Source: Fistulifera solaris (Eukaryota). From it: a stretch of 64,000 nucleotides of DNA. Made by a program: the position numbers and the translations under genes. Shown in pieces: positions 1 to 64,000 of the stretch. The stretch covers positions 1,612,001 to 1,676,000 of the forward strand of contig AP026124.1 of the NCBI GenBank assembly GCA_030295235.1, given 5' to 3'. How positions within the stretch are numbered: position 1 is the first letter of the stretch; each line of letters starts with the position of its first letter. A model generated the notes under the pieces. It saw nothing but the letters and a program-made list of their open reading frames with translations. It was not told the DNA's origin and made no database searches.

Positions 1-143
1 AGTAACACCGAATGATAATAAAAGATCTGCTGGCTTCGTTGCGCATCCGCAGCAGCACCATGATTTCAACCTCCCAAATAACCGCGCCTTTTGTAAAGAA
101 GCAAAAGAGTATACTTTCAATTTACACTTTTTTTAAATTGACA

Positions 144-539
144 ATGGACTCCAATCCGTCTATTCCTGTACTAGAGAAACCCATCTCCATGATGGAAGTG
201 GGTCCGAACGGCAACAATTTGGCCTCGCAAGCAATGGCTCGTCATCCCGTCGAAGACTTGCAAAAGAATATTGGAATCGCAAAGTTCAATGATTTATCCT
301 TTGTTCGAAATGTATACGGTTCCGGGTTAGCCATGCGTTTGGCGACGGAGCAGAAATTTGCCGCACAAGAACGGAGCCGCAACCCATTTCGTTCACAAGG
401 ACTTTTGTATGGAGAAATTGTCACGGGGCATGATACCAAGTTTGAAATGGCAGATTTCCTTCCACGAGCGGAATTGCGAGCCGATTTGAAACAAGATGTC
501 AATTTGCATGTTGCTATGGAGCGTCAATTGGGATTGTAA
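144..539 (+). CDS. POMP: Proteasome maturation factor UMP1/POMP
   Basis: Motifs HPVE..., RNVYGSGLAMRLATE, L..EIVTG.D....DF and C-terminal H.AMERQLGL match the UMP1 family. Likely start ATG at 144. Confidence 0.85.
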   Translation: MDSNPSIPVLEKPISMMEVGPNGNNLASQAMARHPVEDLQKNIGIAKFNDLSFVRNVYGSGLAMRLATEQKFAAQERSRNPFRSQGLLYGEIVTGHDTKFEMADFLPRAELRADLKQDVNLHVAMERQLGL

Positions 540-840
540 TTACCGACTAGAGCGTTTCTTCGCTGTTTCTGAAAGAAATAATTAAAACGGCTTGCCAATG
601 CAGAGACTCTTTTGCTATTTCTTGCCTTTCCATTTCCACGAACATTTATCGCCGCCCTCTTTTGTGATCCTATGCACTAAATGGCTCGCTAGTGTTTTTT
701 CATTTTCGTAACAATTTCTAGATCAAACGGCGTCGCTCGTTGATGTGCTCTGTTTGGGCAAGGACATGATGCAGTTCTATGCATGCTTTAACTTGTTGCT
801 AGAGTTTATCGTGCGGACATAGTAAGCTTAGCGCGACAAG

Positions 841-2427
841 TCATCTTGAATTTCTTTCTTGATCTGGTACAACCGATGCTATTTTTAACGATGAAAGAGC
901 TTCAGCAGCGGCTTCAATAGTTTCGTCCGTCTTGCAAAAAGCGATTCGTATAAATTCATCCGATTTACCGGCTTCGGAGCTTTCTAGTGAAAAGAAGGGA
1001 CTCGCTGGAATGCACAACAACCCTCTTTCTTCCGCTAACCACTGACAGAGCGCCCAGTCTTGTCTCGCAACTCCACCCGGTGCGGCATCGTTCTTCACTG
1101 AAATGCGGGATACGGGAATTTGATCGCGAATTTCTTTGCCGATCCGAGCAAAGATAAAGAAACCGCCACCGGGAGTTCGATCATAGTCCGGGACCGCAAA
1201 ACCGGCAGCCTTTAATGCCGTAGCTAGTTTGTCGCGTTTCTTGGTGTACTTGACGCGAAGATAATCGTAGTATGACTCATGGCCCAAATAGGGTTCATCG
1301 GCTCGAGGAAGAGCGCGCGCCAGCGCTTCCTGCACCACAGTGGACGCACAGAATTGCACGTAGGGTAACAGCTGGTGAATGGGCGCCATGAGCCTTTGCG
1401 GTCCGATGCACCAGCCAATCTGCCACCCCGTCGCCGAGAACGTCTTTCCCGCCGACGATATTGTGATCGTTCGATCCCACATTCCCGGTAACGAAGCAAA
1501 ATGAACATGGCCCCGACAAAACAGTGACTCTTCAGCAGCGCGTTCTTTCGGCGGTGAGTGAACAATGTACTTGTACACTTCATCGGAAAGAACGACACAG
1601 TCCGGATTGGCCAACTCGAGTGCTTCGGCGATGTATTCCATCTCGTCGCGGGTAAAGATTTTTCCGGTGGGGTTGTGAGGTGAATTCAAGATGATGGCTC
1701 TTGTTTTGGTGCTTATGTACTGCTTCAAAGTATGGGGTTCGAGCACCCACTCTCCACCCGAGATGACATTTTCATCTTCATTGTACGGCACAAATCGCAG
1801 CGGAACAAAAACTGGGTTACCTCCCGCCAACTTGATCTGATTCACATATAAATCAAAGAACGGCTCAAACACAATAACATCATCTCCCGGTTTGACCAAT
1901 GTCTGAAGACAGAGATACAGCGCTTGGCTAGCACCCACCGTGACCGAAATTTCCGTCATCGGATCAATGTCTCGACCCAGATGAGTTCGATAACGTCGAG
2001 CCAACTGCTGGACAAGATTCGGATGACCGGCCGTTCGTGTATACTGATGAGGATACGACGCCGAGTCCAACGCGGCCTCTACTAAACTGTCTACCGCAAA
2101 TTTGGGCGGCAGCCAGTCCGGAAAGCCTTGGCCCAAATTTACCACTTCATTTTGTTGTGATAGCCGAGAGAACTCGGTCCATACCGTTGGCTTTGCCGCT
2201 GTTCCTAATCGAAGAATAGCTTCTCCATGTCCTCCGCTTAGTAAATTCCCGGAGCTATCGAACGGGCTTTGTGGCGTTTGCGAGCCTTGATCAGAAACGC
2301 GTTCGCGGAGAACAGTTTGAGTTCTTTCTATTCGAATTTGAGTATTTGAAGGAAAGCCCCACGTTAATACAGAGAATATCGTTGCGATCGATAGAGCAGC
2401 TGATAGGATGTGGGAAACGAACTTCAT
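841..2427 (-). CDS. PLP-dependent class I/II aminotransferase, kynurenine aminotransferase/glutamine transaminase K-like, with N-terminal signal/transit peptide
   Basis: VNLGQGFPD, QYTRTAGHP, LNSPHNPTGK, LSDEVY, SAGKTFSATGWQIGW (PLP lysine), IRIAFCK. Hydrophobic N-terminus. Confidence 0.9.
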   Translation of the reverse strand: MKFVSHILSAALSIATIFSVLTWGFPSNTQIRIERTQTVLRERVSDQGSQTPQSPFDSSGNLLSGGHGEAILRLGTAAKPTVWTEFSRLSQQNEVVNLGQGFPDWLPPKFAVDSLVEAALDSASYPHQYTRTAGHPNLVQQLARRYRTHLGRDIDPMTEISVTVGASQALYLCLQTLVKPGDDVIVFEPFFDLYVNQIKLAGGNPVFVPLRFVPYNEDENVISGGEWVLEPHTLKQYISTKTRAIILNSPHNPTGKIFTRDEMEYIAEALELANPDCVVLSDEVYKYIVHSPPKERAAEESLFCRGHVHFASLPGMWDRTITISSAGKTFSATGWQIGWCIGPQRLMAPIHQLLPYVQFCASTVVQEALARALPRADEPYLGHESYYDYLRVKYTKKRDKLATALKAAGFAVPDYDRTPGGGFFIFARIGKEIRDQIPVSRISVKNDAAPGGVARQDWALCQWLAEERGLLCIPASPFFSLESSEAGKSDEFIRIAFCKTDETIEAAAEALSSLKIASVVPDQERNSR

Positions 2428-2850
2428 TTTTACAGTCTATGAGGGAGATGGTCAATTTTTGCCTCGTGTGTGTTGTAGGTAGAAGAACAGAGAATGGGTG
2501 TTGCTTTCTTTTTGATAAATACATACGCGATCCTGCACGGTTTTGAGCATACCGAAGCACTTAATGTTGCAGCTAGTCGATTGAGAAGCTTCTTGTGTTG
2601 TTCGCAAGAGAGAAAAGGAAGATTATCAGAAAGGATTTGACAGTTGATGATGATGAAAGAAGAAAGGAAACGAATAAGTGTCGTGTTTTTCTCGCGACTG
2701 AGTCGGACGAAAGACGAGAGTGAACACGTGGTCGACCGGACTTCAATCCCGATACTGAATCCCGGTCCCTATCCCTCGTAATGAACAACCTGGTTTCATT
2801 TCAAATACGATTTCAATAAATAAGATATATAACCAGTTATTTCGTGAGGT

Positions 2851-4258
2851 TTACTCCACAATGGGAAAGGATGCCAACTTGAGAATAGAGCAAATTCCAT
2901 ATTGGTTTGTCGTCTTTCTTCCAATCTTGACAAATCCTTCGGATCCCCAAGAAGGCCCCCAAGAGTTCTTGACGAGGAAATAGGGTTCCTGTGTAAAACA
3001 AGTAGCAGCATTATTTTTTTGTTTATAACGCAGCATAACAATCGCCTTACAACGTACCTGAGTTTCAACATCGGTACCGTAGCCGACGGCAAGGACACCG
3101 TGATCGATCGCACCGCTGCTTCCGCAACTATTGTCCGTGATCACTCCTTCCTTGTAAAACTGGAAAACAAACTGACTCGCCTGGATAGCAATCGACACTG
3201 GCTGCAAACTCACTACAACAAAAATGAGTGAATATAATAATCGTCGAGGAACTCTTTCAATTGCAAATACTTACAGGCAGAAACCAAAGCCATCTCACTG
3301 CCCTGCGGCACATCAATGAAGGTTTTGACTATAGTTCCTGGTACTTCCGTGCAGTTGGTGAAGCAAGTCGAATGCTGCTCGGCAGCATACGGATAATCCT
3401 CCTCCGAACAGAGACCGCCGCTCTTCTGGTCAAACTTGAACGCATTGTCCATCAATCCTCCGCTGCAACCAAGGTCCTCGTGATCACAATCCAAAAGATT
3501 CTGCTCCGAAAGTGCCACCAACTCACCTGTTTGGACAAACTTGGCTCCTTCTAGAGCACCCGTCGTCGAAAACGCCCAACAAGATCCACAAGCTCCTTGA
3601 TTCTTGACGGGCGTCACAGCACCGAGTTCCACCCAGTTGACATAATCCGGCAATTGCAAAGGATCCATCTCCAACAAGGCACGACGCTGCTCGGCGACAA
3701 GCGAATCTTCCTCCCTCGATCTGGGGAAGACTGGGGTGGATTTGTGCATGCGGGCCGAGTTTGAAATACTCCTGAAATTCGTTCAACGTCATGTCCGAGT
3801 ATTCGTTATGCCCCAAAGTAAAGGTCGGGGCGGGCTTTTGGTTGTTGTGCTCATCGATGCGTTCTGTTATGTAAAACTAGTTGAGAAGGTGACATTAACG
3901 CATGAAAGCAATTCGAAACATATGACATGGATACGACTGGTTCATGCAACTTCGATGCTGCAGACGAAGATCGTTTCAATCGTACGACAGAAAATTCGAC
4001 GATTTGACCGAAAAACACAAGCCAACGTCTCTCTGTTGAACAATCTTGTACTCCAATTCGTACTCAATGTCATCACTTACGATCGTTCGCTAGCCAGATG
4101 TGCAAACGCGCCATCTTTTGCAGATCTGACGCGTATTGTTTCGCGTGCGCTTCAACCCATTTTTCGAATTTGTTAAGACCCTCCAACGAAACCGGTTTCA
4201 CTTCCGATGCCTTGCAAACGGCGGAAATGAGCAACAAAATAGCCGACGTGTATCTCAT
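2851..4258 (-). CDS. Papain-family (C1A) cathepsin L-like cysteine protease with signal peptide and I29 propeptide; multi-exon
   Basis: [13 protein letters not shown] (catalytic Cys), [18 protein letters not shown] (His), VKNSWG (Asn), propeptide [13 protein letters not shown] introns near 3865-4080, 3210-3273 and 2990-3057. One apparent frameshift near 3725. Confidence 0.92.
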
Positions 4259-4849
4259 GTTTGTTCTTTGTTTAGTTATATAACACGATGGCTACTATTA
4301 TCGATTGAAATATGAAGCCGCAGCGGAAGGAATTGTGTGTCTAAAAAGAATTTCAAGGTGCGTTCGCTGCGAAAAGACGATGACTGGATTCCAGTCATGA
4401 ACAGATATTTTCCGAGCCACATTGCTTCTTAACCTTTATCCATCCTGTAAGTTTGTCGAGACTATTTTATTTTTATTACACTCCAATGAATTGAGGCATT
4501 TATTTTCATTGGAAGTTACGATGCGTAATGTCAACAAAATTTGTGCCTAGTTGTCTTCCGTAAGTACTCTAGATTAGAGTGTACACGACTTTTCTCCGCG
4601 ACTGCTTTTCAGTCATGAGTCGTCATGTTCGTTTTTCAAGCCAGCCTGCTACCTAACACCTAACCTTCCTCATGGTTCTAAAAAAACAACTAAGTTTGAG
4701 ATCCCATTCGTCTTGTGACTTGTGAGCGGTGTGCCATTCGGATCAAATGAGTTTCTGAGTACCATAAAATTATATAGGACACGTTAACTATATACTTTGT
4801 ACTTTAGTGTTTTCTACGACACAAATTGTATACCGTGTCAAAATCGACC

Positions 4850-7169
4850 GATTTTTTCCTCCTGTGCACCACGATGGACCGATGAACATAAAAATATCTT
4901 GACAAAAATATCCACATCAACCACTTATACTTAGATTCTGACGATTAAAAAAATTAGGAATAATTTATGCTGATATTTATTCCTAATTCCTAATTTCCTC
5001 AAGTCAGAATGCAAATTTGACGTTCATTTGCATTTTTCTTCGGCTTCCAGTTCTCTTAGAGCAGTCACTACATCCGGAAATGGCAACAACTGAATCTGTC
5101 TGCCAGTTGCCAATTTTTGTACTCATAACCAGTCTTGCTACCAATGTAGTAGTGAATGCCGTGTGGCAGATAATTCCGATTCAGTCTTGTTCGATCGAGT
5201 CCCCTCGACATTTTCGTTTTTGCGTAATTTCTCGTTCAACTCAAATCACATTCCTGTTCATCATTTCATCCTTTATCATGGAGGCTTCAGCTGCCGAAGC
5301 TGAAATACTGCAGCGCATCACTCGCAGCAAGCAGCGGCAAAGGCTGCTGCTGCTGCGCACTATTTTCTGGAAGCATCGTCAAAAATTTTATCCGATGAAA
5401 TGGAGGACACTTTGCCCGAAACCGACCCTGTCGCCCGCAAGCATCGTCACAAGAAACACCCAAGGCCCAAGCGCCAACTCTTACAATCACGCTGCTGCTT
5501 TGCAGCGCATCCTTACTGATTACTTTGGTCCCCAGCCAAGGTTCAACGACAAACAGTTTTATAACATGTTCCGCATTTCTCCCGGCCCGATTCCAACGCA
5601 TAATGGAAGACTTTATGAATTCTGGAGTCGTTTAGGTGAAAGGCATAAAGGAACCGACAAACGATTTAGAAAAACGATACACCTCTTGACAGGAAGGCGG
5701 TAAAGACATTGAGCGAAGCGTTCGGTGTTCTTCAGCGCAGCTTTCAATTCATTAAAAAACCAATTGAGCTTCATAACCTGGATGCAATTGGTGCAAGATG
5801 CGCAATTGAATGCAGCAGAAGATCCCGTCGTAGGTTTGGAATCTGAAGCTTCTCTACCAGCAATTAGTGGGAGATGGCATGAGTTGGTAAATCTTGAAGA
5901 GCATATGCGCCTATACAGAGCAATTATGTCAAAGTTCAAAAAGTAGATGATAACATGAAATATTAATAATTAAAACCTACTAAATTTATCCTAAAATCTA
6001 AGTGTACGACCTAATGCTGGAGCCTCTTCACTCATTACTCTTGTCGGTGTCGTTGTTGTCGTTTTTGTTGTTGTTGTCGTTGGTGCGTCCTACGACTTGA
6101 GAAGATCAAGTCGGATTCATCGCGAGTAATGGATTTTCGCAGGAGCGGCGAATCTCAATGTTCTGTGGGACTGCAAGTGAAGGATCATTCTCTTTTCCGT
6201 CACCGCCGTGGTCTTTCTCGGTCGCATTAGGAGAATTCTCGTTGTCGGACGACACCAAGGGAACAGACATGTCGGTACCAGGAACTCCATTTGCAAGAGC
6301 GACAGCCTTCTTAAGAAAAGCCTGAGCCTGGCTTTTTCTCACCGCGTTGCTCGAAAACAGCAGCCAGGTTGGTAAATGTCTCGCTCTGAAATGCAAAGGC
6401 AAGAATATCGACCAGAATCAGCAAGACTCTCAAGAACTTTGAGCTTCTTTGCTGCCATTGCCTCGGCTTTCATGCTTTCCTCCTTTTCTCGCTTAGCAAC
6501 CTTTGATCCCATAGGGCTGAAGAGTTTTAACCGACGAATAAGCCCTTCCATTTACCAACGAATGATCAATATCACTCTGTACTTTGGGCGGCGAACTGAG
6601 GCAACTGTTCGAGAATATCCAAACAATTCGAGAAGGCAACAGAAGTCACGAGAAATAAGAATAGTAAAACATCACAAACGAGAAAAGTATTTCAAACAGA
6701 TGTGTTTAGGAAACTCGGAAGGAGGGAAGCACAATGTTTACGAGGTGAAATTCTTTCAACGGAGAGTTTTGATAGTTTTGATTTTCAAACGTTGGAGGGA
6801 AACTGAATCAGTACAAAAACGACGTAGAAATTGCGTAGAGCAAGTGAGTCGGGCGTTTGTTTCCTAAATCCGAAAGCGGGCAACAACTCTATTTTTTTGG
6901 GAGGTGGGCGCGAGTCTTGCTGCCAATTTCCAAAAAAGCAAAAAGTTCTTACCACCCCTATCTGCCAAATCCGAATATAGTGACGGCATTTTGAGTACCG
7001 GTGGGGTAAGTACTTCATTCACGAGTTCTTCTTTCTACTTATAGTGAATGCTCTTAGGTGTGATGAAAAAATGAATCCTATTTTTTGGGGGGTAAAAAAT
7101 GACAAAAACCTGACGTGGGATATTTTCATCCGGTACCCATTTTTTGTGCTCCGGTTAGGAACGGCCTCA
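4850..7169. mobile_element. Degenerate, internally deleted PIF/Harbinger-type DNA transposon (boundaries approximate)
   Basis: Plus strand 5278-5630 reads (with frameshifts) LQRILTDYFGPQPRFNDKQFYNMFRIS..RFQRIMEDF, like the N-terminal DYF...FR.S motif of Harbinger transposases. It is followed by a C-terminal-like RWHELVNLEEHMRL (to 5946), with no DDE core between. A convergent minus-strand fragment PMGSKVAKR (6100-6550) resembles the C-terminal part of the Harbinger partner protein. AT-rich flanks. Candidate right terminus at 7151-7166 (reverse complement GGCCGTTCCTAACCGG). Confidence 0.65.
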
Positions 7170-7526
7170 GAAGCTCCGTTTCCTGAATCACTGTACCACA
7201 GTTAGTAGTAGAGTGACAAACCTGCACCGGATTCCCAGTGCGGTGGATTGCGCTGTGGCGCGCCATCTCTCGGATTTCGCAAAAGCATGCTTACCGATCG
7301 AACCAACGAGAGGCTCAGACGAGATCTGATGAAGCCACAAATTTCAGACCGTTTTCTGGGAGATTTTAACTGTAGAGATTAACAATTAATCTTCTGTTGC
7401 TTTATAGAACAGGTATTAGATATAGGTATTTGTCTGCTTTGGTCGCCTATTTTTCATGTGTGTTCGTTTCATCTATTTTAATGTATGGTTAATAGTACGA
7501 TATAGATCTAGACCAAGGACCTATAA

Positions 7527-7615
7527 CAGAAAATGTGGGCGAGTGTAGTTTTCACGAATGCGTGCGATTGTTTTTTCACGTGTCCAGAAAATGTGGGCGT
7601 GTGATGTTTTACGTC
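7527..7615. repeat. Imperfect 58-bp-period direct repeat (CAGAAAATGTGGGCG x2)
   Basis: Identical 15-mer at 7527-7541 and 7585-7599, each followed by GTG..TTTT.ACG-like sequence. Confidence 0.7.
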
Positions 7616-7956
7616 TCGAAAAAATTGAAAAAGTGGTTCTATTTAGTGCCAAAAAGAACCATTTCTTCTATCAAAATTTAAGTGGTTGTAGGCCAGATTT
7701 AATTGAAAGTTTATGCGTCTGTTTGACGAGATAAGTATGTTTATCATGAGAGGTTTACTTCGAGAGGTATTATTTAATGTGGAGAAAATGATGTCAAGCA
7801 AGCTTTCCCGTTGAGGTGGTCGATAAATCTTGTTTAATAAGGTGAAACTTCTTTCTGCTTCCAAACCTAGTGATCATAAGCGTCGAATTTAGCCTTAGAA
7901 TATGCAACATTGCCTCCACGTGGAACGTTTAGGACAATTGCCTTGTCAGATTATGA

Positions 7957-8095
7957 GCACCCGTTCAGACCCGTCCACCACGATGGACCCGGATCCATCC
8001 ACCCGTCCATCTGCTCAGGACGGGTGGACGGGTCGGACGGGTAAAACCCGTTCGGAACCCAGGTGTGGGTCGTGGCTCGTGGGTCGTGGATTTGC
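7957..8095. repeat. GC-rich cluster of ACCCGT/ACGGGT units forming an inverted repeat; possible transposon subterminal remnant
   Basis: ACCCGT at about 7959, 7969, 8001 and 8047; ACGGGT at about 8020, 8028 and 8037. Perfect 11-bp stem TCCACCCGTCC (7998-8008) / GGACGGGTGGA (8018-8028). Confidence 0.6.
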
Positions 8096-8325
8096 AAGAA
8101 CAGGAAACACTGATCTCTTCTTTGATCCATGATACGCGTCTCGTAGTCTCATACCTCAAGCGGTCGATTATCTCTTCATCCGAGTATCAAAGTGTTTTGC
8201 CTTGAAGGAAGAAACACAAAAACTGAACCTTTTCCTGTCAACTGTATCAATCCAACACCATCAAGAAACAAGTGTTCATTTCTTCTCTAGTGGCAAAGCA
8301 CGACGATACAATAGATCATTTCAGA

Positions 8326-10119
8326 ATGGCACCGTATTTGAAATTTTTAATGTTGGTGGCCGTGTCTTATGCCCACTATGGTCAAGCGCAACTTTGCGAT
8401 TATGACCAAGACAGAGCCAACCGAAGCTGGCAAAGTTCCTGCTCCCTGAGGGACTATTGCGATGGAATACAAGACAAGTACGGGTCTCAAGTGATCAGTT
8501 GTAGCGGAAACTTGTATTCCACCCATTACGTGACGGAGTTCTTCAAGGACATGTTTTATGAAGATTATCCTACGGCCGGTTTTGATTGGACACACTATCA
8601 CACCTACGATGGCTATAAGTATGTTACGAACAGCTTCCGGTATGATCTTACAAGTGGATCGAGACTGTTCTTGTATCTAGATGAATTGTTCGACGATGAT
8701 GGAGATATTCCTTCTTCGTGCGAAGTATCTATATCAGGAAATATCTGTCGCAAATGCAGTATTTGTGTGGTAAATGTGGGGATCTATTCTTACAGTTATA
8801 CAGCGGATTGTTCCAATGTCGCAGATGGACTTTATCTTGATTGTACAGAAACAGTTGGCCAGCTCCTGAATACCTTGAGATTGAGCTACTCTATCAAACC
8901 AAACTCAGACACAACAAAAAAACGTAATGGAGCCGGAATAGCCGCCGGAGTTCTTGGTGGGATATTTGTCTTCTGTGGCTTGCTTTATTGTTATCGGAAA
9001 CCAAAAACACCAGAGCAACCTCCAGTGGCTGGTGTCGTCAAAACTTCAATCGGCTGGTGGGAAGGATGGCAAAGAGATGGCCATAAACAGCACACAATTC
9101 TCTACGTTCTCTTGATCTGCACCACATTAACTTGGACCATTCTATCTTCCACTTTCTCCTGTAATGCAGAAGAAGATGACAATAGTGATTCATATTCTTA
9201 TTCCCGTGAAGACAACAAAGTCAGCTGCGATGTTGTTGTTGCGATATGTTTTCCGTGCTGGATTATATTTTACCTCATGTTCCTCTGTGAGTATTTCCAA
9301 AGTTCCTCACGTCGCTACCTACAAAACATCAACACGGCACAAACAACGTTTGAATATCTCGAAGCGCTCCACCTTGCTGCCCCGACCATTGCACTTCACA
9401 TCGAGTGTTATCACAATCAAACAAGTACCTACACAACAACGGACTCAAGAGGCAATTCAACGATCCATACACAAACTTATCCTGTGGTGACGTATTCAGA
9501 AACTGAAGTTGTTCCTATTGTGGAATGGGGCAACGGATCCTCTCCTCCAACCTCGACTGAGATCCGAGAGTATCAACTTACTAAGGTCAAAGTCTCGAAG
9601 ACATTTGATGCCGATGATGGATATTTCCGCCAAAGAAATGCCTTTATCAATCGGAATCGCTATCGCGATGTTCATTATAGGTTTGATGTCATCTATATGA
9701 TCCCGGGATTCACGGATCGTGTCCTGTGTTACGTGGATCTAGCTCACAAACCGGTTATGCTGAACTCACTTTGTCTCATGATGTCCCACTTGTTCATCCT
9801 ACCCTCTCTACCATATCGGATTTGGATGAGCGCTATTACTGGTAAGATTGAAGCAAATGTTCACAAATGGATCAGAACACAAGAAAGCACTAGCGTCCTC
9901 AGGACGGCTCTACAGGAAATCAGCTCAGAAGGGGTGGATGGTAATCTTCACAACGGCGACGATAACGACAACAGCAGCAGGGAGAATGACAATCCCCTAC
10001 CTTCCGAGCCGGAGGCGGTTCTGAAGGAGGACAAGTTGGATAAAGAAGTAACGGATGAGACCAAAAGTTCGCTTTCTCAATCCTGCGAGGGTGGCACAGA
10101 AGACAATGGAACTGCCTAA
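8326..10119 (+). CDS. TMEM151-family membrane protein with added signal peptide and Cys-rich ectodomain; intronless
   Basis: Signal peptide MAPYLKFLMLVAVSYAHYGQA, Cys-rich region (C..C.IC...DCSNV) and several TM helices. TMEM151-like motifs follow: PTIALHIECYH, VTYSE, LTKVKVSKTF, YFRQRNAFINRN..D...IPGF, LPYRIW. Confidence 0.7.
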   Translation: MAPYLKFLMLVAVSYAHYGQAQLCDYDQDRANRSWQSSCSLRDYCDGIQDKYGSQVISCSGNLYSTHYVTEFFKDMFYEDYPTAGFDWTHYHTYDGYKYVTNSFRYDLTSGSRLFLYLDELFDDDGDIPSSCEVSISGNICRKCSICVVNVGIYSYSYTADCSNVADGLYLDCTETVGQLLNTLRLSYSIKPNSDTTKKRNGAGIAAGVLGGIFVFCGLLYCYRKPKTPEQPPVAGVVKTSIGWWEGWQRDGHKQHTILYVLLICTTLTWTILSSTFSCNAEEDDNSDSYSYSREDNKVSCDVVVAICFPCWIIFYLMFLCEYFQSSSRRYLQNINTAQTTFEYLEALHLAAPTIALHIECYHNQTSTYTTTDSRGNSTIHTQTYPVVTYSETEVVPIVEWGNGSSPPTSTEIREYQLTKVKVSKTFDADDGYFRQRNAFINRNRYRDVHYRFDVIYMIPGFTDRVLCYVDLAHKPVMLNSLCLMMSHLFILPSLPYRIWMSAITGKIEANVHKWIRTQESTSVLRTALQEISSEGVDGNLHNGDDNDNSSRENDNPLPSEPEAVLKEDKLDKEVTDETKSSLSQSCEGGTEDNGTA

Positions 10120-10404
10120 GTTTCAAGGGACGAAAGTCACGTTTTGGTATTCGTGTCTGACAGACGTAAGGGACGTTAAAGCCAAAGCAATCCGGATGCC
10201 ATGTTTGTCATTGTGATGATGTTTACAAAGAAATAATATCACGGTGACGCCAGATGAAGATAACAGATTATTTTTTAAAAAAATTAGTGTTTGTGTTGAT
10301 TGCTCATTGCTATCAAGAGTATTGCTACAAATTTTGTTTGGATAGTATTGACTACTAATACCTGATACCATACACCACCCATCGCAGCCCCGTCGCCAAA
10401 GGGT

Positions 10405-10665
10405 GCCGACAGCAACAATGGAGATGACATCGAATCACACACATCTCAACCAATATGGATCCGTCTGTTGATTCAAAACGCCACAGTGATAAAACGCTTT
10501 TTTTATTTGCCGCTGCGTTTGGCAGTCGATCGGATGTGAAATCAAGTTTTCAAACAGCACGGTACCGACGACAACGCCAGAGGCAACATTCAAACACACA
10601 CACACATCTCGACCAATACAAGTCCTCCATTGGATTCGATAAGCCACAGTGACAGCACGCGTTAT
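10405..10665. repeat. Diverged ~165-bp-period direct repeat
   Basis: ACACACATCTC(A/G)ACCAATA...GATTC...GCCACAGTGA...ACGC occurs at about 10437-10497 and 10600-10660. Confidence 0.6.
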
Positions 10666-11196
10666 GCCTTCGTGCTCGATGCCAATCCGAAACAAACATA
10701 TCCGGAGCCACGTTGTTGTTGTGAGGATAGAGCCATATATTTTATGAACTGTAGTCGATACATTTGCGGTAAAACGTCGGCAATATCTTCTTACTTCACT
10801 TCATTCGTCGGACCAAGAACTCCAGCAACATAGCATAGACTGTCAGTGACCATGCTCCTTCCGTCTCGTCGCAGCACCATATGGGAAACTATTTCTGTTT
10901 AGTAGTGTTTCCATAAAGATTATATACCTCTTTTCAAATCGATCGCAAATCGCGGATTTCCCTCGTCAGTTTTGAGCTACTTTACGTTTTGCGTTTTGAT
11001 TTGGGTTTGCGGGAGGATTTTAGCAAAGTATGACACGACTGGATTAAGCAATCACGCATTCCGCATTTTTCTGCATTTTTTTATTTGGCTCATTATGAAT
11101 GTTTTATTGCTGGCGGAACACGACGCTATAAGGCTGGTGATGTTAGTCTGTTGATTCGTTCCTTCATTTCTTCACAACAACGTTCACTATTTTGGA

Positions 11197-13306
11197 ATGA
11201 CAATGATGGGAACGACCACAACAGCATCACAAGCATGGGCTATATTATCACGACATGCGCGTGAGGAAATCAGTTTGCTTCGTCTGCAAGAACTCTGTCG
11301 CGACAATGATCGCGTCTCTTCCTTGGTCTCTGTTTACAATACGACATTTACATCCAACTGTCGATTGGAGAAAAATGTTGAAATTATAGAAAATAGAATA
11401 TTGATTGCCGATTTGTCGCGGCAGCGCATGACTTTGGATACACTCAATCATTTGTTCCGATTGGCTGCTTCCACCAATTTACGAACCTTCATCACACGTC
11501 TCGCGTGGGGACAAAACAATCCATCTCATCCCATTCTTCCCGTCCGTGTTCAAGCGAAACGTCCGGCAATGACACAAAACAAAGATGACACTACGGCTAC
11601 GATCCCATCGATGCATTTCGCTATGCGGGCACCGGCCGGTAAGTCCTACGAAATGCTCACGAAAGATGGCACCAACGCGTTGACGGGGATACATCAAGAA
11701 TGGGAACGTATCGAACGATACTCCAATTCCATTCGTAGAGGACATTCGCGGGGAATTTCGGGTCACATGATACGTGATGTGGTCGTGGTAGGCCAGGGAG
11801 TGCCGATGGCCGCATTGCAATTCATCTACTCGGCCTTGATTCGCGATGAACGGGCGTGTGTCTTTCGTCGAGTGGGACTCTCGGATAGCTCTACCACCGC
11901 GGAGCGGATACGGAGGAATTTGGCGGGTGTGACTGCAGGGGGCGGTGCTAGGCAAATGCACTTTTTGACGCGCGTGGATCCGGTGACAGCGGCGGCCGTC
12001 GTAGCTGATCTCGATCCTGCTTCGACATTGGTGATTAGTATTGCTTTGAACGGGAACGAAGAGACGGGATTGGCTACTAAAACTCTCAAAACCTGGTTGC
12101 TCAACGCTTTAGCTAAAAGTGGACGACCCGACCATATTTTGTCGAAGCACATGATGTTGGTGACCGGCAATGACGACATTGCCAATGTGATCAATAAGCC
12201 CGAAAGCGTACACATTATTCCACAACATTCAAGATGTGAAGCTTTTTCATCGACCTCTGCTGCATGTTTATTGGTAAGTTTTCATTCCTTCAACGTTGAT
12301 TGAGAAAACTGCAATATCTCAAAGTCAAAATCGCATTGTGCTCGTTAAGCCACTCGCTGTAGTATTCGGGTGGTCTGTTGTTGCTGATTTTTTAGCGGGA
12401 GCTCATGATATGGATAGACATTTTGTTGATACAAATATGAGACACAATCTACCTGTTTTAATGGCCCTCGCAGACATATGGAATGAGTGTCTGTTGGGCT
12501 TACCTACAAGGATATGCACGCCTTTCTCCCCAGGAATGGTTGGCTATCCTGCTTTTGTAGCGTCTTTGGAAGCGCAAACATGTAGCAGGGAACAAACCAG
12601 CTCAAATCAGTTCATTCCAACAGGCGAGCTCGCATTCGAAGCGCGACCCAAGGACAAACATCACTCTGGTTGCTCTGCCTTGGTTGTTGATGGTGGAGTT
12701 CATGGTATCTATGATAGGACAGTGTATCAATCGTCAACTGTACTCAACAATGAACTATCAGTTGTCATGGACAATCAACTGGAGTTCAATGTATCGCGCT
12801 CGATCGGTGCCACGATTATGGATGATATGAAAGCAGCCGATGACGCAACCATCTGTTCTATTTTTGCTCACGCTGACGAAATGGCGTTCGGAACCGGAAG
12901 ATCTGAATCAGAAATTTTCAATCAATCTCCTGTATCGACACCGCACGGCATAGCGCAATCAATTGGACTAGGCGCGGATAGAACAAAAGGCAATAGACCC
13001 AGTATGCTAGTTATAACAGGGAAGCTTGATGCGTTTGCTTGTGGCCAAATGGTGGCCCTCGCGGAGCATCGAGCTGTAGTTAAAGCACACATTTGTGGTT
13101 TAGACCCCTTTGTGCGTGATGTTGGTTCGTCGTTGCGAAAGAATCGCTCGGAAATGTTAAAAGATGAGCTCGCTAATATCCGTACCAGAAGCGCTTCCGG
13201 AATCACAACAGAGGAAGAAACAAACGGTGGAAATAATAACGCTTTGATCCTTTCTACGCGTACTATCTTAGAGCACTATGCCAGTTTGAGTTTTTCGACT
13301 GGATGA
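11197..13306 (+). CDS. Divergent glucose-6-phosphate-isomerase-like (double SIS fold) protein, probable pseudoenzyme; intron 12274-12349
   Basis: PGI-like segments: DLSRQRMT..TL..L..LA, MHFAMRAP, IRDVVVVG, VDP...LDPASTLV, FLAGAHDMDRHF...NLPVLMAL, GNRPS, GQMVALAEHRAVV..GLDPF. Catalytic motifs are altered. Confidence 0.8.
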
Positions 13307-15098
13307 TCAATCAAGACGACGCGAGAGAAGAAACGGAAGAGACAGGTTCCATGGAACAGTAGAACCCAAAGGAACGGAATGTAGGTGCCCGAGTTGTTCA
13401 GAATGGGATCCCGACGGGAACGTTACCAACATGTTGGATGACGTAATGCATGCCTTGATTCAACATTTGATATCGACGTGTGCTCTGTTCCTCGGCACTT
13501 TGTCGGTAACTGGGAAAAAATGGCGTGAATTTCTAGGCACAAAGCGCAACAGAACGAGTGGAGCAGAAACAAGAGCAAATAACAACGACTTACAAGCAAC
13601 ATACATGAGTTCGTGTGTCATGACAAACAATTGCTTAAGACAAGTGAGTATCAACCCGCACGACCACAAACCCGCTGGAGCACACGAAATCAGACAGTGT
13701 CAGATGGAGGAGCTTCTTCCGTTGTCCTTACCCTCCCCGCGCGCATCCTTCAGTTGTATTTATATAGTAATTACAATTATTTGGTTTTGAAATGAACAAG
13801 TGTTAGCATGTAGGAGTTGTGGTATACATTTTTCATTGTGCTGGGACATATGAGGGACCCTTGCGAGTGCCCGTAACCGCTAACCTATTTCTAGGATAAC
13901 TCATAAGCACCGCAAGAGCTCCGAAGACGTTAAGCAGATGTCAACAAGCGATCACAGACGCCCATGTATCCGGTTGGGAGCGGAAAGGCGAATGTGGCTT
14001 TCATAAGCTGCTCAGCGGGTGAACCCCAAACCCCGCTCAACCGTTACCATTGCTTCACCAATCATCGGCGCACACAGTTCTTCGGCACGCCTCATGGATC
14101 CCACAACTCAGGTGAAGAACTTTTCCCACCACAATGCTCCAACTGCGTGTTTTCCGGTGAGGCAGGAAGCCTCGCAAACAGGCAAGCGAATCGTCGAGAC
14201 GACACGAGATTGCCCTTTCGCGAGACGACTCCTCCTTCCTCGGGACATACGCACCACAACCCTTCATGCGCTCCTACTTTGTATTCAACCATACGGTCCC
14301 AAGCTGTGATCGCAGGCCACAGCTTTGGCAACAACTGAATACGGGGAGGACATCAAACCTCTCCCAGTCGCCTTCGAGAGGAGATGTGAGAAGAAGAAGA
14401 ATGCAGCGAAAAACAGAGAGGAACATAAATTCAGCGATGCTTCTCCTATCGTAAAATCAAAATCAGTTTGTGTTCACAAACTTAATTTAAAATTATTTAG
14501 AAGAAGCTTTCTAAGTACTCGGAGTATTTCTGTCTCGAGCAACGGTTTTCTCCAAATGTTGGGATCCCACGACCCAGGAATGAATGTCACGGTATACGCC
14601 TCTGGATATTTTTCAATAAGGATGAATGCAGCTGCGAGCCCGGCCTGCTCGTATCTCACAGGCGAAATACGCGTTTGAAATTTAATTGGAACAAGGGGGA
14701 AATATTGGTACCAGGTAATGGATGTCAAGTCGTCCATTGGAGGCACTTTACGTGCCTCGACGATGATGCTGCGTGAGAGCAGACGATGGATGTTTCGTTT
14801 TTGTTTCAATCTTGTTCTTTCAACCGCAATGCTTTGATGTGTTAATTGTGTGTGTGTCTGTGTCTGCTTATTGTCGGCGGACGACCTCCATGATCTCAGA
14901 ACTCGAAATTCACTCGACTACGGTATACTGGTACTCTCGTAAAGGTGTGTTCGATGAATAGATGCTTGCAAAGATCGCCCCTGATGCGTTCGTCGAAAAA
15001 CAAATGTCGTGGCATCACAGGAGAAAACGGAGAATTTAAACGGACGTAATGTTCTTGCTATAAGCGTGTGTGTGCTGCAGCAAATCAAGCGAGAATTT

Positions 15099-17283
15099 TT
15101 ACAATCGAACTTCTTCTCGTCCATGGTCGTCACTTGTTCCTTTCATCTGCCAGAAAGGATCAAAAAGCCCCCAACTCCTACTCGAAAATCTATCGATACT
15201 CTTGTAAAGGGAGTGGCATTTGAATTCACAAAATGTTTACATGATGAGCCATGAAAGGGAAATGATCTGACCCGGTAGAGCAGCAACAGGATGAAAATCT
15301 TCTGCACCGGGTTGGGTTTCACAGTATAGATCGACTTTTGTAAGAGTCCTGTCCGTGACAGGAAGCCAAAGTTAAGCTCACCATTCTGGTGACCATATTG
15401 TGCATCGTCGTGTGCTTTGACTTGCGTCCAAGCAGGCCCAGGTTGAAGACGTAATGTTGGAGGCCGTTGGTAGTAAAGGTGACGTCCTGCTGGTTTTCCA
15501 CAACACCAGCGGATACTAGGCGTCTCTTCAGATAGGGCAATACAACCTCCAAAAGAAGTTTATCGAAGAGATCCAGAAACTCGGTGTCTTCCGCAATGAA
15601 ATCTGAAAGATATTTTTGAGCACTTTCGCACTGCCCCCATTCACCTCACGCCACGTCGATGGTAGAGCTACAGCGAAATCTTCCAAACGAAGTTCTGTAC
15701 TTTCCGTCGAACGAAAGTCTCCTACAATGTTTGAGTCGCATTTTGAGAGCAATCGAATCAGCGCTCCCTTCAGATCATACTTTTCCAAGTCGTAATCGAA
15801 CACATCTTCTTTTCGGACGTCATCCGGAAGCCAGGTTGTACCGGTTTCTTTCCCATCGCTGTTTTTGGGATTTGGATTATGTTTTCGTTTGAACGGTGCA
15901 AACTTCACGCGATGCGCGGACGATCGAAGCGTGGGTATGCCAGATTTGTAAACGAACGCCGATAATCCCTCTTCGTCTTGTGGCTTGTTTTTCGCGTACG
16001 GGTCTACATCTACGGATGATGCTTCTATCCTTAACACCGCCTTGAAATTGTTGGGCACACAATAAATGACGCCGTTGTTGGCCACCACTCCGCCTTCCCA
16101 CTTGGCTAACCCTTGCACAGGGGACGGCAATAGCCACGTCGTGACATGTTCGGACCTGCAATCAATCTGGAGAACAGTTTCAGCTCCCAGCGGTATAGCA
16201 AACACCATTCGCTTATGCTTGAGTGTCAATCCATTTTGCCACTTGTTTTGACAGATGCGCTCCATCTGTTGATCAAAAATATTCGGGCCGATATTGCGAG
16301 CGGTCCGCGTTGCCGTGTCTACTTGGAGTACATATTCGCTCCCGCTGGGAAAGCAGTAGACTTTGCCATCCGTCCCCGTCATGGCACCCAGATACTTGTA
16401 CTTTCCATCCGTTCGATGGCGTCCGGTTTGAATCGCATCATTCGTTACTTCCGATAATATCGGTTCCGGATCGGCTGGTTCAACGAAAAGAACTGAATCA
16501 GCATTCGCTGGAACTGCAACGATCGTACCATCGGGTGCGGCCGACGCTCCGTGCCATTTGTGACCTCCATTGCCATAATCTCCGTGCAATGTAATTTTAT
16601 CAGGTGCCATGATGCGTAAAACATGAGGGGGAATTGTGAGGTATACCATAAATGGCTCCATCTTGTTTCCCAACCACTCCTCCGTACCATTTGTAGCGCC
16701 CCGGCAGCGGTGGACCGATCAGAGTCGTAGCATCTGTCTTGGGATCGATTTTCAGAACGTGCAATGCCGATTGAGGGATACAATAGATACACCCATCCAC
16801 TGGAGATATAGTTCCACCATGATATTTCCATTCTTGTTGACGCTGAGCGGCCGCTAATTCTACATCATCCGCATAGAACGGTTCGTACGGAATATCTATT
16901 TTTCGCACTTGTCCTGTAGGCACGTGTATCTTCAAAACTCCATCGGCGTGACACGGCAAACCGTAAATAACTTCGCCGCATCTAATTCCTCGTAACCATT
17001 TGAATTTTCCCGGCATCTTGGGACCCATGAGTGTCACTCGATCCGCCTTGGTATCAATCACCAAGACTTGCGGCGCATGTCCCGGAATGCAATAAATCTT
17101 TTCATCACATCCAACTTCCGCCCCAAGATACAATGACTGCCCCGATAATTCTTCGTCACACCACAAATACGTGAGACGCGGTCCTCCTTGCGCACGATAA
17201 TCGACATTATCCTCCGGAATTGTTTTCGGTGTTTGGGTTTGAGGATACGACCATCCCTCCGGTTGGGCGACTCCCAAAGTCAT
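15099..17283 (-). CDS. Eight-repeat beta-propeller-like protein fused to a C-terminal 2OG-Fe(II) dioxygenase-like (StrG/PhyH-like) domain; several homopolymer frameshifts
   Basis: Eight repeats of K(W/Y)xGG..DGxIYxIP..A..VLxI(D/E). After correcting frameshifts the C-terminus reads FYYQRPPTLRLQPGP..KAHDDAQYGHQNGELNFWLP...FHGSSCKHFVNSN..TRVSIDFR, ending in TAA at 15099-15101. Confidence 0.75.
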
Positions 17284-17832
17284 GGAAACATCCAGCGCCG
17301 CGGAAAAGATCGGCGACGCCACCACCACCACCAATAAGAAGCGAGAAAGTGACAGCGTAATAGCTTCGCTGTAATTGATACTAATCTACTGATATCAGTT
17401 AAGTTAGGTTACCTGGTACCTTGCTCTTTCACGCGTTACTCTCATAGTTTTCTTTCTGTTGTGCAGTGGTGGTTGGAGGACTAAACGTACGGAGGACGGA
17501 CAAGTTTGCTAGCTGCTCTGCTCTATCAGCTCCTCGATGCAGCTAATTACTTTATCTGGTAGCTTTCTTCTGACGCAGGATAGCTCTTGCTTTCGAAAGA
17601 GAGACAGCTTGTTCATCCAGTATGCACGACGACTTAGCAGTACCATAAATAGTTTTGATATTCTGTGTTGAATTAACGCCTGTCAATTTAGGAGCTTATT
17701 CTTTTCTAACGTTAGTCAGAGGGACCCCTACAGTCTGACGCACAATGTTGCATGATTCTTGATCAAGAGCGAGAAGGCTAACACCGGCGCCTTCTTGATA
17801 AGCATAAGACGTTGCTATCGATTCTTCAAAGC

Positions 17833-18560
17833 TCACAATCGATTTTCTTCTGTATACAACAGATGGGTCTTGTAGTCAACACCCTCCGCATCCCAGCCTT
17901 CGGCACGTAGTGCGTTCGCAATAAAGTTGATGCGCTTTCCATTGACTCCAAAATCAAGGTAGCCAATACGACTGCTGGATCGCACTTGCACCGAGCGTTC
18001 GGGAGTACCCGGAATCACGGCAAATTCAACATCGTCAATGTATCCATTCTTCAAAGCTTCGTATTGCACATAAATGTAGCCTTTCTTAGCATCGACTGTC
18101 TTGATTTCAAATCCACCTCCATCGACCCCGTTCTGACCCGGCGTGTACTTCTTCAAGACTTGTTCGAGTTGCAAAAGGCCGTCTCTTGATCCTTGTCTTT
18201 CGGCCAAACGAATGCAGGTATTGAGTGATCCGGATCGTCGGGAATAGTGGAAGAGAAGCAGTTTGGCGCCGGTCCGCATCCTTTCAATCCAACATACTCT
18301 TCTTGGTCGAGACTTTGTCGAGTTGCCACCCCGAGATCGTTCGGCTGGGGGCCCCGTCGTTTCGGCCGATCTTCGTACTTGTTGGAGATTTTGTTTTCAA
18401 ATGCTTTGGCGGGCTGCGCAGTTGATACAAGTCCTCCCGTGATCCACAGCAATGCCTGTCGCCGCGGCAAAGTTGATTTCGGGTCGGAAGGCGGCATCGA
18501 CCAACTGACGCAGTGAACTATGAGCAAGTATAGCGAAGAAATCTGTAAAGCAGTCTTCAT
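17833..18560 (-). CDS. DUF1499-family protein, probably targeted to the thylakoid lumen; frameshift near 18175
   Basis: Signal peptide, twin-Arg LPRRQALL...[40 protein letters not shown]. Confidence 0.8.
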
Positions 18561-18938
18561 ATTGGATGTGATCTCTTTTCTTCTTTTGAAGTAAAATCTG
18601 TCTTAGCTTGCTCTATCACGAGCAGGAAGCAATGATTATGTATGACCTTAGCACTATTATCCATCCATTCATTGCATTCATCCGATTCTCGTCATCAAAG
18701 AAGAAGGACTGAAGCATCATCATCATCATCATTACAATTACGTGGTAGCTATCGTTAACCTTAACGGGGACTACCGACAGCGAAGGATAGAGTTACGGTA
18801 CTTGTACAAGGTACGACGAGGATACTTGGGGTACCAGGAAGATCAATTGAAAATTGAAAGAATGCCCCCAACACGAGCGACTACCAGGTACCTGCGATTA
18901 GAAACAGAACACCAGCATTCTATTCAGTTTCACAATAT

Positions 18939-20331
18939 CTACAACTTAGCGATCTTTGCCAAAAGAAGCCGCTATCGCTCAGCATTTGCAATGATTCCAT
19001 ATTGTTGCTGCGAGATAATTTGGGTACGAAGCGCACTGTCCCCGGTATGCTACCTTCTTTCACGATTTCGTCCCATCCCTGTTTCTCACATTCATTCACT
19101 CCAGCACAATCGAAGGAAAGTTCGATGACCGATGCTTGGGAAGGATACGTATCAAGAAGCCATTTCACTACTCCTTCATTCTGATCCTCAGAAAGTGAAC
19201 ACGTCGAATACACCAAATGCCCTCCTTTCTTTAACAACCGAAAGCCGTTCGACAAGAGAGATCGCTGTAAGTCAACAAGTCTACGAAGTTCTTCTTCATC
19301 TGTCAACACAGGAATAGAGAGTGACTCGGATGTCTCTGGTATTGTCGTACCGACAAAAACACCGGCTTGCTTTGCCAGCTGTCTCCGAACATGCTTGAGC
19401 GAACCGTCGGTACTACATTCAACGTCAACAAGAACACGGTCAAAAAGCTGAATAGGTATGTGACTCAGCGAACGCTTTCCATCTTGATGCGTATGACGAT
19501 CAACGTCGGCTAGTTCCTTGAGTCGCTTTCGTTCCCGCCCTTTCGCACTCTTGTTTCGACGCTTTCGCCCTTCGTCATGAACGCATTGTTCCATGCTTAC
19601 AGAGGAATCAAATATCAAGTGGGTTGCCCCGGATCCAAATGTAGTGCCATCATTGTGGTATAGTCGAATTCGTACGTTCTTTCCTTCATTGCTGCCAATG
19701 TAGGGAACTACTTGATGCTTTTCGATAATTTTCCGGCAAGTCGACAAACGAGCTTCCGAACAGTCAACACCAATCACCGTAGCTTCCTCGGAAATATCCA
19801 AAAGAACATTTTTCCGTAAGTAATCCGAAATGGCACATAATTTCAAACCAGGGGCACAGCACAGGTCAAGTATCCTTAAAGGTACCTGGGGTGTTTTGTT
19901 GTCCTTAATACGATCGCAGTACGTAGACAATAACGCAGCAACGGCTGCTCCGGAACTAACCTCCTGTCCATAGATTCTCCCTTCTTTGTAGCAAGGTGAT
20001 TGTGACAGTCTAAAATCCCCCTGGTAGTGAATAGAAACCGAAACTCTTGTGCAGCCACGAAATCGGATGGGGATATTTAGAATCTTGCGGCAGTTTTGTC
20101 TTTCGAGAAAGGAAAGAGTGAATGAGATTTTTGCAGATCTATCGTATATCTTATCAAATGACTCACCTTGAGAAGTTTGAGCGTATCGTCACCATCAAAG
20201 GCAGGATTTAGTCGGATATGCCGGTCGGAAGGGACGAGTTTTTCCTTTAAAAGATCGTTCACATCAATGCCAAATTGCGCATAGTAAGCTTTTAGCTTTT
20301 CCGCGTGATCCGCCGCATGTGTCTCGGACAT
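18939..20331 (-). CDS. NOL1/NOP2/Sun (RsmB-family) RNA cytosine-C5 methyltransferase
   Basis: ILDLCCAPGLK, FDRVLVDVECSTDGS, LVYSTCSL..DQNEGVV and terminal SGFFLAK after a frameshift. Intron donor at about 20167. Confidence 0.85.
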
Positions 20332-20757
20332 GAAATAAACCAGAGTAGCGACTGTATTCGATGCTCGGAAATGAAAATAGACTATACTTGGCTGTTTATT
20401 GTTTCTCTTGATATGTACAAGGTAGAATGGAATTTTGTTCATTCTGCGCTTCGTCCTCCGCCCAGGCTATTTGTCGTTCCGTGTTTCATTTCACGTAGCA
20501 ACGTCTTGCTACGACATAGCGTAGACCTCTACGTCCTTTTACTACCAGACGAAAGGCTTGGTCCCGGACCTCGTTCTCGCTGTTCTGCGACGGATGCATT
20601 TCGTTTTCAACGTCAACCAAGATGCTCATTTCGCATGCACATGCCTCTTCCTTGCGTGAACTCTTTGATCTCTTCATTCTGGTCAAAGCTATCGCATTTT
20701 TATTCATATTAGTGTATCGAATTGCTTCTTTTGTCGCTTGAAGAAGACTACACCATC

Positions 20758-23260
20758 ATGGCTCGACTGAGCGAAAAGAATCGCAAAACGAAAAACCCAA
20801 AGGTCAGTTCCTCGCAAAATGACAACGACGAGGTAACAAATGACGAACCCGAAGTATGGGATGTCATCAAGGTCATAAATCCTAAAGATGATGACAAACC
20901 GACTTGTCGTTCGAAACGATGCAAGAAAACTGCCGTGGCGGTCTGGGCCGCGAGTCGCCAGCCGGAGGACACCTGGCCCGTTTGTGAGAAGTGTCAACTA
21001 GCCGAATTCGGTGGATGGCCCGAGGGCGTCGAACCCCCGGAAGATGACGACAATGAGCCAGCCGGAACGGAGAAAGAAGACGCAAACAAAAAAAACGACC
21101 AAACGCTCCGTGAGTCCCGAGAAAGCCGCTGACAGCGGTAAACCTAACAGCAATGACGAAACAACTACTCCTACAGACGAGCAATCGAAAGGCGCTGACG
21201 AAGAAAAGTGGAAATTGTCCGAGATTTTGTCCAAAGAGGATTTGACTGGACGCGGTCACCGCAAGTGTATGAGAGATGATTGCAAAAATCGGGCAGCGTG
21301 CGTTTATGTTTCGACGAAAACTCCAAAAGAAAAGTGGTATACGTGTCTTGATTGTCAGGTAAGGAAGCAGCCCCACATTGCAAATTGTTAAGTTTTGACT
21401 TTAAAGAAACTTTTACGCACGTAACTCCCAGGAATCAGATTTTGGTGGATGGCCCGATGCTAACGAACTACCGGTCAGTGTTATGACAGATGAACATAAA
21501 GACGCGCTGCTCAAGCATTGTGCGAGGAAATCCAATGTTGAAATGCCTTTTTTTGGATCGAAAACTCCGAGAAACACCGGCAAGATCCGGGCTATCAGTC
21601 CCGACATGGCTGACGAAAACGGCGCCAATGATCCAGACACGCCAGAGCACGATGGAGACGACGAATCGGAGGCCGAAGAAGTTTGGGACCTCGTGAAAAT
21701 CATCGGTATCGACGCTCTATCAATTGATAGTCCGATCAAGTGTTCAACTGAAACATGTCTACTCCCAGCTGCCTGTGTCTATGTTTCATCGCAAGCTCCG
21801 ATGGAAAAGTGGTACACGTGCCTCGACTGCCAGGTAAGTCTTTCTCACTGCAAACAAAAACTACTGCGATGTTGAAACACAAATTGACAGTAATTATGCC
21901 ATCGTTCGCAATCCAGGAAAAAGATTACGGTGGATGGCCGGATGTCGACGATCTCCCGGTCAAGTCCCTTTCCGATGAGCATCAAAAAGTCTTAAAAGAA
22001 AAGTGTTCGAACAAGCCAAACATCAAAATGCCCGTATTCGACCCGAAGACGCCGAGCGACAAAAGCCAGCAGCAGATTACTAACAATTTTTTCTCTTTTG
22101 ATGATGCATCGGACGGTACACAGTGCGGAACTGGTGATGATATCAACCTCGTTTCACCCGTTCCGACGGTCCCTGACAAAGCAAAGAAGCAACCCAGCAA
22201 GGAGGCCTTGGCATTGCACAAGAAATGGCTTGAGGAGGCGGAAGCGCTGGGAGGACCTGGTGCTCGAATCATTGTCAGCAAACCAGCCGCGAAGGACAAG
22301 ATATTTGAAACGATGTTTGATGCTTTCCGTCCCATGAATATCACTGAAATCTTCCTGGTAAGTCGGCAGTCTTCTATTTTGAAAGTGTCCTCTGAACACA
22401 CTGCTCATACAAAAACTGCCAATGAAATTTACAGGTTCATAAAGGGGCTATTCCGAAGCCCGTTTTGAAATCGTGTTTGGACGACATGGTCAAGGGCAAG
22501 ACCAATCCTTTCGACGATAGTGATTCAGAAGAGGCCAATCGTGATCATTCCGATGACCAACCCACAGCCTCGGATCACTTCGCAGGTTCTCTGTTTCTTA
22601 AAGCCGGGAAGAGTTCGAACGCGTCTGTTTACTATGTCGATTACAGCAAGGCAAAGAACGGCAACGGACTTGATGCCGATGAGCGCAATGACCTTTACGC
22701 TGATAGTACCCAAGCTGTGCTGGAGGAAGAAGACCTCCAAAACAAGATCCGATCTACGAAAGATCGCACTAAGGAACTCTTGTCCCAACCGACAAACGAA
22801 GAGCTTGTTGTCCGTCTTGACGACGCTGAAGCCAATCTCCTATCGATCACCAAGAAGGTGGAAGAGGCACGGCAGCTGAAAGTGAACGAGAAACATAAAG
22901 AGCAGACAAAACGCCGGATTGAGCATTTTGCTTCTGAATGGCGCAAGCGTCTTCGTTTGACGATGGATTTCCTTCACACGATGGAAGAAGTATCCGATGG
23001 CATGGTCAGTGCAAAGAAGTGTCTTTCTGGTGACGGACAGATCGAGATGGATTCAGATGAAGTAGCTGTGAAACAGGCTGTCGCGCTTGCAAAGAAAAAA
23101 GCATTCCGGTCCTCCGCGGCCATTGAAAAGACGCAAGACCAAGGAAACGGAAACCAGTGATGGTATTGCCCCGAGTAAAAACTTTGTGGCGGTTCGTCTA
23201 AACAGCCAAGGTCGAGTTGAGCGAGTTCTCCTTGACGATGGAAATGATGCCGATTCTTAA
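20758..23260 (+). CDS. HOP2: HOP2/TBPIP-like meiotic recombination protein with three N-terminal Cys4 repeat modules; introns 21359-21431, 21834-21916, 22358-22434
   Basis: Winged-helix-like KIFETMFDAFRPMNITEIF...PKPVLKSCLDDMV...KAGKSSNASVYY, then a coiled coil with L.SQPTNEEL and EWRKRLR..DF. Frameshifts at A-runs near 21090 and 23100. Confidence 0.6.
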
Positions 23261-23329
23261 CTCAAAACTTCAAGGTACATTGATCTCCATAGCCCATGGA
23301 TATAGGTGACTTTTTCCATACGACATTAC

Positions 23330-24628
23330 CTAGAACCACCCGTCAAACGAAAAGTCTTCACTTCTCTTTTTCCATTTGTATGAATTAAGTAGGCTGGGGA
23401 TGATGATAAAGGACAAACTCAATAACAGGTTAGATTCGTAGGGAAAGTCGAAAAACGTTTCGCCGTACTTGATTGCGTACGATGCGACAGCACATCCCGC
23501 AAACAGCTTGAATAGAAAATTGTAGTCGTCATCTTTCTCCAGAACTTGGCCAAGATCTTCAAAACCGACCAATGATTGATTTTCAAGAAACTCTTCATTC
23601 TTTGACATTTCACACTTCTTTGTGTAGGTCACAAAGGTCGTCAGCAACGGCACGTCTGTAGTATATCCATTCGAAACAGCGATGCGGAAAGCCGCATAGG
23701 CAGCTGTTGTGTTGCCCACACAGGTGAGAAGTGCTTGCAAAGGAACAAGAAATGGAATTTGGTTGTAAAACAGATGGTATGTGCAAGCCGTAATGCCTGA
23801 CGAATGCAACGGCAAGAGACCCCACGTAAGACCCTTCCATCGTGGATTCTTCACAATCGAACTCCATTTCCAACAAAATCCCATGGCCACGAGAAACTCA
23901 ACCAGTGACGAAATATGAATGATCCAGCAACCAATGGATAGAGCATTTTCTGGCTCCGACTTTAAGCCAAGTGTCGTTCCTATCGAAGTAGGAATGTCCA
24001 TGAACCCACCGAGGTAAGGAGTATGCACGGTAGCTCCAGCGCAAGCTGGCACCGCGGCTGTGATACTTGCGAGTGCCGTCAAAGCGACGACGAGCCATGT
24101 CATGGGCGCGTAGCTAGTGGCGGACTGTGGCGGCGGCAACCGTTGTTCTTTGGCCCGCAACGCCTGTCGAAAGGCGACGACCGTGACTAGATTGGTCATA
24201 GTCAGCAAGGATTCGGCTGACCCATGCAGCCAATCGGAATCGGCCAAAGAAACGCCGTACAAGACTTTTGCTGCAATCGCGGCAGGTATGGTGAGGAACA
24301 CAAAGAGTAGGCATGTCGCAAAGCCCACAGTCACACCTTTGGGTGTTTTCGTTCTCGGGGCGATCGATAAAGTAAATGAACGCCAGATAGGGAAAGAGCG
24401 ATGCGCCAAAAATGGTCCGGCGAGTGCTTCGGCTGTATCAGCGTCCATATTCGTTAGCGAGGCAGTCCATTGGCCAGCATCCGCCAGTTCCGGCAACGCA
24501 TGTTGTTGACTGTTGGCATGCAGCAACGCTCTGGAAAACGCGATAGGAGTGATAAAACACGTCGCCCTTTGAAAGCCAAAAAACAAAAGAAACAGAAAAC
24601 TAAAGTAGGCAATGCCTTTCGTGCTCAT
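23330..24628 (-). CDS. Plastid membrane protein with DUF3593 and DUF2499 (Ycf49-like) domains
   Basis: Bipartite leader (..ATC-FIT), LADSDWLHGSAESLLTMTNL, ENALSIGCWIIHISSLVE, W.GLTWGLLPLHSSGITACTYHLFYN. Confidence 0.8.
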   Translation of the reverse strand: MSTKGIAYFSFLFLLFFGFQRATCFITPIAFSRALLHANSQQHALPELADAGQWTASLTNMDADTAEALAGPFLAHRSFPIWRSFTLSIAPRTKTPKGVTVGFATCLLFVFLTIPAAIAAKVLYGVSLADSDWLHGSAESLLTMTNLVTVVAFRQALRAKEQRLPPPQSATSYAPMTWLVVALTALASITAAVPACAGATVHTPYLGGFMDIPTSIGTTLGLKSEPENALSIGCWIIHISSLVEFLVAMGFCWKWSSIVKNPRWKGLTWGLLPLHSSGITACTYHLFYNQIPFLVPLQALLTCVGNTTAAYAAFRIAVSNGYTTDVPLLTTFVTYTKKCEMSKNEEFLENQSLVGFEDLGQVLEKDDDYNFLFKLFAGCAVASYAIKYGETFFDFPYESNLLLSLSFIIIPSLLNSYKWKKRSEDFSFDGWF

Positions 24629-25055
24629 GGTAGTCCTTGTCGTTTATCAACAATATAATAAAGGAGAAATAATATATTTCGTCGATCGCAACAAGAAACG
24701 CCAACGCAGGCCAAAAAATTGCAACATGGTCGGCTCATGACTCGACTCTTTTCCAGTCGTATGAAAAGGGAACCTCCATTGGCCGTTGGCGGACGAATGC
24801 GGTGTACCAGTACCGGTGTGCCATGGTATGTCGTAACCATACTAGGGTACAACGTACAAGTACATGGTACAGTACCAGGTATGAGAACAGAAAGAATGAA
24901 AAAAAAAACTGCAGCCGTGACGCCGTTCAGGGTCAAGTCCGTAAACGAATGAAAATATATAATACATAGTCCTTCCATTGCCGCCATTGCAACTGCAACC
25001 AGGCAACACTCTCGAGTGCGGGATCTGTATCCAGAGTGGCGTAACAACGTAAAAA

Positions 25056-25883
25056 ATGAGATTTCGTGCGTTACTTGTCCCCCTTTTGTTCGGACAAGTG
25101 TCGTCGGCGTTTATTCTGCGACAGAAACAAACCAGCTACCCATCCTCATTGCACGTAAAAGACTTGGAAAGAGATATTGAAGAAAGAAGCCGAAGGAATG
25201 CGAAAGGAGGAGCAGGAGAGGTAGCCGCAGGTGCCGTCTTGGGGGGACTCATCGGAGGTCCTTTCGGTAGGTGTCTTCAATATTACGAATCGGGTCTCGA
25301 TCATGAAATGTTTCTCACGTCAGGATTTTGTTTCTCATCTTTCTATAAAGGAGCTTTATTTGGGGCGTCGATTGGATCTAATTTGGGGGCTAAAGGTGCA
25401 CTGGAAAGAGCCCGCAAAGAAGAAATGGAGCGACTGGGCGTAACCGAAGAGATGCTACAATCGGCGAGGGATGTCGGGGTGGCTTTGGAACGCAGCTTGG
25501 AGGGTCTGAAAGCAACGCGTGAAAGTCTGGAAACGCAGCAATCAAATGCAAGGAGGCTGGACGCCAAAATTGAGGAATTGTACGACAAAGCAAAGAGCGC
25601 GCTTTCCAGTGGCGACGAAGACGCTGCGAAACGATTCCTTTTGGAACGCACTTCTGTACAAGACAAATTGAAGCGTGTTCTGACGCAATGTGCCGAAGAG
25701 AAACGACGCTACGAGCAAATGGAAAGTAACGTATCGATACTAGAAGAGAAGGCAATGGAAGTGAATACTCTTTTGCAAAGAACCATTGGGGCAAAAGCAA
25801 TCGTTGATACGGGGAATCTGGGCCTTTCATTGTCGAAGGAAGATCCTCTTCTTCAAAAGTTTCGCGATCTAGGTCTTGATTAA
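25056..25883 (+). CDS. Plastid-targeted coiled-coil protein with glycine zipper; PspA/IM30-like helical region; in-frame intron about 25268-25350
   Basis: SSAF cleavage motif, GAVLGGLIGGPFG|ALFGASIG glycine zipper, AKSALSSGDEDAAKRFLLER, terminal DPLLQKFRDL. Confidence 0.6.
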   Translation: MRFRALLVPLLFGQVSSAFILRQKQTSYPSSLHVKDLERDIEERSRRNAKGGAGEVAAGAVLGGLIGGPFGRCLQYYESGLDHEMFLTSGFCFSSFYKGALFGASIGSNLGAKGALERARKEEMERLGVTEEMLQSARDVGVALERSLEGLKATRESLETQQSNARRLDAKIEELYDKAKSALSSGDEDAAKRFLLERTSVQDKLKRVLTQCAEEKRRYEQMESNVSILEEKAMEVNTLLQRTIGAKAIVDTGNLGLSLSKEDPLLQKFRDLGLD

Positions 25884-26250
25884 AGGCTTCGAAAACATGG
25901 CATTATTAGATAGCGTTCGAAGCTCCAGGAGGTCTCTTGACAAAGTCTGTAAACAAATAACGAGCATTGCTTTAGTGCAGCATCAGAGAATTGGGTCAGT
26001 AATTGAGTCATAAACCTATCTAGTGTATATTAAATCTCTTGCAACGGGCTACGAATAACTAATAATGCGATTTGCGTTGTCTTGGTAAAAGACGACTTTG
26101 GTTTCAGGGCTTTCAACTCAACCTGAACCATACTGTACACGCAGACATTGTTTTCGCCGCCGCGTCTATTTCTTACTCCATACCTGGTACTTATTTCACT
26201 TTCGAAGACAACACTTTTGTAACATTGCGGCCGAAAAGGCGAGTGCGTTT

Positions 26251-26951
26251 ATGGAAGAGAATTCAACCGAGATCACAATAAACATGGAGGACGAATCCGC
26301 AGCGCGTCAGAAACTCATGGCCGCAGATGAGGTTTATGTATACAAGATTCCTCCGATGAAAGGGGCCGGAGGCCACCGGTGGGTAGCTCATATCGTTGAT
26401 GGTTGCTAACGTCGCCGAACCTACTCACATTTTAGGTTACTTTCCATCGAAAGGGCTGACGACTGGGACCTGGCCAACCCATTGCAGACTTGTAATCTCG
26501 TTGTTGAAATGAGTGGCAACACTCTTTATTTGGAGTTTATGCACGAAGGGACGCTCTTTGCACAAAGTAAGATGGTGCTTGACAAGGAAAAACACCTCAG
26601 TATAAGTCATTTTATTCAAGACGTTGTTGACTCGTCCCGTTATTTTGCTATCAAAATACAGGGAGTAGGCGGAAAGGAAGCCACCATTGGCTTTGGCTTT
26701 CGCGATCGAGAAAAGGCCACAGACTTACGCGAGAGTCTACAATACTTTCAAAAATCGGTCAACCGGGAAAGCGAAGCTCAGACGATCCTGCCTCCTGTAA
26801 GCATTCCTGTGCTTGAGCAAGGAGAGAAAATTCACGTCAATTTACACGGGAAATCCACTATTTCGAAAACGAAAACGCAGCCAGAAAAAACTGGTAAGGT
26901 TTCGGTTCCCCTGCTTTTAAAGAAACCCCTCCACCAGCTGGTGATGAATAG
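26251..26951 (+). CDS. NECAP: NECAP (adaptin ear-binding coat-associated protein, PHear domain); intron 26379-26453
   Basis: EVYVYKIPP...GHR|ADDW, GTLFAQ, VVDSSRYFAIKI, IGFGFRDRE.A.DL, L..GEKIHVNL. Confidence 0.88.
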
Positions 26952-27018
26952 AAAATACTGCTGATGCTATTTAAAGTGCCATCTCATTCATTTACTATTC
27001 ATTGCACATTCCGATCCA

Positions 27019-28194
27019 TTACTTCCGTCGAAACAAAGTGCGTACCGGTCGCCATAGTCCCTTCTTTTCAGCAGTATCATTTCTCTCCATTACAGCTTTT
27101 CGGTACTGTTGCACTTGCTTGTAGTGCTCATCTCTCATCCTTGCAAGTTGCGTTTCAGTTTCCCGTTGCTGCTTCATCAACTGAAAGTTGTGCTGAATTC
27201 TTAGTTCAACGATGGTTCCTCTAAGCATCTCGATCTCCTCTTGAAGTCCAGCTTCAATGACTTTCGGAGCGTACTGCACTTTGTCTTCAAGAAGGCGGTT
27301 CCTCCCTTCAATAGCAGCAATTTCTTGTCGAAGCTTTTGAATCTTTTGTTGTGAATCGTCACGTTTCACAAGGAGCGTCGTATATTTGCCCTGTATGATC
27401 GATACCTTTTCCTCCGACGCTGCTAAAGAACGTTGAGCTCTCTCAATCGCCTCTTTGTCGACCCTCCTACTTTGCCGTATTTCTTCTAGCTTTACTATAA
27501 GTTCGTCACGTTCAGCGTAAACGTCACCAAGCTCGGCTAACAGCTCCTCCTCCTTTCGGCGTTGGTTATCAAGTATAGTCTTGTGCCGAAATAGTTCGTT
27601 CTTCCAATCTGCTTCCATCTTTCTCCTATCTTCAGCCATATTCGCGATTTTCTCCTCCATCTGGATGATTTTTATTTCGTAAGCTTTCAGATCTCCCTGG
27701 TAGGATACTTCACGTTTTGTGAGATCAGATATTTTCTTTGCCGATTTGCTCAGTGATGTTTCGTAATCAGACGTAAGTGTTTCCATCTGTTTTTCGTGTC
27801 GTTTCTTTTCGTTAGTCAGTGCAGACTCGGCATTTGCAAGCTTTTTCTGTGCAGATTCCAAGTCTCCCAAAGTCTTCGTTTGTCGTTCTTTCTCTTGAGC
27901 CATACGCTTTTCCCAGTGGGCTGACAATACTGTGGACTTTTTCTTCATTTTCTTCACCACGAGCTGAAGCACTTTGAGCTTAGATTTTGTCAATTTGAGC
28001 TCGTCCTCAGAATCCATTACAGCGTGGCTTTCATCTGAGTCCATTGTTTGTGTTGTCATTCCCATTGCAACCAATGAAGGCTCCAGTTTTCGATGTTTTG
28101 GTCCATTTTGCAACTGTGAACGACAGAACTGAAATGGCGTGGAGACAGAAGCGTTGACCAGAAGAACGGCGAGCTGCAATGGCGTTATTTTCAT
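27019..28194 (-). CDS. Long coiled-coil protein with signal/transit peptide, function unknown
   Basis: MKITPLQLAVLLVNASVSTPF leader, heptad-rich K/E/L/Q body, basic amphipathic C-terminus. Confidence 0.7.
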   Translation of the reverse strand: MKITPLQLAVLLVNASVSTPFQFCRSQLQNGPKHRKLEPSLVAMGMTTQTMDSDESHAVMDSEDELKLTKSKLKVLQLVVKKMKKKSTVLSAHWEKRMAQEKERQTKTLGDLESAQKKLANAESALTNEKKRHEKQMETLTSDYETSLSKSAKKISDLTKREVSYQGDLKAYEIKIIQMEEKIANMAEDRRKMEADWKNELFRHKTILDNQRRKEEELLAELGDVYAERDELIVKLEEIRQSRRVDKEAIERAQRSLAASEEKVSIIQGKYTTLLVKRDDSQQKIQKLRQEIAAIEGRNRLLEDKVQYAPKVIEAGLQEEIEMLRGTIVELRIQHNFQLMKQQRETETQLARMRDEHYKQVQQYRKAVMERNDTAEKKGLWRPVRTLFRRK

Positions 28195-28684
28195 AGCGAC
28201 TATATGATTGATACCTGAAGCTGACGAGGAGTGTTTGTACCTTCGCAAATAATCTCAATGATGCAATGATGTTTTTTGCCGATGGCATTAATAATGATGG
28301 CTTGATGGCTTGATGTAAAGCGTAAAGAGTAAAGAGTGTCGTTGATGATGTGGGCCGGTCGCAGGCCAGGCTACCTTTCCCTTTGGCATGGCAAAGTGGT
28401 GAGCCTTTTAGAGCAATAGAATGGTGAGGTCGTCAAATGCAAAACTTGTGTGCACTTGCACTTAAGGCAATTCTTGCCTTTACTAGTAAAGAAACTAGAT
28501 AAAGGTAGCACAAAGCTTAAGGGTCAAATTGATGCAATAAATTATGATATCTGGTAACCAAGGCTGCAAGGACAGACCTTCATCAAAAGCAAACACGAAC
28601 GTAGATAGCGCTCCTAGCAAACAGCCCGATTTCATACTGGTCTTACTGTTTGTACCTGCATTCTATTGTAAAATGCAAAAACAT

Positions 28685-29307
28685 TTACCCCTTTCTTGTC
28701 GAATTACTTCTTGTTCCCCTTCTTGCCCTTCTTTTCGACGTCACATTACTTTTGACAACGGCTTCCTTCTCCGCCATGGCCTCAGCGCGTTCCTTTTCTT
28801 CTTTTTGCTGTTCAAGTTTTAGCCTCTCAATGCGAGCGATCCGATCGGGCAATTTTGGCAGTTGTTCGGCTAACTTCATCATCAACTCTTTCTTTCTATA
28901 ATTCGAAACATCCACTAAAACACGCCCTGGATTGTCCCACTGACACGTAATGTCACGACTATATCCTTTGTATGGTTGTAAAACATGTCGAATATGTAGA
29001 CTTTGGAGAGCCTGAGACAAATCCATCACTGACGGATTCTCCACCGCTTGTTCCGTGCCGATCCGCCGTCCTTGCTTAATTGTTTTTGTCGAATCTAAGT
29101 AAGATGGATATATCACTTGGAACCCAGTGGTATCCATGGTGAATGTTTCTTGAAGAGGCCAAAAGATCCTGTACGAGCGATCGGGAGCGGGAGGAAGTTG
29201 GACCATCTCGTCCTCGGGTATTTGCAGGGCATCCATCGGGTTTATAGGCACAGCGGGGGCTTTAGGGCCTATTTGCTTGATGCGCACGCCTCCTTTCTTT
29301 TCCCCAT
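28685..29307 (-). CDS. SRP19: Signal recognition particle 19 kDa protein
   Basis: VIYPSYLDSTKTIKQGRRI...AV.NP...K.YSRD...PGRVLV...KKELM. Probable start MGKKKGG at 29307, restored by one A in an A-run. Confidence 0.88.
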
Positions 29308-29399
29308 TCTTGATTGTTGATTATCAAATAAAAACAGAGCTTTAATGATCAAATTTCCTCATGTGACGTTCAATAAAATTCGGAGTAACAAAACACAAA

Positions 29400-29426
29400 A
29401 CGGAGTACCGGGTACCGGTACTCCGT
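29400..29426. repeat. Perfect 12-bp-stem hairpin upstream of SRP19
   Basis: ACGGAGTACCGG-GTA-CCGGTACTCCGT. Confidence 0.8.
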
Positions 29427-30256
29427 AAAATCAGGTTAGTCCATTCCAATCTAAGGAAATTAGGATTAAATATTTTAGTGTTTGTGTTAATTTGGGAACA
29501 TCTATGCTTTGTACACAAAGATAACTAATACCTGTAAGGTCACTAGTGCGACTTGAAGAAGTTTAATTGTATTATTACTTACAGTAGTACCAGGGAAGGA
29601 CGTTAATATTCAAAATTCTGCCTCCCAGTACAAGAGTCTACGTAGTTTCCACGACGGGGCAGGATTTTAACTTTTAACGCCGTTCCCAGTACTTGTCCTT
29701 ACTCGCACGTACAAACAGGTCTTTTGCCTTTTGTTCTTTTCGTTTCTTTCCTCTGAGTAGCTAGAGTAGCTAGGTCCTTTGTTTCAAACTTCAAAATACA
29801 TAGTATGATGTAGAGTGCAGTATGGTGACAGTAGCGCGTTACTCCTGACTCCTGTCTCCGTGCCAGTGCCAGACCCGTTTTCCTTTTTCTTTATTCCTCT
29901 CTCCTCTCTCCCGCCCTCGTCCTGCTGTTAGGTTATCCATTCTCCGTTCTCCGCACGGAGCGCATCTCTGCTTGGTACGTTTCTCTACGGGGGCCTACGT
30001 GCAAGTACACAATATTTCCCGCATCTCGTGTGCCGCGCCAGCGCAACGACCGTCGACCGTACACCGCTCACTCACACACAAAAAAAAATCATCTGTGCGA
30101 AGGTCGACGATGACTACCGGTAGTCTCATTTCACTTCTCTCCGAGCGACTTCATACCCTTCTGCCAGAATCTAAAAGCCATCTCGTTGCACAAAACGTCT
30201 CAAAATCAAAGAGAGGTCCAGCGCATATTTTTGTACTCTGTAATAATATTTGAAAA

Positions 30257-32040
30257 ATGGATCCACCGCACGTCGCCGATGACGTGAACAAGCCGACGCA
30301 AGGTGTTACCCCGGAAGTTCCTGTAATGAGGTAAGGCAGAGTCTTCGCCGGATCAAGCGTGATCTCGTACTTGGATGATCACCTTCTATGCCGTTCGTAG
30401 CATTTATTTGATGCAACAGCATGTTCGATCCGAATCCCTTGCGGAAGCGAGTTGCCGCTTGCCGGCCGCCCGCAAGCATGGTCGCGTTGTTGCGTTGCTT
30501 GCTCTAAAGCGGACTGTAAATTATTGTTCCTGAGAGTTCTTCCAGACATCGAACATGTACTGATGACTGGAATGGCAAGTTGCAGTTCTGGGCCCCTTTG
30601 CCCTGGTTTCATATGATTGTTAGAGTACCTTGCTACTTTTGGGATCCGAACGTAATTTGAATTTCTATATGTCCTGTTTGACACTTGGTACTGTTTCTGT
30701 TCGATCTTATGACTTCCTGATTCCTGACGACTGACGACTCTTCTCTCTTTCGCGAACCCAAACTTGCCACAAAATTATTTTCAGATCGATGCCTGTATTG
30801 ACGAGTCGTCGTCTACCAAAGATCCAAAGAGGGCAAGATTATTTTCTTGGTAGTGCAAAACAACCTTTTTCTGCTTCTCTCCCTCCTTTGAAACAAAGCT
30901 TTGGAGCCGCCGCAAGCTGTAGACTGCCTCATTCTCCTGGCCGCCACTCTAATGATGACAAGTTTGGTTTAAAGCATGAGTGGGACGACGTGTCTACCGA
31001 GAGTTTGTGGGAGGTCAAGGGCGAGGATCTTGAGATGGTTCCATGGGGATTTCCTCTCGAAAGGACTCATCGTGAAATCAGAATGGATGTTGGTGAAGTG
31101 GCAAGTCGCATTTCAGAGCGTCTTCGTCTGATGTCAGTGGAAGCAAATTACTGCTCTAAGCAAGCCAAAGCAAAATGCAAAACGACCGATGCTGTTTCCT
31201 TTCGCATCCGTCTTTTCGCAGGGGGGAGAAGATGGACAACCGGTTGTAGTGGAGCTTCAAAGGAGAAGCGGATCGGCGTACACTTTCATGCGAACTTGCC
31301 GCGCAGTTCTCGATGCCGCGGAGGGCAAAGATTCCAACGAAAAGTTTTCAAGTCCATCTAATGGCTTACCACCGGCACTTAAACTTCCCGTGAGTTCGAT
31401 GAGTTGTCTGTCCCATGTGGCAACTGCTAATGTTGGACTAGAATCAGATGCAAAAGAGGCGTTACGAGGCGCGCTTAATTTGTTCAGATCGGACCAGCGC
31501 GACACAAGTCTTCTTGGGCTTGAGAATTTATGTTGTCTATCCGACCTAGTAAAAACGTCTGCTGATGTAGCGACGTTTGCTTGCAAATCGCTTATAGCCC
31601 CCGGTGACGTCCGAGAAGAGCTTCGCGTTTTAATCGAGCATGATGTCTTCTCCGCGGAAGAAAACGATTCAGAAGGTTTATTGAAGTTCCGAGAGCATCA
31701 ACGCTTTCTCTGTTTACGAGTCTTCGCAAATGCAATTTCCGTGTGCCTCAAGGATGGTTCATTGAACAACCTTGTTTCCGACTCCTGGTTTGCTGAAATC
31801 TTTGTTCCTTTGTTGCTTGACGAACTGAACAGAGCCGAGTCCGGACTCCACAACGCTTTTCAAGCTGCCACTTGTTTGCACGGTCTTTTGTCTTCCTCGC
31901 CCACTACTTTTCACCAACTACTTGTTGATAATGGGGCCAATACAGCTTTGGAAAAGGCCTTTAAAATTGGGCAGTCACGTCACGGACTACTTGCGCGCGA
32001 AACTCGGCGCTGTTTGGACGTTTTGGACGCAAGCTCTTAA
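30257..32040 (+). CDS. Uncharacterised protein with a KA1-like alpha/beta segment and ARM-like helical C-terminus; intron 30331-30784; frameshift at G-run near 31221
   Basis: FPLERTH...VASRISE.LR..SVEA.Y..AKAKC...FRIRLF...VVELQRRSG..F...CRAVLDAAEG. GT-AG splice sites keep the frame. Confidence 0.6.
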
Positions 32041-32159
32041 ACGACTCGGGTAACCGTCGTATGTCTTCAATATATTATATAGAACTGCGTTATTTAGTTA
32101 TGTAAATGATTGTACGAAGAACGAAGAACTCTATTCTGGGCGGCATTGTCGGCCGTGGA

Positions 32160-33089
32160 TCATGCGTAGGAACAATCAAAACCTATCCGTTCCCCTAGCT
32201 GGTTCTGCTCAAAGCTTTCTGAAAGGCCTTTTACTGCAGATCGAGAAATTGGAGGTTCCCCCGTTCCAGTCCAACACAGCAATTGACTACGTTCAAACTC
32301 GCTGAGAAACGAGTCAAATATCCGGGGTGAAAGACAAAGCACGCGAGCATTCAATGCTAAAACGATACCTGGAAAAGAAAAGGACCAAGGGCCATTGTTC
32401 AGATGAGAAAGCCCATCATATCAGGCGACCCACGGGTACGTACCGAATTTATCATTCAAGTGAAATTGGCGGATAAGAGAGGTCACTTTTTCGCAATCCT
32501 CTTTTGTATATCCCACTTTCGATTGGTAATCAACCTTGAATCCTAATGAAAGGGCAAAAGCGAACGGTGATACATTTTCTAGACTCTCGACACGTCTTCG
32601 AAACGATATGCAAGCCTCAATGAAAGGAGTGGCTTCTACACAACTCAAAGAGTCGCGGCAGCCTGGCCCGGGAAAGATGTCAGCATTAAGGAAGATGGTG
32701 GTATGTAGGCTTGCTTCGCTCTCTTGCTGAAAGTTCTTGATCTGATCTAGCAGGCAACTGAGTGTGGCTGGAACAACTTGTAACTCCTTCATGTCGAGTT
32801 TGATGTGCATGAAAGGCGGTCGGAGAGCGAGGCTCAGAAAGGAGTGAAGCGAAAACTGACTAGTGCGATTTGGAGGGTGCGCCATTATAGGAACGCCATC
32901 CGACGAAATATCGCTTATTGAAAGCGCTTGGCTTTCTTCAAATTGTTTTGTGCTGTCGTCAAACGAGGATCCTAGTAAAATATCCGCCTCAATCGCATTG
33001 ACACTCTCTTCGCTTAAGGCATTTTCCAAGCATTGTCGAGAGTTGGTCGCATGAGCCCATTTCAGTGAACTTGGGCAAGGCAGATTCAT
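32160..33089 (-). CDS. FAM151/menorin-like (DUF2181) PLC-like phosphodiesterase-fold protein; one intron about 32369-32441
   Basis: WAHATNS, AIEADILLG, PIMAHPP, HIKLDMKE, FLNADIFPGPG, LSLG, LLCWTG. Confidence 0.8.
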
Positions 33090-33294
33090 GTTCTTTTGCG
33101 GTTGATAAGATAATAGTCAGTTAGAATTGCTAGCAGAAAAATTAGGAGGGCGTCTATATTGAAGTGTTTTACATGCCGCGATTGCAATGAGGTTGGATGT
33201 CGATGAACAAGTTGGTTCAGCTTCAATGAAGGGAAAGGAAAGGAAGGTCGTCATGCACGAGTTTTTTTGCATGTTGCCAATAAATTCAAGCACG

Positions 33295-34117
33295 TTAGGG
33301 ATTGGGCTCAATATCGTCTAGGATTATTTGCTCTTCATCCCCATCCTCGGTTATAACCCGCTGTAATGGGTTCTCGTCGAGCCATTGCTTGTAGCTCTCC
33401 GTTCGTTGGACTGTGATAACTATTCTAGCTCGTCTTAGCTCTCGTCCGCCTGTTGATCGCCCCATCCCGTGTAAGGACGCAACAGAGTGAGAGTCTCCGG
33501 GCTGAACTGATGAGATTCCTCCTTCGTGTGATAAAATTGGCTGGAGCGGTGGGGTCCCGGGAGTTGTCTTTTTACGCTTTGGCTCTACTGTCACGTAAGA
33601 GGTTTGGACTCTAAAAGGTTATCAAAGTACGTGAGCTAGGAGCGAACGAGGAGTCGAATTCGAGCAACACATCAACTTACCTCACTATTTTAGCAAGTCT
33701 CGAACGCTCCAAGAGGTGGGCCGCGTCTACTGCAGAAACGATCGCTCCCTCCAAAGCTGATAGGTCGCACATTTCATCCGACACCAAGAATTTACGAGCC
33801 AAATTGAAGAAAGCAGTAGGACCTTTCGAGGCCGAAACAGCAATAACCTGTCGTGGTTCTAAGGGAACCTCTTGAGTAGATGGTGATGTGCTCACTGTCG
33901 GAGCTGTAACAAGCTTCGCATCAATATCGCTCTTTCCGCCTTTAACATCGCTTGCCTTTGTTGGGGTTGTTAAATTGGCCGAACTGGCAGTATTTTTGAT
34001 GTTGTCCGATTTTTCCTTTATTTGCTGAAGGTTCCGTGATTCCGTCGCTACTTGTGGCGACGGATTCCGTAGATCAGTATTCTTCGTTGATGCAGTTCCG
34101 ACTCTTTTTGTTGACAT
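33295..34117 (-). CDS. Alba-domain nucleic-acid-binding protein with disordered N-terminus; intron 33611-33680
   Basis: IAVSASKGPTAFFNLARKFL...DLSALEGAIVSAVDAAHLL...IVRVQTSYV...ARIVITV. Confidence 0.75.
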
Positions 34118-34990
34118 GCTATGCTGAGAATTGTTACGTTGCAGCAACTACTATTTTACTTCGATCGGGCACAGAACTTTAGCGGCTGAGCACAACTTCG
34201 AAAGGCATTGACGCTACAATCTGCAGTTTACTGCGAAACCTTATTATCTCCTTGTAATCTACTCTTAGTTACCCTTTCGATTGAAAACGGCACAAATAAT
34301 GCTCCTTGTCGCGCAAAGGCTGGCAATGGCGACTTGGCAGAAAAAAGAAAAACTTCAAAAGAAGTGAATTTTGCCATCGGAAATATCGGATATCCTTCAA
34401 GATCCCGTGCAAAGTGTTGACGTCAAATTCTCGCACAAAGATCGGACTGCAACTTCTCGATGAAGGGATTGAAATCTGTCTCGTGACTGAAAGACTCGAA
34501 ACCCGGAGGTAATTCTTCTACACTTCAGTGCACTGCTAGTTTATCTTGTCGTTTTTTACAACCACTAAGATCTCGGTCGGACAGGGTTAGCTAGGGGGAG
34601 GGGAAGGAAATGGTAAAAATTTCCATCTAATAATATTATTCCAAACTGCACATGCCAAATTTTGTTCCAAGAACGATTAGTAGTACTTAGTACTTTCAAA
34701 TCAATACTCAATTTATTTGCTAAAGAAGCCAGTAGCGCAAGGAAGAAGATATAGGCTTTTGAGTACCGATGAAGTTTGTGACTTAAGGATGAAGTTCAGA
34801 ATTGGCTTTTTGCTTTTTGACAAGGCCAACAACCGGAGACCCTTGCTGGTGATGAGAAATGGAGACTTGGGGACATGGAAATTGAGACTGAGGATATCAC
34901 TTAATCACCGTCGTTCGCGTGCTGATTATGCCAATTGAATGAGTTTACACAGACAAAGAGAATTTAAATCCGAATCACTTCAATGATACA

Positions 34991-36235
34991 ATGGAAGAAT
35001 TAGCTTTCCTTGAGAATGCTTCGGCGTCTTTCGTTGATCTGGAGATGAGCGGACCTCCGGCAAATCCTCTTCCGTTTGGACGAGCCACAACAGGAAGAGC
35101 GGAACGCGTAGATGCCATGGTTTTAAATCCTGTAACAGGAGAGCACCTTGAAGTTTCGAATATTATTTACGAAAGGCATCCAGATCGACGTCCTCCAGAC
35201 CGAGCGTATTGGGTTGGTCGGAAACTGAAGAAATGCATCTTTGGCGTCGTCAAAGAGTGCACTTTACTACGTTTTCGCAACGACGCTCTCGTTCCGTGGG
35301 AAGTCACGTCTGGTAAAGCGGCTGTTAAAATAATGTCTTGGCAAAAGATACGAGAACTGCAACACATTGAAGATCCAATTAAAGAAGTTTCGGCTATGCA
35401 GTATATTAGTGAAGGAGGTCAACACCCGCATGTTATGGGTGTTTTGGATGTACTCAAAGACGAGGAGTATCTGTTATTATTTATGCCATTCTGTTCATCA
35501 GGCGATCTATTTGGTTTTGTTCAGCAAGCAGGTCGTTTTCCTGAGCCAATGGCTAGATACTGGTTTATGCAAATACTTGCGGTGCGTGAACGGGTTATAA
35601 TTTTCGATTTTTCGTCACTTTTTCTTACCACTAGCGCCGTCGCTTACATAAACTATTTGTCATGATCAACAGGGCCTCACACATTTACAGAAAAAGGGTG
35701 TTTGTCATCGTGACATGTCTCTAGAAAATATTTTGGTTGATGAATACAGAACAGCTGTCGTTATCGATCTTGGAATGTGTTTAAGAGTGCCTTATGATGA
35801 CGGCGAAACTGGGGGTGTTGCAGACGTTACAGCAGGGACTCTTCGTCGTCTAATCAATCCTCTGATACCATGCGGCAAACCGAACTACATATCACCGGAA
35901 GTTTTGAAGAGCGAGGTACCCTTCGATGGATTTGCAATAGATTTGTGGGCAACGGCTGTGATGTTATTTATAATGCTGGTAGGCCTTCCACCATGGGAAT
36001 TTGCACGCGAGGAAGATCCCCGTTTTCGAATGGTGGCAAGGGGTGGACTGGAACGCATGCTTCGCTCTTGGAATCGTGAAATTAGTCCATTGGCGGCTGA
36101 TTTACTTCAAAAATGCTGCGGGAAGACCCTAGGCAGCGGTTATCATTAGAAGAGGTAAAAGTACACCCGTGGGTTCTTTACGAGGGAGGCGGTACAGTTC
36201 CGCAAGCTCCTGGTCATGAAGAATGGCGTGGATAG
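34991..36235 (+). CDS. Ser/Thr protein kinase (CAMK-like), copy 1; intron 35582-35672; frameshift near 36110
   Basis: AAVKI, E..AMQ, GDLF, CHRDMSLEN, IDLGMC, CGKPNYISPE, DLWA, HPW. Confidence 0.9.
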
Positions 36236-36286
36236 TAATGTGAGGATCGAATTGTAACTTGCAGCGTTACTTTGCTTTATTTTGCA

Positions 36287-36700
36287 GAATCAGATGTAGG
36301 CTATTGCACCAGATGTAGGCTATTGCATTGGTAGGAAGACAAGCAGAACTCATCAACACTGCAGAATGAAGCAAGGTTAGATGATGGCAGTCCGTGTCAA
36401 AAGAACATTGATTCATGACTGAAAAGGTGTCGGGGTCACGTCAAGATAACACTTCGGGTTTATAGTAAATGCGGAAGAGAACAATCTAAGATCTAAGAGG
36501 CTTTTCGGCATCAGGAACGCATTGAAAAATCAGATGTTAGCTATTCTTTTGGTAGAAGGACAAACAGAGCTTATCGACCTTGGAGAATGAACGTAGGTTA
36601 GACGGCAGTCCGACTCAAAAGAATATTGATTCGTGACTGAAAAGCTGTCGGGGTCACGTCAAGACAACACTCCATGTCTATGGTCAACACTACTATGTTC
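36287..36700. repeat. Diverged tandem duplication (~218-bp period) downstream of kinase 1, plus a 19-bp-period duplication at 36291-36327
   Basis: CAGATGT.GCTATT...GGCAGTCCG..TCAAAAGAA.ATTGATTCRTGACTGAAAAG.TGTCGGGGTCACGTCAAGA.AACAC occurs at 36310-36460 and 36530-36680. Confidence 0.85.
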
Positions 36701-37396
36701 CCTAAATAATACGTACAATTTAAAGAGAAAAAGAGCTCTAGTTCTACCTTAAAGGAACGACAAGTCTCGCTATTTTTCAAGGATGATTTGTCGCGAAATC
36801 GACCTGAAAACGGATGATGCCGAATGTCTTTATATCCGGGGTCTCATCTGTCGATGAATTTCCCTATAGGGGTGTACGCTAAGTGCACGTAGACGTTCGC
36901 AGCAACTGTTGTCTTTTTCATTGTTTTGGGTACCTGGTACTCCAATCAATGTCGAAACTTGCCCATGGTCTGTATGTACGAATGTTGAGGAATGACACGA
37001 TAAAATTTGACGGTCTGTTTGAGAATTGATGAGTTCAAATTCGATAAATTCCTGTTGCTACCTCCATCAATAAAATTCCTACGGAGCCTACGAAAATTTC
37101 ATGTAGACATTGGAAGCGTTGTATCTTCGCCCATTATAATGCTTTGATCTGGAATTAGTTGTGAAGGTCAAATAGTGCGAAGTATCGATGTTGGTTCATG
37201 GTTTTATGGCATTGCAGTCAAACATCCCGAAAAACGGATGATGTCGAGTCGAAATGTAGAATATCCGGGTACCCCCGATGTCGATGAAACTGTTGCTAGT
37301 TTTGTCCCCCAATAATACTTTTGCAAAGCGCCTCTGCCCCTTGGGGACGAGACAATCTGGTGGTTTCCTTCATGTATTACAGAAACAACAATCATC

Positions 37397-38692
37397 ATGG
37401 ACTTGTACTATAACAATGTCCGCAAACTGAGTGAGGAAGAGCTCCAGCAAGCGTTTCTCCGTAATGCATCGGTCTCGTATTCCATCCTTGAAATGCATCC
37501 GCCCAGCAAGCCAATGAAGTTCGAACCAGCTCGCGTAGGAGAGGCAGAAAGGGTAGATGCCCAAGTGCTGAATCCACACACGGGAGAAATATTACACGTA
37601 TCGAATATTGTTTACGAAAAACGCCACGATGGATTTCCCCCTCAACGCGCCTACGGTGTGGGCAGAAAATTGATGGAAGCAATTTATGGATGTATTCGCA
37701 TCTGCACCATTTTCGAAATCCGCAATGACATGCAAGCACCTTTTTCCGTCACTGAAATGAAAGCTGCCGTGAAAGTTCTTTCTTGGGAAAAGATCCGTTC
37801 GTTGAATCATGCCGAAAATCCTATCAATGAAGTGGCTGCCTTACAACATGTCAGTCAGAATCCACATGAGAATGTAATGAGCGCCCTGGACGTATTACAA
37901 GACGAGGAATACCTTTTAATTTTCATGCCCTACTATTCTTCTGGAAGTTTATATGATTTTGTTTCGCGTGCTGGGTATTTTCCCGAGCGTGTGGCGAGAT
38001 ATTGGTTCACCCAAATTTTGGAGGTACGAGCACCGCGTTGGTAGAATGTGTGTCATGTCGAGAACTGCTTCTCAATAGTACAATCATTTTTTCGCTTGCA
38101 GGGTATATCGCATTTGCAGAGACTTGGGATATGTCACCGCGACGTATCTTTGGAGAACATTTGCATCGATGACTATACGAATTCGGCGATTATCGACCTG
38201 GGCATGTGTTTGCGCATTCCTTATATAAATGAGAGCTCGGGAGGTGATGTGGATGTCACTAGCGGAGCATTACGGAGACTCATGACAGCTGCTGGAACGT
38301 GCGGGAAAATTTGGTACATGTCTCCTGAAATTATCCGCAACGATGACATGTTCGATGGGTTTGCGGTAGATCTTTGGGGCGCCGCTATTATTTTGTTTAT
38401 TATGTTGACCGGTCGGCCACCCTGGCCGTTTGCTAGTCGACAGGCTGCTGAATTCCGCGTTGTTGCAATTGATCCAATTCCTGATTATCCCAATGCAAAC
38501 TATGGCATTGGTCGGCTTTTACGAGAAATGGGTAAAGACATTTCACCGCAGGCATCTGATCTACTGCAAAGAATGCTAAGAAACAATCCACGCGAGCGGC
38601 TTTCTCTTCTTGAAGTTTTACAACACCCTTGGCTTCAAGAGGAGTCGGAGCATGAACCAATGGCAGACCCAGACGATGAATGGAGAAGATGA
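37397..38692 (+). CDS. Ser/Thr protein kinase (CAMK-like), copy 2, tandem paralog; intron 38024-38101
   Basis: Same motifs and same intron position as copy 1 (ARYWF.QIL|G): CHRDVSLEN, IDLGMC, CGKIWYMSPE. Confidence 0.9.
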
Positions 38693-38750
38693 GAGCACCC
38701 GGTAGATCATAGCAAATATGATTTGTAGTTAAGTAATCATGTGTTTTATT

Positions 38751-39299
38751 TTACGGCCCGAACAAACTCCAGTTTCGTATGCAAAAGCTCGCTAAGATTT
38801 CTAGGAACTGCAGTGATGGTTTCGTCCCATTTCCGTCTCCTTGAGGATTACTTGCCGCCGGTGATGTCAAAGTGATAAGGATGTCGGTAGAAACGGTGGG
38901 CAATCGGATCGCACACAGATCAACGTTGATCCAAATCGGATTTGAAGGCTGTGAAATACGTTCGCGGCCTTGAATAATGCGTTGCGATCCGCTACCAGTG
39001 CAGAGAACTGCCGTCGGCGGCAACGAAGCAATGACTGGAGAAGGGTCGCTCGGTGCGAACGAAACATCTTGCGGATTGATTACACCATTCGATTCTGCCA
39101 AATCTTGAAAAAAGTAATGGGCTGCTTGATCATCATTTATGTCGGCCTGATAGTCAAGAATTTCAATGACCAGTAATTTTCCTTGATCATCTTGCCAACA
39201 TTCTTGATGATCGGGCACCTGTCGAATATCCGAAACGTCTCGCCATCCCTCGGGAATTCTGCACTCGATACTTCCACCGAAGAGCTGTCGAAGGACCAT
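38751..39299 (-). CDS. MOG1: Ran guanine nucleotide release factor Mog1
   Basis: LFGGSI...P..W.DVSDIRQVPDHQE, LVIEIL, A.YFFQDLA, IRLP.VSTDILIT, NWSLFG. Confidence 0.9.
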   Translation of the reverse strand: MVLRQLFGGSIECRIPEGWRDVSDIRQVPDHQECWQDDQGKLLVIEILDYQADINDDQAAHYFFQDLAESNGVINPQDVSFAPSDPSPVIASLPPTAVLCTGSGSQRIIQGRERISQPSNPIWINVDLCAIRLPTVSTDILITLTSPAASNPQGDGNGTKPSLQFLEILASFCIRNWSLFGP

Positions 39300-39410
39300 T
39301 AGCTTATACTTCTTAATGATCGAAACGAAAGCAGTTAGTAGATGTCAAAGGTGCGGTTGTGCTCACTAGAGACTTACTGTATTATCATCAATCGTCATTG
39401 TCGCGATCGA

Positions 39411-39685
39411 AAAAATCATGATTCGTGACTGAGATGCAGTCGGGAAAAGAACGCCTACACCTTGCGCTTATAGAAAGAAAAACAAGAATACTTTCCGCAG
39501 AGATTTTCAGCGTAAAGAATGAAGGCGTCCATTTGCAAATGGTGCTGAAGTAATTTGTATCACAATACAGACAAATAGACCTCATCAAGCAAGAAAAACG
39601 AACACGGGTTTGGTTGTAATCTGGGACCTAAAAATCATGATTCATAACTGAAATACAGTCGTGATAAACATTTAGTCGACACACT
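39411..39685. repeat. Diverged two-copy repeat (~219-bp period) related to the 36.3-36.7 kb repeat
   Basis: AAAAATCATGATTC(G/A)T(G/A)ACTGA(G/A)AT(G/A)CAGTCG at 39411 and 39630. Confidence 0.7.
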
Positions 39686-39792
39686 TGATCCAAGGCAGAT
39701 GCTACACATTCTTGATAAAACAAATATTGTTTTGAACCAAAGACTTTGAAGAATCGCATAGTGGTTCCGCGTTGGTGAATAATGGATTTTTA

Positions 39793-40731
39793 TTATGCAA
39801 CCAAAATCCGCTTTAGTTCCTCTGCTCTAGCCTTTGCGATCTGAGCCACAAGAGCCAAGTCCTTTGTTCTCAGCGAACAAATACTGTTATTTTCGCCAAA
39901 TGATGGACAGAAATCCAAAAGAAGAATCTGTTCTGGCGCGTGACCATCGACGACCATGGTTATCATTGTCGACATTAAACATTCTTCGGCTGAGCTGGGA
40001 TCTACTAACCAATTCCGCCTCTTATCATCTACTTCCGAAGTTTCGTTACAATATAATCCGATAGTAACCGGGAGTGGTAGTAACGGAAATCGCATTTTAT
40101 GCTGCGTTTCTCCGCGCTCCGAACATCGACACCACGTGGTAACGCTACCTTCCTTCTTTCGCTCAAAGTCGTAGCCTTTTGGTTGCCACCATATTCTTCC
40201 CGTCTTTTCGTCCAACGAGATTCCATGTTCACGACATGGAATTCTTGTATCCATAAGGGCAGCAATACAAGCCAACAGAGCAGCGTCACCGACATTCCCA
40301 GCATTTTGTAAAATTTTCACCGTCACGACGAGACCAATCGCGGCCTTCGCCGGGACAAGAAGCAATGGATGATAATGATTTTGCTCACCCGTATTTATCA
40401 AATCTTCCTGTGCTTCCTGGACGCAAACATCCAGGGTACGCTGAAGGTAAGACTGCAAAACTGAGATGTTGATCGAATCATCCTCCTTGAAAGAAGAGAC
40501 AGTGACATCAATGTCACCCCTACCAGCCGAAAACGCTGCTGTACACCTTGGTTGGCCAACTTGTAACGTTACTGCTGCGAGAATGGACGTTGATTCGTCT
40601 TGGCTTTCGTCGTTGCGGAATGATATCAAAGCAGAACCAGAGGCATGTTTGGATAGAATTCCCTGCTGGATAGTTGTCTTGCGAAACTGAGCGAGAAGTC
40701 TTCCATCAGTGCGTGAGTGACTTTGTAGCAT
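39793..40731 (-). CDS. RNA exosome RNase-PH-like subunit (RRP43/RRP42 type); may have an upstream exon
   Basis: RTDGR...FR......GSAL, GNVGDAALLACIAALMDTRIP, LPVT, LVDPSSAEE. Confidence 0.75.
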   Translation of the reverse strand: MLQSHSRTDGRLLAQFRKTTIQQGILSKHASGSALISFRNDESQDESTSILAAVTLQVGQPRCTAAFSAGRGDIDVTVSSFKEDDSINISVLQSYLQRTLDVCVQEAQEDLINTGEQNHYHPLLLVPAKAAIGLVVTVKILQNAGNVGDAALLACIAALMDTRIPCREHGISLDEKTGRIWWQPKGYDFERKKEGSVTTWCRCSERGETQHKMRFPLLPLPVTIGLYCNETSEVDDKRRNWLVDPSSAEECLMSTMITMVVDGHAPEQILLLDFCPSFGENNSICSLRTKDLALVAQIAKARAEELKRILVA

Positions 40732-41669
40732 ACTTTTCGCTTTTACCTACAACAATTTGTCAGAAATAGAAAACAAAACCATCCCGTCAGACCAATTTGA
40801 TCAACGAACCTTTGGGTCAAGCAGTGTCTCAGCGCCTAACGCGAGATCTCTCCATGATGAGGTAATATCGTTTGACATCTGTGGCGTCCTGATAAGTATT
40901 CTTTCCTTCTTGGTCGGTTCTATCGGCGACGGCGTTCAAAATGGAGTCCCAAGCAACGCATTACTTCCAAGCGATGGGAAAGTCGGTCGAAAGAATGAAA
41001 AACTTGACTGTTCACTATGTTCATCGACGGTCCTTTGATGGTAATTCTGTTACTACGTAGGTTAGACGGAAAGACGGCTTAAGTATTACAACAAGGTTAA
41101 CGGTTAACCTGTTTACAACAAGACGGTTTCATTACTGTTATTTCCTTGTTTCATCATGCTCTCGACGAATAATTATGTAACAGCCAGCTGTCGCCGACAT
41201 TCGTCATGGGTTGTCTTCCTACCGCACTACTGCTAATCGTCACAGTACAAAACCCGCGCTCGGTCAAAGAATTTCAAATCCTTCAAGTCGGAATCTTATT
41301 CGCTGTTTTGTTGTCAGGCGACGCCATCCACCTTGAAGCATGACAAAGAACATTTTCTTGTTACAACAATTGCCTCATCAATACAAAGTTTACTTTTGCC
41401 TAATTGATTAACCAAATTGAAATTTGAGCGAAGACATTTTAACCTACTGGTAAGTCGAAGACGAAAGCAGAGACAGCGGACACTTTTGAAGCTTCAGCGG
41501 TTGCCGCTCTGGCTCTGTGGGGAGAAGGATTCGTTAAGCACAACAGATGTAAGCGGAGGGTCTTGACGAAAGGGAACAGAAATGTTTATTTGTGCAAGGT
41601 ATTTGAATTATTTGTGACAATGCTTCCTTATCAATGTTATTTGTAGGTAATTATTTGAACCGATAAGCC

Positions 41670-43190
41670 ATGTCAAACTACTCGAAGAGAAAGTGCCGTG
41701 TGGGTGAAGCAGATGGAGGTAAATCGCCCTATACTGAAAGAAACTTCTCGTCTTCCAGTCGTGAAAGTCAAAGGAAGAGCGATTCTCCTCCGCTTGATGT
41801 CATAGTCATCCGGCGGGAAGAACTGGGTACTCGTGACATGAAAATGAAACCAAAGCTATCTTCTGTAAGCGTGGAAATGTCGACGTCGCCATTTCAGCTC
41901 AAACCAAGGAAAAGTCTGAGAAGCGCGGGTTCGCAAGGAAGAAAACGATCATCTTCCTCTATAAGCCCGGGTATGTTTTCAACCGGGGATTCCATAAATG
42001 ATGTAGACGCTTGTGGGGGAGCGCCTGACACCGCTCGCTCCCTGAAAGCTTTCTCCTTTCAAGACTCCTCTCACTGTTTGGAATCCCCCGGGGGATTCAG
42101 TAACACCCTCTTAAACCTCAATGCTTTGTCGCTTGGGACACCTGAACAGGCCAGGATCTCGTTGTTCAACGTTCGTGCCGCAGGATGTCCCAGTCCCCCG
42201 GCTTTTCTTGACGACGGCTTAGCGCACAAGCGATTATTAGCAAAGACGTCTTTTACCAGGTACAGTGGGTCCCCAGCCGTTGATACGTTGCCTTCTAGCC
42301 CCTTAGATAGCGCAACACGATTACGCCCACCAGTGACAATGGGCTCCCCGGATGGATCGGCGTTTTCGTCTCCGAAGCCCACTTCATGTACTTTGTTGGG
42401 TCATGGTGGTCGTAGCTTCTCGACTCCGACGTCCGTCGAACACAGGATATTTTCACAGTCAAAATCAGTTCCCAGAGTAGTCGACGAGCAAGACAATTTA
42501 TTGTTGTCACAGAGTAACGGGGGAGGAACCAATAGATTAATTGATGGCTCTAGTATGATTGAGGAACATCGTGGCGACAAAGTGATGAGGCCCTCTGGAA
42601 CTCATCACAAGAGCAAAAGGTCACCAGGGCAAATCCTGCCGCAAGTATATTTGACTCCAAGAAGCAGTGGTATCCTCATATCTTCCCTAACTCGGTTCCC
42701 TTCTCCGCCAAAGAATGATGAAATGAGTTTCTCTTTCTTTTCGTCGGCAAGTGAACGTGAGGGCACATCCTACATGAAAGATATAAATGATGAGAAGGAT
42801 TTGCATCAGGAAGCCAAGCCCCATTCGCTTACACAGGACACTGCTTGTTCTACTTTAGGCGAAGAGCACGATCTTATTTACCTGCCTGACATATCACGAG
42901 GAATGAAACACGAGTTTTCCGTGGAATATTCCCTGGGACGCTGCAAAAGTCAATTAAAATCAGGGTCGCGACCACGGTCTCGGTCGCTACTCAATCGATC
43001 TCGGTCAAATAGTCCTATTCTTGCAGAACTATCGTCTGCTGATTACGGCCGCGATGGAAATGAGTCTTTGAGTTGCAGTGACGAAGAGGAAGCGTTCTTT
43101 CTCGTCGCACCTTCGTGTCTAAGATCCAACAAATTTGAGGAGGATCTACCCCATAAGCGAATACGAGATCAGTTTTTGCAAATGAAGTAG
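41670..43190 (+). CDS. Ser/Pro-rich low-complexity, probably disordered protein of unknown function; true 3' end may lie further downstream
   Basis: 506-aa open frame with many SP/TP motifs and no recognisable domain. Confidence 0.55.
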   Translation: MSNYSKRKCRVGEADGGKSPYTERNFSSSSRESQRKSDSPPLDVIVIRREELGTRDMKMKPKLSSVSVEMSTSPFQLKPRKSLRSAGSQGRKRSSSSISPGMFSTGDSINDVDACGGAPDTARSLKAFSFQDSSHCLESPGGFSNTLLNLNALSLGTPEQARISLFNVRAAGCPSPPAFLDDGLAHKRLLAKTSFTRYSGSPAVDTLPSSPLDSATRLRPPVTMGSPDGSAFSSPKPTSCTLLGHGGRSFSTPTSVEHRIFSQSKSVPRVVDEQDNLLLSQSNGGGTNRLIDGSSMIEEHRGDKVMRPSGTHHKSKRSPGQILPQVYLTPRSSGILISSLTRFPSPPKNDEMSFSFFSSASEREGTSYMKDINDEKDLHQEAKPHSLTQDTACSTLGEEHDLIYLPDISRGMKHEFSVEYSLGRCKSQLKSGSRPRSRSLLNRSRSNSPILAELSSADYGRDGNESLSCSDEEEAFFLVAPSCLRSNKFEEDLPHKRIRDQFLQMK

Positions 43191-43777
43191 GAAATTCTTT
43201 TCAACAATCAACGTACGCTGCTCCTGCCAAGGCCTCGTTCGAGGTCAAGCTGGCTCCATCAACCATGTACGATGAAAGCTCAGCTGCAAAGAGAGATTCC
43301 TCAAGTTACGACCAATTATCTCCACCATGCGGGGACACCAATAGTGACCAACTGTCGTACACGTGTGTGTATCAAAAAGCCGAAGCAGGCACATGAACGA
43401 AGGATTCATGACATCCCGTGAACTAATCACGCTTCCCCCAATGAGACCCGAAATTCTACATTTGATTCCGCATTTTTAATTTTGTTATCCATCTTTTATG
43501 CTTGAAATTATAAGTTTTGGTTTTCATGGATCTATTAGTTGTGATGGTCGGATGAGGATGGGAATAGCCAATGGATTGATATTCTGCAAGGGAAGACCGC
43601 AATGAACGATTCATCGCTCTATTAAAGGGCGAAACTATAAGATCTTTGGCATTGAACGTAAAGTTTGAGCTTGTGGTAGAACAAAAAGCAGTTCTAGTTC
43701 CATTTAAAACACTACTATGTTGCAATAAATGGATTCATGCTGACTAATATCGAAACCCACTAAGTTGCACATCATTT

Positions 43778-44512
43778 TTAGGCAGAGAACGCTAGGAAAT
43801 CGGAAAAGGCTTTCTCTAACTTGGCAAGCTTGCCCTCCATGATCTCGACACGACGAGGACTTCTCGGGATTCCATCCTTCTGAGTATTGGCCTGTTCCAA
43901 CTCGGTAATATCCTGCATAATCACTCGAATCAGACGATCCGTTCCACGTTGCGTATCCTCTTCGAAGGCAGTGTTCACCGTGTTAAGTGTATCACGAAGA
44001 TCAGCGAAATCCAAGTCCTTGATTATGGTCTTTCGGACATTGACCTGCGAATCAGCTTTGAGTGCGGCTTGCATGTCTTGGACAGCCGATCGGTAACCCT
44101 TTACTTTTTTCAGGGCCGACTGGACCGCATCCGACTTTAGGATATCTGCGTCAATTTCGGCTGTTTTGGGGTCCAATACTCCGGGGCTACTTCCTTTTCC
44201 AAACTCACCATATTGAGCGGCAAACGCGTCCGATGGGCCCCCGAAAGCAATACCTCCTGTGACGAAGATGGCAGCTGCTTGAGACAAGAATTCGGATCGC
44301 GATGGTTGCTTTGCAAAGAGCTGCGACGGAGCTGGTGGTGAATTTGGAATTAAGGAAGAGAGTCTAATATGAGAGTTGTTGACATTCAACATCAACGTTG
44401 CTTGAATTGTTTGTCTTTCCACTTACCGACGTCGTTCACTTTTTTTGTGGGGGGCAAAGGCCGATGCTGGTTCCGAAACAAGGAGGGCAAGGCAAAGAGT
44501 AGTAAACTTCAT
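43778..44512 (-). CDS. Plastid protein, probably thylakoid-lumen, helical, function unassigned; intron about 44333-44427
   Basis: Exon 1 MKFTTLCLALLVSEPASAFAP (ASAFAP motif), then SRSEFL...hydrophobic...AFA lumen-type signal and a helical mature domain (FEEDTQRGTDRLIR). Confidence 0.75.
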
Positions 44513-45202
44513 CTTCTTCACGCTTCAAGGGTAGCAAATGTTAGCTTCGTGGGTCAATGGCGAGTCGATCGCTTGGTGTCTTTGGTCTTCGTTAATAGCA
44601 ACAGCTGTCACCAATACTTTGTCGACAAAATAATAAGATCCGCATCGTCGTCCTTCTGCCTTCTGACTCGTTGACACCCCGTCATAGCTTCGGCTTTTGA
44701 CGACGTGCGTGTTAAACTCGTAAGGCGTGAATGAAAATATCCGGGACTGATCGACCGCCTAGCATAAAGTCCCCGGTACCTGGTGGTCTTATCGGTAATC
44801 GATACCTATTGCCAATAAAGTCACTGTTCCTTATCATGTACCAGGTAGGGATCACTACTTTAATGACTCTCAATGTCAAGCGGATTGTGCTTTTTGTGGC
44901 GTGCTTCGAAACCGTTCCTCTTTCCTTGTTCCGCGTTGCGGCGGTATTTGGCTACAAGTGTTCATAAGAACAATTCATTGTGAAAGGCGGTTGACTCTGC
45001 AATTTGAAATTGAAGAAAAAAGGATTTTGCATCTGCTCATTGTAGATTGCAAGGCCGTTCTTGAACTCATCACTTATCAATCAATAAAAAAGGTCCGTGG
45101 TAAAGTTTCATTAAAATACCTCGGACTTCAATCGTTTACAGCCGGCGCTACCTTTGATGACTCTTCGTTTACCAAGTCTTCTTGCGTTGATCTGAAGCGG
45201 CT

Positions 45203-48200
45203 ATGTCAAAGCCACGGCCTATTCCTCTTACACGTCCCTTGAGGTCGACACCGGATGAAGCGGAGCCATCCTTTTCGTTCGAAGAAGAGTCCTATTTATC
45301 CAACCGAGCCGTCGACTACGAAGACGATTTTCATCGTCGTCTGACTACTTCGGGCACTCGTCGCGAAGAAAGTGGTGGGAGCAGCTTTTGGAGAGCGTCG
45401 AGTGTGAATAATGTTGCCGCTACTCCTTCTTTCAATAGTGTTCATCTTCGGGGGAAAAGCGACATGAATGTGAAAGAACGCAAACCAAACGTGATACCGG
45501 CCCCAGCAACGCCCCAACCGGTTGCGAGAATGTCGAGTGCCGAAAGTCTAACTTCAAGTAGTAATGTACGTAAATCAATTAAGTCGGTGTTGGTTCTGTG
45601 GATGGCGCTCATTTGACTATTCTTTCTTGCCAATTTCTTTCTCTTTGCAGTGGCCGGATCGACGAGATTCAAGTTTGTCCGCAAATTCATCTACCTCTCA
45701 CAAGCACAAGAAAGATGTCACACGACAAAGAGCTGCGGATCGACGTTTGAAATTGGATGCTCAGGGATCAACGCTAGACGCGGGACACATCGTCGACAAT
45801 GACGCCAGCTTCTCGTTTCAACTTCCGAACTTTGCGCAAATGGTCCATGCAACGAGTCTGGATCGGTCATCGAGTGATCAATCGACTGGGTCGCTGCTTT
45901 ATGGAAAATCTCCAAGTGGCTCTCTTATTGGAAAGTCTTCGTCGCTCATATTTCCAACTGGTCTCAATACGAATGGCGACAACGACAACGAAGCAGCAAA
46001 GGCAAAAAGACGCAGAATTAATTTGGCACTCGATCAATGTGAGGCTGTACGATTTCCATTCAAGAAGAAACTGATCTTGACGAATCTAGATCTCTCGGCT
46101 GCTGACATACCGTTGAAGGACTTGTGCGGAACATCGTTGGGCAATACATTGTATAAGTTATCGCTATCGGGAAATAGGCTCGGAACGGTCCCCGCGCGCT
46201 TGGTACAAAATCTTCCTGTTTTGAAGCATCTTGATCTTTTCGCAATGCGAGTTGAGTCAGCTGCCGGAAAAATGGAATCTCCCTAAGCTGTCGCAACTCA
46301 ATTTGAGCCACAACGGTTTCACTGAGTTTCCCGATGAGGTACGTAGTTGATGAAGTCAAACGTTGTCGGTTGTATTTGGACACAATCTCAATAATCCGCA
46401 TTATTTGTAACAGATGATGCTGGCTGGGCTTCCCGAGCTGCAGGAGCTGAATATGTACGCTAACAAAGTTGCGGAAATTATCATACCTGCAAATCCGAAA
46501 TTACTGTCCAAGCTAGAAAAGCTTGACCTTGGATACAACGATCTTGTAAGCATACCACCAGAGCTTGACCAGCTGAAATCATTGAAAGTCCTTCGCGTCA
46601 TGAACAACTTTTTAGCCAAAGTTCCAATGCGAGTTTGTGAAATGGACTTGAAAAGCATTGATGTTTCTAGTAATCCTATTACAGAACCGCCTGCTGAAAC
46701 ATGCGAACGCGGTATCTGCTCAATGAGACGATATTGGCATTGTATCCGCATGGAAGAACAATCAAAGCAAAAGGCCGTGGAAGAGGCATCTAAGAAGTTA
46801 CAAAGACAATCGAAGAAGCGGGAAACCAAGAAGAAGTACGGCGGGCTTGGTTTAATGTTTCAGGGAAAATCGAAAGCAAAGGTTCCGGAGAGCGATTCTT
46901 CTGTGCATTCGCATACTTCGCCGTCCGTTATCAAACGAAAGCAAATAGAATCTTCTGTGTCCTTTCGATTGGAGGACGAGTTTCAGTCTAAGTCTATGTT
47001 GGGGATGGGTAGTGACGAAAACATTGAAGGCGCAGATAACGATACCTCATCTGAGAGGGCCACAATCTGGTCATCTGATGTTGGTAAAGAGGAGCCTGAA
47101 GAACACGATCGCATTACTGTCAACGACACGCTGAAGGTTATCTTTGTTGGTAAGTAATGAGACTGTGCGATGATTCCTTTTTCGCGTTTTCTCTGCTAAT
47201 CATATGGTTACGATTTTAGGCATGGCCATGGCAGGCAAAACATCGATGATAAAGCGCTTGATTGAGGGGACAGATGCCATTATTCCTACACGGGACGAAC
47301 GCACAATTGGGGTCGATATTTATCAGTGGAATCCAAAGGATGATGCTCGTTTTGAGCACATTGATTCTCGCATCGAATTTCAAGATCAAGAGTTATCCCA
47401 AACATGTGGTGATATTGATGTGAAATTTAGTGTTTGGGATTTCGCAGGTATGTAAAACCATCCGAAAGTTGAATACAATCATTACTTACTTAGGCTGCGT
47501 CGCTGACGGACTTCACTTAAACAAACGTTCACAGGTCAGCACGTATACCATGCAACTCACGAGCTTTTCTTCTCATCAAGAGCTCTATACGTTCTTGTGT
47601 GGGATATGGGTGTGGGCAATCCGGCTACACAGAAAAGCCAGAGAGCTGCCAACGACAGTGGTGCCTTTTCATTGTACGACTCTGACGAAGAGGACGACGA
47701 AGACGATCTCAGAGCAGAAGAAGAAGCTCGTGGTGCTGATAGAGCTTTGGAGCACGATATCGACGAAAAGGTTCAATTTTGGATCGACTCTATACAATCA
47801 TCGGCTCCTGGAGCAGCTATTCTTCCTGTGGCTTCATATGCTGATTATTTTGGAAATGAGTTAGAACACGAGGCGAAGCGTCGTTGTAATATCTTAAAAC
47901 AGCGCCTATTAAAGCACGAAGAGAGAAGAATTAAAGGTCTGAAGGAGCGCTACAAAGATTACATCGACCAGAACCGTGCAGATGATCCGGCTGCGATTCG
48001 CTTGCGCAAGCTACTTTGCCCTTTATCAGGCCGAAACTTATTTTTGGTGACAACGATGACAACAGTGTTGTTCGCGTAAGCGGGACGAAATATACTGGAT
48101 TTGATGTGTTGACTGAGAGAATTATCAGCATTGCAACAGGGCGCTACAAAGTCCAAAAGTTTCCTATTTTTCACGGTCATGTCGGTGCCAGAATTCCTCG

Positions 48201-50646
48201 GATGCGCTTGGAAGTTCGAGAAGAAGTACGAAAAATGCGTGAAAAGTTCAAAGTTGTAGAATGGGGCCATTTCGTCAACACCCTCAAGGACCGCGGTTTG
48301 ACGAATATTGAAGACATAAGTGATGCCTTGCACTTTTTGACGAATACGGGTGAGCTCTCTTACTTTGGCTCTGTGATGACAACTAAAGCATTACCGTGCA
48401 GTACTGGGACAAGTCCACAACGCGATGAAGTTGATCGAAGTGATCAGGACGATGACAATTACGATGAGGATGCTTTACTGTCAATGGACGATACGAGTAT
48501 CACCGCTCCGATTACAGAGGACGGTTCTCTGACCACGATAGAAGATTACATGTCAAATGGTCTATCGCAGTTCGTCTTCTTGAATCCTAGATGGCTTGTT
48601 GCTGCTGTCGCTTGCATTCTTCGTCATGATCTTGATCGTGAAATCAAAGAAACACGACGCCAATTGATGTCAAAAGAGGAAGGTGGGTGGTTAAAGAACC
48701 CAAACTTCTATGAAGCACATCTGAATTGCCCCGTCATTACCGATGAGGACGCTTGTATGTTGTGGAAGGCGAAGCGAATAACCAAATTAGCTGCAAAGAA
48801 AGCAGAAGAATATTCCCATGACATGACAGTCACCCCATTTGAATTTCTCCAGCTTCTTCTGATCCGTTTCGGTGTATTTGTGCCCATCGACTTGACGATT
48901 GACAAGGCTTTGTTGGGCGGCAAGGAGTACTCTAGATGCTTTGATACACTATGTTCAGTTGATCGTGTCCTCGATACGACCCCTTTGGAAATTACAACGA
49001 CGACAGACCATGGCGATAGCCCAAAATCAAAATTCTTCTTCCTGCCGAGTCTACTCGGACCGTGCGAACCAGCAGATGCATGGACGTACAAGACAACCGA
49101 CTCGTGGAAGACCACTTTATGTCATTCTGTTCTTTTCCCCGATGGAATCCCTCCTGGTCTCATGGAACGACTTACTGCTAATGTTCTCAGCTCTATTTAT
49201 GCCGCCACAAGAAATACTGATTCAAGCTCAAAGGCAACGCTGACACAGCAAGGCGTGGCAACGTGCGAAGGACAAATGTCCGTGAAAGAGATTTTGTGCT
49301 GGCGCACGGCTTTCTACATTAAGCTCGGAACACTTATCACAACAAGTGACGGAGCGAAAACAGAAAGTGTTGTAGAAATCTTTACTCATCTTGCTGACAG
49401 GGATTCCCATCTCTGCGTCGGAGCGGATGACATGGCCGTCGGAATGCGTCGTCTAATAACAAGTGGAAGAGGTCAAGTTGGAGACGGTGGTCGAAAGATC
49501 TGGAAGGGAGGTTATTTGCTTGTTTGTAAATGCATTCAGCGGGTCATGGAAGCATATGGCGGTCTAGAATTTGAAAAACAAGGATTCTGTCCAGAATGTT
49601 TGGCGAAAAAGTCTATTGGAGAGGCTAGCTCGTGGGATCATACTGCAATAAGAGCTGCGGTACGTGATTCCGAGTCGACGCTTCGATGTCATCATGGCCA
49701 TCGCGTCGACACACGACTTGTTGCAGGACCTGTTGATTCTTTTCTAAAAACGGATCAGGACCTAATGGTTAAGACGGTCGATGCCGTCGATACAGTTGTC
49801 CCAGTGAAAGAAATATTAACAGCTGTTGTGGTAGTAGGTCTATGGGATGGGAAAACTCGAAAGGTTGTCAGAGTTGGGTCAGGATTCATTGTTGACAAAA
49901 AGCGAGGTTTGATTGTTACCGCTAGTCACACGCTAATAAACATTTGGGGTGATAAGAATTACCCATACGGCGAAAACTATTACGGTCTACCACAAGGTAA
50001 AGTCGTGATCGGTGTCATCCCAGACAAGGAGTCAGAGGGATGGAACGGAAAGGATCTCGCAGTTTTTCGCTACTTTGCCAAAATTGTGGCGAAAGACCCT
50101 CGTTTGGATCACGGTGAATGTCATTTGGATGCTTGTGTTCTTCGCATAACCACCCGCTTGGAGAATGATGTCGACGGCAATGGAGATGGATGTGGTGACC
50201 AACCCGAGATTCTTCTTTTGAATAACGACAAGGCGATGAAGAAGGAGCAGCTTCGATCTCTCAAAGTTACCGAAAAGTGCGAGATAGAAGAGCAAGTTCG
50301 AATCGTGGGGTATAATCAAGGAGGCAATGGTCTTTTGGGACCAGGAGAGAGTTTGAATAGGTGTGTCGACTTTGCTCGGGGTTATATATGCATGAAGTTT
50401 ACACACGACGATCTAGAGTCGGGAACAGTTAGTAATAGCGGGCGTCGAGACCGTTTCAAACCTAAAGAAGAAGTTGTAGTGATTTGCCCAACGATTGGAG
50501 GGCACAGTGGAGGCCCATGTGTGAACCAACAAGGTGAGGTTATTGGAATTCTAAGTAGAGCAGACCCAGCTGAAAGCCAGCGATGCTACATTTCTCCAGC
50601 GCATGAATGGAAGCACCTGGTAAAAGAAGCCAAAAACAAGATGTAA
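45203..50646 (+). CDS. ROCO protein: disordered N-terminus, LRRs, Roc GTPase, COR, Cys/His motif, C-terminal trypsin/HtrA-like serine protease
   Basis: LRRs (L.LSGNRLGTVP, L.LSHN.FTEFP, LDLGYNDLVSIP, IDVSSNPITEPP). Roc: KVIFVG|MAMAGKTS, RTIGVDI, VWDFAG|QHVYHATHELFFS. COR: AL.FL...GEL.YF, VFLNPRWL, FLPSLL, PPGLMERL, CWR. Protease: GSGF, TASH, LDAC, GGHSGGP. Introns about 45566-45650, 46339-46413, 47150-47219, 47448-47534; frameshifts about 46238 and 48018. Confidence 0.9.
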
Positions 50647-50806
50647 ATCAAGCCTACTTTAGATCATTACTTTTGTTCTAAGTCATTCCGTTGTGGGTCG
50701 TCACCCTCTCCTAGACGTTAGCTCGACACCAAAAAACAAAAATTAAGAGCCTCGTCTCCGTACATTTATACTCCGGTACGCCCTTTCTTGAAATGGCCAT
50801 TGACGA

Positions 50807-51773
50807 CTACTTGTCGTCAGTGTTGGGAAGCCAATTTCCAAACATACTCTCAAAGTCTGATTGTGCCTTGTCGGCTGCAGTATCAAAAAAACCTTTGTCG
50901 CTATTCCAATCGTATCCCGGAATAAATCGATTGGTGGTCCGCGGCGTTTTAGCATAATTCCTCGCCTTTCCATCACCCCATGGCTCGGGCGACACCTCCG
51001 AAAACAAGTCAAGCTTTGAATTCTGAAATTGGTACCGTTCCAGCAGTTCCTCGACTTCTGCTTGATTAGATCCTTCAACTCGCGCCACACGATTTCCTTG
51101 GTAGAACATATCAAATGTCGGCCACACATTGACTGCAGCCTGACCGAGAAGAATACTGGCATTTTCGTACTCCGCGAAGCATCTCAAAAACAGTGTCGCC
51201 GGATTGGCTCTAGCCAGACGCTCATACTCTGCTTCAGTCGCCTTACAATCGCTATTTACGGCGCTCGTAAACTTCACAACGGTTACAATACCATCAGGTC
51301 GCTCTGGAAGGGGCTGGGCTGCTAGTTTAACAATCTGACGAATGGAAATACTTAGTTCGTGACGGCAAGTAGTCGATGATTGATAAGAGACAAATTGTTC
51401 GTACCTCTTCCAGCTGCTCATAGGTACTACCGTGCCGAAAAGCCGACCTTGTGAGAATGGATGATCTATCTAATGATGTCCCCCAGAGAAGCATACTCAC
51501 TTGAATTCTTTCACCATGTATGAACCCGCACTCTCCCCATAATAATCCCCTCGAGCATCACCGATCCACCGTCTGCTTTCTACTCTGAAAGGTCGAAATT
51601 GCGTTTGTGGGCTAAACTCGATAATATTACACGTCACGTTAGAATGAGGCAACAAAAAGGATATCTGATATCGTGTTACTAATCGTGCAGACTTACGGAA
51701 CCGCGAAGCATTCGACAAGGGTCAAAGGAGCAAGCAAAACAATAACGGTGAACGTGATACGTCGACATCCCAT
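50807..51773 (-). CDS. Thioredoxin-fold protein lacking the canonical CxxC, plastid-targeted, multi-exon
   Basis: Leader ...VEC-FAVP; IVTVVKFTS..NSDCK..E.EYERLA, V.VWPTFDMFYQGNRVARVEG. GT-AG introns between 51330 and 51700. Confidence 0.65.
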
Positions 51774-52676
51774 TTTCCAGATTAAGAACTGGAGCCTAGC
51801 ACAAAAAAACAAGTAAGAAATAATGACGGTCGCGCGAAGGATTAGCTATCTTTTACGAGGACAGTCGTCGTTCTTCGTCCATCTGAATGCTTTTCTCGAG
51901 TTGATTACGTACAATTTTTTTGTTTTCCTTCCATGTGTACTATAATGTAAAGTCTTGACGAGTCGTGACTTAGTTTCAGTCCCGTAATATATGTCCACAA
52001 TTATACTCCGTAGCTATGAATAATTTGAAGGGCCACGCTACTCTTGTGACTAACTTCTGACAAGCTATAAAGAGAGTTTAATTTTATTGGACGACTCAAC
52101 TTGAAGGCAGTCCCGACACGTCAAACCAAATATTCGTAATTGAATAATTATTCACCAGCAAGATAAAACTTATTATTCAAAGGGAATAGCTTGCTTTTGA
52201 TAGAGATTAACGATGATTCGAAAGGATAACGATCTAGTTTCTATAGTCTAGAGACTAGAGGCCCATATAGAATACTATCGTCTTCACAAAGCATTCCTGT
52301 ATATTTTTACGAGGGATAAGGATCTTCTTGCAAAAACGACCGTTACTCTTGACAGGAAATTAACGACGCGCCAAATTTGTTGTCCGAGAAAAGTTTTATG
52401 TACACTTCCGCATACGGTAAATGCAAGCCAGCCAGATCTACTATTTACTAAGTAGTGGCCGGAAAAGACCCAATGAGTCGTGACTATGGGTCGTTTACAC
52501 TCATTCTTGTCAAGTGCGACACGAACGGTACGTGTTCGACTAAAGGGATTTAAGTACTGTGGTACCGGCGGGATTCAACGTGCGGTTATCTTTCATTTTT
52601 TATTCAACCTTGTCACAATTTCAAGAAAACAAACATCACAACCACAGTGGAATCAAGTTTCAGGTCAAATCAATCT

Positions 52677-54214
52677 ATGATGCCAGGAAATAAGCAATGG
52701 TGGCTTGTTGTTCTTGCGTTGGTAAGCGCAAAATGTTTTGCCAGAACAGTCGAAGTAACTGACCGAAAAGAAGCCACAGACCGAAGTGCAGCCTTGAGAC
52801 GAAGCCTCATGATCCACGACATGTACCATGATTTAAGTATGAGTTTGAGCATGAGTATGAGCATGGAACATGCTAAAGGAAAGAAGTCGAAGAAATCGAA
52901 AGGTAGTCCAACTAAGAGCAGCAAGGGAAAAGGTGCTCCTTCAAAGTCGGTGAAAGGCAAGGGTACAGAACCACCGATGGAGTCTTTGAAAGGCAAAGAA
53001 AAAGAGCCTTCTCCAGAGTCCACGAAAGGAAAGGGAAAAGGAACTCCTACAAAGTCTACAAATGGAAAGGGAAAAGGAAAAGGAAAAGGAAAAGGAACCG
53101 CTACAGAGTCTTCAGAAGGAAAGGGCGCAAGTTCTAAAAAATCAAAAGGAAAAGGAAAAGGAGCAGCTCCCACGCCAGACGGTAAGCAACCTTTTGTGGT
53201 ACGCACTGTCTGCTAGAAATATTCTGATTTTTGTTTATTTCCACAGTCGCTCCATCGCCGACAGCAAGCATTGCGCCCATTGCACCTTCGGCACCTTCGA
53301 CACCTTCAGCACCATCTGCCCCGTCTCCTTCGGTACCCCCGGCAACACCTCCTACTCCACCCACAGCGGGAGATATTGGAATCGTTCTCGAGCCTTACGA
53401 CGTCCTTTATACAATTGAGCAAACAAGAATTCCCAATCAGGCGGATTATCGAGGTGTGACAGAACTGACGCAAGCTTACCTTGATGGATTTTTTGCCGGG
53501 GTTCTTGAGCTTTCGACCGACATTATGTTCTCTTCCAGTACTACAACCAACACAGACAGAACATTCCGCCTTGGTCAACCTGTTAGGGTGGAATACAACA
53601 CTACGATCTTCTTGTCATCCCTATCCTCGGTGGTCCCTGGTGAGAATGAACTAAATGCACTACTTATGAGTGCTTTTCAGCAACAAAATGCCGAATACCT
53701 TGAAGCTGTCCAGGGCTTATCTCGAGTCAACATCTTTTCAACGACAACTACCGCTGAATTTGTCGAGTCAACCCGCACCGATGAAATCGAAAATGAGACC
53801 GATGGTTCCGACAGTTCTGACGGTGACTCATCGTCAGCTCCTGTCGGTATGATTTCCGCAGCGGCAGCTGGTGCAATCGTTCTATTCGCCACAGGATACG
53901 TTGCCTACCGCCGAAGCATTTCAGAGGACAAGCCGGCCGGCAAATTCTTTGACCAAGATGGCCATGTTACAGTGGCAGGTGAGACCTATACTGGAGACAC
54001 GTATACTGGGGCTTCATGCATGGATTCACACTCTGGAGCGGGAAATACACATTCTTATTCTCCCCGCAACTGGGACGAGACATCAGAATATATGCAGGAA
54101 GCCAGCTTACATGTATCGACCTTACAAGAGACTGCTTTTGAAGACATACCTGTTGACGACGATGATGATTACTCCGAAGAGACTTGTGAAAGTTACGACT
54201 ATGTGAACCCGTAG
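52677..54214 (+). CDS. Type I membrane cell-surface protein with RxL site, SMSM tract, Lys/Gly/Ser-rich region, Pro/Ser/Thr stalk, SEA-like domain and TM helix; intron 53182-53246
   Basis: Signal peptide, RRSL, SMSLSMSMSM, KGKKSKKSKG/KGKG repeats, APSAPS, globular domain LEPYDVLY...D...V.ELT..YLD.FF, TM ISAAAAGAIVLFATGYVAY. Confidence 0.75.
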
Positions 54215-54320
54215 AGCACGGCCCGCATCAATAATGTATTTAATATAGTTTATGTTCTACCCACTTAGCACACACACGTTTATTACAATGCTTTAAATTT
54301 TTCAGAATTTACGCTCGGCA

Positions 54321-55897
54321 CTAGAGTAGCGGTGTCGTATCTGTGAGCCTAGCCCTCAATAATTCTGGTGCCTCATCTATTGTCGGCGGCCAAGGCTTTC
54401 CTGCACAGACATGTTCGACTTCCGCGATGGTCCTGGGACAAAGCGTATAGTTGACACAACCGCGATCGGATACACATATTACGTCTTCGAGTCGTATGCC
54501 ACCAAATCCCCGATATTCATCAATTTTATTGGTATTAATATGGCCTTGCACGGGTGATCCGTTAGCTAGCGCTTCATCGAGTAGATGATCAATGAAGTAG
54601 CACCCCGGTTCGACCGTCAACGTCATACCCTCTTCAAGATAACGCGCTGTTCTCAGTGATTTAAGCCCGGGGAGCTGTATACGCTCCAGCTTTCCGGGTA
54701 AATAGCCGCCTACATCGTGAGTATCGATACCAATAAGATGTCCAAGTCCATGAGGCATAAACACTGCCCCCAGCCGCATTTCCACCAGCTCGTCCAGACA
54801 CTTATCATGCAATATTATCAATCCGATATTTGTGAGTGCTTGGATGATTGTTTTTCGGCTGCTCTGTGACAAGAAGCCCATGAAACACCTGGCTTGATCA
54901 TTCGGAATACTTCAATCTGCGCCTGCAAAACTGCTTCATAGATCTGCCGTTGCCTGATAGAAAACTTGCCATCCACTGGGAAGCTGCACGTCACATCACT
55001 ACCGTATCCAAAGTATTCGGCACCCATGTCAAACAAACAGATCTCACCATCTAAACTTTGTCTCGTATTCGGCTCACCGGCATGCCCGTAATGCAAGACA
55101 GCCGAATTAGGGCCGCAGCCGCAAATTGGAGTATATCCTACCAGACGACAGCCGTAATTATAATAGCTGTAGTGACGAAACAGCGACTCTGCTTGATACT
55201 CCATCATTCCGGGTTTCATGTTGCGCATCACGTACGCGTGTGCAAATGACGTGACTTCGGTTACATGTTGAATCAGAGACCGTTCTGCTGAGCTCTTCAC
55301 GACACGACACTCCGCTAGGATAGGAAACAACGTCTCGGTATCCAGAAGGCCTTTCAGCTTTTCACTTTCTTTTATATCTACTGGAAGCTCATACATCTTC
55401 CCCGAATCCGAATTTAAACCGTTCATGAGAAAGATCTTTGGAGTCTCTGTGCCATGAGCGTTATCATTTACCGGTAGTTGTGAACAAGCTTGAAATAGCG
55501 CTTCCTCAACATATTCAGCAAATTTGACATGATCAACACAATAAAGCGATTGCCAATCTTGAGGACTTCGAATACGACCCATGATTGTGGCATAAGAAGG
55601 AGGATACTTTGGGATATACAGGGTCGTTTCCCCAGTACGGATATCGAGCGACATGGAGCAATCTGGCTCCTTCACTCCCGAAAGATACCAGAAATATGAT
55701 TCTTGGCGAAAAATTGGCTCATGATCCGAGTCAAAACGAGTTTCGCTTGGTCCTCCTTTCAAATAAATGATCCCTCCTTGCACATTCGCGGCGCGCATCT
55801 TGTCAATGAGCTTTTTGCGATTCGCGACGAAGACTTCATTCACCGGCACCTGGTAGGTTTCGCGTCCCATGGAAAAGACTGAAAGTAAAGAAGCCAT
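54321..55897 (-). CDS. PEPD: Xaa-Pro dipeptidase (prolidase, M24B); frameshift near 54850
   Basis: FRQESYFWYLSGV.EPD, VLHYGHAG.PN, LFDMGAEY..YGSDVT, PHGLGHLIGIDTHDVGG, TVEPGCYF, GGIRLED. Confidence 0.93.
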
Positions 55898-56248
55898 GAT
55901 GGACTATTTGGCGGAAAGTTGTGTCGTTCTTGTAATCGAGGACAAGGACCATACCCAATGTTATGTTATCAAAATTGACACCTTTCCTTTTCCTGATCGT
56001 CGAAGTTTTAGGCCATTCGTGACTTGTGGGCGCAATGCGTGACCGAAATGTGAGTACCGCTCTCTGTTCAACCGTTGAACGATAAAATTTATTGCTGGTG
56101 CGACATATTTGAATTTGAAAACTTTTCATCGGAAAAAATTTGAAACTCAACGGTGCACCTCGTTCGTTCGCCCCAACAACTGCACGCCTTCTCTTTTGTG
56201 ATTTCCATCAAGCATGGACAAGCTATTAATGAAATAAATCGAATAACC

Positions 56249-58914
56249 ATGAATAATACTTGCCGACGGCGGATACTTGAATTACTATGGTGCCTCATCT
56301 TGCTGGTGTCGGCCAACGGTGAAACTCATCGACAACCCAATCGGCATCTGATAAAGTCAAGTGCTAAATCAAAACGTCAAGAATTAAACATTTTTGCGAG
56401 ACATAAAGGAAGCGAAAAGAGCAAGGGGAAAGCTTCTTCCAGTAAAAGTACCAAAGGGAAAAGAAATGGATCTTCTAAGAAAAGCGACAGTGGAAAGGGA
56501 AAAGGAAGCTCCAGTAAAAGTCATGAATCAAAAGGCAAGGGAAAGGGATCAAAGCGGACGGCCACTCCAACAATCCACGATATTGAATTCCCCACACTAT
56601 CTCCAGTCGTTCATTCTTCCTCGTCGAAAAAGTCAAAAGGAAAGAAGTATAGCAAAAAGGGAGCGAGGACCGTACCGTCCGTCCCACACCAAAATTAGAT
56701 GACATGCCAACTGTGGCACCTAGCAAATCACCAACTAGGGTATCAACCAGTAGTCCCACACGCTCTCCCGTTACTGGCTCGATTCTTTTGCCCACCAACT
56801 CGCCATCAATGAATACAGCCGAATCTCCAACGTCTACACCAGCTTTCACTCCTACTTTACCACCTGACGCCGGCCGCACCTCGGCACCGACTCAATCAGC
56901 CAACAACCCAACAGCGGCACCAACAGAATCGAATGGTAACCCCACAGTGGCACCAACAGAAGCAAATAATACCCCAACATTGGCACCAACAGAATCGATC
57001 GACACCCCAACAGTGGCACCAACTTCTTCAGCAACTGAAACGTTAGCTCCAACTGCACCATTGGATGAAACAGCAACTCCAACATTATCAGCGTTTCCAA
57101 CTGGTACAACTTTTCCAACCGGAACTGCTTTTCCGGTGACGTCAACACCAGGTCCATCGTCTTCGTCGACCTCAGAAACGAGTGAACCACTGGTCACGAC
57201 ACCTCCAACTAGTGCATCTACTTCCGAGCCTGTCGTAACTACAGCTCCAACTAGTGCAACTCCTTCCGAGCCTGCCGTCACCACAGCTCCTACTAATGAA
57301 GGTACCTCCGAGCCTGCAACTACAACGGCTCCAACTAGTGAAACTACTTCCGAGCCTGCAATAACAACGGCTCCAACCAGTGCAACAACGTCCGAGCCTG
57401 CCGTCACGACTGCTCCTACTAGCAGTGCTGCTACTGATGAGCCTGTCGAAACAACAGCGCCTACAAGTGCCACTACACCTGATCCTTCCGTCACGACTGC
57501 TCCTACTAGCAGTGCTGCTACTGATGAGCCTGTCGAAACAACAGCGCCTACAAGTGCCACTACACCTGATCCTTCCGTCACGACTGCACCTACTAGCAGT
57601 GCTGCTACTGACGAGCCCGCCGCTACACCAGTCCCTACTAGTGCCAGAACGCCGGATCCTTCCGTCACGACAGCTCCCAGTACTTCAGATACAGATGATC
57701 CTTCTGAAACGACAGTTCCGAGCAGTGCGTCATTAGATCCGTCAGTCACGACAGCACCTAGCAGTTTAGCTACTGGTACAAGTGACCCTGCCGTCACGAC
57801 AGTTCCTACAAGTGCCAATTCTCCGGATCCGGCCGTCACGACTGCTCCGTCTAGTGCGACTACATCTGATCCTGCCGTCACGACAGCTCCGTCTAGTGCG
57901 ACTTCGTCAGAGCCTGCCGTTACAACAGTTCCTACTAGTGCAACTACATCTGAGCCTGCAACTACAACAGCACCCAGTAGTTCAGATACGAGTGAACCTG
58001 TCGTCACAACGGCTCCCAGCAGTCTTGGTACAGACGAACCGGCCGACACAATAGCGCCAACCCCCCAAACCGGATCAGCTGCGCCAGCACCAACTCCTTC
58101 GCTGGCTCCGACACCAGAAAATTCAGTCAACTCGTCTGGTACCGAATTAACACCATTTGCAATAGTATACAATACGAGCAATACGGCACAACCAACCGAG
58201 GAGGACTTCGCAGAAGTAGAAAATCTCACCCTGGCGTACATCGATGAATTCCTGACCCAAGCATACGGTTATGTCGATGGTGTCGAATACTCCGACATTG
58301 AGGGAAGTGCGACAGGTCAAGCGTTTCAGCCAAATCGTATAGGGTTTGAAACCCGCATTATCTTCGATGATACGTCGGAAACCATTCCATCACAAGAGGA
58401 CCTGGACGCGATTCTTGTTGTTGCATTTGAACCACCGCAAGTAGATATGTTCATCTCGATGTTGAACAATGAGCTAAGTCCCACAAATCCCATGTCAACA
58501 ACTACTTCGGTCGTCTACACTGCAGTTCGACCAGAGACTGACGACTCACAAGAAGGCCAACGAATGGTTATCGTCGTGATGTTCACCGGTGTATGCGTCC
58601 TTTCCATAGTTTTGGGAGTGTATGTCACGGAGAAGCAACGCAATAATCACATTCAAAACAAAAAGAAAAGGAAACATCCCCTTGTCGACGAAATTACAGT
58701 GCTCCTGGACGAAAGTTCGCGCGGCTCGTCTTCACGCATTTCTCGTTCACGTGTTGCCTCGCCATACCTTGAAGATGATCGGTTAGTCGAGATCGAATTC
58801 TCCGGGGATGTAGAAGCATTAGACCCTCTTTGTTCAGATCCTTTCTCACTCTCGTGGCTTGACTCTTATTCCCTGTCAACGGCGAAATCAAGAAGACAAG
58901 CCACAGACCAATGA
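56249..58914 (+). CDS. Type I membrane mucin-like protein, paralogous to 52677-54214, with K/S/G-rich N-terminus, long TTAPTS repeat stalk, SEA-like domain and TM helix; frameshift near 56685
   Basis: Signal peptide, RHL, KSKGK/SSKKS repeats, about 20 EPAVTTAPTS-type repeats, domain LTPFAIVY...P..EDF..V..LT..YIDEFL, TM VIVVMFTGVCVLSIVLGVYV. Confidence 0.78.
57401..57615 (+). repeat. Near-exact 87-bp coding tandem repeat (29 aa), about 2.4 copies
   Basis: Units begin at 57401, 57488 and 57575 (VTTAPTSSAATDEPVETTAPTSATTPDPS). Confidence 0.9.
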
Positions 58915-60024
58915 TCCGAATTTTCAGAAGGAACGTGTAATGATACTGTTTGTTATTTATAGAGCATAATGCATGGTTCATGCTACATCTGTCGAGCGCG
59001 TCAAGCGCTTTGCATGTAAATGATCGTTCTTGGCAGTATATCAAGTAGTGCATGATATGAGGATTGTTGAGGTCTGCGGCGCCAAATTATGTTGTTGTTT
59101 CCTTAATCGATCCCGTTGTTCATAGTACATACGGAGTAGAAAAAATTCAACACTCTCTCGTAGAAGACTGTCTGAATGCATAGGTATAAATAGTTTTCGG
59201 AGCGAAAAGGCCCTCTCTAGTCTTCATACTATACTCGCAATAGACATCAGTCAATTGCCCTAGAATAATGCCTCATATTTAGCAGCAAGCAACCGACAGC
59301 ATGCGTTTTTTACGTCCTTTCCGCGAAGCAATACGTTTTACAATATGGATGATAGTATTCTTCAAAGAGATGACAAGAGTCAAGAGATATCATTTCATAA
59401 AGTCGATTATAGATAGCTATGAATGTGGGTGCAAAAATGCGCCGATTTTTCATGGGCTTTTACGCGGGGTTGAGATAATTATTTGTAGCCATACCAGGTA
59501 AGGACGAAGCGGTACTTGAAGTCGCAGAGGGTTTAACAAATGTCGCAGGTGGAAGCACGGACAGACTGAACCCATGTAATTGATCGTGACTGAATGTTAT
59601 GCACTTTTCCCGGGACACACTTTTATTTGTTTTGCACTATAGGTCGTTATCTAAGATTGTGGTTCCAACGGAAAATAACCCTGTACATAATAGATTAGTC
59701 TAAATTTATGGCTATAAAATTATTTTGTAGTAGTATGAGTACCAGATGCAGTCATTATTCGCTTAAATGACCCAAACGTCAAGAGCGTTGTACTATTTGT
59801 CACCGTCACAGACAAATTTGTGTAGTCGATGTACTCAGGAGATCCGTCCATCCATCCGTTGTACTGAATCTCGTCTCCTCGCTCCTCCATCGTCCATCGT
59901 GAGTTTGGCCTTGGCCTTTGACGAAGTACGAACCGTACGAAGGCGCAAGGCGCAAACAGCAAACCGCAATTACACATCATCGTCATTCACCACAAAGGTC
60001 ACAAAGCCTGTTCGCATAGCTACC

Positions 60025-61772
60025 ATGTCGGCTGATCCTGAAACCCGAGGCCCTGCGGCTTCTGACGACAAGCAGGACAACAAGAGAAACGGCAAGGACC
60101 GAAAGCGAGACGAAACTCCGATCGAGGAGCTTTATGATCTCAGCAAGCCGATTCCTAAGGTAAGAATTGTCGCCGATGTAATAGTGCCTTGCTACTGTGT
60201 GGTTCTTGGTGTTATAAGCCTTTGTTTGTTATCTCTTTGTTTACGTTTACACGTTGCTGCAACCCGCCGCCGTTCTTTTTGTTAGATCGGTTTACTAACT
60301 CATTTTTCCGTCCATCGTTGCATCTCCACGTTGCATTTACTTTGTCATCCTTTTCGCTGTATAGGTCGATCGCCCCAACAAGGATACCCACGAGAAAGAA
60401 CTTGAGGCACTGAACAACGCGATCAATGCTATCAAGGAGGAGCGTCAACAAATTCAGGACAAGATCGATGCGTTTATGGCGGACCCTGAAGCCAAATCAG
60501 GTGTTCAAGCTATCCGCAACAAGTTTAACGAGATGAAGGCGAAGAAAAATGCGCTCATCGAAGAGAAGAAGTTCATGAGAGACGATATGGATAAAGTTAA
60601 GAACCAAGCTGATAAGCTGATGAAGGATAAGAAGGACACACGAAGCAACATGAAGTTCAACAGCATCGAAGACATCGACAAGGAAATCGCCAAACTGAAG
60701 CGCATTCAGGAGACGACTACCATGTCTCTAACCGATGAGAAGAAGCTAATCAAGGAAATCGATGCTTTGCAAGCCTCGAAGAAGTTTGTTTCGGAATTGA
60801 AGCAAAAGGATAACAGTTTGGAGGATGCGAAGGAGCAGCGAAAGAACATCGCACAGCAGATTGCTGCCAAAGATAAAGAGATCGATGCTTTGAGCAAAGA
60901 AATGGACGAAGTTATGGCCCAGTTAAAGAATTACAACAGTCAGGGAAGATAAGAAGCGTGAAGCTATCCAAGGATTGTTCAAGTCTCGCGATGAGCTCAA
61001 AGTAAAGATGTCCGAAAAGATCAAAGAAAAGGATGCGATTCGTGATTCCTTCCGCGAGAGCAACAACGCATGGTACACTTACCAGAGAGCTGTTAAGGCG
61101 CAGAAGAAGATGCAGTACGAGGAGGAGAAAAAGAAGCGCGACGAAGAACGAGCTGCTTACCTTGCCAAGCTCGAAGAAGAGGAAATGAAGAAAATTCCCT
61201 ACGAAGAAGAGCAGGCGCTTTGTGACTTCCTTGCCGACTACTTGGAGCGAACCTATCTCAAAAAAGATGATGACGAGGAGAAAGCTGAGAAAAAGGACGA
61301 TATCGTCGAAGTGCAAGACGATCCGTTTGCCAAAGTTAAACCCGTCGTTAAGTCCGAGGAAGATTATTTTGGCAAAGGAAAGGGCAAAAGAAGCGCACTC
61401 GACAGACCAAGAAGCCGGGTACAACTGCGGGGCCATTCACCCTTTCTCTAGATTTGATCGAACAGTTTGCGATGATCAGTTTAGTACCTCCTACGTCTGT
61501 TGAACAGGTTGAAGAAAAGGTTAAGGACCTTCGTGAAAGAAGGAATGGTTTAAACAGCAGCCACGCGGAAGCGTTCCTACGGCTCAAGACATTCGTAAGG
61601 CCAACGAAAAGGCCGTTGCTAAGCAAAGGCAAGCAAGCGAAACTGGCGCTGTTAAGAGCCGAAGCAGTGCTGGAGGTTTTTCTTTGTCAAACGATGAGTT
61701 TACCCCCTCGGCGCCGGAACTACTTCCGCTATGAACGCTTCGTGGGGACAGAAAGCTCCACTCTCTGGTTAA
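60025..61772 (+). CDS. BFR1/proton-pump-interactor-like coiled-coil protein; intron 60160-60364; several homopolymer frameshifts
   Basis: F.SIEDIDKEI..L...ETTTMSL.DEKKLIKEI..L, PYEEEQALCDFL..YL, F..ISL.PP........V..L.EKKEWF. Confidence 0.75.
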
Positions 61773-62052
61773 ATATATATAGTATTTCAAACTGGTATCC
61801 GGAACTAAAAAAACACTCCCTCTTAACATATCAAGACTATTAATATTGGTTGCTTTTCTCTAAATATAGGACTACAAGTCGGATCCATTTGTTCATGGCT
61901 ATTTCTATCGACGAAAACGTTCGTGCTGTTTATTATCAAGTTTATTGGATGCATGCAGTGTGGTTGTAGTAGATCATTTGCGAAGTGTTCGTTTGCTACG
62001 CGTGTAGTTCCGAAGATAATCGAAGATTTAAATCAGCTTACGATCTGCGAAA

Positions 62053-63287
62053 CTATTCCTCTAGGTCGACTGGATTCACCAAAAGCTCCGAGAATGGTTT
62101 GAGCTTTTCAACACCGCGGACCTCGTGATCCAATAAAGGCATGAGCGTCACGTGGAAATCATCTCCGTACAGATCGAAGCACTGACCAATGTACTTGTCT
62201 TGCATTCGCTTTCGTGCCAGCATTTTGGAACAAATTTCCTGTGCTTCTTTCGGCAAACCACTTGCGTTCGCTTCGTACCACTCGGACAACTCCTCGGCAT
62301 CTTTCTCGGGGAAGAGTACTTGGTTGACAACAATATTGTGCGAATCAATCCCGTACTTGGACAGCTCTTGAACCAAACGCTCTGTCTCATAAATGGACAA
62401 GAATTCAGGAATGCAAACACAAACGAATGTGGTCTTTGCGGGGTCCTGGAACTGCGCGTTCACCTTGGCGATGACCGCTCTAGTTTCTTCTAATTTTCCG
62501 AGCATCTGTTCTTGAGCCGCGGCCGGGTTGTTTCCCCCCGACATGAGAGCCGTGGCTTGTCCAATGAGACCCCCGAAGCGATCCTTGAGTTCCCAAACCT
62601 TGGCAAAGGCCTTTTCAAGGATGGTAGGGAACGACAAAAGGCGCAAAGTGTGCCCGGTGGGTGCCGTATCAAAGACGACAACATCAAAGTCCAACTGTTG
62701 TACCTGCTTCATGAGTTCCGAGAACGACATGGCTTCGTCAATCCCGGGGATGCTGTTTTGCAAGTCGCTAAACATTTGGTTGAAAATATCATTTTCATCC
62801 TCGGCCGAATCGATTTCTGAGGCGACTTCCTGTGATGCGTCAATCTCCATGGCACACAGATTGTCAAAGCCATTGATGGGTGTGGGTTCTCTGCCGATTT
62901 TCTGGCAAAAAGCATCCGAAAGATTGTGTGCTGGATCTGTCGAAACCAGAAGAACCTGAATGAAAGCAAGACGACGAGTTAGGCAAAAATTCTCAATGTT
63001 TCCATGCGAATTGCTCTGATTTTCCCGTACGTACCTTCTTTCGGGACATGGCGAGCTGCACACCAAGGCAGCACGACGTTGTAGTCTTACCAACTCCACC
63101 TTTTCCACCTTTCAAAATAGCAGACAATGAGTCGATCCGTCATCGTAATACATTTGACATTAAAAAATAAATGAACATGCTCGATGTTTTACTCACCCAC
63201 AAACACCCACTGAAGGGTCGTTTGGTCGATGATGTTTTTGAGGCTGGGATCCGGGAGATCGGCGTCGTCAATTTCGTTGGCTGTCAT
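62053..63287 (-). CDS. GET3: GET3/ASNA1 (TRC40) ATPase for tail-anchored protein insertion; two introns
   Basis: WVFVG|GKGGVGKTTTSC, VSTDPAHNLSDAF, IPGIDEAMSF, FDTAPTGHTLRLL, VCIPEFLSIYETERLVQEL, EVRG. Confidence 0.95.
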
Positions 63288-64000
63288 GTTTTTACAAGCT
63301 GAAAAGAAGTTACGATTTTGTTTGTTGTTAGCATTCACAACGCCCTGCTTTCGAGTGTTGTTGCTCCTCGCTCACGATGCTGATCGAACGATGAATAAAA
63401 TACAACCGTTAAAAAATACACATGAAAAGCCATAATAGTAGTCATGACCAGGGTCCAGAGTGTAGGATCTGTTTGTGGTCCGAATTGTTCGTGACTCCCC
63501 TGACGACGGAGTTCTCGTGACTGAAAGGCTATCCTCTACTCCACGTGGATCTGCCTCGCGACTCCTCGTGGTCTCGCGGCTTGTCGGCTTTTTTGCTGCC
63601 AATAATCTCGTCTTCGCCAATTGCTGTGTTAAGCAGAGTCAAATTAACCTTGACAGAGCAGTAAGCTCCGTCTTACAATTCACTGACCGCGTTAAAGGTG
63701 CAATTGTCGTACTCCTTTCAATGGAGCGACAATCGCCGATCAAGCAATACGAAAACTCGAAAATGAGACGAGGCTCTCTACTGCACGTCTTTTTCAATTA
63801 CATCTTATTTTCGCCCTTGTGGATTTTTGTAAACGCGAAAGCAGATGCACCTCGCCGGACGTTTCAACACAGAATACACATCTCTCGATCATCAGAAGCG
63901 ACGGCAACAAGAGTCTCGTCTCGTCAAAGCGTATCAAAGTCATCGCTGAATATTTTGTTTTCACTACCACGAGGAGGTTCCACAGCCACGAAAGACAACC

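Follow-up and report, generated by a model that had tools for sequence, protein, structure and literature searches.

A diatom ROCO protein that carries a C-terminal HtrA/Deg-like serine protease domain behind leucine-rich repeats and Roc-COR

Introduction

In ROCO proteins, the Roc-COR unit is described as passing through a nucleotide-driven monomer-dimer cycle that works through the C-terminal half of COR; in the Roco protein of Chlorobium tepidum, the cycle runs between a monomer with GTP and a nucleotide-free dimer (both from passages of the review PMC6337361). In LRRK2, the repeats at the N-terminus exert inhibition, according to the abstract of PMC8201809. ROCO proteins with a peptidase have been recorded in brown algae, where 'group 3' members carry ROC-COR and then a C-terminal peptidase domain, IPR009003 (PMC11378527, Front Plant Sci 2024). 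As given in sections of that paper, these proteins nest among ROCOs of SAR species, some of which have the same domain, and diatoms and other unicellular SAR species possess no more than four ROCOs. The peptidase architecture is mentioned there in two passages, which state no protease type, triad, fold or function.

The original prediction knew of no functional characterisation of an LRR-Roc-COR-protease protein. A full-text literature search agreed in that no functional study of this architecture was found, although the architecture itself had already been noted in the 2024 paper, in the passages cited above; it is therefore catalogued but unstudied. Here we describe a gene of this kind in a window (the whole stretch of DNA analysed, 64,000 nucleotides) from the diatom Fistulifera solaris. 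The proposed division of the protein into a sensor (LRR), a switch (Roc-COR) and an effector (protease) proved a reasonable reading.

Results

Gene structure and transcription

The gene was resolved into the following parts.

45203..50646, + strand: whole gene, ATG at 45203, stop TAA at 50644-50646, five exons, about 1708 amino acids
45203..45565, + strand: exon 1, start codon, then a hydrophilic N-terminal region with little conservation
45651..46338, + strand: exon 2, remainder of the N-terminal region and LRRs 1-4, with the first apparent frameshift inside
46414..47149, + strand: exon 3, LRRs 5-8, then a linker rich in lysine and low in conservation, then the opening strand of Roc
47220..47447, + strand: exon 4, Roc G1 to G3, flanking joints spliced in runs X1, X3 and X4
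47535..50646, + strand: exon 5, remaining Roc, COR, CCCH motif, protease and stop; open frame 47986-50646
45566-45650, 46339-46413, 47150-47219 and 47448-47534, + strand: four GT..AG introns, read from the sequence

An in-frame stop lies four codons upstream of the ATG at 45203, and the tblastn alignment of the protein P0002 begins at 45206. Expression was followed in four sequencing runs (X1 to X4) of one study, which may include data behind the assembly. All four introns were skipped in contigs of three of these runs: X1, X3 and X4 carried the exon 1-2 joint (45565>45651) as well as the joints 46336>46412 (cut +2) and 47148>47219 (cut +1). Run X2 lacked all four splice joints, and the contigs listed for it read through introns 2 and 3. 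Over exon 5, X1 had depth in 29 of 30 bins, X2 in 30 of 30. Expression and splicing were thereby confirmed, on contigs of 200-600 bases that cover the gene only piecewise.

The window breaks the reading frame twice, at 46231-46238, where the tblastn frame changes, and at 48019-48022. In contigs of all four runs the T-run at about 46237 is shorter by one base than the window's overlong version, and a further T is inserted behind 48021. Because both breaks disappear in this way, the frame is open in the organism, and the frameshifts that had been read in the window do not stand as real lesions. The window is one base wrong in each of two T-runs, unless it represents a broken allele absent from these runs. 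No further stop codon was encountered across the roughly 1708 codons of the exon-joined translation. COR and protease lie within one uninterrupted frame of 886 codons (47986-50646), so that their fusion is independent of any splice.

With the exons joined and X placed at both breaks, the translation revealed no hydrophobic N-terminus in a simple hydropathy scan, in line with the predicted lack of a signal peptide, and the protein looks cytosolic. These results show an intact diatom gene that is transcribed and encodes a multidomain protein. Its order is a variable N-terminus, about eight LRRs, a linker, Roc, COR-A/COR-B with a CCCH end, a short linker and the HtrA-like protease. All the elements of the original prediction, namely one spliced gene with LRRs, Roc, COR and a chymotrypsin-fold protease, were recovered in place.

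Roc GTPase domain

47131..48102, + strand: Roc GTPase domain, introns 3 and 4 inside; second apparent frameshift behind 48021

Exon 4 alone gave a Pfam Roc match (PF08477) of 30.4 bits against a cut-off of 27, and the domain continues into exon 5; all five full-length LRR-type homologues scanned scored 51.6-61.1 bits. The P-loop (GMAMAGKTS), the switch I Thr and switch II (DFAGQ) are followed by an acidic insertion, and the motifs behind it were assigned by eye, with an RVSG-like G5 and SYAD as G4. In 36 LRR-type sequences the P-loop (GxxxxGKT/S), the switch I Thr and DFAGQ (DxxGQ) are conserved, whereas N/TKxD of G4 is replaced by S-[YF]-x-D with only the Asp kept, which makes nucleotide preference and affinity uncertain. 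The Roc domain, announced as complete, therefore keeps its P-loop and switches but departs from the canonical form at G4. By domain content, a Ras-like Roc followed by COR, the protein is a ROCO GTPase.

COR domain

48196..49740, + strand: COR domain (COR-A and COR-B), residues 59-573 of the translation from 48022
49588..49701, + strand: CxxC...Cx3H motif at the C-terminal end of COR-B (C523, C526, C556, H560)

The Pfam COR-A score of 35.2 bits (E 1.4e-8) falls just under the cut-off of 35.3. The predicted fold nevertheless confirms COR: the model ma11e4fe5f5c5 (pLDDT 78.4) aligned by VIA-align to the COR of C. tepidum Roco (3dpt_B) over 291 of 299 residues, with Z 19.5 and rmsd 3.6, and to LRRK1 and LRRK2 with Z 14.1 and 13.9. 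Foldseek returned 25 matches at E<=0.001, and every listed row was LRRK1, LRRK2 or C. tepidum Roco. Counted column by column over the aligned relatives with coverage there, the four residues of the CCCH motif are conserved (C 45/45, C 45/45, C 46/46, H 44/45). The motif, about 30 residues before the protease, is a putative zinc site that, judged from these residues, may bind metal.

Protease domain

49786..50643, + strand: HtrA/Deg-like S1 serine protease domain, by Trypsin_2 match, fold and triad

Pfam Trypsin_2 matched with 54.8 bits (cut-off 27.6, E 2.2e-14). The catalytic triad is intact, with the predicted codons cac at 49927-49929 (TASH), gat at 50128-50130 (LDAC) and agt at 50506-50508 (GHSGG), and aligned relatives retain His in 44 of 45, Asp in 45 of 45 and Ser in 44 of 45. 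With VIA-align the model matched DegS (Z 22.4, rmsd 4.2, 193 aligned) and Deg1 (Z 22.3, rmsd 3.5, 201 aligned). Foldseek matches at E 4.5e-11 to 1e-9 comprised the mycobacterial protease Rv3671c and chains of DegP, DegQ, DegS, Deg2 and HtrA1. A profile search against PDB sequences found HtrA1 (E 1.5e-11), whose His and Ser motifs also align with those of the diatom domain. Pfam matched no PDZ domain, either in pieces of the window or in the 10 homologues scanned, and the alignments to solved proteases reach the last residue of the 874-residue model, leaving no room for a further domain. The earlier assignment to trypsin-like proteases is borne out for the chymotrypsin fold and the Trypsin_2 match, but the domain is HtrA/Deg-like (S1C) without PDZ, not trypsin proper.

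When the protease domain was predicted as three copies, the complex scored 0.82 against 0.02 for the best control, a pass that may reflect memory of solved HtrA trimers, on a mark calibrated with two copies, not three (reached by 21 of 30 solved homo-pairs and 0 of 23 solved single chains, and for eukaryotes by 17 of 29 and 0 of 30). Contact agreement between runs was 64% or more, and partner pLDDT 72 or more. The best run gave confidence at only two interfaces out of a possible three, short of a closed trimer. The predicted contacts include residues 823-826, which adjoin the catalytic Ser 829.

LRR region and distribution of the family

46071..46698, + strand: LRR region of about eight repeats, intron 2 inside, with Pfam LRR_4, LRR_8 and LRR_1

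Pfam gave 40.2 bits for LRR_4, 28.6 for LRR_8 and 28.4 for LRR_1, with weaker matches in the exon 2 piece than in that of exon 3; the repeat number is a count by eye on the translated sequence. Across 35 orthologues the mean identity of the LRR region is 61% (range 40-72%), and the same orthologues give 59% for COR, 68% for Roc and 68% for the protease. The lysine-rich linker after the LRRs has 34% identity to orthologues.

Homologues fell into 461 clusters (50% identity) at E<=0.001, of which 227 reached E<=1e-30; brown-alga sequences were not seen among the matches. Trypsin_2 is present in all 75 long homologues compared, and LRR, Roc and Trypsin_2 are listed together in 36 of them. All four domain types occur in the transcriptome ORFs P0018, P0021 and P0029 ('type:complete', 1704-1912 aa). 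The architecture occurs in every diatom sampled, and the family spans diatoms in at least two old clades, one without LRR; the LRR clade covers centric and pennate diatoms and includes each named species or MAG at most once among the 75 long proteins. As far as these sequences tell, fusion of the domains would be obligate in the family, and the conservation of P-loop, switch and triad points to selection on both enzymes.

Many short relatives were also recorded (about 700-750 aa, Trypsin_2 alone annotated), which may stem from incomplete gene calls where contigs are short.

Discussion

By analogy with characterised ROCO proteins, we lean somewhat toward a ROCO switch in which a protease, and not a kinase, delivers the output. 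That any family member binds and hydrolyses GTP, cleaves proteins and couples these activities is our inference. As described for ROCO proteins studied so far, the nucleotide state of Roc would set the conformation and the oligomeric state that COR mediates, and these in turn would decide whether the C-terminal protease domains come together as an active HtrA-type oligomer, arranged head to tail. The LRR region, itself conserved, would bind a cellular partner that is conserved as well, or would inhibit the protein intramolecularly by folding back, in the manner of the N-terminal repeats of LRRK2; recognition of variable pathogen molecules by it is unlikely. A role in stress-triggered or death-related regulated proteolysis is our guess. 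ROCO proteins form dimers, HtrA proteases trimers, and a way to reconcile these symmetries in one protein is not obvious.

A bolder version, which we hold tentatively and regard as doubtful, is that in diatoms a family of cytosolic proteases has its own Ras-like GTPase as a direct switch, with GTP-dependent changes in the oligomeric state of Roc-COR assembling or releasing an HtrA-type ring and a structural zinc site in COR-B providing the coupling. If it were true, the ROCO-protease would be the first GTPase-gated protease. It would be a candidate, distinct from metacaspases, for the executioner or the checkpoint in the stress responses of diatoms and in the cell death that ends blooms, and would offer a natural test of how Roc-COR passes its signal to an output domain, an open question in LRRK2 biology.

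HtrA-family proteases are classically enzymes of protein quality control, and the titles of solved structures among the fold matches include client-bound DegP cages. One could therefore suppose that Roc-COR and the LRRs merely place an always-active HtrA-like quality-control protease at a membrane, an organelle surface or the cytoskeleton, with the nucleotide state acting as no gate; partner GTPases do recruit ROCO proteins such as LRRK2 to membranes, as a passage of PMC6337361 relates. We consider this unlikely, since a constitutive cytosolic protease on a switch is hard to square with strictly conserved GTPase motifs. The connection from COR to the protease, with the CCCH motif about 30 residues ahead of it, is moreover short and conserved, which points to direct coupling.

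We find it less likely still that the protein is an intracellular pathogen receptor, in which LRRs bind viral, oomycete or bacterial molecules, Roc-COR switches and the protease executes defence or death. This reading is drawn by analogy to NLRs and to the LRR-ROCO candidates of brown algae, and the LRR-NTPase-effector layout does resemble that of immune receptors. A receptor role in immunity has been proposed for the LRR-ROCOs of brown algae (in abstracts and passages of PMC3341825 and PMC11378527), and trypsin-like and caspase-like peptidases are counted among the effectors of prokaryotic NTP-dependent conflict systems in part of PMC7159879. That proposal was motivated by expanded, shuffled LRR repertoires, however, and the diatom LRR clade is the opposite, with no species or MAG repeated among the 75 long proteins, from centric to pennate diatoms. 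At 61% identity the LRRs of the 35 orthologues stand level with COR (59%) and near Roc and the protease (68%), and being conserved like the enzymatic domains they argue against a fast-evolving pathogen receptor. There are only about eight repeats, spread over two exons and not one per exon. The NTPase, furthermore, is Ras-like and not STAND: NB-ARC and NACHT were absent from the Pfam results for window pieces and homologues, which gave Roc and Ras-type families instead. The pathogen sensing considered in the original prediction is consequently not supported.

It is very improbable that the protease mainly cuts its own polypeptide, in cis or within an oligomer, to release or activate LRR-Roc-COR or itself. 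Such autoprocessing, which had also been raised earlier, could use the long low-confidence linkers of the 874-residue model (residues 122-172, 294-331 and 574-588) as cleavage sites, but no sign of fragments emerged, and the short relatives may be partial gene calls rather than processed products. A decaying pseudogene, dead in the organism with both frameshifts real, is hardly credible: the window itself has the breaks, yet they lie in T-runs, as is typical of base-calling error, and are missing from all four runs of the one study, three of which splice every intron correctly, in a gene with no other stop.

The diatom protein can be set beside four described systems. To the brown-alga group 3 and SAR ROCOs, as described in parts of the source cited above, the likeness rests on architecture, ROC-COR with a C-terminal PA-clan peptidase. 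The Roco protein of C. tepidum shares the LRR-Roc-COR order and is the best structural match to COR, but it has no enzymatic output domain, and identity in the structural alignment is about 12%. LRRK2, LRRK1 and the Dictyostelium Roco kinases share an LRR-Roc-COR core with an enzymatic domain directly C-terminal of COR, and the COR fold of LRRK1 and LRRK2 matches that of the diatom protein (Z 13.9-14.1). In contrast to these kinases, the diatom output is a serine protease, there is no WD40 and no Pfam-detected ankyrin or armadillo repeat, G4 is non-canonical, and COR-B carries the CCCH motif. The HtrA/Deg proteases (DegS, DegP/DegQ, plant Deg1/2/5, human HtrA1-3) match the diatom protease in fold (Z 20-22) and, for HtrA1, in the aligned His-box and Ser-box, and the predicted head-to-tail homo-oligomer touches the active-site loop. 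The diatom protease differs from them in the absence of PDZ and, by the simple hydropathy scan, of a signal or transit peptide, and in its much longer His-Asp and Asp-Ser spacings (67 and 126 residues); at an identity of only 15-25%, it is fused behind a GTPase switch.

Gene structure and expression

From stop-to-stop frames and reading of the sequence, one gene of five exons was delineated.

Exons of the LRR-Roc-COR-protease gene
45203-50646, + strand, whole gene
45203-45565, + strand, exon 1
45651-46338, + strand, exon 2
46414-47149, + strand, exon 3
47220-47447, + strand, exon 4
47535-50646, + strand, exon 5

The four introns (85, 75, 70 and 87 bases) are all bounded by GT..AG, and a single unbroken frame of 886 codons holds both the COR domain and the protease. 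Alignment by tblastn with the Mayamaea homologue P0002 located two intron-free shifts of frame, at 46231-46238 and at 48019-48022, both of them at T-runs in the window sequence. Contigs from four public sequencing runs (X1-X4) were aligned to the window. In the contigs of all four runs, one base is omitted at 46237 and an extra T stands directly behind 48021, and together these two changes restore one frame. All four introns were skipped in contigs of X1, X3 and X4. The X2 run behaves like DNA, with none of the four splice joints found and, among the contigs listed, introns 2 and 3 read through. The absence of the breaks from all four sets of contigs and the splicing in three of them led to rejection of a pseudogene and show that the gene is intact and transcribed. 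Either homopolymer errors in the window or a rare allele would explain the two breaks. All four runs come from a single study, possibly including the assembly's own data, and their contigs of 200-600 bases cover the gene in pieces rather than as one full-length transcript.

Clustered single-base differences were also seen at 46023-46178, 47160-47282, 47889-47932, 48249-48291 and 49917-49968 of the window, on separate contigs of 95-99% likeness, 10 of them, from X2, falling within intron 3 or beside it. Their appearance suggests either a second haplotype or a closely related homeologue of the window gene. Just 3' of the stop codon, one X2 contig skips 132 bases (window 50678-50811) with TA..AC ends, probably a haplotype indel in the 3' region rather than an intron. 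The flanking frames on the opposite strand gave matches below the Pfam cut-offs: PsbQ for 43778-44422 (- strand; 20.9 bits, cut-off 26.9) and Thioredoxin for 50807-51469 (- strand; 23.0 bits, cut-off 23.5).

With an unknown residue (X) placed at each break, the joined translation comprises 1708 residues and is free of stops. It shows no hydrophobic N-terminus, in agreement with the predicted lack of a signal peptide. Near positions 1109 and 1423 lie two hydrophobic stretches of 19 residues, which were rejected as membrane spans because they fall inside the confidently folded cores of COR and the protease.

LRR, Roc and COR domains

Pfam searches of the gene pieces detected LRRs (LRR_4, 40.2 bits; LRR_8, 28.6 bits), Roc from exon 4 alone (30.4 bits; cut-off 27) and, marginally below its cut-off, COR-A (35.2 bits against 35.3). 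Roc motifs were examined by aligning the window protein to 35 LRR-type homologues with a fast MAFFT setting. This alignment shows conservation of the P-loop (GMAMAGKTS), of the Thr in switch I (RT.GVDIY) and of switch II (WDFAGQ), and an RVSG motif stands at the expected G5 position. The G4 position reads S-[YF]-x-D, of which the Asp alone is conserved. Between strands 4 and 5, an insertion after strand 4 (about 47660-47740 of the window) consists of an acidic, low-complexity run of Asp and Glu, found across orthologues with poorly conserved sequence. By its motifs, Roc looks like a functional GTPase, yet not a textbook one; the earlier description of it as complete is slightly too strong.

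Fold searches with a model of the 874 residues translated from 48022 returned protease matches only, and COR was therefore modelled separately (residues 1-587 of the same translation; 47-sequence alignment; pLDDT 78.4, pTM 0.75). Among solved chains, ROCO proteins were the best matches of this predicted structure. Foldseek gave 25 matches at E<=0.001, and those listed were all LRRK1, LRRK2 or C. tepidum Roco, the best listed being LRRK1 (1.8e-9). VIA-align against 48,161 chains placed the COR of C. tepidum first (3dpt_B, Z 19.5, rmsd 3.6, 291/299 aligned, model residues 59-573), followed by LRRK1 (Z 14.1), LRRK2 (Z 13.9) and M. barkeri Roco2 (Z 10.4), with the next families, SelB winged helices, below Z 9. 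The C-terminal end of COR carries a CxxC...Cx3H motif whose four residues are retained in 45/45, 45/45, 46/46 and 44/45 of the aligned relatives covering them; it is probably a structural zinc site.

An HtrA-like protease at the C-terminus

The protease was detected by Pfam as Trypsin_2 (54.8 bits, E 2.2e-14) and forms the C-terminal residues 581-874 of the larger model (pLDDT 80.3, pTM 0.72). When PDB sequences were searched with the domain as a single sequence, HtrA matched only weakly (E 0.003); the HtrA-like assignment was settled by profile and fold searches. The family profile matched HtrA1 (E 1.5e-11), whose His and Ser boxes align with those of the window protease. Foldseek returned mycobacterial Rv3671c and HtrA-family chains (DegP, DegQ, DegS, Deg2, HtrA1) at E 4.5e-11 to 1e-9. 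VIA-align gave DegS (Z 22.4, rmsd 4.2, 193 aligned) and plant Deg1 (Z 22.3, rmsd 3.5, 201 aligned), and ranked other HtrA/Deg proteases above V8-type and trypsin-type enzymes. In a protein atlas, the best match (0.89) fell in a cluster with Trypsin_2 in 100% of members and Roc in 26%; the remaining matches were bacterial S1 peptidases at 0.76 or less, and all of these matches are leads only.

The triad codons for His (49927-49929), Asp (50128-50130) and Ser (50506-50508) lie exactly where they had been placed, and the residues are kept in 44/45, 45/45 and 44/45 relatives, respectively. Whereas HtrA proteins have a PDZ domain, none was found by Pfam in the window pieces or in the homologues scanned. 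Alignments to solved proteases reach the last residue of the model, and hence no further domain follows the protease.

Three copies of the protease domain were predicted to associate, with a score of 0.82 against 0.02 for the best control, contact agreement between runs of at least 64% and partner pLDDT of at least 72. The mark of this score was reached by 21/30 homo-pairs and 0/23 single chains in calibration, and by 17/29 and 0/30, respectively, for eukaryotes. The predicted arrangement is head-to-tail, and residues 823-826, beside the catalytic Ser 829, would be in contact. Since HtrA trimers have already been solved, the score may reflect mere likeness to them.

Distribution of the family in diatoms

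A search of 1.84 billion cluster representatives yielded 461 matches at E<=0.001, 227 of them at E<=1e-30. At similar length, the best 120 of 224 matches were 55-89% identical to the window protein, and the few named ones were diatoms; the closest relatives among the matches listed reached 86-89%. A search limited to 1552-4430 residues found 75 long relatives, all with Trypsin_2 and 36 with LRR, Roc and Trypsin_2 together. Their named sources are all diatoms (Mayamaea, Epithemia, Nitzschia, Cylindrotheca, Thalassiosira, Pseudo-nitzschia, Odontella, Seminavis and Ditylum), and three are transcriptome ORFs marked complete.

A midpoint-rooted FastTree of 76 sequences (Roc to end, 890 columns, quick alignment) set an LRR clade, containing the window gene and including the centric Thalassiosira and Odontella, apart from a clade in which Pfam detects no N-terminal domains. 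The latter (P0036-P0072 of the long homologues) comprises diatom-wide Roc-COR-protease proteins with 580-830 N-terminal residues, in which no Pfam family was found for P0037, P0047 and P0057, the members examined. Nitzschia inconspicua, Nitzschia sp. Nitz4, Cylindrotheca and a Bacillariaceae MAG all occur once in each of the two clades, as do Odontella sequences from two sources, indicating that the duplication is old. One Ditylum brightwellii protein (P0074, 1821 aa) has an N-terminal protein kinase (251 bits) ahead of a weak COR-B match and of the same Trypsin_2 domain, and no Pfam match to Roc; judged by these domains, it may be a variant uniting kinase and protease.

A ROCO switch with a probable proteolytic output

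Mean identity of the window protein to the 35 LRR-type orthologues is 68% in Roc, 68% in the protease, 61% in the LRRs and 59% in COR, and 39% at the N-terminus and 34% in the LRR-Roc linker. The conserved LRRs, an LRR clade in which no species is seen twice among the long relatives compared, and a switch that is Ras-like and not of the STAND type count against a diversifying receptor for pathogens and against the suggested role in pathogen sensing. The best-supported reading of our analysis is a ROCO switch whose output would be proteolysis. In C. tepidum Roco, GTP gives the monomer and the nucleotide-free state the dimer, via the C-terminal half of COR (PMC6337361), and LRRK2 is inhibited by its N-terminal repeats (PMC8201809); this cycle and this inhibition suggest that the nucleotide state of Roc-COR may control assembly or shielding of the protease. 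The original prediction is thus confirmed as an observation and supported in part as an interpretation.

Discussion

Work on ROCO proteins has centred on kinase-coupled members such as LRRK2, LRRK1, DAPK1 and the Dictyostelium Rocos, and the route by which the nucleotide state passes from Roc-COR to the output domain is a matter of debate. If the same switch drives a protease in this conserved family, the family offers an independent test system with cleavage as an easy read-out, and could discriminate control through oligomerisation from intramolecular shielding. Proteolysis in diatom stress and cell death is mostly credited to metacaspases; diatom biology would gain a regulated protease inside the cell, conserved throughout diatoms, expressed, and present in at least two ancient paralogue clades. 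As a practical correction, the gene is intact where homopolymer errors of the assembly would break its reading frames, and similar artefactual frameshifts may affect further genes in the assembly.

Brown algae have three ROCOs ('group 3') with a C-terminal peptidase domain, IPR009003; group 3 is nested in a SAR ROCO clade, some members of which also carry IPR009003, and diatoms have four or fewer ROCO copies per species (PMC11378527, 2024). Diatom ROCOs receive only a passing mention in PMC3341825, and the words protease, peptidase, diatom and algae are absent from a ROCO review (PMC6337361). Bacterial conflict systems include trypsin-like effectors and rare Roc-COR modules, and a fusion of the two is not described in the covered parts of PMC7159879. 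No functional study of a ROCO-protease was found in the open-access full-text literature searched. The architecture of the window gene is a ROCO variant already catalogued and functionally unstudied, which the present analysis defines more closely: the protease is of the HtrA type and follows a complete COR carrying a CCCH motif, and the gene is intact and expressed, with a family that is conserved across diatoms and splits into two old clades.
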